55,679 nucleotides of DNA from NCBI RefSeq assembly GCF_006345805.1, contig NW_021834824.1, positions 1-55,679 of the forward strand, read 5' to 3'. Source of the stretch: Octopus sinensis (lineage: Eukaryota). This document shows, piece after piece, positions 1-55,679 of this stretch. A model generated the notes under the pieces. The model made no database searches. It was given only the letters and a program-made list of their open reading frames with translations, and had not been told where the DNA came from. Position 1 is the first letter of the stretch. Every line of letters begins with the position of its first letter. The translations under genes and the position numbers were made by a program.

Positions 1-669
1 TATTCCGCGTATTATCGTATGCAAGTATAACTGTGTGCGTACTTAACCTTCCAAATAATAATATTAAGCAATACAGTCTTCTTTTTACATCACATACATC
101 TACCAGAACGGTTTTTTTCGAATCTTCTAATCTCTTTGTACGAAACACACACACACACACAACACACACACACACCACACACACACACACCACACAACAC
201 ACACACACACACACACAAATATAATATATATATATATATATATATAGACACATAAGCACACACATACATAAATACAGAGACACATAAACGCACAAACAAA
301 AAGAACACAGGCTGGGTTTTTTTGTTTTTTTGTTTCGTTTTTGTTTTGGCTTTCTGTTTCGTTTACTGTTGAAATATTCCATGTTCTCAAGAAACTCAAG
401 ATCGGATATTTTCTAACCCGAGACTCGTATTATTGCCTTCCGTAGGATTTGACCTCACGTCTTGTCCTGTTTACATTATGCAAACTCTCTCACTCTTTCT
501 ATCGCCCCCTTTCTATATCTTTCTCCATTCTTTCTCTCCCTTCCTCTCTTCCCGTCTTTTTCCTCTCTGTCTTTCGCTCTCTCTTTTTCTCTCTTTCTCT
601 CTCTCTCCTTATGTTTCCCTCCCACACTCAATTTAACAAAGAACAGATCCCTAAGCCAGAATACCACAA

Positions 670-1025
670 ACGCCACCACAACAACCATCACAACCACCAC
701 CACCACCATCATCACCACCATCTTCATCACCATCACACTCCACTACCGCTACCACACTTCACCACCACCATCACTACCATCACCATCACACCACCATCAC
801 CACCACCACCACCACAATCACCACTGCATTCTACCACACTCCACCATCACTACCACCACCATCACCACCACCACCATCACCACCATCATCATCACCATCA
901 CACTCCACCACCACTACCACACTCTACCACCACCATCACCATCACCACCGCATTCTACCACACTCCACCACCACACTCCACCGCACTCTACCACCACTAT
1001 CACCACCCTCCCACCTCCACCAACC
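670..1025. repeat. (CAC/CAT)n degenerate trinucleotide microsatellite
   Basis: Direct reading; source of the His/Thr-rich pseudo-ORFs 449..1033 and 462..1067. Confidence 0.9.
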
Positions 1026-1373
1026 AAATATAGCAAAGGTGCTAATTCCCTTACCATCCACCCCTAACATTTAATGCTGATCCGAAAACTAAGCTTTCTT
1101 AATCACTTAACAAATACAATACAGCCTGCGTAATATATTTAGTCATATGTTATATGTAACAGCAGCGAACTCCCTTTTTATCACAAAACACAAAACGTTA
1201 ACAATGAAGTAAGGGTTTGATGCTTACGCGGCATTTATATCTGCTAGTAATAGCAGCCGGATCTGCTTCTAATCACTGCTTGCTATTTCAACAATGTGAA
1301 GATACATTCGATATTGTATTTTGATATTTGATGTGCAAAAATGAGAAATGTTGGATAATCATTTCAAGGAATA

Positions 1374-1776
1374 CTCTTACTCTTTTACTCATTTACTTGT
1401 TTCAGTCATTAGACTGCGGCCATGCTGGAGCACCGCCTTTAGTCCAGCAAATCGACCCCGAGACTTATTCTTTGTAAGCCCAGTACTTATTCTATCGGAC
1501 TCTTTTGCCGAACCGCTGAGTGACGGGGACGTAAACACACCAGCATCGGTTGTCAAACAATGCTAGAGGGACAAACACAGACACACAAACACACACATGC
1601 ATATATATATATACATATATACGACAGGCTTCTTTCTGATTCCGTCTACCAAATCCACTCACAAGGCATTGGTCAGCCCGAGGCTATAGCAGAAGACACT
1701 TGCCCAAGATGCCACGCAGTGGGACTGAACCCAGAACCATGTGGTTGGTTAGCAAGCTACTTACCACACACCCACG
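1374..1776 (-). mobile_element. tRNA-derived SINE, family A, near full length
   Basis: Reverse complement gives head GTGTGTGGTAAGTAGCTTGC...GGGTTCAGTCCCACTGCG, CORE-like TCTTGGGCAAGTGTC, internal microsatellite and GAGTAAAAGAG tail. Homologous to the copies at 10245, 19183 and 47734. Confidence 0.85.
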
Positions 1777-2123
1777 ATAAAAAACTAGTAAACACTTGCT
1801 CAAAGGACAACTTAGTCGGAAAGAAACCGGAAACCAAGTGACTGAGAAACAAATTTCTTAACCACAGATCCAAACCTGAGCCCGTTAATCCATATGACCC
1901 AGAGCTCAGAGTTCTACCATTCATGCCATCCATGGTACCTTGAACATAACACTGATAATAGATGTCAGCTAAATTTCCTTCAGATGAAAAAAAATGAAGG
2001 AACACAGCGCTAGCTATCCCTAGAGAATGGAACAGTAATGTTTGCAACTAGATATTATAATATATATATATTATATATATATATATAGAGATATATATAT
2101 ATATATATAATATATATATATAT

Positions 2124-2154
<31 letters not shown>

Positions 2155-3739
2155 ATGACCTCCCCTCGCGAATTGGACATTGCGATGACCTCCCCTCGCA
2201 AATACTAATCGGACACTGGAAGAGACGTCTTTCTGGGGTTATAAACGTCAGTAGCACTGTCCCGTATAGGACGCCACACTTGGTTGCCAATTATGTTACA
2301 AGTCCGTATTGCTACTGTTTACATCTAGCTCAGAGATTTAATATAACTTATTTCTCCTTTTTCGAGATCAGCGACGGTTTGTCGCTGGTAAAAGCATATA
2401 GTATTTTGCGAGTGGAGTGAGTTTTCATCACTACCTGCTGATTTCTGTTGGTTTTTTCGGCTGCTTCCTTCGCGAGTTCGTTTTGTGGTAATTCTAATGT
2501 TATACTTCTGCTGTTCTTTGTAATGATATTCCGTCGAATTGTTCTTGAACCTGTGAAATTTGAACCTCTGTTGTTTGTTAACAGTTCTTTTCACCCTGCG
2601 GGGCCGAAAATTCTGTTTATTGTTGGAGAACTGCGAACTTTAATTTTTACAGGGTAAAAATTATATTGTCTAAAAATTATTTCTTGTGAAAGACAATCTT
2701 TTGGCAAAAAATATTTTTTGTCAATTTTTGAAAAAAATCTTTGAAAATTTGTGTGTCCTGTTAAAAGAATTTTTGTAATTAATATGGAATTTGACTTAGA
2801 GTTAATACTGTATTTCCAAGAGATGGAAAAGGCGAAACAAAACGAAAAAAGAAAGTACGAAACAGGTTCAGAAGGTTAAAAAAAAAAAAAAGGGCTCATG
2901 GACCGTCACATCTTCCATTTCTTACTAAGGTATGGTAGTTACTCCCTAAACAAAAAAGAGAAAAAAAAAACGAATTGATATAGTAAACTAGAAAAACCGA
3001 TTACCGAGAAATGAACTATATATTGCTGTTTAGGAGGAAAATTGGTACCAACTGCACCTCGAAATATCGGAACGTTATCCTTGTCACAAATTAGATATTT
3101 TCTATCTGTAGTAGCGAACACTGCTACCCCAATAAGCGAATAACTTGTTAGCGAAACGTCTTGAATTCACTTAGGAATACTGTCATAGATTTATTACTCC
3201 TATAAATGGGAGTTTCCTTCGCTTGTAGAATCAGTTTATATTAAGAACAATAGTTAATGAGGCCTTAAAATTATCACTAACCGCTTAATTGTGGAATTGT
3301 AAAAAATCGTTAGAAGCTCATAACAATTGCATTCTCTGTTCTAAAGGCATGACTTTATGACTCCTTGGATCCAGTCATTGCTAACGCAAAGAATACATAC
3401 ATATCCACACATGCACATGGACATTACAAAATCATATTTGTAATATCCTATGGATGGACAATACAACGATTAAAGCATAAGGTTTGTGGAAACGTTCGTA
3501 ACATGGAATTAAAGGATGATAGATTTCCATCCAAACGTTCTTGTTATTACTATAACATATATAATATATATGATATATATATTGGAAGGAGATGGAACAT
3601 TGTCTTGGCAGTGGCTAGCGAGGACGCCAAATGCATGATTTTATTTTAGACAAAAATCACTGTAACTTGCTTGTCAATAGCTTATATTAGGTATGCTACA
3701 TGGATGACTGTTTTAATTTAATGCTGCTTCAATTTCATA

Positions 3740-3879
3740 CTATGAAATTTACATATATATATGTGTATGTATGTATATATGTATGTGTGTGTATGTATGT
3801 ATGTATGTTTGCATGTATGTATGTATGTATGTATGTATATATGTTTGTATTTCTGTATGTATGTATTTCTGTATGTATG

Positions 3880-3913
<34 letters not shown>

Positions 3914-4682
3914 TGTATGTATGTATTGTGTATGTATATATGAATTCATATACATATATGTACGTAGGGTTGTATACATATGAACATATGAACAGTATAT
4001 ATATGTATGTATACAAACATACGAACAGTATGAATATGTATTTATGCATATATGTGTGTGTGTGTGCGCGTGCGTGTCGGTAGGTAGATAAAAATATATA
4101 TGTTGATATATTGGATAGTTAGCACGCAAGCGTTTGTGATTTCGATTATAAACATGTTATACGTTATACATATATACGTATACATAACATACTAACCTAC
4201 TTGTTCCAAATATAGATTCTTATGCTTATATGTGCGTATATGTATGTGTATATACTTGCATAAAAACCACACAAAAATTGAAATAACACGATGCTTGTCT
4301 AAGAATATATACGTATATTCACATACACGTAAATTTGGGTGTGTGAATGTGTGTTTATGTAAGCGCGTACAGTGTGGTATGTCAATCAGTTCCACATTGA
4401 GGATATTCTCTCATCGAAAACACACAACTGGACATTGATATATATACAGTACGCATACATACATGCACGCAAGCATATATACGCACATATACACGAATAT
4501 ACTTATGTATATACATATACGTGTGTTTGTAAATGTATGTATGTGTATATATATATATATATATATAAATATAATGCTTATATATATATAATGGATATAT
4601 ATCCATATATGTATATATATGTATACATATATATACACATACATATATATATACACATATATAGTTACATACATATACAATA

Positions 4683-4727
<45 letters not shown>

Positions 4728-5167
4728 GCATACATACATATATATATATACATATACATATATATACATATGTATATGTATATGTATATATATATATACG
4801 TATATACACACATAAATATATACACATATACATATATATATACATATACATATATACTATATATACATATATATACATATATATATACATATATATACAT
4901 ATATATATACATATATATACATATATATATACATATATATACATGTATATATATATTCTATATATATGTATAAATACATACATATACACACACTATATAT
5001 GTGTATATGCATGTATATATATACACATATATACATATATATACATATATATATATGTATATATATACATATATACATGTAATATATATATATATATATA
5101 TACATGTATATATACATATATATAACACACACATATATATATATATACATACACCACACATATATAT

Positions 5168-5208
<41 letters not shown>

Positions 5209-5465
5209 CGTACATACAGACATACATACATACATATATATATATACATACACATACACATATACGCACATACACATGCACACACTCATTCCTATACGCG
5301 CATACTTACGTACATGCGTACATGTATACCGATATCTTTTCAAATAGTGAAAAATAAGTAAATAAGAAGAGTAAGTAGCATTACTAGTAACAGGTGTTAT
5401 TTATTATTTTAATTTCGGATTCCAGTTTCAGAATGAACGCGCGAAGATAGAGGATAGATAGATAG

Positions 5466-5505
<40 letters not shown>

Positions 5506-5517
5506 GATAGATGGATG

Positions 5518-5577
<60 letters not shown>

Positions 5578-5580
5578 TAT

Positions 5581-5626
<46 letters not shown>

Positions 5627-5661
5627 GATAATATTGATGACAGTAGTAGGTAGGCGGTAGG

Positions 5662-5720
<59 letters not shown>
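3740..5720. repeat. compound microsatellite field: (TATG)n, (TA/TACA)n, (GATA)n
   Basis: Direct reading: TATG ~3760-3925, TA/TACA ~4480-5340, GATA ~5450-5720. Confidence 0.9.
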
Positions 5721-5722
<2 letters not shown>

Positions 5723-6142
5723 TGCACGAAAGAGATAAAGAGAGAGAGAGGATGAGAAAGAGGAGGTGAGCGAGAGAAAAGACGTGACATTGATACAGAA
5801 TCAGAAGATGTGTTATGGCGGATGTGTACACGTTTAATTGGTTAGCTTCCGTTAGCCATTCGTAATGAACCGAGGAATGTATATACGTTTTCATTGCGAT
5901 GTTATTTTCAGTATTCTGTAACCAAATACTGGAATCCATTCGAAGATGTTTGGTGAGCAGACTGGAAAGAGTGTCGCTGCGAGACACAGCAGCAGAAGTG
6001 TATGAGTGAAGAATGTTATAACTGTTACTAGCTCCAATACTCACAACTTGACATTGTGTTATCGTTGTTGCTGTCATTATTTAGTCCCATATCAAACCTG
6101 ATGGAGCAGTCATATTGTGAGAGATGTTCCAATCATGACCAT

Positions 6143-6524
<382 letters not shown>

Positions 6525-7116
6525 GGCTGATGCTCTTTTTCTCTTTACATCCTGGGCGGACGTGGCCTTTTTCACCGCACTTAAAACAGCGCGGCCTACG
6601 TCCCTCAACGCTCCCTTTTACGCTCAGCTCCTCTCCTATGAACACCCTATCGGAAAGTCCTTCAAGTATTTTGGGGCTGGCTTGGACCACCATTTCAAGC
6701 AACTGGCCTTTCCAATATTCGGCCTCTTTTTTCTGTATTTGTAGTATTGACATTTTTTCTTCCATGTCGTATGTTACGGCTGCTGCAATCGACAATACGT
6801 CCAAGTCAGCTGGGATCTCCTCCACTTTAATTTTCGCCGTTCTCCTGCCTAGATAAGTTGGCAGGAGAATCATTTCGTCATTTCCCAGTGTTAATGTCAA
6901 CAGTTCTTTTGCTGTACTCTCGTCAGCAAATTGTGCTTCCACAGTAGCGTTTTTTTTACCGCATCCGACGTATCTTATTTTATTCCATATGGGTTGCATA
7001 CACTTCTCTGTTACTTCGTATTTGACAGACATTATTCGTTTCTCCTTAAGACTGTACGTCTTATAGACCACAGTTTTGGCAGCTATATTCTGTAGTATAT
7101 CTTGCAGAGGGAGCAA
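6525..7116 (-). pseudogene. Tx1/L1-clade LINE ORF1 with CCHC zinc knuckle
   Basis: ORF 6361..7116 contains VEGRRPRCFKCGEKGHVRPGC (CX2CX4HX4C) after an RRM-like region, and lies directly upstream of RT motifs. Confidence 0.75.
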
Positions 7117-8792
7117 TTTCGTATCATTCCGTTTTCTTTATCATATTCCGGTATTTAAATAATTCCGCTATAGATTTCGAGACTGATACGAGATAGGTGG
7201 ATAGGAAGGATGTTACCTTCAAACAGAATCGCCTGACACCGATGCTTACAACCGAACGGACTCTGCAAAAGCCATTAAATGGCTTTTTGGTATTGATTAA
7301 CCAAGTGACATATGAAACCTGCCATCCAAGAACAGGAGCGATTCTTATTTTTAGTGGTGGTGTTAAAATCCATCTGTGCTCGAATGGAGCAGGCATATGG
7401 TATGTAAATAGTCCATCTAGCCACTCGATACGATCTGTGTATTCACTATTCTAGACATATAAAGTCTTGGTTTAGTTGAGTAGCAAGGGTTTTTAGCGTT
7501 CTGGAATAAAGATACATTTTTCATCGCTTCGTCTACCTTAGTTTAGTGGCATGAAAACATGAAGGAAATTTGCGCCCTTTCTCACCTGCACTCGGAGTAA
7601 CTGCGTCCTTTGTCTTCCTTTCTTGCAACACCTCTAACCACACTGCATACTCTGTGATGTTCTCGATCAGCTAAAACTAATAGCCAAATTTCACTCAAAT
7701 TACATCTTGTTATATTTGAAATAGCGAGATCATAATGGAAAAAATGAGTCTGGATAGATTATGTAGAAAACAATTTAGAATGTTTACAGCTGGACTGGCG
7801 TTCAAACTGTAAAAAAAACTGGTAAAAATACTCAGCACCATGATAGCAACGACGACGACCACCACAAAATTGTTGTTTGCAAAATGTATAAAGAACGAAT
7901 AGTGTTTATATATAAATGCATTTCATACAGAGATTAGACTAACCAATTATAGTACACTGCCATATTTACATAGAACCAAATAGATTCAACTGTAACCAAC
8001 TGACTGGCAATAATTTTAATTACTGAAATATACAATTACTGAAATTACAATTTTAATTACTGAAACACAAATTTTAATCATCAGACTGACAAACATTTTT
8101 ATTTACTGAAACATACAAACCCCTAAAATCCTTCTAGTTTTATATACATTACTAATTTTACAGTTAACCCAACAAAGGAGCTTCTAATTAGTCGCTGGAC
8201 CTGCAGGAAAGATACATCGGATAATGAATGTAGGGCCACATATAAAAGCGATGAGGTGATATGCCTTTTGTTTTATGATAAGTTTTGGTCGATCAAGGTT
8301 AACCAAGGAATAAAAAACAACAACAACGACATTGAAATAATGTTCGCTTTTGCTTTGTATGAGCGAGAGGAAGTTCCTTATTTTTAGCTTTCAACTCTTT
8401 TACTAGAGTCAGTTTTTATTTTTTTTCCCCCCATCTTTTTCCCTCTCTTTCTCTCTTGCTCTCTCGCACTCAAAACCGACACTTGAAATGAGACATTTTT
8501 CACATCTGTGTGTTTCGCCCCCGCTCCCTCTCTTTTGCCTTCCACGGGCTGTTCATCACATAACGTTATAGCATGTCGTAGTTACCAGCAGGGGTTCAAA
8601 CGAACCGGCAACCACTGACGATCTCAAGTGTTTTGTCAAACTGCAGATGCATGGATAACTCTTTCGGGGGCGGACGTGGGAGGAAAAGAGACGTTGTTAA
8701 ACTCAATAATTGGTGTGGAATAGGTTCGTTTAAGGGTCAGTCCATGAAAGTGTTTTAGCTATTTACACGCACGCACGCGCACACACACACAC

Positions 8793-8833
<41 letters not shown>

Positions 8834-8916
8834 ACTCACACCACCTATTTAAATTTCTATGTATTTATACATGAATATCCATCATCCGAATATTTTTAGT
8901 TTTTGTTTTCTCTCTA

Positions 8917-9920
8917 TTGGGTTGGAAACTAAGTTCCCGCCGTTTTTTTTTAATTTTGGAATTTATTGCGTTTTTAAATTTTAGAATCTTTTTTTTTTTT
9001 TGAGAATTATATTTTTGAATCATTTTGGAATTTTTTTTGTTTTACTAGTTAATTTTTGTTACTTGTTTATTTTCAGATCATTAAAATGGAATGTCAAGTT
9101 AAGAAAAACGAGCATTTTCGACACCCACGTCTTTTTGCTTTTAATCAAGGTTCTAAGGCCGCAAAAGCTGCTCATGACATTTGTGCTGTGTATGGAGAGG
9201 GTGCCATAGCTGAAAGAACCGCTCGTGATTGATATGCCAAGTTAAAAAATGGAAATTTTGACCTCAAAGACGCACCTCGTTTTGGCCGTCCAGATGAGTT
9301 CGATGAAGAGCGATTAAACCAATTTTTGCATGAAAATTCTCGTCAAACGACAAGGGAACTGGCACAGAAAATGGAATGCTCCCACACTGCTATAGAGAAG
9401 CATCTTCACTCGATGGGAAAGGTTCAGAAGTATGGATCATGGGTTCCGCATGCTTTAAGTGACAACAACAAAAATCAACGAGCCACAATATGATTTGCAT
9501 GCTCGTCACCGTTCAACTCATGGACACAAGCAAATATTTCTTTACCGAATCGTTACTGAGGACGAGAAATGGTACCTGTACATCAATATGATGCAGCGTA
9601 AGGAATGGCTTAACCCCGGTAAACATGCGAGACCGCGCGTGAAACAAGATCTTCATCCGTGTAAAACGATGTTGTGCGTATGGTGGGACCGGGAAGGGAT
9701 TATTCATTACGAATTGCTTGAACGGAACCAAACGGTCAACGCGGAACTCTATGTTCAACAGATGGAACGACTCAACACGGCTATTCAAGAGAAAAGACCT
9801 AATCGGCAGCATGGAGGTTCTTCTGCTGCACGACTACGCCCGCCCTCATATCGCCAATATGACCAAGGAAGCCATTCAAATGCATGGCTGGAAATTGCTG
9901 CCACACCCGCCGTACTCTCC
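8917..9920 (+). mobile_element. mariner transposon (mellifera-like), 3'-truncated, transposase pseudogene
   Basis: TA followed by TIR-like TTGGGTTGGAAACTAAG. ATG at 9086 gives MECQVKKNEHFRH...WVPHAL...IVTEDEKW...LLLHDYARPH...HPPYSP with stops and frameshifts. No right TIR. Confidence 0.9.
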
Positions 9921-10244
9921 TGTTTTTCCACTTATTTCGTCTTTTTATTTTCCTAAAATTTTCGTTGCGTCTTGCAACCTTTTCAATAGTCCTGACTCTG
10001 TCCGTTATTTACACTGCGTTCCCTTTTGTTTGTTTGTGCGCATGTGTGTGGGTCAGTGTGTGTGTGTGGAAATAAGTGGAAACTTTACCGGTGAGTGTGT
10101 TAAATAATAAGGTACTAAAAGAGAATGACTCTCCCCAGACACAACTGTATATATGTATATATATATTTATATATTCTTTTATTCTTTTACTTGTCTCCAC
10201 TATTTGATTACAGCCATTATATATATTATAAGAACCAGAGAGAA

Positions 10245-10405
10245 GCAAGAGTGGCTGTGTGGAAAGGAGCTTGCTTACCAACCACATGGTTTCGGGTTCA
10301 GTCCCATTGCTTGGTACCTTGGCCAAGTGTCTTCTACTATAGCTTCGGGCCGACCAAAGCCTTGTGAGTAGATTTGGTAGACGGAAATTGAAGAAGCCCG
10401 TCGTA
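10245..10405 (+). mobile_element. SINE family A, 5' half
   Basis: Homologous to 19183-19345; interrupted at its internal microsatellite. Confidence 0.8.
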
Positions 10406-10417
10406 CACACACACACA

Positions 10418-10457
<40 letters not shown>

Positions 10458-10460
<3 letters not shown>

Positions 10461-10842
10461 ACACAAAGTAGAGGGAAATGAAAACGCAAATCCTAGGCAG
10501 TCAACCAAATTCCCGAACGCATAAATGAAGATATTCAATCAATTTGTGACCCCCTACATTTATCACGTATAACTTTTTACATGTAATCCTTATTTATATG
10601 TGATTTTATATGTATTTTTATATATTTTTATATGCTTTTATATCTCTCCTACATTTTAAAGTATGTTTGGTTCTTTTCTCTATACCCTTGGAGAATCTTT
10701 ACGCCTATACATGTCTGATTTATGCTGATGTGTATAGATATATATGATTCAATTACCTTGATTGAATATCTTCATTTATGCATTCGGGAATTTGGTTGAC
10801 TGCCTAGGATTTGCATTTTCATTTTCCTCTACTTTGTATTAT
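10458..10842. repeat. fold-back insert with ~85-bp inverted arms, nested in a SINE
   Basis: CAAAGTAGAGG...GCAAATCCTAGGCAGTCAACCAAATTCCCGAA...GATATTCAATCAA (10458-10545) is the near reverse complement of 10758-10842. Confidence 0.8.
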
Positions 10843-10924
10843 TTCGTATTGGCTCTCTTCGAGCACTCCGTATATATCCCATATTTCCTATAACATACTT
10901 AATATTATATATTATATATATAGG

Positions 10925-11140
10925 TTGTGTGAGTGTGTGTGTGTATGTGTGTGTTTGTTTCCCCATCATTGCTTGACAACCGGTGTTGGTGTGTTTACGT
11001 CACTGGAACTTAGCGCTTCGGCAAAAGAGACCGATAGAATAAGTACTACGCTTACAAAGAATAAGTCATAGGTTCGATTTGTTCCACTACAGGCGGTGCT
11101 CCAGTATGGCTGCAGTCAAATTACTGAAATAAATAAATAA
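10925..11140 (+). mobile_element. SINE family A, 3' half
   Basis: TTGACAACCGGTGTTGGTGTGTTTACGTC...GGCAAAAGAGACCGATAGAATAAGTACT...GGCGGTGCTCCAG matches the 3' half of the 19183 copy. Confidence 0.8.
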
Positions 11141-11257
11141 AAAATTAAAAGAATATATATATATATTCATTCATGTATTAATAAGGCCAAAGAGGATCGT
11201 TTTTCGGCAAAACGTAAAATCTGTTTCCCAATTACAATGATCCGTAGTGCTGAGCAA

Positions 11258-11407
11258 AGCTGGGATGGGCTTGGCTGGGCTTGGCTGAGCTGAGCTGGGC
11301 TGGGCTGGGCTGGGCTGAGCTGGACTGGGCTTAGCTGAACTGGGCTGAGCTGGCCTGAGCTGGCCTGAGCTGGCCTGAGCTGGCCTGAGCTGGGCTGGGC
11401 TGTGCTG
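11258..11407 (+). repeat. GAGCT/GGGCT pentamer tandem repeat
   Basis: Direct reading, about 30 pentamers including four GGCCTGAGCT decamers. Confidence 0.9.
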
Positions 11408-11489
11408 CGGCTTCTCTCTGGTTCCGATAATACTTTACAAATGAGTGAACCATAAATATTCGTTAATTGTTCAGCCACTCACTCTAGAC

Positions 11490-11736
11490 CTCGGTCCTCA
11501 ACTGAGGTCCATATGACACTTTGGTAAAATTTTTCGGTAAAATTTGAGAAATAAATTGGTTTCATTTCTACGATATACAAAATATTCTACAAGCTTTTTT
11601 TAATACTATTCCTAATAATAATATTTGATTTTAAAATTTTACAGAATTTTAAAAACATCGGATGGTTATGAGGGTCCCGTAGATTAAAATAGGTATCAAA
11701 GGGAGTCCATCAGCAAAAGATGGTTGAGAACCACTG
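11490..11736. mobile_element. hAT-type MITE, degenerate
   Basis: Ends CTCGGTCCTCAAC / GTTGAGAACCACTG, homologous to the 52054 element. Confidence 0.6.
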
Positions 11737-12989
11737 CTTTGAAGGAACTTTATTCTATTGAAGTTAGCTCCTCTTCCCAGCTATGGGACATATTGAACTC
11801 AACACTGTAAGTCAATGAACTACTCGTCAATTCCACTGTTTCTATTGAAAGCAATGACTTATACCACCCAGCAGTCAAATAATTACATCTAAATAGATTT
11901 AGACCGGCCATAAGGCAATGACAGGATATAAACTGGCGTCTAATTGTCCTAGTTTTCTATGTATTTAGTTATTCATGTCTTCTGTTAGCTTCATTTTCAA
12001 GCGCTTTATTTCTTGTCGAGACTAGAAAAGGTTGATAGGGTCGTGATATGAACATTCCCTTCTTGACCCTTCACATAACTGATTCAGAGAGATAAACAGA
12101 GGTAAAGTCGAGTCCAGTGCTTAACTGGTAATTTATTTATCAACTACGGAAACAAACAACAGCAAAAAAAAGAATGTCAGAGAAAGTTAGTCTCGACAAG
12201 AGCTGCGTTAAAAACTGCAATGCATTTTATCTTATGTTGTAACAACTCTGCAAAAATATCGCATTCGTTTTCAACGGAAGCTTATATCTTTCTCTCTTGG
12301 TTCACGTAACGTCAATTACATTAATGACGTCTGATTCATATGATATCATAGGACAACTGTGTTTTCAAGAAAGTAATCGCATTCCAGTTGCCACAAGTAA
12401 ATACTTTTGTTTTAACTTTTAATTCATTCTCCTTGCCATGCTCTTAAGTTCCGTTACTGTTCTTGCTTTGGACTTTAGTATTACATCAGAAGAGAGATAT
12501 AGGGGAAAAGTAAAGGAAGAACATAAATATATATATATATACTAGAGTATCCGAGCTGTCTGTAATGACGGAGGTATTGTTGGAAAATGTACACGATCAA
12601 TGTTGCTAATGTAAGTATGAGGATGTAAATAAAAATGTCAAAATGACAGGAAAATAAGAAAATTATTAATAGTGGATTAAGCATATATGTTAATAACATA
12701 TGGGGTATCAGATACACATATATGGCACATTGCATATTAGATTTATCAATGAGAAAAAGAGGGAACTTAATTTTATCATCAGAATTAGTTAGTAATTTCT
12801 TTTTCATAATGTTTCTTCTGACGTTAGCAAATTTGTTATTGTCTACGTAGGATCTTACTTCAAGGTGCTACTGTCTCCAGTTTAGGTAGGTTTATTCAGT
12901 ATTAGATTTATTTGTGGGGAAATACACGGCATGATAGAAGGCCTTAAAAACTTCTTGACCATTTTTCATTCTTTTTCTTTTGGTTATTT

Positions 12990-13700
12990 TCTTTTGGTGG
13001 ATGGCCATCTGTTGGAATATTCCGGTTGTGAGGTACTTCCAGTTCCTATGTTTCAGGAAGATTTGAACCAGTAGCTGATTTTTCGCACCCAGTTTGATTC
13101 CTCACTGGGGTGCGCGGTCCTTGTTGATCTGGGTGATGGAAGATCTTGTATGTATTTTGCTTTGTTATCATTGAAGCTTGGACGTTGAAATTAGGGGACG
13201 GATCTGTCTGTTTAGGGTTAAGTTTTTGAGACAACACCGCCTCTGAGTTCTCTGAATGAAAACATTGCTCGTAACGTAATTTCTAAAGGCTAACAGATCT
13301 GTATTCGCCTGTATTTTTTTGTTGACAGATTTATCTCCGAGCATAGCTTTTTGTGGAGTGTTTTTGAATTCATAAATTTCACGTAGTTGTGTAAACATTG
13401 GAGTGTATGTGTAGTCCTACGGGTATTAAAATGTATATATGATTGTATAGACATTCGAGTGTATGCGTAATTAAACAATTTACGTACTTACTGTTTTGTT
13501 CCACTTATATTTTATAATTTGTAAACTTTCCGATGTTCAATTCATATGTGTCTTTCGCACATGTTTCACTGAGACATCATGCATGGGAGAAACTGTGCTT
13601 TCTATGGCAGTAAAATTTCGTTTTTGTGATTATTTTCGTTAAAGGGCTGTTTCCTTCAAGTCTTTCACGGGTTCTTTTATTCCATTCCACCAATGTTATT
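12990..13700 (-). pseudogene. possible highly degraded LINE AP-endonuclease fragment
   Basis: Only scattered motif-like peptides (LLAIES, SNVYTTT, TGIFQQMAIH) among many stops. Confidence 0.25.
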
Positions 13701-13820
13701 CGATTAGATTTGTTTTTGTATAACCAGCCCGATGTTGCACATCCATGTTGTTATTCAGCGCGAAGCTCCCCTCTTCTTCTTCTTCTTCTTCTTCTTATTA
13801 TTATTATTATTATTATTATT

Positions 13821-13878
<58 letters not shown>

Positions 13879-13879
<1 letters not shown>

Positions 13880-14260
13880 TTGCTTGTTTCAAGTTCGGTC
13901 TTATTCTTAGTAGAGATTATGTAGATAGTAGATTACTACCTATAGCCTTGAGTATTCACAGTCTTTCAAGTGCTCAGAACCCTTCTGATACCCCTTGCTG
14001 TCCCTAAGAGACAAACATTCTGTAGGAGCTCTACCGGGCACTTTATTTCAGTATCCCTCAGCCGTTTGTATATATCTTGGCTTACTGATCCCAGCGCACC
14101 AATTATTATAAGTACTGTTCACATGTTCCAACTTCTTCCTATTCCAAATTTTAGGGGATTGTATTTTGTTCGCTTTTCTTCCTCTTCTTTCACAATTCTG
14201 GAATTGATTGTAATATCAATTCTATTGTTTTCTAAGATTGTCTAAGATTTCGTAAGACTA
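13879..14260 (-). mobile_element. R4/Dong-like LINE 3' fragment (RLE C-terminus plus 3' UTR)
   Basis: Minus-strand peptide KEEEEKRTKYNPLK...IIIGALGSV...VELLQNVCLLGTARGIRRVLST*, flanked by (ATC)n/(ATT)n. Confidence 0.75.
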
Positions 14261-14262
14261 AG

Positions 14263-14340
<78 letters not shown>

Positions 14341-14357
14341 TCATTATTATTATTATA

Positions 14358-14535
14358 AAGGCGGCGAGCTGGCAGAGTCATTAGCACGCTGAAACAATAT
14401 CGTCTTTACGTTCGGAGTTCAAATCCAGCTGAGGTCGACTTTGCCTATCATTCTTTCGAGGTCGATTAAATAAGTACCAGTTGAATACCTGGGATCGGTG
14501 AAATCGACTAGCCCCCTCCCTCAAAACTTCAGGCA
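14358..14535 (+). mobile_element. tRNA-derived SINE, family B
   Basis: AAGGCGGCGAGCTGGCAG head, GAGTTCAAAT B-box-like motif, GTCGACTTTGCC...AGTACCAGTT core; many homologues in the window. Confidence 0.8.
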
Positions 14536-14819
14536 CACACAAAAACACACGCACACTCTCCTGCCTTAAAAAAACACTTTCTCTTCCTCTTTCCACTTCC
14601 GGTCATTCCAGCCATGTAACAACACGTGTTTTTCTTCGACCTCTTTCCCTTTCTCTGGACCTTTCCTCTCTCTTCTTTCTGACGAAGAGCTATACTCGAA
14701 ATGTCACACATCCCCTCTTTTTTCCCTCTTAAATTGAGTGTCAACCTAATACTTTCACTGTGTACGTCCTTTTGACTTTGCTGTTTTCGTTATCAGTTTT
14801 GTTTTTATTTTCGATTTAC

Positions 14820-14845
14820 CTGTGTGCGTGTGCGCGTGTGTGTGC

Positions 14846-14900
<55 letters not shown>

Positions 14901-15036
14901 TGTATGTGTGCGTGTACACACAGGATAGAGAGATGGACAGACAGAAATAGATAGATAGATAGATAGATAGACAGATAGACAGACGGACAGACAGACAGAC
15001 AGATAGATAGTTAGATAGATAGACAGATAGATAGAC

Positions 15037-15095
<59 letters not shown>

Positions 15096-15174
15096 CAGAC
15101 AGGCAGAGAGACAGTCAGTCAGTCACAGCCAGACGGACGGACGGACAGACAGACAGAAAGGCAGACAGTCAGTC

Positions 15175-15271
<97 letters not shown>

Positions 15272-15337
15272 TCACAGGGAACAGGTTGACAAAGAGATAG
15301 GCAGAAACAGAAACACAGAGAGAGAGAGAGTGAGGGT

Positions 15338-15368
<31 letters not shown>

Positions 15369-15380
15369 GAAGGGAGATCG
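14820..15380. repeat. (TG)n, (GATA/GACA)n and (GA)n microsatellites
   Basis: Direct reading. Confidence 0.9.
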
Positions 15381-16071
15381 AGAAGCCCAAATACATTCAG
15401 TATTAAAACATTACTTCAATGAAATCACTTGAAGGAACTTCAATAGTTACCAAGCTAATTACATTGGCATTAGACCTGTGATGATTGGCAGTGGTGTGTT
15501 TGTCTTATATTTATCTCACTTAATTCTTGTTTACCAATGATTCAAACACAATACGATAATCCCCCTCGAAATTTCCTGTGAGGCTTTCTGTACATTTTAA
15601 TATGTTATTTCAATGTTTATGGTTTGGGGGTTACTTTTTTTTTCTTCACCGAAGGGCGAGGACATTGCAATGTTGCTTAATCTTTGCGATTAAAAGGCAG
15701 AACGTTTTTTTGTGGCATCTGTGTGTGTGGGGGGGGGGGGTAAGGTAAGGAAGGCTCTGAAGTTTTTGAGTGCTCGTTGGTGTATGGGCTTGTCTGTGAA
15801 GGCGTGTGCACGTGATTTTGTGTATTAGTTTGCATGTATTTGTATGCGTATGCTGGGACATCTTAGTACCAGTGTATGCATGTATGCATGTATGTATGCA
15901 TGTATATACATGTATGTATGCATACATGTATGTATGCGTACATGTATGTATATACGTGTGTATATATATATATGTGCACTTTTGCGCATATATCAGTGTT
16001 GTGCTTGTGCTTTCGTGTGTGTATAAATGTGTATGTAGGAGATATATTGAAGGACCAAAAGAGAGAAAGAG

Positions 16072-16106
<35 letters not shown>

Positions 16107-16242
16107 GAGAAAGAGAGTGTGAGAACGAGTGTTTGAGAGAGAGAGAGAGAGACAGGCAGAGAAGAGAGGGAATCAAATAAAATGTAACTGAAAAAGACAA
16201 AACATGAGAGGTGTGAATAAGAAATAATGACAGAAATTATGC

Positions 16243-16620
16243 GTGCGTATGTATTTGTGCTTGGAGGCACATGGCCTAGTGGTTAGAGCAGCGGACTCGC
16301 GGTCGAGGGATCGCGGGTTCGAATCTCAGACTGGGCGATGTGTGTGTATGTATTTGTGCGTGGAGGCACATGGCCTAGTGGTTAGAGTAGCGGACTCGCG
16401 GTTGAGGGATCGCGGGTTCGAATCTCAAACCGGTCGATGTGTGTGTATGCATTTGTGCGTGGAGGCATATGGCCTTGTGGTTAGAGCAGCGGAGTCGCGG
16501 TCGAGGGATCGCGGGTTCGAATCTCAGACCGGACGATGTGTGTGTATGTATTTGTGTGTATGTATTTCTTAAAGGCGGTTCCCCAGCATGGCTGTAGTCT
16601 AGTGACTGAAACAAGTAAGA
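16243..16620 (+). mobile_element. three tandem 99-bp tRNA-like SINE heads plus a SINE tail
   Basis: GGAGGC starts at 16263, 16362 and 16461. Each unit has A box TGGCCTAGTGG (TGGCCTTGTGG in the third) and B box GGTTCGAATC. Followed by tail AAAGGCGGTTCCCCAGCATGGC...GACTGAAACAAGTAA. Confidence 0.85.
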
Positions 16621-17296
16621 GGTAAAGGAAAATATTAAATTACAAAACTATAATAGGATTCTTTTAACATAGTATGGCTTTAGAAGGTCCATCCGAGAAA
16701 AAAAGGAATCAAAGAGGTCCATAGGTAAAAAGAAAAAAACCGTTAAGAAACACTGGTTTTGATAAAAAAACGCAATGACTTAATATACTTCGAAGCGTAA
16801 TGGAGATCATGTGATCAAGTATCATTCTACATGTAGGATTTCGAAGGAAATAATACTACAATGCGAAAATATAAGAAGAAAAAAACATCCAAGTCGTGAT
16901 TTATTTCAACAAGTATTCTGGTGCAAAAAATCTGATTTATCTTTGAGAGAAAAGTTAATGCTTGCATCTAAGGCAAAAGATTAAAAAAAAACATATCTTT
17001 TAACATCAACAAATAAAAAACAATATATGAGTAAAAAAAAAAGAACGGGAGCTCAAAGAGACATTAAAATAACAATTTGGAAAAGAGAACAACCGAAGAT
17101 AAAAATGAAGTATCTTTTAAAATGCTCGCAAAGACCTTTAAAGCGAGCAGCAAAAAGGAAAAGACAAAGCAGAGACAATCCATTTAAAGATTTAATTTAT
17201 AATTATTTTGTTTTTAGTCCAAAGCTCTGTGTGTGCGTGGGTGTGTTCGAGTGCGTGTGCGCACGAGTGTGTATATGTATATATTTATATATGTAT

Positions 17297-17348
<52 letters not shown>

Positions 17349-17899
17349 TATATAGCAGATATACATGCGTACATGCATTGATACATACATACAAACATAC
17401 ATACACACATACATACGCACACAGATACATACACACATACATACACACACAGATACATACATACATACATAATGACTCGTTTCCTAACATGCAAGATACA
17501 ACCATTTTTTTAAAACTCCACTTTGATAAACAGTATTAAAAAGTTTACATGGGTTGTCATCTATGTTGTCTGGCTCAGTTCAAACAATAATTAACTGAAA
17601 ACAGGAGTAGCCCCTGGGTGGTTTTGGTACTCTTAAAAAAAAAGCGGAACCCAGCACGCACATGAGGATATTGGCTCATGGAGAAAGCAAACAAAACTCT
17701 TTTCTTTTTCCAGCTATTATGCAAAATCCAAATGTGATGATTTCTTCCCCAATTTTGTTTTTATTTTTATTTTTATTTCTAGTTTATTTTATCGTATTCT
17801 ATTTATTCATTTATTTATTTATTCACTTACTTTTTGGCTATCGCAGTTGTTTTGCCTCGAGTTTCCTTCATTGTTCTGTTGCTGTCATCATCACGATTG

Positions 17900-18071
17900 T
17901 CGTCGACATCGTCATCATCATCATCATCATCTTCATCGTCGTCGTTGTCTTCGTCATCGACGTCGTCGTCTTCATCATCCTCATTATCACCATCGCCTCC
18001 ACCACCATCTCTAAAACAACCACCACTACCAACACTACAATAAGCACCACCACTATCACTACCACCACCAC

Positions 18072-18110
<39 letters not shown>

Positions 18111-18131
18111 GTAATAATAATAGTAATAGTA

Positions 18132-18179
<48 letters not shown>

Positions 18180-18200
18180 GTAATAATAATAGTAATAGTA

Positions 18201-18234
<34 letters not shown>

Positions 18235-18305
18235 GTATAGTAATAGTAATATAATAATAATAATAATAATAATAATATATAATAATAATAATAATAGTAA
18301 TAGTA

Positions 18306-18364
<59 letters not shown>

Positions 18365-18528
18365 TAATAATAATAATAAAATAATAATATAATAATAATA
18401 ATAATAATAATAATAGTAATAATAATAATAATAATAATATAATAATAATAAAATAATAATAATAATAATAGTAATAATAAAAAGCCATCATCGTCTCCAT
18501 ACTCACATGGTGATGTCCATTATTATTC

Positions 18529-18562
<34 letters not shown>

Positions 18563-18590
18563 CACTACTACTACTACTATTACTACTTAG
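17900..18590. repeat. (CAT)n, (AAT)n and (TAC)n trinucleotide microsatellite block
   Basis: Direct reading. Confidence 0.9.
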
Positions 18591-18759
18591 CTGCTCTGTT
18601 TATTCACAGCTCAACCGAAAAATAATTATTTGACAAATTACACATACACACATATACATATACACTCGCATACATACATATACATACACATACGTACGCA
18701 TACAGACACACATACACACACATATGTATATGTATATGTATAGATATATATGTATATAT

Positions 18760-18808
<49 letters not shown>

Positions 18809-19182
18809 GTATATATATATATGTATGTATGTATGTATAACTTTGTATATATAATGTGTGTGGGTGTTTGTATCTTGTTTGAAGTTCTTTTAAGTGTCCC
18901 CCAAACAAATGGCTGTGATAACTTTTCCCACTCATTCACTATTTTTTAAATGAGAAAACCATGTCACAGAATCCTGGCTTGATTTCCATTCCGAACAAAA
19001 CAAGCAAACTTTTACAATGATACTTTCTGTAGAGAATGGTTTTACAAACACACGTGCGCATACGCGCGCGAACACGCACACGCACACACAGAAGTTAGTA
19101 TGTATGTATATGTATAAGTGTATATGTACACATACTTATATATACATGTATATACTTGTATATATAAATATATATACACGTA

Positions 19183-19583
19183 GGCGTAGGAGTAGCTGTG
19201 TGGTAAGTAGCTTGTTTACGATCCACATTGTTCCGGGTTCAGTCCCACTGCGTGACACCTTGGGCAAGTGTCTTCTACTATAGCCTCGGATCGACCAAAG
19301 CCTTGTGAGTGGAGTTGGTAGACAGAAACTGGAAGAAGCCCGTCGTATATATGTATATGTATATATGTGAGTGTGTATATGTTTGTGTGTCTGTGTTTGC
19401 CCACCCCCAACATCGCTGACAACCGTGATTTTACGTCACCGTAACTTAGCGGTTCGGCAAAAGAGACGATAGAATAAGTACTAGGCTTGCTAAGAATAAG
19501 TCCTGGGTCGATTTGATCGACTAAAGGCGATGCTCCAGCATGGCCACAGTCAAATGACTGAAACAAGTAAAAGCGTAAAAGAG
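19183..19583 (+). mobile_element. SINE family A, full length
   Basis: Head with A/B-box-like motifs, ACCTTGGGCAAGTG, internal microsatellite, GTAAAAGAG tail. Confidence 0.85.
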
Positions 19584-19672
19584 TATACACATTCATACGT
19601 ATATATAATTACAGATTTATATGATATACATAAATGTGTGTGTGTATTATACACATAGATACACACACACAT

Positions 19673-19712
<40 letters not shown>

Positions 19713-20086
19713 TCATGTACGTATAAGTGTATATACATGTGTGTATGTATTAACTCTTTTTTTCCAACACTTCCCCTGCTCCCAAAGGTCGTTCAGTATT
19801 TGTTTGTCCTTATTTTCTTCCCATTCTTTTTAATATTATCTTAAACCGTCTTCAGAGTATGAATCGGTGGAGCATCTGACAAAATACATTGTAGTTTTTT
19901 TTTTTGCTACAGTATTTATGTTCTCAGTTCATAAAATGCTGGTGCTTAATTTTTCCGCTTCTCATTTGGAATCGACTAAATTAAATACTATAGACACAAG
20001 GCTCGAGTAAATCAAAGACACATATAGTCAGCACACACAAAAAGAAAACATTATTATTTTGTGACTTATTTGTTTCTATGTTTGAA

Positions 20087-20570
20087 TCGGTATTATTATA
20101 CCTGAGAAGGTATAATAATACCGAAATATGTCCTGAGAAGATATAATAATACCGAAAAGGCGGCGAACTGGCAGAAACGTTAGCACGCCGGGCGAAGTGC
20201 TTAGCGGTATTTCGTCTGCCGTTACGTTGTGAGTTCAAATTCCGCCGAGGTCGACTTTGCCTTTCATCCTTTCGGGGTCGATAAATTAAGTACCAGTTAC
20301 GCACTGGGGTCGATGTAATCGACTTAATACCTATATATGTCCTTGTTTGTCCCCTCTGTGTTTAGCCCCTTGTGGGTAATAAAGAAATAGGTATAATAAT
20401 ACCGAAACATGTCTTGAGAAGGTATAGTAATACCGAAACATGTTCTGAGAAGGTATAATAATACCGAAACATGTTCTGAGAAGGTATAATAATACCGAAA
20501 CATGTCTTGAGAAGATATAATAATACCGAAACATGTCTTGAGAAGGTATAATAATACAGAAACGTGTCCT
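20087..20570 (+). repeat. 31-bp minisatellite interrupted by a SINE
   Basis: Unit (C/T)TGAGAAGGTATAATAATACCGAAACATGT(C/T); ACCGAAAC at 20401, 20432, 20463, 20494 and 20525. Confidence 0.9.
20157..20389 (+). mobile_element. SINE family B, full length, inserted in the minisatellite
   Basis: Intact head and core; TATAATAATACCGAA repeated on both sides. Confidence 0.9.
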
Positions 20571-20992
20571 GGGTTCGCACCGTAGCAATCAAATATCAGG
20601 CTCAGATCTTCACCTTTCGTACTTTAATTCAATACTTAATCAATCCAGCTGTTGGAAGCTGAAATAACTTAAATAAATTAGGAATTTATATTATGTGATA
20701 TTTGATATGCCTGCAATTGTCTATATTGTTCGTATACATGTCACTGGCCCCTATGACTTATTTATCTTTTTTTAATTTATGTAAATTATGTAGGCCAAGA
20801 ATATGTTTTACTCCTTTTGCATATGTCAAAGTTCCTTGGTTACTAGAGATAGGGTAAGGCAATTGTTGTGCTAATGACGCCTATTGAGGCAGAAACGCAT
20901 GTACTAGATTATCCTCTTCTCTCCAAGCAATAAGCCCATTGTTTTCCTTCGTGGCATGTCAGCTTTGGGGAAATTCTTGACTCTTGAGATTA

Positions 20993-21310
20993 TCTCAGCA
21001 TCTCACATGGAGCTAGTCGCAATTGTCAATCGTAATGCATGCTCAAGATTCGGAGTTAATTTTAATAAATCTAGAATTTATATTGGGTGGTATTTGATAT
21101 ACCTAATTCTTTTAGCTCGTTCTTGTTTAACAAACACATGCATATACATACACATGTACATTCACATACACACGCACCCACATATATACACACTCACAAA
21201 CACACACATTTACATATACTCACATACGTACATACACACAGATACATACATACATACATACATACATACATACATACATACAAACGTACGTACGTACGTA
21301 CGTACATACA

Positions 21311-21340
<30 letters not shown>
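20993..21340 (+). repeat. host segment A, donor of an inverted duplication
   Basis: Reverse complement of 23304-23669; identical translations in ORFs 20956.. and 22522... Confidence 0.95.
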
Positions 21341-21344
<4 letters not shown>

Positions 21345-21416
21345 CATACTCACATACATACATACATTCATGCATACATACATATATACATACTCACATA
21401 CATACATACATTCATG

Positions 21417-21448
<32 letters not shown>

Positions 21449-21477
21449 CATACATACATACATACATACATACATAC

Positions 21478-21725
21478 AGAAACAGGGAAAATGAAAACGC
21501 CTACGCCGAACCGTTGAGAAATCTACTGTTACTCTACCCAGATTACAAGTTCAGGTCACTAACTGTAATTATTGAGACACTAGGATATGTAACACATTGC
21601 CTAAATACCAATCTTGAGAGATTAAACTTTTTAAAACCAGAAAAGAGAAAGCTGATTTGATGACTACAGATCCAAGCCATCAGTGGAACTGTAAAAATCT
21701 GTAAAATTTTCCAGTAGTTTATCAT
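21478..21725 (+). pseudogene. RLE-type LINE C-terminal fragment
   Basis: YAEPLRNLLLLYPDYKFRSLTVIIETLGYV...LQIQAISGTVKICKIF resembles the C-terminus of R4/CRE-type ORFs. Confidence 0.55.
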
Positions 21726-21896
21726 TTAAGTAAATATGAACATGTCTAGACATGCAACTATATGTATAAGAAAACATACATATAGCAAAGCATACAAATC
21801 TGCATATATATACATACATACATACCTTGATAATGTTGAAACTCCAATGAAGTAGCCTCGGATCTAGGTTAGAAACAGGCTCTTTCTCTATTGGCA

Positions 21897-21940
<44 letters not shown>

Positions 21941-21942
<2 letters not shown>

Positions 21943-23303
21943 ATAAAACGGTAAGATAACAAAAGAAAGAAAAAGACCTCAATATTATGTAAATAGAGGA
22001 AATTTATCTATACATATGTTACATTACTCGGTAGTCAAGATAAAACTCTGAGTTTCAGATGCCGAAGTGGAAATCCACAACACCATCTCTTCGGTTATCT
22101 GGCTATTTGAAAACGTTATGAAAAAATACCGTTAAAAATTAAGGGAAATTACTCTGTTATAACTCTGCTTTGCCTGCGTACTTATACATCGCTCGCATTT
22201 TTCGTCATAAAAATTATATAAAAATACATAAAAATATATAAAAATATATAAAAATATATAAAATCTTCTTGGGACATAACACAGAAAGCATGTTCTATCC
22301 GTTTTCTTTAGGGGACCAAAAACGTAACAGAAATTTAGTCACATGTGGGCATGATCCGAAAAACTCTGTCCTTGTATTTAGACATGTGGTAGGGTCTAAG
22401 CTGCTTTTCCAGATAAACCATCTCTCCATGTCGCATAAACCGCACCTTCCGCTGCCGTTAGTATAGGGCTTACATCTGGCCAAAATCTTCCATTGTATGT
22501 TATAATCGACACCTTTATCTCTTAAAGACCAAATATGATTGGATAATTGTGTCGCTTTTTTCTTTTGTTCCAGTGCCTAAAGCTCAAAGTGTGGTTATTG
22601 AACCTGGCCTTGAAATTACCCTCTGTCAGGCCCACGTATTTCTTCGTCGAAACGGTGTCTTTAGTGGTTATAGAGTTTACGGTAGCTTCATATATGATGG
22701 TCTTGGACATGCAAGCTCCATTTAGCGGGCACAATTCTTTATTCCTGCATGAACAGCTGTTTTCTTCTTGTGTTTTTTGTATGTTATGATTGATTATGTT
22801 TTTAAAATTGGTAGTTGAACTAAAACTAATTTTTAAATTGTGTCTATTGAAGAGTTTCCTATAAGCATGGTTAACTGGAAAATGTCTATCTATCAGTGCT
22901 AGGAAATATTTACCTATATTGAAGGCCACCTCGGGTGAGTAAGGGGGCGTAAACCAGATGACCTTCCTATTTCTATTATTCCTTTTCCTTACTGTTGGGC
23001 TGGTGATAGGTGTATATTTTATTTTTTCGCTAAAACCACTATCTTTTAAAGCTTTATTATAAACTGGGGCAACGCTATTGAAGATGTCCTCATTAGATGA
23101 GAGGCTAGAAATCCTCTTACTAATATTTTTAACTAAATTTTTGAATACTATAGGGGGATGGCATGAACCTACATTAATATAACTTAGTCTATCATTGGGC
23201 TTCCTATAAGGCTTATAAATATTATTATTGAGATCTAAGGAAACGTCTAAGAAATTGACAACCGTCAGGTTAGTGTCTATAGTTATACTAAGTCCGAAGT
23301 GTT
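21941..23303 (-). mobile_element. Penelope-like retroelement, 5'-truncated (RT C-terminus, GIY-YIG endonuclease, 3' UTR)
   Basis: NFLDVSLDL...KPYRKPND...HPP...WFTPPYS...CPLNGAC...IIYEATV...KKYVGLTEGNFKARFNNH, then after one frameshift in an A-run (~22556) ATQLSNHIWSL...CGLCDMER. The 3' end abuts (TA)n at 21899-21940. Confidence 0.93.
22038..22100 (-). ncRNA. type I hammerhead ribozyme fold in the PLE 3' UTR (variant core)
   Basis: AGAUAA-CCGAAGA-GAUG..long stem II..CAUC-U-GAAAC-UC-A-GAGU-U-UUAUCU: 6-bp stem I and palindromic stem III; U4C change and an extra U before GAAA. Confidence 0.75.
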
Positions 23304-23669
23304 TGTATGTATGTATGTATGTATGTATGTATGTATGTATGTACGTACGTACGTACGTACGTTTGTATGTATGTATGTATGTATGTATGTATGTATGTAT
23401 GTATGTATGTATGTATGTATCTGTGTGTATGTACGTATGTGAGTATATGTAAATGTGTGTGTTTGTGAGTGTGTATATATGTGGGTGCGTGTGTATGTGA
23501 ATGTACATGTGTATGTATATGCATGTGTTTGTTAAACAAGAACGAGCTAAAAGAATTAGGTATATCAAATACCACCCAATATAAATTCTAGATTTATTAA
23601 AATTAACTCCGAATCTTGAGCATGCATTACGATTGACAATTGCGACTAGCTCCATGTGAGATGCTGAGA
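23304..23669 (-). repeat. inverted copy of host segment A
   Basis: Matches 20993-21340 except for microsatellite length (13 vs 9 CATA). Confidence 0.95.
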
Positions 23670-26600
23670 CAAGGGGATTTTTTTGTAAGTAAAATTACAT
23701 TTAATTCATTAATAGCGAAACAATTGTCCCAAAATAATCTGTATTTTTGTTATTTTTTATTTGCCCTGTCCGTGTGAGCTAACAATCGTACTGACTTTCA
23801 TGGGAAACATGTATTTTTGTGGTTGAAACCTTTTGGATTAACTGGTGCTAGAGTGAGCCATATAGTGACCACTCTCTTATATTTATTTTGTAAAATATTA
23901 TAATATATTATAAAATATTATAATATCCAGGTTTCTCGGAGCACTAGGCCACTTGGTGTAGAATAGATATACTATTAAATTAGTATCTAATTCTCTCACC
24001 CTTATTAATTAATTATAATTATGCTGCATTTATTTCTAAATGCTGTATTTGTTTTCCGTGAAAATTTGGCGCGCTGTTAGTTGGGGCATTTGAATTATAA
24101 CGTCGGATGTAATCAATTGAACCACACGCGTATTTATCGTTATGGTAAAATCTGGCGTGTGATTGAGTGGATTTCATCCAGATAGTTTTGGCTTAGGAGC
24201 TACAAGTGGATTTTTTTGTAAGTAAAATTACATTTAATTCATTAATAGCGAAACAATTGTCCCAAAATAATCTGTATTTTTGTTATTTTTTATTTGCCCT
24301 GTCCGTGTGAGCTAACAATCGTACTGACTTTCATGGGAACATGTATTTTTGTGGTTGAAACCTTTTGGATTAACTGGTGCTAGAGTGAGCCATATAGTGA
24401 CCACTCTCTTATATTTATTTTGTAAAAATATTATAATATATTATAAAATATTATAATATCCAGGTTTCTCGGAGCACTAGGCCACTTGGTGTAGAATAGA
24501 TATACTATTAAGTTAGTATCTAATTCTCTCACCCTTATTAATTAATTATAATTATGCTGCATTTATTTCTAAATGCTGTATTTGTTTTCCGTGAAAATTT
24601 GGCGCGCTGTTAGTTGGGGCATTTGAATTATAACGTCGGATGTAATCAATTGAACCACACGCGTATTTATCGTTATGGTAAAATCTGGCGTGTGATTGAG
24701 TGGATTTCATCCAGATAGTTTTGGCTGAGGAGCTACAAGTGGATTTTTTTGTAAGTAAAATTACATTTAATTCATTATATAGCGAAACAATTGTCCCAAA
24801 TAATCTGTATTTTTGTTATTTTTTATTTGCCTGTCCGTGTGAGCTAACAATCGTACTGACTTTCATGGGAACATGTATTTTTGTGGTTGAAACCTTTTGG
24901 ATTAACTGGTGCTAGAGTGAGCCATATAGTGACCACTCTCTTATATTTATTTTGTAAAAATATTATAATATATTATAAAATATTATATAATCCAGGTTTC
25001 TCGGAGCACTAGGCCACTTGGTGTAGAATAGATATACTATTAAATTAGTATCTAATTCTCTCACCCTTATTAATTAATATATAATTATGCTGCATTTATT
25101 TCTAAATGCTGTATTTGTTTTCCGTGAAAATTTGGCGCGCTGTTAGTTGGGGCATTTGAATTATAACGTCGGATGTAATCAATTGAACCACACGCGTATT
25201 TATCGTTATGGTAAAATCTGGCGTGTGATTGAGTGGATTTCATCCAGATAGTTTTGGCTGAGGAGCTACAAGTGGATTTTTTTGTAAGTAAAATTACATT
25301 TAATTCATTAATAGCGAAACAATTGTCCCAAAATAATCTGTATTTTTGTTATTTTTTATTTGCCCTGTCCGTGTGAGCTAACAATCGTACTGACTTTCAT
25401 GGGAAACATGTATTTTTGTGGTTGAAACCTTTTGGATTAACTGGTGCTAGAGTGAGCCATATAGTGACCACTCTCTTATATTTATTTTGTAAAAATATTA
25501 TAATATATTATAAAATATTATAATAATCCAGGTTTCTCGGAGCACTAGGCCACTTGGTGTAGAATAGATATACTATTAAATTAGTATCTAATTCTCTCAC
25601 CCTTATTAATTAATTATAATTATGCTGCATTTATTTCTAAATGCTGTATTTGTTTTCCGTGAAAATTTGGCGCGCTGTTAGTTGGGGCATTTGAATTATA
25701 ACGTCGGATGTAATCAATTGAACCACACGCGTATTTATCGTTATGGTAAAATCTGGCGTGTGATTGAGTGGATTTCATCCAGATAGTTTTGGCTGAGGAG
25801 CTACAAGTGGATTTTTTTGTAAGTAAAATTACATTTAATTCATTAATAGCGAAACAATTGTCCCAAAATAATCTGTATTTTTGTTATTTTTTATTTGCCC
25901 TGTCCGTGTGAGCTAACAATCGTACTGACTTTCATGGGAAACATGTATTTTTGTGGTTGAAACCTTTTGGATTAACTGGTGCTAGAGTGAGCCATATAGT
26001 GACCACTCTCTTATATTTATTTTGTAAAAATATTATATATATTATAAAATATTATAATAATCCAGGTTTCTCGAGCACTAGGCCACTTGGTGTAGAATAG
26101 ATATACTATTAAGTTAGTATCTAATTCTCTCACCCTTATTAATTAATTATAATTATGCTGCATTTATTTCTAAATGCTGTATTTGTTTTCCGTGAAAATT
26201 TGGCGCGCTGTTAGTTGGGGCATTTGAATTATAACGTCGGATGTAATCAATTGAACCACACGCGTATTTATCGTTATGGTAAAATCTGGCGTGTGATTGA
26301 GTGGATTTCATCCAGATAGTTTTGGCTGAGGAGCTACAAGTGGATTTTTTTGTAAGTAAAATTACATTTAATTCATTAATAGCGAAACAATTGTCCCAAA
26401 ATAATCTGTATTTTTGTTATTTTTTATTTGCCCTGTCCGTGTGAGCTAACAATCGTACTGACTTTCATGGGAAACATGTATTTTTGTGGTTGAAACCTTT
26501 TGGATTAACTGGTGCTAGAGTGAGCCATATAGTGACCACTCTCTTATATTTATTTTGTAAAAATATTATAATATATTATAAAATATTATAATAATCTCCA

Positions 26601-29600
26601 GGTTTCTCGGAGCACTAGGCCACTTGGTGTAGAATAGATATACTATTAAATTAGTATCTAATTCTCTCACCCTTATTAATTAATTATAATTATGCTGCAT
26701 TTATTTCTAAATGCTGTATTTGTTTTCCGTGAAAATTTGGCGCGCTGTTAGTTGGGGCATTTGAATTATAACGTCGGATGTAATCAATTGAACCACACGC
26801 GTATTTATCGTTATGGTAAAATCTGGCGTGTGATTGAGTGGATTTCATCCAGATAGTTTTGGCTGAGGAGCTACAAGTGGATTTTTTTGTAAGTAAAATT
26901 ACATTTAATTCATTAATAGCGAAACAATTGGCCCAAATAATCTGTATTTTTGTTATTTTTTATTTGCCCTGTCCGTGTGAGCTAACATCGTACTGACTTT
27001 CATGGGAAACATGTATTTTTGTGGTTGAAACCTTTTGGATTAACTGGTGCTAGAGTGAGCCATATAGTGACCACTCTCTTATATTTATTTTGTAAAAATA
27101 TTATAATATATTATAAAATATTATAATAATCCAGGTTTCTCGGAGCACTAGGCCACTTGGTGTAGAATAGATATACTATTAAGTTAGTATCTAATTCTCT
27201 CACCCTTATTAATTAATTATAATTATGCTGCATTTATTTCTAAATGCTGTATTTGTTTTCCGTGAAAATTTGGCGCGCTGTTAGTTGGGGCATTTGAATT
27301 ATAACGTCGGATGTAATCAATTGAACCACACGCGTATTTATCGTTATGGTAAAATCTGGCGTGTGATTGAGTGGATTTCATCCAGATAGTTTTGGCTGAG
27401 GAGCTACAAGTGGATTTTTTTGTAAGTAAAATTACATTTAATTCATTAATAGCGAAACAATTGTCCCAAAATAATCTGTATTTTTGTTATTTTTTATTTG
27501 CCCTGTCCGTGTGAGCTAACAATCGTACTGACTTTCATGGGAACATGTATTTTTGTGGTTGAAACCTTTTGGATTAACTGGTGCTAGAGTGAGCCATATA
27601 GTGACCACTCTCTTATATTTATTTTGTAAAAATATTATAATATATTATAAAATATTATAATAATCCAGGTTTCTCGGAGCACTAGGCCACTTGGTGTAGA
27701 ATAGATATACTATTAAATTAGTATCTAATTCTCTCACCCTTATTAATTAATTATAATTATGCTGCATTTTTTCTAAATGCTGTATTTGTTTTCCGTGAAA
27801 ATTTGGCGCGCTGTTAGTTGGGGCATTTGAATTATAACGTCGGATGTAATCAATTGAACCACACGCGTATTTATCGTTATGGTAAAATCTGGCGTGTGAT
27901 TGAGTGGATTTCATCCAGATAGTTTTGGCTGAGGAGCTACAAGTGGATTTTTTTGTAAGTAAAATTACATTTAATTCATTATTAATAGCGAAACAATTGT
28001 CCCAAAATAATCTGTATTTTTGTTATTATTTTATTTGCCCTGTCCGTGTGAGCTAACAATCGTACTGACTTTCATGGGAAACATGTATTTTTGTTGGTTG
28101 AAACCTTTTGGATTAACTGTGCTAGAGTGAGCCATATAGTGACCACTCTCTTATATTTATTTTGTAAAAATATTATAATATATTATAAAATATTATAATA
28201 ATCCAGGTTTCTCGGAGCACTAGGCCACTTGGTGTAGAATAGATATACTATTAAATTAGTATCTAATTCTCTCACACCCTTATTAATTAATTATAATTAT
28301 GCTGCATTTATTTCTAAATGCTGTATTTGTTTTCCGTGAAAATTTGGCGCGCTGTTAGTTGGGGCATTTGAATTATAACGTCGGATGTAATCAATTGAAC
28401 CACACGCGTATTTATCGTTATGGTAAAATCTGGCGTGTGATTGAGTGGATTTCATCCAGATAGTTTTGGCTGAGGAGCTACAAGTGGATTTTTTTGTAAG
28501 TAAAATTACATTTAATTCATTATAGCGAAACAATTGTCCCAAATAATCTGTATTTTTGTTATTTTTTTATTTGCCCTGTCCGTGTGAGCTAACAATCGTA
28601 CTGACTTTCATGGGAAACATGTATTTTTGTGGTTGAAACCTTTTGGATTAACTGGTGCTAGAGTGAGCCATATAGTGACCACTCTCTTATATTTATTTTG
28701 TAAAAATATTATAATATATTATAAAATATTATAATAATCCAGGTTTCTCGGAGCACTAGGCCACTTGGTGTAGAATAGATATACTATTACTTAGTTTGTA
28801 TCTAATTCTCTCACCCTTATTAATTAATTATAATTATGCTGCATTTATTCTAAATGCTGTATTTGTTTTCCGTGAAAATTTGGCGCGCTGTTAGTTGGGG
28901 CATTTGAATTATAACGTCGATGTAATCAATTGAACCACACGCGTATTTATCGTTATGGTAAAATCTGGCGTGTGATTGAGTGGATTTCATCCAGATAGTT
29001 TTGGCTGAGGAGCTACAAGTGGATTTTTTTGTAAGTAAAATTACATTTAATTCATTAATAGCGAAACAATTGTCCCAAAATAATCTGTATTTTTGTTATT
29101 TTTTATTTGCCCTGTCCGTGTGAGCTAACAATCGTACTGACTTTCATGGGAAATTTTTGTGGTTGAAACCTTTTGGATTAACTGGTGCTAGAGTGAGCCA
29201 TATAGTGACCACTCTCTTATATTTATTTTGTAAAAATATTATAATATATTATAAAATATTATAATAATCCATCCAGGTTTCTCGGAGCACTAGGCCACTT
29301 GGTGTAGAATAGATATACTTTAAATTAGTATCTAATTCTCTCACCCTTATTAATTAATTATAATTATGCTGCATTTATTTCTAAATGCTGTATTTTGTTT
29401 TCCGTGAAAATTTGGCGCGCTGTTAGTTGGGCATTTGAATTATAACGTCGGATGTAATCAATTGAACCACACGCGTATTTATCGTTATGGTAAAATCTGG
29501 CGTGTGATTGAGTGGATTTCATCCAGATAGTTTTGCTGAGGAGCTACAAGGGATTTTTTTGTAAGTAAAATTACATTTAATTCATTAATAGCGAAACAAT

Positions 29601-30970
29601 TGTCCCAAATAATCTGTATTTTTGTTATTTTTTATTTGCCCTGTCCGTGTGAGCTAACAATCGTACTGACTTTCATGGAAACATGTATTTTTGTGGTTGA
29701 AACCTTTTGGATTAACTGGTGCTAGAGTGAGCCATATAGTGACCACTCTCTATATTTTATTTTGTAAAAATATTATAATATATTATAAAATATTATAATA
29801 ATCCAGGTTTCTCGGAGCACTAGGCCACTTGGTGTAGAATAGATATACTATTAAGTTAGTATCTAATTCTCTCACCCTTATTAATTAATTAATTTATGCT
29901 GCATTTATTTCTAAATGCTGTATTTGTTTTTTCCGTGAAAATTTGGCGCGCTGTTAGTTGGGGCATTTGAATTATAACGTCGGATGTAATCAATTGAACC
30001 ACACGCGTATTTATCGTTATGGTAAAATCTGGCGTGTGATTGAGTGGATTTCATCCAGATAGTTTTGGCTGAGGAGCTACAAGTGGATTTTTTTGTAAGT
30101 AAAATTACATTTAATTCATTAATAGCGAAACAATTGTCCCAAAATAATCTGTATTTTTGTTATTTTTTTTATTTGCCCTGTCCGTGTGAGCTAACAATCG
30201 TACTGACTTTCATGGGAAACATGTATTTTTGTGGTTGAAACCTTTTGGATTAACTGGTGCTAGAGTGAGCCATATAGTGACCACTCTCTTATATTTATTT
30301 TGTAAAAATATTATAATATATTATAAAATATTATAATAATCCAGTTTCTCGGAGCACTAGGCCACTGGTGTAGAATAGATATACTATTAAATTAGTATCT
30401 AATTCTCTCACCCTTATTAATTAATTATAATTATGCTGCTGCATTTATTTCTAAATGCTGTATTTGTTTTCCGTGAAAATTTGGCGCGCTGTTAGTTGGG
30501 GCATTTGAATTATAACGTCGGATGTAATCAATTGAACCACACGCGTATTTATCGTTATGGTAAAATCTGGCGTGTGATTGAGTGGATTTCATCCAGATAG
30601 TTTTGGCTGAGGAGCTACAAGTGGATTTTTTTGTAAGTAAAATTACATTTAATTCATTAATAGCGAAACAATTGTCCCAAAATAATCTGTATTTTTTGTT
30701 ATTTTTTATTTGCCCTGTCCCTGTCCTGTGAGCTAACAATCGTACTGACTTTCATGGGAAACATGTATTTTTGTGGTTGAAACCTTTTGGATTAACTGGT
30801 GCTAGAGTGAGCCATATAGTGACCACTCTCTTATATTTATTTTGTAAAAATATTATAATATATTATAAAATATTATAATAATCCAGTTTCTCGGAGCACT
30901 AGGCCACTTGGTGTAGAATAGATATACTATAATTAGTATCTAATTCTCTCACCCTTATTAATTAATTATA
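23670..30970 (+). mobile_element. tandem array of ~534-bp hammerhead-containing units (~13.6 copies), retrozyme-like
   Basis: Core C3 at 24192, 24725, 25258, 25793, 26326, 26863, 27396, 27929, 28470, 29005, 29536, 30069 and 30607 (spacing 531-541), plus a 5'-truncated first unit. Ends in (TA)n at ~30967-30990. Confidence 0.9.
25245..25340 (+). ncRNA. type I hammerhead ribozyme (representative intact unit of the array)
   Basis: CAGAU-A-GUUUUGG | CUGAGGA | GCUA..UAGC | GAAA | palindrome ACAAUUGU | C (25327) | CCAAAAU-A-AUCUG. All core nucleotides present, GUC site, 12-bp stem I with one mismatch. Confidence 0.9.
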
Positions 30971-31402
30971 TATATATATATATATATATATTCATAAATA
31001 ATACATACATATTCAAAACTAACTGACGGTGGCCCTAGGACACAATGTGTAATTAGGCATATTATATACTAAATTTCTTTTTAATCTTTATAAGCTTTTC
31101 AAAATTTAACTTATTCAGAATTTGCTCATTATAAAATGAAAATTTGAGCTATTTTGCATTACATTACAAACGCGGGCGCAGTGGGATGTTATAGTAGAGC
31201 GAATTCTACAACATGGAGGTTTCTAGTATACTCTCCTTCTTCTGTGAGCATCAAACTTGAAGTCATGTGAGGATAAGATGACCAAGACAGCAACAAGTTC
31301 ATTAATATTTCATTCGGCTAGAAAAATTTTGACAATTGCGAGACTTATGCCGAAGGATTGCTTTAGTGATATCGATTCACGTGAAAACAAACAGTATATA
31401 TA

Positions 31403-32004
31403 TATTTCTTTATTACCCACAAGGGGCTAAACATAGAGGGGACAAACAAGGACAAACAAACGGATTAAGTCGATTACATCGACCCCAGTGCGAGACTGGT
31501 ACTTTATTTATCGAGCCCGAAAGGATGAAAGGCAAAGTCGACCTCGGCGGAATTTGAACTCAGAATGTAACGACTGACGAAATACCTATTTCTTTACTAC
31601 CCACAAGGGGCTAAACACAGAGAGGACAAACAAGGACAGACAAACGGATTAAGTCGATTATATCGACCCCAGTGCATAACTGGTACTTATTTAATCGACT
31701 CCGAAAGGATGAAAGGCAAAGTCGACCTCGGTGGAATTTGAACTCACAACGTAACGGCAGACGAAATACATATTTCCTTACTACCCACAAGGGGCTAAAC
31801 ACAGAGAGGACAAACAAGGACAGTCAAACGGATTAAGTCGATTATATCGACCCCAGTGCGTAACTGGTACTTATTTAATCGACTCCGAAAGGATGAAAGG
31901 CAAAGTCGACCTCGGCGGAATTTGAACTCAGAACGTAGCGGCAGACGAAATACAGCTAAGCATTTCGCCCGGCGTGCTAACATCTCTGCCAGCTCGCCAC
32001 CTTA
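31403..32004 (-). mobile_element. SINE family B with two extra tandem 184-bp 3' units
   Basis: Tail motif recurs at 31408, 31592 and 31776; only the rightmost unit has the head. Confidence 0.9.
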
Positions 32005-32849
32005 TGTATCCTCGCTGATGACCCTGCTATTGTAATGAAAGGGTTTCCTCAGAAATAAAAAGTAAAATGCCCATCAAACAAGCATTATATTTTGGAAGCT
32101 GCCACTTTATCTGTAAAGAAAAAAAATGCAGCTTCAGTTTCTCTGTGTAACCACTGACATCAAGCAAATGTGCACATAATATATTTTTACAGCTGTACAG
32201 GATGTCAGAGTACAGCTCAAAATTATCAACAGGCTGGATTGCTGTTTAAAAAGCACACGCCTGAATACTATTGTATACATTTGTGTATTTAGTATGCATA
32301 CGCCACATAGCAAAGCGAGTTAAGTATGCCCAGTCGAAAAGTAAGCTCTCTGCAGTAGAGGTAGGCAAAAATCTCGCCGCCGTCTGCTTATACTAGACTA
32401 GATTTTTTCTACTGTAATTACAATGCTCTACAAAAATCTTCACAAATTACCAGTCATATGAGCTTAGTATGAGCTTTGCAATATGAGAGAACTTGCGTAC
32501 AAGGATCATTATTCTCACAGTTGCACTCGCTAACACCTATGATGTTTGATGCCAATGAGTGAAACAGAGTTTTCATCGCTTGGCTGTCAATGTATGGGAT
32601 CTAGACTTAAAGATTAACGATCACACCTCCATCTGCAGTTCGATTTGTCCAGTTTGACAGATTTGTCCAGATCGAATTAATACTAATGATAACATGTACA
32701 TAGAAACATATACAACGGTTAAAAAATACGTACACACGCACCACATACATAAACATAAATATATTTGTAAATATATATATGCACACACATGCACATATAT
32801 ATGTATATATATATATATATATACATGCACACACATATGTAAATACACA

Positions 32850-32891
<42 letters not shown>

Positions 32892-32993
32892 ACTGGAAAA
32901 TGTTCTAACATCGCCAGACGGATGTGAATTCCATGTCTTCTGCAGTAAGATTATATAGCAACGTTCTTAACGGGGTTCTCAGTCTAAATTGTG

Positions 32994-33083
32994 TCAAGGT
33001 ATGATATTATATGCATCTGGTATGTGTGGATATGTATGCATACATATCCACACATACCAGATGCATATAATATCATACCTTGA
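32994..33083. repeat. perfect 90-bp palindrome (45+45, no spacer)
   Basis: TCAAGGTATGATATTATATGCATCTGGTATGTGTGGATATGTATG followed by its exact reverse complement. Confidence 0.95.
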
Positions 33084-33107
33084 TATATATATATAATATT
33101 ATATATG

Positions 33108-33159
<52 letters not shown>

Positions 33160-33161
<2 letters not shown>

Positions 33162-33335
33162 AGTAGAGGACACCACAAATAAACGTAGAACACAACGAGA
33201 AACGAAAACATAAAAACAAACAAGGAAACGGACTTTTTTTAACAACGAAAATACAGAGTACAAGACAAACAATACAAGGAATATTCCCCTTCATCAGCTG
33301 CCCCTGGTTCGACTCAGTGCGTGTTTCGAAGGTAT
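33160..33335 (-). mobile_element. probable PLE-type terminal (pLTR-like) fragment
   Basis: T-rich tail with GAAAC and CTGATGA motifs, bounded by TA repeats; similar fragment at 39760-40075. Confidence 0.4.
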
Positions 33336-33403
33336 ATATATATACATATATATTGTGTCTGATAATATATATACACATACACGCACACATACAGAGAGAG
33401 AGT

Positions 33404-33486
<83 letters not shown>

Positions 33487-34334
33487 ACACACACACACAC
33501 ACATACACACACACCACATATATATATATATATATATAATTGAAAAACTTGGAGTCAACAAGAAGGGGTACGATTTATATTTTAATCACTGCAATGCTTT
33601 CCATGCAACGTAGTTTTCCAGGTGTGCAGGTACTTGATTATGCAACTTTTTCTCAGCATTATGAGATCTAGTTGTGTTTCCTCAGGCGATGTGTAGACAT
33701 TGTCTCCGTGAGTTTAAAATGCTCGGCTTCAAGAACATCCTCTCTGTCTGTCGTGGCCTGAATCTAGTAGTCACTGAGCTTATCAGAGTATGTTGTTGCT
33801 GCAGGGCAGTTAGCAAACTGCTTTCAATGTGTAGATGTAGTGGAATGGTGATTCTGGTACTGTTAAAGTGATTACCATTTTAAAGGGATTGGCCTTTTAT
33901 TTCTTTGTACAGCTGATTTGTTCTTCATGGGTGGTTATACATGTAATTGTCCTTAGCTGATCTTTAAGATTCAATGCTCGGACACATACACACATACACT
34001 CACATATACACATACTTTCATACATACATACATACATACATACATACATACATACATACATACATACATACATACATACATACATACATACATTTCGTGT
34101 GCTGAAACGAAAACAATTGCAGCGTGGAAGGTGTTTATAAGCCATTTAAGAAACACACAAAAGCCGTTCGATTCACTTCAACATTTACGTTTAATTTGTC
34201 AAAATATTTTCGTCGCTAAAATCCGTCGCTAAAATATATATATATATATGACTCAATCGGTCACGAATCACCCTAGGTGCACCTAAGAGGTTCCCTTTCG
34301 GGGTACAAGTCTGGATGGAAAGTTACCTTACTGG

Positions 34335-34643
34335 TGAACGCACAGCCTCTCCATACACTTTCTGCCATTTTGCGTTGGTCTCCGAGCAGGTATCGCCAAG
34401 CTTTTGGAAAAATTTGATGCAGATTCTCTGCTCAACATTCTCTGTCATGGTCAATGAGACCATCACACGCTACACACCTTCTTTCCAAGCACTGCTGTAA
34501 GCAACGGAAGTGAGCTAAAATGTCAAAACTTAGTGCGTATGCACAGAAGAGTTCAAGGTCACCCTGTGCCAAGTGGCTTTCACTCTGCGTGCTCTAGCTT
34601 CGTTGCTATGGCAACAGTCCGGATACACATTGATCAGACCACG
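34335..34643 (-). mobile_element. mariner 5' fragment (same family as 50224-51118)
   Basis: TIR CGTGGTCTGATCAA..TATCCGGAC; peptide MTENVEQRICIKFFQKLGDTCSET..QKVYGE. Confidence 0.8.
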
Positions 34644-34776
34644 CATACACATAAACATATATGTATATATACACACACCTACATATGTACGTGGACTCAC
34701 AGACATACACATATATAAACATTCCTACACACGCACGCATATACATACACGGATGCTCTTGTGTGCACGCACACGC

Positions 34777-34816
<40 letters not shown>

Positions 34817-34847
34817 ATACATATATACATACATACATATATGTTTC

Positions 34848-35064
34848 TTTATTACCCACAAGGGGCTAAACATAGAGGGGGCAAACAAGGACAGACAAAC
34901 GAATGAAGTTGATTACATCGACCCCAGTGCGTAACTGGTACCTAATTTATCGACCCCGAAAGGATGAAAGGCAAAGTCGACCTCGGCGGAATTTGAACTC
35001 AGAACGTTACGGCAGACAAAACACGGCTACGCATTTCGCCCGGCATGCTAACGGTTCTGCCAGC
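34848..35064 (-). mobile_element. SINE family B
   Basis: Full core and tail homologous to the 20157 copy. Confidence 0.85.
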
Positions 35065-35269
35065 TATATATATTTATATACTTACATACTTAAGTATCCA
35101 CGCACGACAGATGCCCAAACGCAAATCTAGAAGTACATATAATACTACTGTTTGTAAAGATGTGTATGCATACAAAAATGAGAACTGTATGTGGGAGAGA
35201 GTCTTGAGAAAAGCAAACACAGAGAGAGAGACTTGAGAGGCAGTGAATCTCTTTTTTTATATTTCAGTG

Positions 35270-37253
35270 TCAGCAAGGTGTGTGTCTGTATGTGTACGTG
35301 TGTGTGTGTGTGTGTGAGTGTGTGTATGTGTGTGTCTGTATGTGTACGTGTGTGTGTGTGTGTGTGGTGTGTGTGTGTATGTACGTGTGCGTGTGTGTGT
35401 GTGTGTATGTACGTGTGTGTGTGTGTGTCTGTATGTACGTGTGTGTGTGTGTATGTCTGTATGTGTACGTGTGTGTGTGTGTGTGTGTGTGTAAGGAGGG
35501 CAAAACGTTCTCTGTGTTTATAAACGAATCAGATAAGAGTGACATTGAGCTTTCATCGAAGCGGTTAGGGACACTGCCAGATACAGCAATCGTAGGTGGA
35601 ATGTTTGGTTGAGTTGGTCTGATTTATAGCCCTTTGACGGAAGCCCTCTTGAAAGCTGGCTGTCCTCCCCGAACGTGGAGGACTGACCCTGTGTTGACAG
35701 AAGAGGTGGGAAAGGGGTTAAGAAGGAAGTTAAGCGGCTGGGATTCTGTAAATGTCTGTGTTAGTTTCATTGCTTGTTGGATGGGTATTTGGGGGAGAAA
35801 TTGATGATGGTGATGATGGTGGTGGTGGTGGTGGTGATGATGATGGGGACTGGTGGTGATGGCGGTGGTGTATTGGGGGTGTTGTATAAGTGTTAGTATG
35901 TATAAAAAGTATGTGAGGTGGAGGATAGGATTTGAATCTGGTAACGTACTTTTGCTGGTAGTAATGATGAAGATTGCGATGGTGGTGGTGGTGCTGGTGG
36001 TGCTGGTGGAGGTGGTGGAGGTGGTGGTGGTGGCGGTGGTGGTGTTGGTGGTGGTGGTGGTAGTGGTGGCAGCGGCGGCGGCGGTTGTAGTTGATGGTGA
36101 TGATGGTAAGGGGCTCGGGAAAATGATGCAGATAGCGTTTGTAGTAGTGGTGGTGATGGTAATGGTAGTGATGGTGGTAGTTAAGATGGCGGTGCATTTG
36201 TGGGGAGGAAGTAATTTAGGATGGCGATGAAGGTTGTGGTGGTGGTGGTGGTGTGGAGGTGGGGTTAGTAGTGATGGTGGGGAGCTGACAGTGATGATGG
36301 TAGAAGTGCTGGTGGCGGCGGCGGTAATGGTAACGGTGATGATGGTATTAGTAAGGATGGTTGTAGGTTTATGGTACTGTTAGTAAGTGTTGTTTAGCCC
36401 CAGGTCAGCTGTACCGGATTAATTCTATGATCAAAGTCATTCAAGTCATTACCATCCGACATTGTCTATCTAACACTACGTATGCAATGTGTTCCTCCGT
36501 TATTTCAAAAAGATGAGGAGGGTATGATTTGAGAGAGATTTTAGTCGATGTTTCTAGCAGAGTCAAGTAGACCTGTAGAGAATATTGCATTGACATAGAC
36601 TTCTGGTACCAATTAAGAGGTAGTTGAGGTGGCAGTATCGTAGAGGTGATGGTGGCGGTAGTAGCAGAAGAGATTGTGGTTATAAGGGTTCAGGTCTACT
36701 GCAATGTAGTGAATTTGATAAACAAAAATTGCGTGGAAACTTATACATACATACATATACACACACATACATGCATACATATATACATGCATACATACAT
36801 ACATACATACATACATACATACACACACATGCATACATGCATACATACATACACACACATACATACATACATACATACATACATACATACATACATACAT
36901 ACATACATACATACATACATACATACACGCACATGCATACATGCATACATACATACATACACACACATACATACATACATACATACATACATACATACAT
37001 ACATACATACGTATACACATATACATACATATACACAGATACATACACACACACATACATACATACACACACCTACATACATGCATACATACATACATAA
37101 ATACATACATATACACAGATACATACACACACACATACATACATGCATACATATACACACATACATACATACATACATACATACATACATACATACATAC
37201 ATACTTACACACACACACACATACATACATACATACATACATACATACATACA

Positions 37254-37286
<33 letters not shown>

Positions 37287-37290
37287 GTAT
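35270..37290. repeat. (TG)n, (GGT/GAT)n and (CATA)n microsatellite blocks
   Basis: Direct reading: ~35270-35490, ~35800-36360, ~36740-37285. Confidence 0.85.
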
Positions 37291-37629
37291 GTTGCTATTG
37301 CTGATCATGATTGTAGTGGGGTGATGATAATGATGCTGACGATCATGATGATGACGACAACGACGATGATTGTGATGATAATAAAGATGGCAAAGGTGAT
37401 GAAAGCTATGTTTTAGTAATTGGAATGGACGGTTGATGGAACGAACCTCTTTACATGTGTTTATAAACAAACCTTAGACGTGATAGATCCTAACCGAATG
37501 GGGACAGTAAACCATTTTAAAGAGGAGGTTAAAACAGTGTATGGCGGACGGATAGATACGAAAGCTGGGAGATATGAATGCTGATAAAGACAGATTTATA
37601 ACACACACACACATATATACATACACACA

Positions 37630-37679
<50 letters not shown>

Positions 37680-38312
37680 CACACACACATACACACACAT
37701 ACATACACATTCACTCACACATACATATATAAAGCAAAACATTCAAATCTGCACATATATGATACATACATTCAAAAATACCCCGTTTATGTTGTTGAAA
37801 TTCAAATGAAGGACTCCTGGATCTAGGTTAGAAACCGGCTCTTTCTCTGTTGGCAAGCAATCTTGAAATATGACTGAATAACTATATGCGTCAAAGGTAC
37901 ACATTCACACACATACGCACTCAGATATACACCGCACTCACACACACACACACTGTGATGAAGGTATGTCTGTGTGGAAAAGAACTTCACTTCCCAACCA
38001 CATGGTACGTATTTTCGGACTCAGCCTCCACTACATGGTCACATATCAGTAAATGTGTTGATGTGTGTGTGTGTGTGTGTATGTGTCTGCGCGCACATGC
38101 GCTCGTGCGTATGTATGTATGTATGAATTTTTTGCATACATGTGTGTATGTACGTTTGTATGCATATAGTTCACAGATGAAATCCAAGATTATAACATAT
38201 TTCTTCCACACCTTTAATTTTCTCTGTCGGTTGTACTCTGTGTAAGTTGGGCGTATTATAAATATCAATTAATATAAATATCATATATTTGTACTTAGAT
38301 ATTCTCTCTCTT

Positions 38313-38365
<53 letters not shown>

Positions 38366-38413
38366 GATAATATATTTATAGATATATATATATAATATAT
38401 ATATATATAATAG

Positions 38414-38445
<32 letters not shown>

Positions 38446-39401
38446 TATAGAGTATATCGTATTCATGCCCAAGTTTTTATTATATTTAATATCTCAAATT
38501 CGTTTATCTGCATAATTGCCTCTACATAGGTATGTATGTACCTGCGTAGAATACACCCGTTTTTAAACAAACTGGAGAGAAAAAATGCTCAGTAACACAG
38601 TAGAGTGTAATACAAATATACGCTGCGTTTCAGAAAAGCTGTTTCCAAATATCCTACCGCAACAGGGAATTCCATCAACTGTCTACTTGAAACCTGTAAT
38701 AAAATGAGGTGTATTCCAATGGAAATTTTCGAGAAAAAATGGCAAAGAAACAATAGCCATTAATATCTCATAGTTAGTGCATATACACTGTTGTTAGGCC
38801 AAGTTACTGCAGAATTTGTCCCGAGATAACATTTCTTATGGACTTCCTGTGTTGAAAACACATTATCAGAATAAGACGAAAATTCGTACGTGACAATGAA
38901 AAGGTCCAAAAAGGCACCTGGTGCTCTTGCTGGTCGCTGCTGGGAGGGATTTCCCACCCCCTCTCTCCCCCTCTCTCTTTTTTACTGATATCTCAGAACG
39001 TGTGCATCAAGTATGATACATTCATGGCTATTTTAATTAAATACTGCCTCAGTTGACTATACTGGATGTGTGTATGTGTGCGTGCATGCGTGCGCGTGTG
39101 TGTATGTGCATCATGCGTGCGTGCGTGTGTGTGGGGTCTATATGTGTGCTTGGCCTAGTGGTTATAGGGTGTTGCACCCACGATCTTGAGATTGTAGTTT
39201 AAATACCTGAACACTTTTCTGAGTGCCTTTCATCTAATTGCAGAAACAGTTGTAAGCTAAGTTCATCATCCTTACTCAGGGACATTTTGAACATGTATAT
39301 ATATTATATATATATATATTATAACTTACTTGGAAATGGATGTGCAGTGTTCAGTTAAATAATGATAATAAATAATATATATATATGTATATATATATAT
39401 A

Positions 39402-39590
39402 TAATTGAAATTTACAGAAAAACAAAATACGAAGACAGGTGTATAAACAACAAACAGGTGTATTAGTTTAACGCTCGGGAAGGTGAGAAAATCTTTTACG
39501 TTTCGAACCTACGCTCTTCAACAGAAAGGAACACGATGAAATAAACAGAGAGAGAATAAAAAATCTTTAGGAACTAACGGTGAATCATAT
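39402..39590 (-). mobile_element. solo PLE-type terminal fragment with a degenerate minimal hammerhead (39492-39528)
   Basis: Minus strand CUUUCUG-UUGAAGA-GCGUAGGUUC-GAAAC-GUA-AAAGA; flanked by (TA)n on both sides. Confidence 0.55.
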
Positions 39591-39597
39591 ATGTATG

Positions 39598-39636
<39 letters not shown>

Positions 39637-40094
39637 CAAATTTACTTAGAAATGGACGCGTGCGTTCTGTCGTGTAATAACAAATTAATAAATAAAACAT
39701 ATGCATATATACATACATATATGTACGTACCTACATCTACACGTATATTATACATGCATATTGGTACAGGAAACCAAAAACAAAACGTCGAACACATTGA
39801 GAAACGAAAACATAAACACAAAACCAAGGAACTGGACATTTTTCTTGAACAACGAAAAAATTGAGTACATGACAAATAACACAAGGAAAATTCCCCTTCT
39901 TCAGTCGCCATGGCTTCATCTACTCCGCGTTTCGAAGGTGAAGGCGAGACGCGACTTCGACTAAAACACTCCTTCCCGCGAAAAGCAAATTAAATAAAAT
40001 TTGAGATTTTTGCGGAGGGGTAAAAATGGTAACAAAAACAGGACAGTAACGACAGTACAAAATATTAACAGTAAAATACATATATATATATAAT

Positions 40095-40145
<51 letters not shown>

Positions 40146-40994
40146 TACACACCACATATATATATATACACACACATAAATATATACACATATATATATA
40201 CATATATATAATACACACCACATATATATATATATAAACGATACATACGTATATATATAGAGAGAGAGAGAAAGAGAGAGACAGAGAGGAAGAGCTATGG
40301 GGTAGAACATTTCTGTCATAGGTATACATGATCAGGACTACCACAGGGCCAAACAATAACAACAGCAGCAGCAACAGCTTGCATAAATTCTCAGTACCTT
40401 ACATCTAATTCCAACAAGACATGACATTAGCCGTAATCCTTCTCCCCTCACCACCCCAGTACACTAACCAACCAACCCTAAAATAGATGTATTTTGGTAA
40501 ACTTCGACATTACCGTTCTTATAATTCTTTTTTGTCGTGGGGGTTGTTATTCATCTCATAATTACTCTATTTTTCTATTGACACTTCTACTTGTCTAAGT
40601 AATACGTTTGTTTCTCTAGACAGACATTTGACCTTCTTTCAGCTTTAAATATAAAATAAATATATAAATGAATAAATATCTGCCAGAGGAGTATCCGATA
40701 AGAAGGACATTACAAGTAATAATTTTTTTTTTTTTTTTTTTTTCCTACTATAGGCACAAGGCCTGATATCTGTCGCGAGTGTACTAGTTGATTACGTCGG
40801 TTCCAGTTACTCAACTGGTACTTATTTTACCAACTCCGAAAAGATGAAAGGCTAAGTTGAACTCGGCAGATTTTCAGTTCAGAAGTTAAGGCCGAAAGAA
40901 ATATCGCTAAACACTTTGTCCGACGCGCTAGCGATTCTGCCGGCACGCCGTCATAACATTACAAGTAATTATAATAACAATATTTATTTATGGT

Positions 40995-41239
40995 GATAAT
41001 GAGGAGGAGGAGGAGGAGGAGGAGGAGGAGGAGGAGGAGGAGGAGGAAGAGGAGGAGGAGGAGGAGAGGAGGAGGAGGAGGAAGAGGAGGAAGAGGTGGA
41101 AGAGGAGGAGGAGGGGAGGGGGAGAAGGAGGACGACGACGATTATGATGATGACGACGACGACGACGATGACGGCGATGATGACGACGATGACGACACTC
41201 TTTTAACAAAAAGAAGTAGTAGTAGTAGTAGTAGTAAGG

Positions 41240-41293
<54 letters not shown>

Positions 41294-41300
41294 CTAGTAG
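40995..41300. repeat. (GAG)n, (GAC/GAT)n and (AGT)n microsatellites
   Basis: Direct reading. Confidence 0.9.
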
Positions 41301-41696
41301 TAGTTAAGAACAATAACAACTACAATAACAGTAACAATGACAACAACAATATCAACAGCAATCAATAGTAAAAGCACAAATCCTGATATTTGAGAAGGAA
41401 AAAAAGAGTCAATTATATCGGCCTCGGTATTTAACTGGTATTTTGTTTTATTGATGGCGGGGAAAGAAAAGGATAATTTGACCTCAGCGAAATTTGAACT
41501 CAGAACGTAAAGTGCTTGAAGAAATCCCACGCGTCATTTTGTTCGACGCTTCAATAATTCTTCCAATCCGCACTTGTTGACAACAAGGGCCGAAGACTTG
41601 GAACTATGGCGTGCAGGATGGTTTCGTAATGTTGCGTGCAACTTGGACAGGTTCTCTTATGAACGTTTCTGTGCCTGTAGAGTTTGTATGAAGAGT

Positions 41697-42120
41697 CAAC
41701 CTTAGATATCAAGTTGGGCGTTTGATGCCTAGAATGTTGTCAAGACACTCACAGCACTCTACCAGTTCAACACCATCGATGGTAAAATAACTCTCACAGT
41801 GGACGATGTGCAACTTTAGCTTGAGGACGGTTTGGGATGCTAGCGAGAACAATCTAAGCAGTCTCTCCCGGAGAAGCTTGCTTCCAGTATTACTGCCCTG
41901 CCATTACTTTTAAAATTTTTACATAGTCTCAGGCTTGAGTTTTTCCGGGAGATATTGCTTAGATTGTTCTCGCTGACATCCAAAACCGTTCCCAAGCTAA
42001 AGTCGCACATCGTCCACTGTGAGAATTATTTTACCGTCGATGGTGTTGAGCTGGTAGAGTGCTGTGAGTGTCTAGACAACATTCTGGGCATCAAACGCCC
42101 AACCTCATATCTAAGCTTGA
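41697..42120. repeat. fold-back element with ~180-bp inverted arms
   Basis: 41697-~41880 is the reverse complement of ~41935-42120 with scattered substitutions. Confidence 0.9.
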
Positions 42121-42269
42121 TTTGAACTCAGAACGTTATAAACGTGTTCCATGAAGGGCATCCATACTACTTCGTTTTTGTTGTCTATGTTACCGTTGTA
42201 TTGGCCCAGATATTTCTGAAGTGAGCCTGCACGTTATCATTGACGAACCCAACGGGACCAACATGGAAT

Positions 42270-42715
42270 GTATCTCACGCATAAGAAAAGCAAAAGTATG
42301 GACTTCAGATGTACGCCTGCTAGGCTGTAATACGTGACTGAAACAATGTAGGTGTTAACCACTTCTGCCCAACCTCTCAAGGACAACTTCTCTATCCATT
42401 TCGGAGTGAGATTGGCCACCCTGCTCCCGATCTTTTCCCAGTCCTTATCCATCAGAAAGTCCGGTCCCTACAAACTCTGAGCACCTTAACAGAGCCTTCA
42501 GTCCCGAGACAGAGTTTGCTAATAGCTGACATGAACTGAAACCGTCAAATGCCGAGTTCCAAGCCCACCGTTTTGTCCTGGTTGATGTGTGCACCTGTAC
42601 TTTTCTGATTTTCTTTCACTATGATGTCTACTGATTCTATAACCGAAGCGTCCGACACTATGGCAGTCGAGTTATGCAGGTATACAGATAAGGCTTTCTT
42701 GTGACCTAGTTCGAA
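42270..42715 (-). pseudogene. Tx1/L1-clade RT C-terminal fragment, degraded
   Basis: ALSVYLHNSTAIVSD...STGAHINQDKTVGL and WEKIGSRVANL..KW..KLSLRG.AEVVNTYI. Confidence 0.7.
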
Positions 42716-42900
42716 CGGGATGTCCTTCAAAATCATCTTCAAGACTCTCCCTTCCCCTGCTAAATTCAGATGCCCACTTTTGTACTGTTGATAAAACTAA
42801 AGCGTCATCCCCTTATGTAGCAACCATGTCACCATGAATGGCCTTGGAGGTTTAAGCCTTTTTCTGCAAGTACTTGTTAACACCACGATGCCAAATTTTG
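42715..42900 (-). pseudogene. mariner transposase N-terminal HTH fragment
   Basis: AIHGDMVAT*GDDALVLSTVQKWASEFSRGRESLEDD, directly abutting the Tx1 fragment. Confidence 0.7.
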
Positions 42901-43132
42901 CCCCGTTTCAAGAGAAGTTGCTACTAGTTACTTTTGAAGTCTTCTTTGAACAGGTCAGTTTACCTGGAAAAAACAACGCAGTTTTTAATAAGAAGTGTTG
43001 AAATTAATGCATGCAAGATTTCACAGGTCTGGCATCACTCCTTCATAGTCGAACTTTTCAGCCCATCCTCAGAGAAGCAAGTGAAGATTTCTTTCTGATC
43101 TAGTGATTACCATTGCTACCATTAGAGTTGAT

Positions 43133-43322
43133 AAGGCCGCGAGCTGGCAGAATTGTTAGCAAGTCCGTCAAAACGCTTCTGGTATTTCTTGCGTTCTGAG
43201 TTCAAATTCTACCGTGGCTGACTTTACACTTCGGGGTTGATAGAATAGTTACCAGTTGAGCACTGGGGTCGATGTAATCGACTAGCCGCCTCCATCAAAC
43301 TTTCAGGTCACCTTATGCCTAT
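43133..43322 (+). mobile_element. SINE family B, degenerate
   Basis: Head and ACCAGTTGAGCACTGGGGTCGATGTAATCGACT core. Confidence 0.75.
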
Positions 43323-43513
43323 AGTAGAAAGTCGTTATTGTTGTTAGTAGTGATGATGATTTCTCCTTCTGTATCAGTGACTTTATTCGAAGCAGACGAC
43401 ACCAAATCTTTTTCTCTGACGTAGTTCGTTATTATCATGGCTATAACAGTAGTGTGTTCTTACAAAAGCAGACACTTGGCACAATCATTTCTCATAAACA
43501 CGCATAAACAAAG

Positions 43514-43577
<64 letters not shown>

Positions 43578-43610
43578 CCTATCTATCTATCCCTCTCTCT
43601 TTCTCTCTCT

Positions 43611-43650
<40 letters not shown>

Positions 43651-44054
43651 TTCAATTAAACCCTCTTTTCTTTCCCTGTGCGTTGTGTTTGTCCCATCTA
43701 TTTTTATATTATTTCTTCACAGGGATCCATGTTTTTCTTTTCAAGAAAATTGAATTTTAAAACAGACGATTTCCCCGAATGGGGTAATTAAGCAAAGCGG
43801 ATTTTTTTTAAAGTCAATTCCTTACTCTTTGCAGGAGAAAAATAAAAAGTAACAAAAATATATCACAATACAGGTGAGAAATGTGGGAAAATCAGAACTT
43901 TTACAAAATCGAAATTGGGCGTCTCATTCCCTACAATGTATGGGACAGGTCAATATTACTCAAATATATCTGAACTTATGTAAGTTTATAAAATGCAGTG
44001 TGAGTCAAAAGTCACGCATCAAAACATTTCACATTTTATATATACTACGTTATT

Positions 44055-44445
44055 AAGGCGGCGAACTGGCAGACACGTTAGCACGCCGGGCGAAATGCTT
44101 AGCAGTATTTCGTCTGCCGCTACGTTCTGAGTTCAAATTCCGCCGAGGTCGACATTGCCTTTCATCCTTACGGGGTCGATTAAATAAGTACCAGTTACGC
44201 ACTGGGGTCGATATAATCGACTTAATCTGTTTGTCTGTCCTTGTTTGCCCCTTCTGTGTTTAGCCCCTTGTGGGTAGTAAAGAAATAGTTATTTCGTCTG
44301 TCGCTACGTCCTGAGTTCATATTCCGCCGAGGTTGAGTTTGCCTTTCATCCTTCCAGGGTCGATAAATTGAGTACCAGTTGCGTACTGGGGTCGATCTAA
44401 TCGACTAGCCAAAATTTCGGGACTTGTGCCTCGAGTAGAAAAGAT
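44055..44445 (+). mobile_element. SINE family B, full copy plus a headless tandem second unit
   Basis: Second unit starts at TATTTCGTCTG (~44289) immediately after the AAAGAAATAG tail. Confidence 0.85.
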
Positions 44446-45017
44446 TATTGTTATTATTATTGAGTGAGAGAGCAGCGCATACCATCTGGGACTGGGGTAC
44501 AAATATACGAAGCCTAATATACTCATTGTGACTACCCGTCTGATAAGTGTACACCAGGCAAATGCATCACAACCATATGTACGCTGCATGGTGATCTGAT
44601 ATCAAGATAAGCAGCACATGACCTTGCAGGTGGGGTCCTGTTAAAAAAATTTTCAGGTTGAGTTGCCTATCCCGTTCAAAAGGCCTTTAAATAAGAGTTG
44701 TTTAAGGATGATGAAAAAAAACACCCATGTTTCCAGAGGTGAATTCAAGCAGCAAAGAATTCCTTTCAACACATGGCTATGATGCTCCCTCACTACTTCT
44801 GCTCGTGATCAGAGATGCACATATCGTCAGCCACTAAGGGACATGCTCAACTGGTTGAGGTCAATCAACTGACAAGCAAATCTGTGGTATTGAGCAGAAT
44901 ATTTGCTGTAGCCCATCTTTTATACCAAGACAAAACAATGTACATGATAACACTTCCAATCATTTAAGATCAAAAAGCCTTGAGAGTCACTGCCTTGTAC
45001 TGCACCAGGGTATATTA

Positions 45018-45075
<58 letters not shown>

Positions 45076-45152
45076 CATCATTATTTATATTATTATATTA
45101 TTATTATTATTATTATTATTATCAATATCGTTTATTATTATTATTATTATTA

Positions 45153-45188
<36 letters not shown>

Positions 45189-45193
45189 ATTAT

Positions 45194-46162
45194 TTTCTTC
45201 TTCTTTCAAATTTGCTATCATTTCTTGCCGAGTGTCTTCCCGACTCCTAGGGCAAAGAAACTCATAGTATACATTGGTAGGCCATTAAACCAAACTCAGT
45301 AGTTCGTTCATTTTTTTTATTTTTTTTTTAAGTTAAATTAAAATACATGAGCAGCAACAGTTCTCACATCGACAATGCTCTTCTCAATACGTGTGATGTA
45401 CCAGTTAAGACAATCTTTTGCACTTCTTGCAGGGATGGTAAGCCAGGGATCATTCTCATATAATTTTCGGTTCCCTTCTTGATCATTCCTAGTGCTCCTA
45501 CGATTCACTGGTATTGTAACCGCCTTGAGATGCCACATTTTCTCAATTTCAATGAGTAGGTCTTATATTTTCTGAGCTTGTCAAACTCTTTCGCTGAGAT
45601 ATTATGATCACAGGGGATGCTCATGTCGATCAATAAGCAAACTTTATTGTTTTGGTCTTTCACAACAATATCTGGTTTATTGGCCTTGATGGTTCGGTCT
45701 GTATGTACTGGAAAGTCCCACAGAATGGTTACATTTTCTCCTTCAGTTACAGCCTCAGGGTGGTGATTATACCCTTGTCGGCAGTTTTGATATTGTAATG
45801 CCGACTTATTAGCCAGTGGAGATACTGGCCAACTCTGTCATGTCTTAATTTATACTCCACTGGTGCTAAGATTTTACATCCAGAGATTAGGTGGTCCACT
45901 GTTTCAATCATGTCGTTGCAGAATCGGCATTTTGGGTCTGCTCCATTTTTCATCACATTGGCCTGGTAGTTCCGAGTTATAGGCTTTGATCTTGAGCAGC
46001 CAGGATGAAACCTTTGCTCTCTGCTTTTAGCCCTGAGCTCCGTAGCCACTGATGGCTTTGCTCTGGTCAACATAGCTTGTTTGCTGCGGATCACATATTT
46101 GCCGTGCAGAGGTTTTGCTCCCCCACCTATCAGCCAATTGCTCGTGCGCTTTTTTCATTGCT
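45194..46162 (-). mobile_element. R4/Dong-like LINE, 5'-truncated, with CCHC and restriction-like endonuclease
   Basis: CRFC...ETVDHLISGC...RHDRV...LHW, then TILWDFPVHTDRTIKANKPDIVV...LIDMSIP, with frameshifts; (TAA)n on both sides. Confidence 0.88.
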
Positions 46163-46187
46163 TATTATTTTATTATTATTATTATTA

Positions 46188-46224
<37 letters not shown>

Positions 46225-46240
46225 ATTATTATTATTATTT

Positions 46241-46455
46241 AGGCGTCGAGCTGGTAAAATCGTTAGCCAGGCGGAATGCTTAGCGGCATTTCGGCAGTCT
46301 TTATGTCCTGAGTTCAAATTCCGCCGAGGTCAACTTTGCCTTTCATTCTTTCCAGAGATCGATAAAATTAGTACCAGTTGAATACTGGGGTCGATGTAAT
46401 CGACTGTCCCTCCCCCACACCGAATTTCAATCCTTGTACATATAGTAAAAAGGAT
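46241..46455 (+). mobile_element. SINE family B
   Basis: Head and core homology. Confidence 0.8.
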
Positions 46456-46478
46456 TATTATTATTATTATTATTATTA

Positions 46479-46555
<77 letters not shown>

Positions 46556-47698
46556 GAAATATGCATTTAAGTAAGGATTAATCTTGGTGCGTGACTTTTG
46601 GCCTACCCTGTATATTAATTTGTTGACATAACTATATGACGACAAAGATTGTCAGTTCAAAGCATTCTGTTAATTGAAACGAGAAAAAATGTTTTAATAT
46701 ATATCGCTTTACTTCCGCTTCAGTTTTGTACGTACAGTTTTATAAATATTTAACTATGTGAACTTTCGTGTTTACATTTCCAGAACAGTGGAAACGTGCA
46801 GAAGTTACGAATATATGAGAGGGGATAAAAATAAGCCATTTTTCATATACATTGCTTTTTGTCTGCTTTTTCTTTTAAAAATAAACACAAATACACACGC
46901 AGACATGTATGTATGTGTGTGTGTGTGTATGTATGTGTGTATGTATGTATTATGTATGTATGTATGTATGTATATGTGTGTGTGTGTGTGTGTATGAATG
47001 TGTGTGTGTGTATGCATGCATGCATGTGTGTATTGAATTATGGATAGACGAATGCATGGGGTTTACATGTTACCATTAGTTGAAAAATGTAAAAAAAACT
47101 TGTAGATATTTTTACATATGTACGAGATACATACGCATAATACACATATATGTGCTTGGATGTGTGGGGGGTGGAGGGTATGCGTGTGGGTGTGTGTTTA
47201 ACAACAGTTTGATTCGGTTCTGTGTAGCTTAAGGTTTCGTAGTCTTGGAGAACGTACCTAGGTCGTTCAGCATCCGGAGATCAAGTTACATGGAGCCGAG
47301 TGAAACTCATATATATGTATACTATATATATATATATATATATAATTATATATATATATATATTATATATATAATATATATTATATATATATATATATTA
47401 TATATAAATATATTATATATATATATATATATATTGTATATATATTCCGTCCTTGTTTTGTATACATTCGAGGCTTTCTTCCAAGGTATCTAATGCGCTT
47501 GGCTTAGATTTTCCTTTGGGGCTGGCCAGATCGGAGCAATCTCAAGATTAATCAGCCGAAATTGCGAGGATGTTCCGGTTCTTGGCTGAAGATCGAAGGC
47601 TTCGTATGTCCCGTCCGTGTTTTTTGTATCGTCTTCTAAATGTTTTGCGTTCTTGTCCCAGTTTGTATTTGTTTACACACACACACACACACACACAC

Positions 47699-47733
<35 letters not shown>

Positions 47734-47736
<3 letters not shown>

Positions 47737-47882
47737 TTTCGGTCTACTAAATCCATTCATCACAAGACTTTGTTCGGCCAGAGGGTATAGTAGAAGACAG
47801 TAGCACAAGGTGCCACACAGTGGAACTGAGCTCGGAACCATGTTGGTGGGAACCAAGCTTCTTACCACACAGCCACGCCGGC
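47734..47882 (-). mobile_element. SINE family A, 5' part
   Basis: Reverse complement GGCGTGGCTGTGTGGTAAGAAGCTTGG...GTGGCACCTTG. Confidence 0.75.
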
Positions 47883-48392
47883 GTTTCGTATACAACAAAT
47901 CCAGCGTCATTACTACCACGTGGATATGATTTCGCTAATTGTATTACGTGTCAATATGGTCATGAGAAACGGAAACCTTTTTTGGTCATCTACCTTTGAG
48001 GTAGCGGCAGCTGCAGGGATAGGGCCTGAACCAGCATTAGACTGAAACCCATTTCCGCTAAGTGGATTGGAGAAACGTCAAATGAAATGCCTTCCTCGAT
48101 GAAGAAATTACCCGCCATCCAGTCCAGGAATTGAACGCACGATCTCATGATCCTGGAGCCAACATACTAATGCTACCCGCTTCGAGATTCACACATAAAG
48201 TGCCCTGTGTATGTGCCTCTGTGCGTGCGTGCGCGCACGTGAGTGCGTGTGTGTACATATCTACATGCATACATATATGTATACTTACATACACACGTTC
48301 ATACATACTTATACATATACGTAAATACATAGTATTAGCAGAAAATGCCGTCCATGACATCACATCCAAGTATGCAAGTGTATGTGTGTGTG

Positions 48393-48430
<38 letters not shown>

Positions 48431-48431
<1 letters not shown>

Positions 48432-48815
48432 GAGCAAAACGCCCCCACCCCGTCCAATGGACGGTGCTGAATTGTCAAACATTTAAACCAAATATTCTCA
48501 AAACAACTTGTCTGACCGTCCCATTTTGTGGCATTATTTCAAGACAGCCGGCTTTTTTTGCGCAAACTACACGTGCAGTTTTCTTGCGTACGCGTAGTAT
48601 CGATCGCAAAAGCTGATGTACTTGCGCGTACAAATGCACGTTCCCACGGCTTTATCGATAGCATTCTCACCTGGAATCGATTTTTGTAATTTTTTCAAGA
48701 CTCATACACGCCCTGATACTGTCGGTATCTACATATCAAATTTGAGCGCAATCGGATGGAGGATACCCGAGACCCTACAAGACACACAGCACAACAGACA
48801 GAAAGGATTTTATAT
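48431..48815 (+). mobile_element. possible non-autonomous Helitron-like insert
   Basis: Starts TACGAGC within (TA)n; ends CAAATTTGAGCGCAATCGGATG...ACAGACAGAAAGG TTTTATATA, resembling Lep1-type ends. Single copy in the window. Confidence 0.4.
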
Positions 48816-48817
48816 AA

Positions 48818-48902
<85 letters not shown>

Positions 48903-48994
48903 GTATGTTTAGCGGAAAATGCCGTCCATGATCAAATCCAAGTATGCAAGTGTGGTGTGTGTATATATATATATATAGATATATATATATTATA

Positions 48995-49102
48995 TATAGA
49001 AAATAGTAAAGAGTGAAAAAAACTACAGAAGGCTTAATGTTTAAAATAATTTTTTAACATTTAAGCCTTCTGTAGTTTTTTCACTCTTTACTATTTTCTA
49101 TA
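48995..49102. repeat. near-perfect hairpin with 47-bp arms
   Basis: TATAGAAAATAGTAAAGAGTG...CTACAGAAGGCTTAATGTT / AACATTTAAGCCTTCTGTAG...CACTCTTTACTATTTTCTATA, ~14-nt loop. Confidence 0.9.
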
Positions 49103-49240
49103 TATTCACCCACGTGCTTTCACAACCACTTTCTATCTCTCTCTCTCTCTCATCTCTCTATATATATATATATATAATATATATTATATATATATATATA
49201 TATGTAAGTATATGTAGTATGTATGTAGTATGTATGTATG

Positions 49241-49290
<50 letters not shown>

Positions 49291-49728
49291 GTGTGTGTGT
49301 GTTGTGTGTATAATATATTATAGGTGACTGTGTGCGTTTGTAAATATGAAACATTAGTGGTCTGCGTGAGTATCCAAAAAGTCCTTTTTTATGGTTTCCG
49401 AACCCAGTTAAAATAGGTATTTATCCTCTGTTTTTCCAGCCAGCTAATAATATCAATGGCGACATTGATTATTTTGATCCAGACACGCGTGTTTATTTAG
49501 TGGTGAGGAGGCTGTTGTTACACTGTTGTAGATAATGTATGTAGAGAGATATATGGTAACCTATCTCGAAATTCAAATAATAGTTCTTCTAAGAAAAGGA
49601 AAAAAAAAAAAGAAATATACGGACAAACATATATGTGCATGTTTGTGTGTATGAATTGGTTGTGTGTATGTACGTATATATTTGTTACTACAAACATGTA
49701 ATACGTATATATATATATAAGTGTGTTT

Positions 49729-49766
<38 letters not shown>

Positions 49767-49868
49767 ATGTTATTTTAGCAAGTCATGTGTCGTTGGAGAA
49801 TAACCATTTAACTGCATTAATAGTCTATATGTCCGTGTGTTTAAATATGTATCTCTCTTTCATCACAT

Positions 49869-49926
<58 letters not shown>

Positions 49927-49958
49927 GCACACACGTATATATATGTATATAGATACAG

Positions 49959-50023
<65 letters not shown>

Positions 50024-50033
50024 TATATATATA

Positions 50034-50065
<32 letters not shown>

Positions 50066-50079
50066 ATATACATATAGAT

Positions 50080-50166
<87 letters not shown>

Positions 50167-50169
50167 TAG

Positions 50170-50210
<41 letters not shown>

Positions 50211-50223
50211 CAGTTTATATATA

Positions 50224-51118
50224 CGTGGTCTGATGAATAAGTATTCAGACTGTTGCTATAGTCACGAAGCTAAAGGACCCCAAGTAAAGCCGCTTGACAC
50301 AGATTGGCCTTGAAGTCTGTAGTGCATGCGCACTAAGTTTTAACCTTCTAGCTCACTTCTGCCGTTTACAGCAATACTTGGAAGGAAGGTGTGCAGCGTG
50401 TGATCGTCGTATTGAACATGATAGAGAAAGTTGAGCAGAGAGCCTGCATCAAAATTTTACCAAAAGCTTCACGATACCTGCTCAGAGGCCTACGCAATGT
50501 TTTCAAAAAGTTTTCATCGTTCTCAACACAATCAAGATCTTATACAGCTGAAACCCGAGTGTCACTTTGGTCAGCTGAAAGCAGTTTTAATAGAAACTAG
50601 GCAGACACGCGTCTCATACCCAAATCTTCAGCGATAATGGACTGAATTGGACCGTAACTAATCTGCACATCCTCTGATAACTCACGGATGGTGATTCGAC
50701 GATTTCCCCTCGCAGTGCATGCACGTCTGTGATGTTTTACTCAGTTCTGCTGGTTGCGGGACTCCCGGAATGTTTGTCAATATCGATATTTTTTCGGCCA
50801 TCTTGAAAGTGTCTGAACCACACGTACACTTGTGTGTGGCTCATACACTCCTCTCCATACACTTTCTGCAACTTTGCGTAGGGTCTCTGAGCAGGTACCA
50901 CTATAGCAACTTTCTCTGTCGTAGTCAATGCGACAATCACACGCTACACATCTCCATTCCAAGCACCGTTGTAAATAGCAGAAGTAAGCTAGAACGTTAG
51001 AACTTAGTGAACATGCACAGCAGAGTTCAAGGTCAATCTTTGCCAAGTGACTTCACTCTGTGTGCTTTAGCTTTGCTACTATGGCAATAGTCCGGATACT
51101 TATTGATCAGACCTCCTT
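50224..51118. mobile_element. mariner derivative made of two converging 5' ends
   Basis: Plus arm 50224-~50520 (MIEKVEQRACIK) and minus arm 51118-~50600 (..KLQKVYGEECMSHTQVYVWFRHFQDG); TA at both outer ends. Confidence 0.8.
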
Positions 51119-51352
51119 TATATATGTATGTATATATGTATATATACACATACACACACACATACATACATACATGCATACATACATACATACATACGTA
51201 CATAAATACACACACACATATATATATACATATACATACATATATATAAATATATATACATACATACATACATACATACGTACATAAATACACACACACA
51301 CACACATATATATACACACATACATACATACATACATACATACATACATACA

Positions 51353-51386
<34 letters not shown>

Positions 51387-51387
51387 A

Positions 51388-51605
51388 AACTGCGAGCTGG
51401 CAGAATTGTTTGCACGCCGGGTGAAATGCTTAGCGGTAATTCGTCTGCCGTTGCGTTCTGAGTTCAAGTTCCGCTGAGGTCGACTTTGCTTTTCATCCTT
51501 TCGGGGTTGATTAAGTAAGTACCAGTTACGCACTGGGGTCAGTGCAATCGACTTAATCTGTCCTTGTTTGTCCCATCTGTGTTTAGCCCCTTGTGGGCAA
51601 TAAAA
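51388..51605 (+). mobile_element. SINE family B
   Basis: Head, core and GCCCCTTGTGGGCAATAAA tail. Confidence 0.85.
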
Positions 51606-52053
51606 AAATATTTATATATATATAATTCGTGGCGGCATGAACACAGGGCAACGAGAATCCAGGTTTCTATTCATTCTCGATAAGTTTTAGCAGATTCAAA
51701 CATGAATTTCCTATCGTTGCTGCTTTTCGTCATCGGAGAAAACCTCCTCCGCTTAGAAGGTGTGTGTTAATAGCACATGCTATCCGTTGTCTTAAATGAC
51801 TGCTCAATCAAAACTACCCCACCGAACCGATGAATTCAACAACCGTACAGGCTCTTTTTCACAGAAATCAACAAACCATTTACTTAATGATGAGTCCTGA
51901 TGTTTGCTAAACTGATTATAATTCATAAGCTGTATACAGATGAACTGGAATCCAAACAACAACGTATCTATTTAATGTCTGTACGCTCCGACAGATTTGA
52001 TCATGAATTTCTGATCGTCATTGTTTTTTGTCATAGAACATCTCCCTTTAGAC

Positions 52054-52515
52054 GAGTGGTTCTCAGCTGGGGTTCATCAGACCATTGGGGGTCTATATAA
52101 AATTTTGTTGCTTAAATTTTAAGTGCAATAAATATTTTAAATTTTTCATATAATTCCTAATATTGATTTCAAATTTTACCACAAAACCAGCAATTTCAGG
52201 GGAGGTGTAAGTTGATTACATTGACCCCCAATGCTCAGCTGCTACTTATTTTATCGACCCCAAAAGGATGAAAAGCAGAGTCGACCTCGACGGAATTTGA
52301 ACTCAGAACGTTAAAAAAAATGGACGAAATGACGTGAAGCCTTTTGCCCGGCGTGTTAACAATTCTGACAGCTCGCTGCTTTATATACAATACCTAATAT
52401 TTAATTATAAAAATACATGACTTTCTTTTATATAGAGCAAAGGATTATGGAGCTCCAGTAGAGTAAAATAAGAATCAAAGGTGGTACATTAATAAAAAGT
52501 TGTTGAGACCCACTG
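52054..52515. mobile_element. hAT-type MITE with 8-bp TSD, containing a nested SINE B (52195-52385, minus)
   Basis: CTTTAGAC at 52046-52053 and 52516-52523; TIRs GAGTGGTTCTCAGC / GTTGAGACCCACTG. Confidence 0.85.
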
Positions 52516-54425
52516 CTTTAGACAATATGAGCTGACGTTATTCGATAGTTTAGCGCCCTATCCACGAAGATTTATCACTTTTCTGACTACTAATTCTGAA
52601 TCCTGACATATGAACAATTCACCGTCAGTTCTTACAATCAAGACGGTTGGTACAAACACCAACGTCGGATGTAGGCCAGGTGATGGATGGTTTAGCCAGC
52701 TTTACTTTGAATTTTATATCTTTAAGTGGTGCTTCTGTTTTACCCAAGAGGTTCTTCCAAAGTTAACGCAATAACATGCTGCTTCGAAATCCATGGTTTT
52801 TCTCAATTCATAGGATTCTTACGTCAAATGGATACAACTGGGAATCAACGGTGAATTATCACAGAAAGATTGTTTCTAAACACAAAAAAAGATTTCTCCT
52901 TCCTTTTTTTCTTCTTTTAATATCCTTGTTTCTTTGAAGACCATGTCATTCACTTATACCATATTTTGGAGCAATAACATCTGTTAATTCCCTCCGGACT
53001 TTTCCTTTTTTCGTAACTCTAAAATCGTTGTATGTTTTCCATATTCCTTCGATAATGGTAAGACCATTATGGAGAATCACTGAAAAAAGAAATAACAAAT
53101 AACATGTTAGCAGAATTTTGCTAACCTTGCAACATTGAAATAGTCTATCTTGACAATTTTAAGTGCAATAACTTTAAAGAAAGTTGGCGAAACACCGAGA
53201 GTACAGCTGCGTTTCTCCGATTTCACTTTTGCTATTGATAACCGAGAAAGTTGAATAACTGCTAGTAATGAGAGAACTTAGTATTTCTATCTGATTCTTT
53301 ATAATTTTCAAACGAACATCCTAAATACATTTCTTAATAGAAAATGAGGATTTGTCGATACAAAGCATCAGTAGTTATTTCAGTGAGAAAACACAAGTAC
53401 AGGGGGAAAGTGATACTATTTCAAGTGCTAGTTGATTATGTTACATGACACTGCTTTCACTTACATTGTTGGTAAAAGTAAGAAATACAGACCTCTGTCG
53501 TTTTTAATTGTGCATTAAATTCCCGAGCTAATTATGGTTTTTTTTATGGCTTTGCAGAGAGAAAGTGTAATGCTTTTTATAGAGTCTCATGGGTGTTGGA
53601 AGAAAGGAAGAAGGTTATCCTGAAATCAGTAACTAGTGTGAATGCTTAAAAGCACCTAAGAATCACTGGTTGATGGTGTTAACCGAGTGATTGATTAGCA
53701 ATGGTTTAAATATACCACCTGAGAACAGAGTTCTCTCGACAAGCATTCATAGATTCCGTCTACCAGATTTCTCTCCCAATGCTTCAATCAACATAAAGCT
53801 ATTTGCCTAAATTGTTTTGCAGTAGGATCCAACCATAATGCACGTAGTTGCGGAGGAAGTTTTTAACTACACAGCCATGTGTGAAACCTGTGAAAGATAT
53901 AGCTTAATCAGCTTATCCAATAAAAGAGTAATAGTCGGTACATTGGTCTGGAATTCGGAGAGCCAAGTGGGTGCCTTCACTAAATTTTTTTAAAAAGCAT
54001 TACCAGCTTTCTTGAATTTTGAGAGTACATACCACAACTGCTGGGGATCGAAAAGAATTTTGTTCCTCCATACCAAATTTTTCTCGGAGGTTGTTAATCA
54101 GAGAGAAAAAACTATCATAAAAAAATTAGTTTAATACTTTACACGGTTTCAATTACCACGTGAAACCTTTTATTTCACTTCTATAAATAATACACTACTG
54201 GACTTGACTTCTCTTTGCACATTCTGTACACGTTTTAGGTTTGATTTTTATAGCAGAAATTAAGGCATCTGTGGGTGAGAGGTAGATCACTGTTTAATCA
54301 TAACTCTGCAAACAAAACTCATTATTTTGAAGAGGGGGTTTCTTTGTGTTCACGTCGTTGCTTGACTTGATATTTTTATTTTTGTTTTTATAATTTTTGT
54401 ACATAAAAATAATGAATGATGTTAT

Positions 54426-55679
54426 TTATAAGATAAATAAGTAATCTTCCATATATATCTGTCTGTAAATGAACAACCGCAAGTGATAAAGACCGAAATG
54501 CACTACATTCAACAGCGGAATAACAACGAACACAAGCAAGACAATTTGAGCTGCGGTCAAGCCGGGATTGTTCCAATTTAGAATGCTGGGATAGATGACG
54601 TTTGCTTCAGTATCATAAGACCAATAAGCTAAACTAAATACAATATAAGAAATGGCATAAATTATCGGATAAATTACATGCAAAAGGCGGACTGGGTAAG
54701 CACATATGAAGACTTCGGAGAATATCAATAAAGAATTGATGCAATTAACACCGATATCGGCAAATGACACCGTGCGGCGTTCTGGTTGCTGTCTAAGCTG
54801 CGGTAGAAGTTCGATGAGATAGATTGAACCCACCGATATGGCCGAAACAAACAAGGTTTCGTACAGTAACCAACAAAGCTGAAAATAGCAGCGGGTCGAA
54901 GAACGCTTGAATGTAAAATCCGGATCTGAAAATGAAACGGATTCTTCGTTTCGTTCTCCAAGCGTCAAGCTGGTGTTTGTCAGTTTCTGATACCAGTCGT
55001 TACTGTTCTGAGGAGTTCTTTCTGAAGAAGCATTGGTGTTGTTATTGAAATTATGTGTCACCATTGATGACGCTGTTCTGCTGGTACAGTCGCCCTTGTC
55101 GAACGGCGGCAGCGGAGGCGGTGACGATAAAAGCGAAGGTGTTGATGATGACGGTGGTGGACTTGGCGGTGGGGATGGAAGAGGGGACGGTGGCGGAGGG
55201 GGAGTAGAGGACGGTGGGCGCGGGGTAGGTAGTGCTTGTAGAGGAAACTGTTGCTGTTGCGGTGGTTCTTGTTGATAACTGTAATGGTACTGAGTATGAT
55301 CAATGTGAGGTTGTTGCTCGTAGAGATAATAATCATGATGGGGATGAGGAGGAGGAGGTGGTGGTGGTGGTGGTGGTGGTGGTGGCGGGGGCGGAGGAGG
55401 ACGCTGATGTGGATGAAGCTGATGACGGGGACGCTGGTGCTGACGGTGAAGTTTCTGCTGTTGCAGCGTCATCGCTATTTCCTGAGGTTTTCTCTTTTGT
55501 TTGCTCGTCTCCGTATCCTTGTTTCGTCTCGGCGTTGCTGTCGTGGCTAAAATGAAGGCGGAGCTTGTTGTATGCAGATTCGGGCTTGAAGCTGCCATTA
55601 ACGTCGACAAAGACGTGAATTTAGAAGATGGCGACCAAGAAGCGCTCAGTTTGCGAATTTGGCGCCGCCAATAGAAGTA
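54426..55679 (-). CDS. rolling-stone-like multipass membrane protein, terminal coding exon (open at the window edge)
   Basis: The frame stays open 69 nt beyond the called start (YFYWRRQIRKL...). C-terminal half has CWLLYE...NSLLIFSEVFICAYPVRLLHVIYP...Y..FS..YW...IYPSILNWNNP, matching the rolling stone family from memory. Candidate AATAAA at 54375-54380. Confidence 0.8.
   Translation of the reverse strand, partial: YFYWRRQIRKLSASWSPSSKFTSLSTLMAASSPNLHTTSSAFILATTATPRRNKDTETSKQKRKPQEIAMTLQQQKLHRQHQRPRHQLHPHQRPPPPPPPPPPPPPPPPPPHPHHDYYLYEQQPHIDHTQYHYSYQQEPPQQQQFPLQALPTPRPPSSTPPPPPSPLPSPPPSPPPSSSTPSLLSSPPPLPPFDKGDCTSRTASSMVTHNFNNNTNASSERTPQNSNDWYQKLTNTSLTLGERNEESVSFSDPDFTFKRSSTRCYFQLCWLLYETLFVSAISVGSIYLIELLPQLRQQPERRTVSFADIGVNCINSLLIFSEVFICAYPVRLLHVIYPIIYAISYIVFSLAYWSYDTEANVIYPSILNWNNPGLTAAQIVLLVFVVIPLLNVVHFGLYHLRLFIYRQIYMEDYLFIL

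What the first reader, a model, noticed from the sequence alone, without database searches (positions are those of the whole stretch)
23670..30970. 7.3-kb tandem array in which every 534-bp unit carries a hammerhead ribozyme (retrozyme-like)
Seen: 13 complete motifs plus one truncated. Ten retain CUGAGGA, GAAA, GUC and stem I; unit 24192 has CUUAGGA, unit 26863 has GGC, and unit 29536 has a damaged stem I. Stem I extends to 12 bp, and stem II (GCUA/UAGC) continues as AGUGGAU/AUUCAUU and UGUAA/UUACA. Stem III is the loopless palindrome ACAAUUGU. Known: minimal type I hammerheads with palindromic stem III cleave as dimers and mark PLE termini and animal non-LTR retrozymes (newt satellite 2, schistosome Sm-alpha, cricket pDo500), which yield monomeric circular RNAs. 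Inference: a plus-strand transcript would self-process into ~534-nt monomers or circles. I know of no description in cephalopods but cannot search.
Basis: partly seen in the sequence, partly recalled or inferred. Interest (0 to 1): 0.92.

Follow-up and report, generated by a model that had tools for sequence, protein, structure and literature searches.

The report
Hammerhead-ribozyme tandem repeat (retrozyme-type array)
A 7.3-kb stretch of 13 nearly identical 535-bp repeats, each encoding a self-cutting "hammerhead" RNA motif of the kind carried by Penelope-like jumping genes; it looks like a new example of a known class (animal retrozymes), not a new kind of element.

Summary
Window 23670-30971 (+) is a head-to-tail array of 13 full units (530-538 bp, consensus 535, ~99% identical) plus partial units at both ends.

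Rfam finds no hammerhead, even at E<=10. It also misses a clear hammerhead in a Penelope-like element (PLE) used as a control. A covariance model built only from 23 hammerheads of PLE relatives from other organisms finds exactly these 13 motifs (27 bits, E~3e-5; damaged ones 17-20 bits) and nothing else in the window.

The unit is non-coding, has 32% GC, and folds as a circle far better than shuffles (z -5.7). Helix III forms only between two copies. A decayed PLE with its own decayed hammerhead lies next to the array.

Best reading: a non-LTR retrozyme-type array with a PLE-type hammerhead. Cleavage, circles and mobility are inferred, not shown. Because the units are near-identical, the 13 motifs count as one observation. 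No copies from elsewhere could be retrieved, and the cephalopod origin could not be verified. Hammerheads were already counted in the giant squid genome. Novelty: new member of a known kind.

The parts
23670..30971 (+). Tandem array: 59-nt leading partial unit + 13 full units (530-538 bp, consensus 535) + ~292-nt trailing partial unit; ~13.7 units
23670..23728 (+). Truncated first motif: distal helix II, GAAA, ACAAUUGU, C^; no CUGANGA core and no 5' strand of helix I
24184..24269 (+). Hammerhead 1, core-damaged: CUUAGGA (G5->U); 18.8 bits
24717..24803 (+). Hammerhead 2: core intact; helix I 3' strand CCAAAU (A4->A3, register slip after 5 bp); +1 nt in helix II; 26.6 bits
25250..25335 (+). Hammerhead 3, consensus; predicted cleavage after C25327; 27.0 bits
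25785..25870 (+). Hammerhead 4, consensus; cleavage after 25862; 27.0 bits
26318..26403 (+). Hammerhead 5, consensus; cleavage after 26395; 27.0 bits
26855..26940 (+). Hammerhead 6, damaged: GGC (U16.1->G) plus the A-run deletion in helix I; 17.0 bits
27388..27473 (+). Hammerhead 7, consensus; cleavage after 27465; 27.0 bits
27921..28009 (+). Hammerhead 8: core and helix I consensus; 3-nt insertion in distal helix II; 26.6 bits
28462..28546 (+). Hammerhead 9: core intact; helix I 3' strand A4->A3; 1-nt deletion in helix II; 26.8 bits
28997..29082 (+). Hammerhead 10, consensus; cleavage after 29074; 27.0 bits
29528..29612 (+). Hammerhead 11, damaged: G deleted from the 5' strand of helix I, T deleted in helix II, A-run deletion in the 3' strand; 20.4 bits
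30061..30146 (+). Hammerhead 12, consensus; cleavage after 30138; 27.0 bits
30599..30684 (+). Hammerhead 13, consensus; cleavage after 30676; 27.0 bits
30967..30991 (.). (TA)12 microsatellite at the 3' junction; the unit's own TTAATTATA (unit position ~283-291) merges into it
22295..23295 (-). Neighbour, not part of the array: 5'-truncated, once-frameshifted remnant of an RT/GIY-YIG (Penelope-like) ORF with RT thumb, Cys linker, GIY-YIG and a C-terminal Cys/His motif
22036..22102 (-). The remnant's own decayed hammerhead: AGAUAA|CcGAAGA|GAUG..CAUC|uGAA|ACUCAGAGU|U^UUAUCU (U4->C, extra U before G12); the element then ends at (TA)n 21899-21940
23300..23669 (.). Right arm of an inverted repeat (left arm 20990-21362) that brackets the PLE remnant; its outer end is the first base of the array

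Best explanation
The array is a non-LTR retrozyme-type repeat: a non-coding, AT-rich 535-bp unit in head-to-tail copies, each carrying one plus-strand type I hammerhead of the Penelope-like-element (PLE) kind.

Shown by sequence: the full catalytic core. Helix I has 11 of 12 positions paired and is closed by the other ~440 nt of the unit. Helix II is unusually long at 51 nt in three segments. Helix III is an 8-nt palindrome.

Inferred mechanism: a read-through transcript spanning two or more units folds so that the helix III segments of two hammerheads pair with each other (the double-hammerhead form). [quoted passage not shown] A host tRNA-type ligase could close these into circles. A PLE reverse transcriptase/endonuclease acting in trans could copy such RNA back into DNA as multimers, with a preference for (TA)n targets. 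The present array seems also to have grown at the DNA level in blocks of about five units.
For: Core and helices are read directly from the sequence.

Descriptor: 0 hits in 40 Mb of random sequence and 0 in the rest of the window.

Independent covariance model R1 was built from 23 hammerheads of PLE relatives from other organisms. The training alignment shows 90% of cells paired and 11 of 13 pairs with compensatory changes. R1 hits exactly the 13 motifs, at 27 bits for intact ones and 17-20 bits for the three damaged ones; the next best hit in the window is E 0.65. Hammerheads of PLE relatives that were not used for training score 17.6-42 bits.

The helix III form ACA..UGU and the enlarged helix II are the family signature (PMC4209133).

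The unconstrained MFE fold reproduces helices I and II (z -3.6). The circular unit folds at -145.3 vs -107.4 +/- 6.7 kcal/mol for shuffles (z -5.7, 68% paired), and the plus strand is more stable than the minus.

Helix III as a monomer hairpin is +2.4 kcal/mol; as a duplex it is -6.4 to -7.8.

The unit has no ORF above 87 aa, 32% GC, and no other ribozyme family at E<=10.

A PLE remnant with its own hammerhead lies ~370 bp from the array. The remnant, the array and the control element in L001 all end 3' at (TA)n.

The class is documented in animals, including a mollusc (PMC7229834). Its unit lengths span 51-972 bp and it derives from PLE pseudo-LTRs (bioRxiv 10.64898/2026.07.22.740005).
Against: There is no expression, cleavage or circle data.

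The 13 copies are ~99% identical, so they supply no covariation. No copy from another locus or species could be retrieved.

Rfam hammerhead models do not hit, even at E<=10.

The R1 E-value extrapolates to about one chance hit per multi-Gb genome.

There is no clear target-site duplication. The left edge coincides with the end of an inverted duplication, and the sequence that follows the other arm is not found beyond the array, so this is not a simple insertion.

A five-unit periodicity of shared variants points to DNA-level amplification.

The unit has no similarity to the adjacent PLE remnant.

In the Anolis Poseidon PLE, hammerhead cleavage was not needed for insertion and was not seen in RNA-seq.

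Each unit has T5-T7 runs, so Pol III could not make multimers.
Confidence: 0.8

Rival explanations
1. The unit is the pseudo-LTR of an autonomous PLE that lives elsewhere in the genome, and this locus is an ORF-less tandem of that terminal repeat. This overlaps with the main reading, since retrozymes are now proposed to be exactly such derivatives.
For: The hammerhead is of PLE type and is recognised by a PLE-hammerhead model. In relatives, hammerheads flank the ORF ~2.4 kb apart as pseudo-LTRs. A PLE remnant is adjacent. Xenopus retrozymes group with PLE pseudo-LTRs.
Against: There is no RT/GIY-YIG ORF inside or downstream of the array; no ORF of 110 aa or more lies between 23655 and 35191. 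The unit has no similarity to the adjacent remnant or its 3' region. The remnant's own hammerhead has a different sequence.
Confidence: 0.3
2. It is an ordinary satellite maintained and amplified only by DNA-level processes such as unequal exchange or replication slippage. The hammerhead is an inherited relic with no present role.
For: Shared variants have a five-unit period: A253G in units 2, 5, 7, 10 and 12, and +TC in units 6 and 11. Lag-5 differences are the lowest, permutation P 0.007-0.017, though the lag was chosen post hoc. The array edge coincides with a duplication breakpoint and there is no clean TSD. Three of 13 motifs are dead and two are slipped. PLE hammerhead cleavage is dispensable in vitro.
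Against: Eight motifs keep every core position and both long helices. The global plus-strand fold is far more stable than chance and preserves helices I and II. The class is expressed as circular RNA in every animal tested so far.
Confidence: 0.25
3. It is a chance hammerhead-like motif that became multiplied because it sits in a repeat unit.
For: The 13 copies are one observation. The R1 E-value of 3e-5 per 111 kb searched extrapolates to about one hit per multi-Gb genome. Rfam is negative.
Against: The match goes beyond what either model scores: helix I extends to 12 positions, G10.1-C11.1 is present, helix III is palindromic, and helix II is a structured 51-nt domain. It also occurs in exactly the genomic context (tandem unit, low GC, next to a PLE) where such ribozymes are known.
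Confidence: 0.05
4. The copy number or arrangement is an assembly artefact: a collapsed, expanded or chimeric long-read assembly.
For: 50 of 62 variant columns are indels, mostly 1 nt in homopolymers, typical of long-read consensus error. A 100%-identical 128-bp inverted duplicate abuts the array.
Against: Units carry distinct non-homopolymer variants: A253G, a 6-nt deletion, 3-4-nt insertions, and G5->U. The microsatellite parts of the two inverted arms differ. Such an artefact would change the unit count, not the existence of the unit or its ribozyme.
Confidence: 0.1

Closest known systems
Metazoan non-LTR retrozymes (Cervera & de la Pena 2020, PMC7229834: coral, mussel, axolotl; classical examples newt satellite 2, Schistosoma Sm-alpha, cricket pDo500)
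   Same: Head-to-tail tandem units, each with one plus-strand type I hammerhead. Low GC (32%). Non-coding, with no LTR, PBS or PPT. The monomer is predicted to be highly self-paired. Helix I has ~6 bp before an irregularity and helix II ~4 bp before an internal loop. Helix III is short and palindromic. PLEs co-occur.
   Different: The 535-bp unit is above the 150-450 bp given for invertebrates, although inside the 51-972 bp range of the 2026 survey. Helix II is not capped after 4 bp but continues into a 51-nt three-segment arm. Rfam Hammerhead_1 does not detect the motif. Expression and circular RNA are unknown. No retrozyme has been described in a cephalopod in the searchable literature, and the taxon is unverified.
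PLE-associated minimal/dimeric hammerheads (Cervera & de la Pena 2014, PMC4209133; Lunse, Weinberg & Breaker 2017)
   Same: Helix III is a loopless palindrome (ACAAUUGU here; ACAAAUUUGU, ACAUUAAUGU and ACAGACCUGU in relatives) that is stable only between two copies. Helix II is larger than usual. G10.1-C11.1 is present. A model built from these hammerheads scores the motif at 27 bits.
   Different: It is not located in the pseudo-LTR of an ORF-bearing element. Helix I is much longer (12 positions vs 4-8). The cleavage triplet is GUC, whereas most relatives collected here have GUA. Helix II is about twice the longest seen in the relatives (25 nt).
Amphibian satellite hammerheads (HHR_Amex1/2, axolotl)
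   Same: Tandem repeat with a weak helix III. For HHR_Amex2, helix III is 2 bp plus a palindromic tetraloop, as here when read as a monomer. Efficient cleavage occurs only in dimeric constructs.
   Different: The taxon and the unit length (330-350 bp) differ. The amphibian motifs keep conserved loop 1-loop 2 tertiary contacts, which are not recognisable here.

Membership tests
Hammerhead ribozyme, type I | Conserved core: C3 U4 G5 A6 N7 G8 A9; G12 A13 A14; A15.1-U16.1; H17 not G | tested here: met
   CUGAGGA / GAA / A..U / C in the consensus and in 10 of 13 motifs. The three exceptions are G5->U, U16.1->G and a helix I deletion.
Hammerhead ribozyme, type I | Three helices around the core, with helix I the open one and a G10.1-C11.1 pair | tested here: met
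   Helix I has 11 of 12 positions paired. Helix II is GCUA/UAGC plus two further segments. Helix III is closed or palindromic. The unconstrained MFE fold reproduces helices I and II.
Hammerhead ribozyme, type I | Match to the curated Rfam hammerhead models | tested here: not met
   No hammerhead hit at the gathering score or at E<=10. Control: Rfam also missed a clear PLE hammerhead in L001 at E<=0.1, so this test has low sensitivity for PLE-type variants.
Hammerhead ribozyme, type I | Match to an independent covariance model of related hammerheads | tested here: met
   R1 was built from 23 PLE-relative hammerheads with no window sequence. It gives 13 hits, all in the array, at 27 bits (E~3e-5); non-training family members score 17.6-42 bits.
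Hammerhead ribozyme, type I | Site-specific self-cleavage | not testable with these tools
   Needs in vitro transcription of monomer and dimer constructs.
Hammerhead ribozyme, type I | Covariation in helices across independent homologues | tested here: inconclusive
   Units are ~99% identical, and no homologue was found elsewhere.
Metazoan non-LTR retrozyme | Head-to-tail tandem repeats with one type I hammerhead per unit | tested here: met
   ~13.7 units, one motif each, plus strand only.
Metazoan non-LTR retrozyme | Unit of a few hundred bp; low GC (<45-50%) | tested here: met
   535 bp is above the 150-450 bp range of PMC7229834 and inside the 51-972 bp range of the 2026 preprint. GC is 0.32.
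Metazoan non-LTR retrozyme | Non-coding; no LTR, PBS or PPT | tested here: met
   The longest stop-to-stop frame is 87 aa, antisense. There are no internal long direct repeats.
Metazoan non-LTR retrozyme | Monomer RNA predicted to be stable and highly self-paired | tested here: met
   Circular MFE -145.3 kcal/mol, z -5.7 against dinucleotide shuffles, 68% paired.
Metazoan non-LTR retrozyme | Expressed as linear and circular monomer RNA | not testable with these tools
   No transcriptome access.
Metazoan non-LTR retrozyme | Dispersed at many loci; target-site duplications when present | tested here: inconclusive
The 13-nt repeat TTGACAATTGCGA is not at the array edges and also occurs in the inverted duplicate.
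Metazoan non-LTR retrozyme | Co-occurrence with hammerhead-bearing PLEs in the same genome | tested here: met
   An RT/GIY-YIG remnant with its own decayed hammerhead lies ~370 bp from the array.
Autonomous Penelope-like element (the array as its pseudo-LTRs) | RT + GIY-YIG ORF between the hammerhead-bearing repeats | tested here: not met
   There is no ORF in the units or downstream of the array. The adjacent remnant is on the other strand, points away, and shares no sequence with the unit.

The most novel reading that the evidence does not exclude
This is a live cephalopod retrozyme family whose hammerhead carries an unusually large, structured helix II arm (51 nt). The arm makes it invisible to standard Rfam annotation, so such elements may be systematically undercounted. 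It would be transcribed and processed by dimer-only cleavage into abundant ~535-nt circular RNAs and mobilised by a still-active PLE. The five-unit periodicity would then reflect reverse transcription of a multimeric circle, not unequal exchange.
Probability: 0.15. Interest if true: 0.6.

Novelty: new member of a known kind. Interest (0 to 1): 0.4.

Why it matters
If it is active, it extends ribozyme-processed circular RNAs (retrozymes) to another animal lineage. It also gives a compact locus holding a retrozyme array, a PLE remnant and two different PLE-type hammerheads within 10 kb, which bears on the recent proposal that animal retrozymes are non-autonomous PLE derivatives. Practically, it shows that curated Rfam models miss both this motif and ordinary PLE hammerheads. 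Genome annotations that rely on Rfam, such as the 235 hits reported for giant squid, are therefore likely to undercount them.

Tried and rejected
(1) Rfam at the gathering score and at E<=10 gave no hammerhead. I rejected this as evidence of absence after the L001 control.

(2) Looking for copies elsewhere found nothing: exact products of two unit ORFs, the specific hammerhead pattern in metagenome and viral contigs, and an 87-aa antisense frame as protein bait.

(3) Similarity between the unit and the rest of the window, including the PLE remnant's 3' region, gave only AT-rich low-complexity matches.

(4) TSD hypothesis for TTGACAATTGCGA (23633-23645 and 31329-31341): weakened. The repeat is not at the array edges, and a third copy lies in the inverted duplicate.

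(5) My first reading that the array starts at 23663 inside the catalytic core was withdrawn. GCTGAGA is flank, as the inverted duplicate shows.

(6) Short-spaced hammerhead pairs in L026 and L005 as possible retrozyme-like intermediates: they are not tandem repeats.

(7) Taxon check through the Rost-like exon gave only an unnamed UniParc entry at 99% identity.

(8) Pfam on the RT/GIY-YIG remnant gave only a sub-threshold GIY-YIG hit. The architecture was established instead by aligning longer homologues.

(9) A literature search found no described cephalopod satellite of ~535 bp. ARAGORN found no tRNA genes.
Full report
OBSERVATION. Direct-repeat analysis shows copies spaced 532-542 bp apart from 23669 to about 31000. 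TRF missed the array only because its longest period is 500. Cutting at the predicted ribozyme cleavage site gives 13 full units of 530-538 bp (consensus 535 bp), a 59-nt leading partial unit and a ~292-nt trailing partial unit. Units differ from the consensus by 0-8 substitutions and a few short indels. Of 62 variant columns, 50 are indels, mostly 1 nt in homopolymers, and 54 are private to one unit. The 13 motifs therefore count as one independent observation.

THE MOTIF. In the consensus the sequence reads AGAUAGUUUUGG|CUGAGGA|GCUA-[43 nt]-UAGC|GAA|ACAAUUGU|C^CCAAAAUAAUCU. Every conserved hammerhead position is present: C3 U4 G5 A6 N7 G8 A9, the G10.1-C11.1 pair, G12 A13 A14, A15.1-U16.1 and C17. 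The topology is type I, with helix I open. Helix I has 12 positions: 10 Watson-Crick pairs, one G-U and one A-A mismatch. An unconstrained MFE fold of the 102-nt region reproduces helix I and a three-segment helix II (GCUA/UAGC, AGUGGAUU/AAUUCAUU, UGUAA/UUACA), z -3.6.

Per-unit audit: eight motifs are fully consensus.

IS IT MORE THAN CHANCE? Rfam gives no hammerhead at the gathering score, nor at E<=10 on the array. I ran two independent tests.

(i) A formal descriptor (core, helices I-III) hits the consensus only. It gives 0 hits in the remaining 48 kb on either strand, even when relaxed. It gives 0 hits in 2 x 20 Mb of first-order Markov sequence at helix I >= 5 and helix II >= 3, and 1-2 per 20 Mb at 4 and 3.

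(ii) An independent family model, built from relatives of a neighbouring gene. The ORF that abuts the array on the minus strand turned out to be the C-terminal part of an RT/GIY-YIG protein with 124 homologues. Longer homologues extend into RT motifs (FYPSIT, FDVTMGSxDGAE, GLYRDDGL), followed by a Cys linker, GIY-YIG and a Cys/His tail. That is the Penelope-like element (PLE) architecture.

I fetched 82 loci of relatives from other organisms. My relaxed descriptor found 29 hammerheads in 25 of them (230 kb; chance about 0.02), almost all on the ORF strand. Twenty-three distinct ones were aligned. In that alignment 90% of cells are paired and 11 of 13 pairs show changes on both sides, though part of the pairing was imposed by the descriptor used to select them.

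The covariance model R1 built from that alignment contains no window sequence. Run over the whole window with filters off, R1 returns exactly the 13 array motifs. Ten score 26.6-27.0 bits (E about 3e-5) and the three damaged ones score 20.4, 18.8 and 17.0 bits. The next best hit anywhere is 12.4 bits, E 0.65. In the relatives' loci, about 45 hammerheads that were not used for training score 17.6-42 bits. So 27 bits, after the penalty for a 47-nt insertion in helix II, is a typical family score.

As a control for the Rfam negative: Rfam at E<=0.1 also missed the clear PLE hammerhead in L001 (GUAGC|CUGACGA|GUG-GAAA-CAC|GAA|ACUUUAAGU|A^GCUAC, 30 nt after the ORF stop).

A caution: E 3e-5 per 111 kb extrapolates to roughly one chance hit per multi-Gb genome, and the calibration is rough. 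Part of the weight therefore rests on context and on features the model does not score, such as the long helix I, the structured helix II and the global fold.

WHAT KIND OF HAMMERHEAD. The relatives share a helix III palindrome ACA-NNNN-UGU (ACAAAUUUGU, ACAUUAAUGU, ACAGACCUGU) and often an enlarged helix II. This matches the published description of PLE hammerheads (PMC4209133). The array motif has ACAAUUGU. As a monomer hairpin (2 bp plus an AAUU loop) this costs +2.4 kcal/mol and is not predicted to form. As a duplex between two copies it gives -6.4 to -7.8 kcal/mol, like the relatives. A dimeric active form is therefore the likelier one. However, 2 bp plus a tetraloop is also the helix III form of invertebrate motifs reported to cleave as monomers, so dimer dependence is an inference.

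THE UNIT AS AN RNA. The unit is non-coding; the longest stop-to-stop frame is 87 aa, antisense. GC is 0.32. No other ribozyme family matches, and there is no hammerhead on the minus strand. As a circle, the plus strand folds at -145.3 kcal/mol against -107.4 +/- 6.7 for dinucleotide shuffles (z -5.7, 68% paired), with helices I and II retained. The minus strand gives z -4.7. Each unit contains T5-T7 runs (consensus), so Pol III could not produce multimeric transcripts. Read-through by Pol II or Pol I would be needed; this is inference.

SURROUNDINGS. The PLE remnant runs from about 23295 down to 22295 on the minus strand. It is 5'-truncated and has one frameshift near 22540. About 195 nt past its stop lies its own decayed hammerhead (22102-22036): helix I AGAUAA/UUAUCU, helix III ACUCAGAGU, but U4->C and an extra U before G12. 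The element then ends at (TA)n 21899-21940. The element in L001 also ends at (TA)n. The array ends where its own TTAATTATA merges into (TA)12 at 30967-30991. (TA)n is a reported preferred PLE target (PMC8557442).

The unit shares no sequence with the remnant or with anything else in the window. No ORF of 110 aa or more lies between 23655 and 35191. So the array is not the pseudo-LTR of a PLE at this locus.

An unexpected feature is a 373-nt inverted repeat (20990-21362 and 23300-23672, 96% complementary) that brackets the remnant. Its 128-bp unique part is 100% identical between the arms. The outer end of its right arm is the first base of the array. The other arm shows the uninterrupted continuation, and that continuation is not found beyond the array. 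The left junction is therefore a rearrangement breakpoint, not a clean insertion site, and I found no convincing TSD.

ARRAY GROWTH. The two shared non-homopolymer variants follow a five-unit period. A253G is in units 2, 5, 7, 10 and 12 (only 6 of 1287 possible 5-subsets fit period 5), and a +TC insertion is in units 6 and 11. Mean pairwise difference is lowest at lag 5, with permutation P 0.007 for all events and 0.017 for substitutions; the lag was chosen post hoc. This is modest evidence that the array grew in blocks of about 2.67 kb, which points to DNA-level amplification on top of whatever created it.

COMPARISON WITH WHAT IS KNOWN. Animal non-LTR retrozymes are tandem repeats with type I hammerheads. 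[quoted passage not shown] A 2026 preprint gives consensus lengths of 51-972 bp and argues that they derive from PLE pseudo-LTRs. This array meets every feature I could test; see the membership table. Its particular traits are the long helix II arm, the long helix I, the 535-bp unit and its invisibility to Rfam.

On prior art for cephalopods, the giant squid genome paper lists 235 Rfam Hammerhead_1 hits (PMC6962438). I found no paper describing retrozymes or hammerhead satellites in cephalopods. I could not verify that the window is from a cephalopod: a Rost-like exon matches an unnamed UniParc entry at 99%.

A caveat on function: in the Anolis Poseidon PLE, hammerhead cleavage was not required for insertion in vitro, and no RNA-seq ends were seen at the site (PMC11167929).

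VERDICT. This is most likely a retrozyme-type array with a PLE-type hammerhead, a new member of a known kind. Self-cleavage, circular RNA and mobility remain inferences. Interest is moderate (0.4).

Noticed in passing
window 22295-23295 (-), continuing after a frameshift near 22540: A 5'-truncated, frameshifted remnant of an RT/GIY-YIG (Penelope-like) ORF, 40-52% identical to 124 database proteins. Longer homologues carry the RT motifs FYPSIT, FDVTMGSxDGAE and GLYRDDGL.
   Followed up: yes
window 22036-22102 (-): A decayed PLE hammerhead belonging to that remnant (U4->C, extra U before G12; helix I 6 bp; helix III palindrome ACUCAGAGU). The element then ends at (TA)n 21899-21940.
   Followed up: yes
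window 20990-21362 and 23300-23672: A 373-nt inverted repeat (96% complementary; the 128-bp unique part is 100% identical; the inner part is (ACAT)n/(TGTA)n) brackets the PLE remnant. Its right outer end is exactly the first base of the array. The origin is unexplained: a complex PLE-type insertion, a rearrangement or an assembly problem.
   Followed up: partly
window 23633-23645, 31329-31341 and 21017-21029 (rc): The 13-nt exact repeat TTGACAATTGCGA occurs on both sides of the array and again in the inverted duplicate. It is not at the array edges, so it is probably not a TSD.
   Followed up: partly
window 23729-30676 (units 1-13): Shared variants show a five-unit (~2.67 kb) periodicity: A253G in units 2, 5, 7, 10 and 12, and +TC at unit position 199 in units 6 and 11. 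Lag-5 pairwise differences are the lowest (P ~0.01, lag chosen post hoc).
   Followed up: yes
L001 7222-7267 (+) and 4296-4341 (-); 76 hits across L001-L082: Nearly every PLE-relative locus carries hammerheads on the ORF strand, often as a pair ~2.4 kb apart (pseudo-LTRs). Rfam at E<=0.1 found none in L001 or L002, so Rfam-based annotation probably undercounts PLE-type hammerheads.
   Followed up: yes
window 9459-9956 (+): An ORF with a mariner-type transposase domain (Pfam Transposase_1, E 2e-26).
   Followed up: no
window 54426-~54930 (-): An exon encoding the C-terminal part of a 'rolling stone' (Rost) family membrane protein (Pfam E 7e-12). It is 99% identical to the unnamed UniParc entry UPI0006959A62.
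   Followed up: partly
window 16239-16556 and 31398-31954: Two further tandem repeats. One is 99 bp x 3.2 with a tRNA-like segment (ARAGORN calls no tRNA). The other is 184 bp x 3 (SINE-like), starting ~430 bp downstream of the array.
   Followed up: no
window 20389-20568: A 31-bp x 5.8 tandem repeat (93% matches) just left of the inverted repeat's left arm.
   Followed up: no
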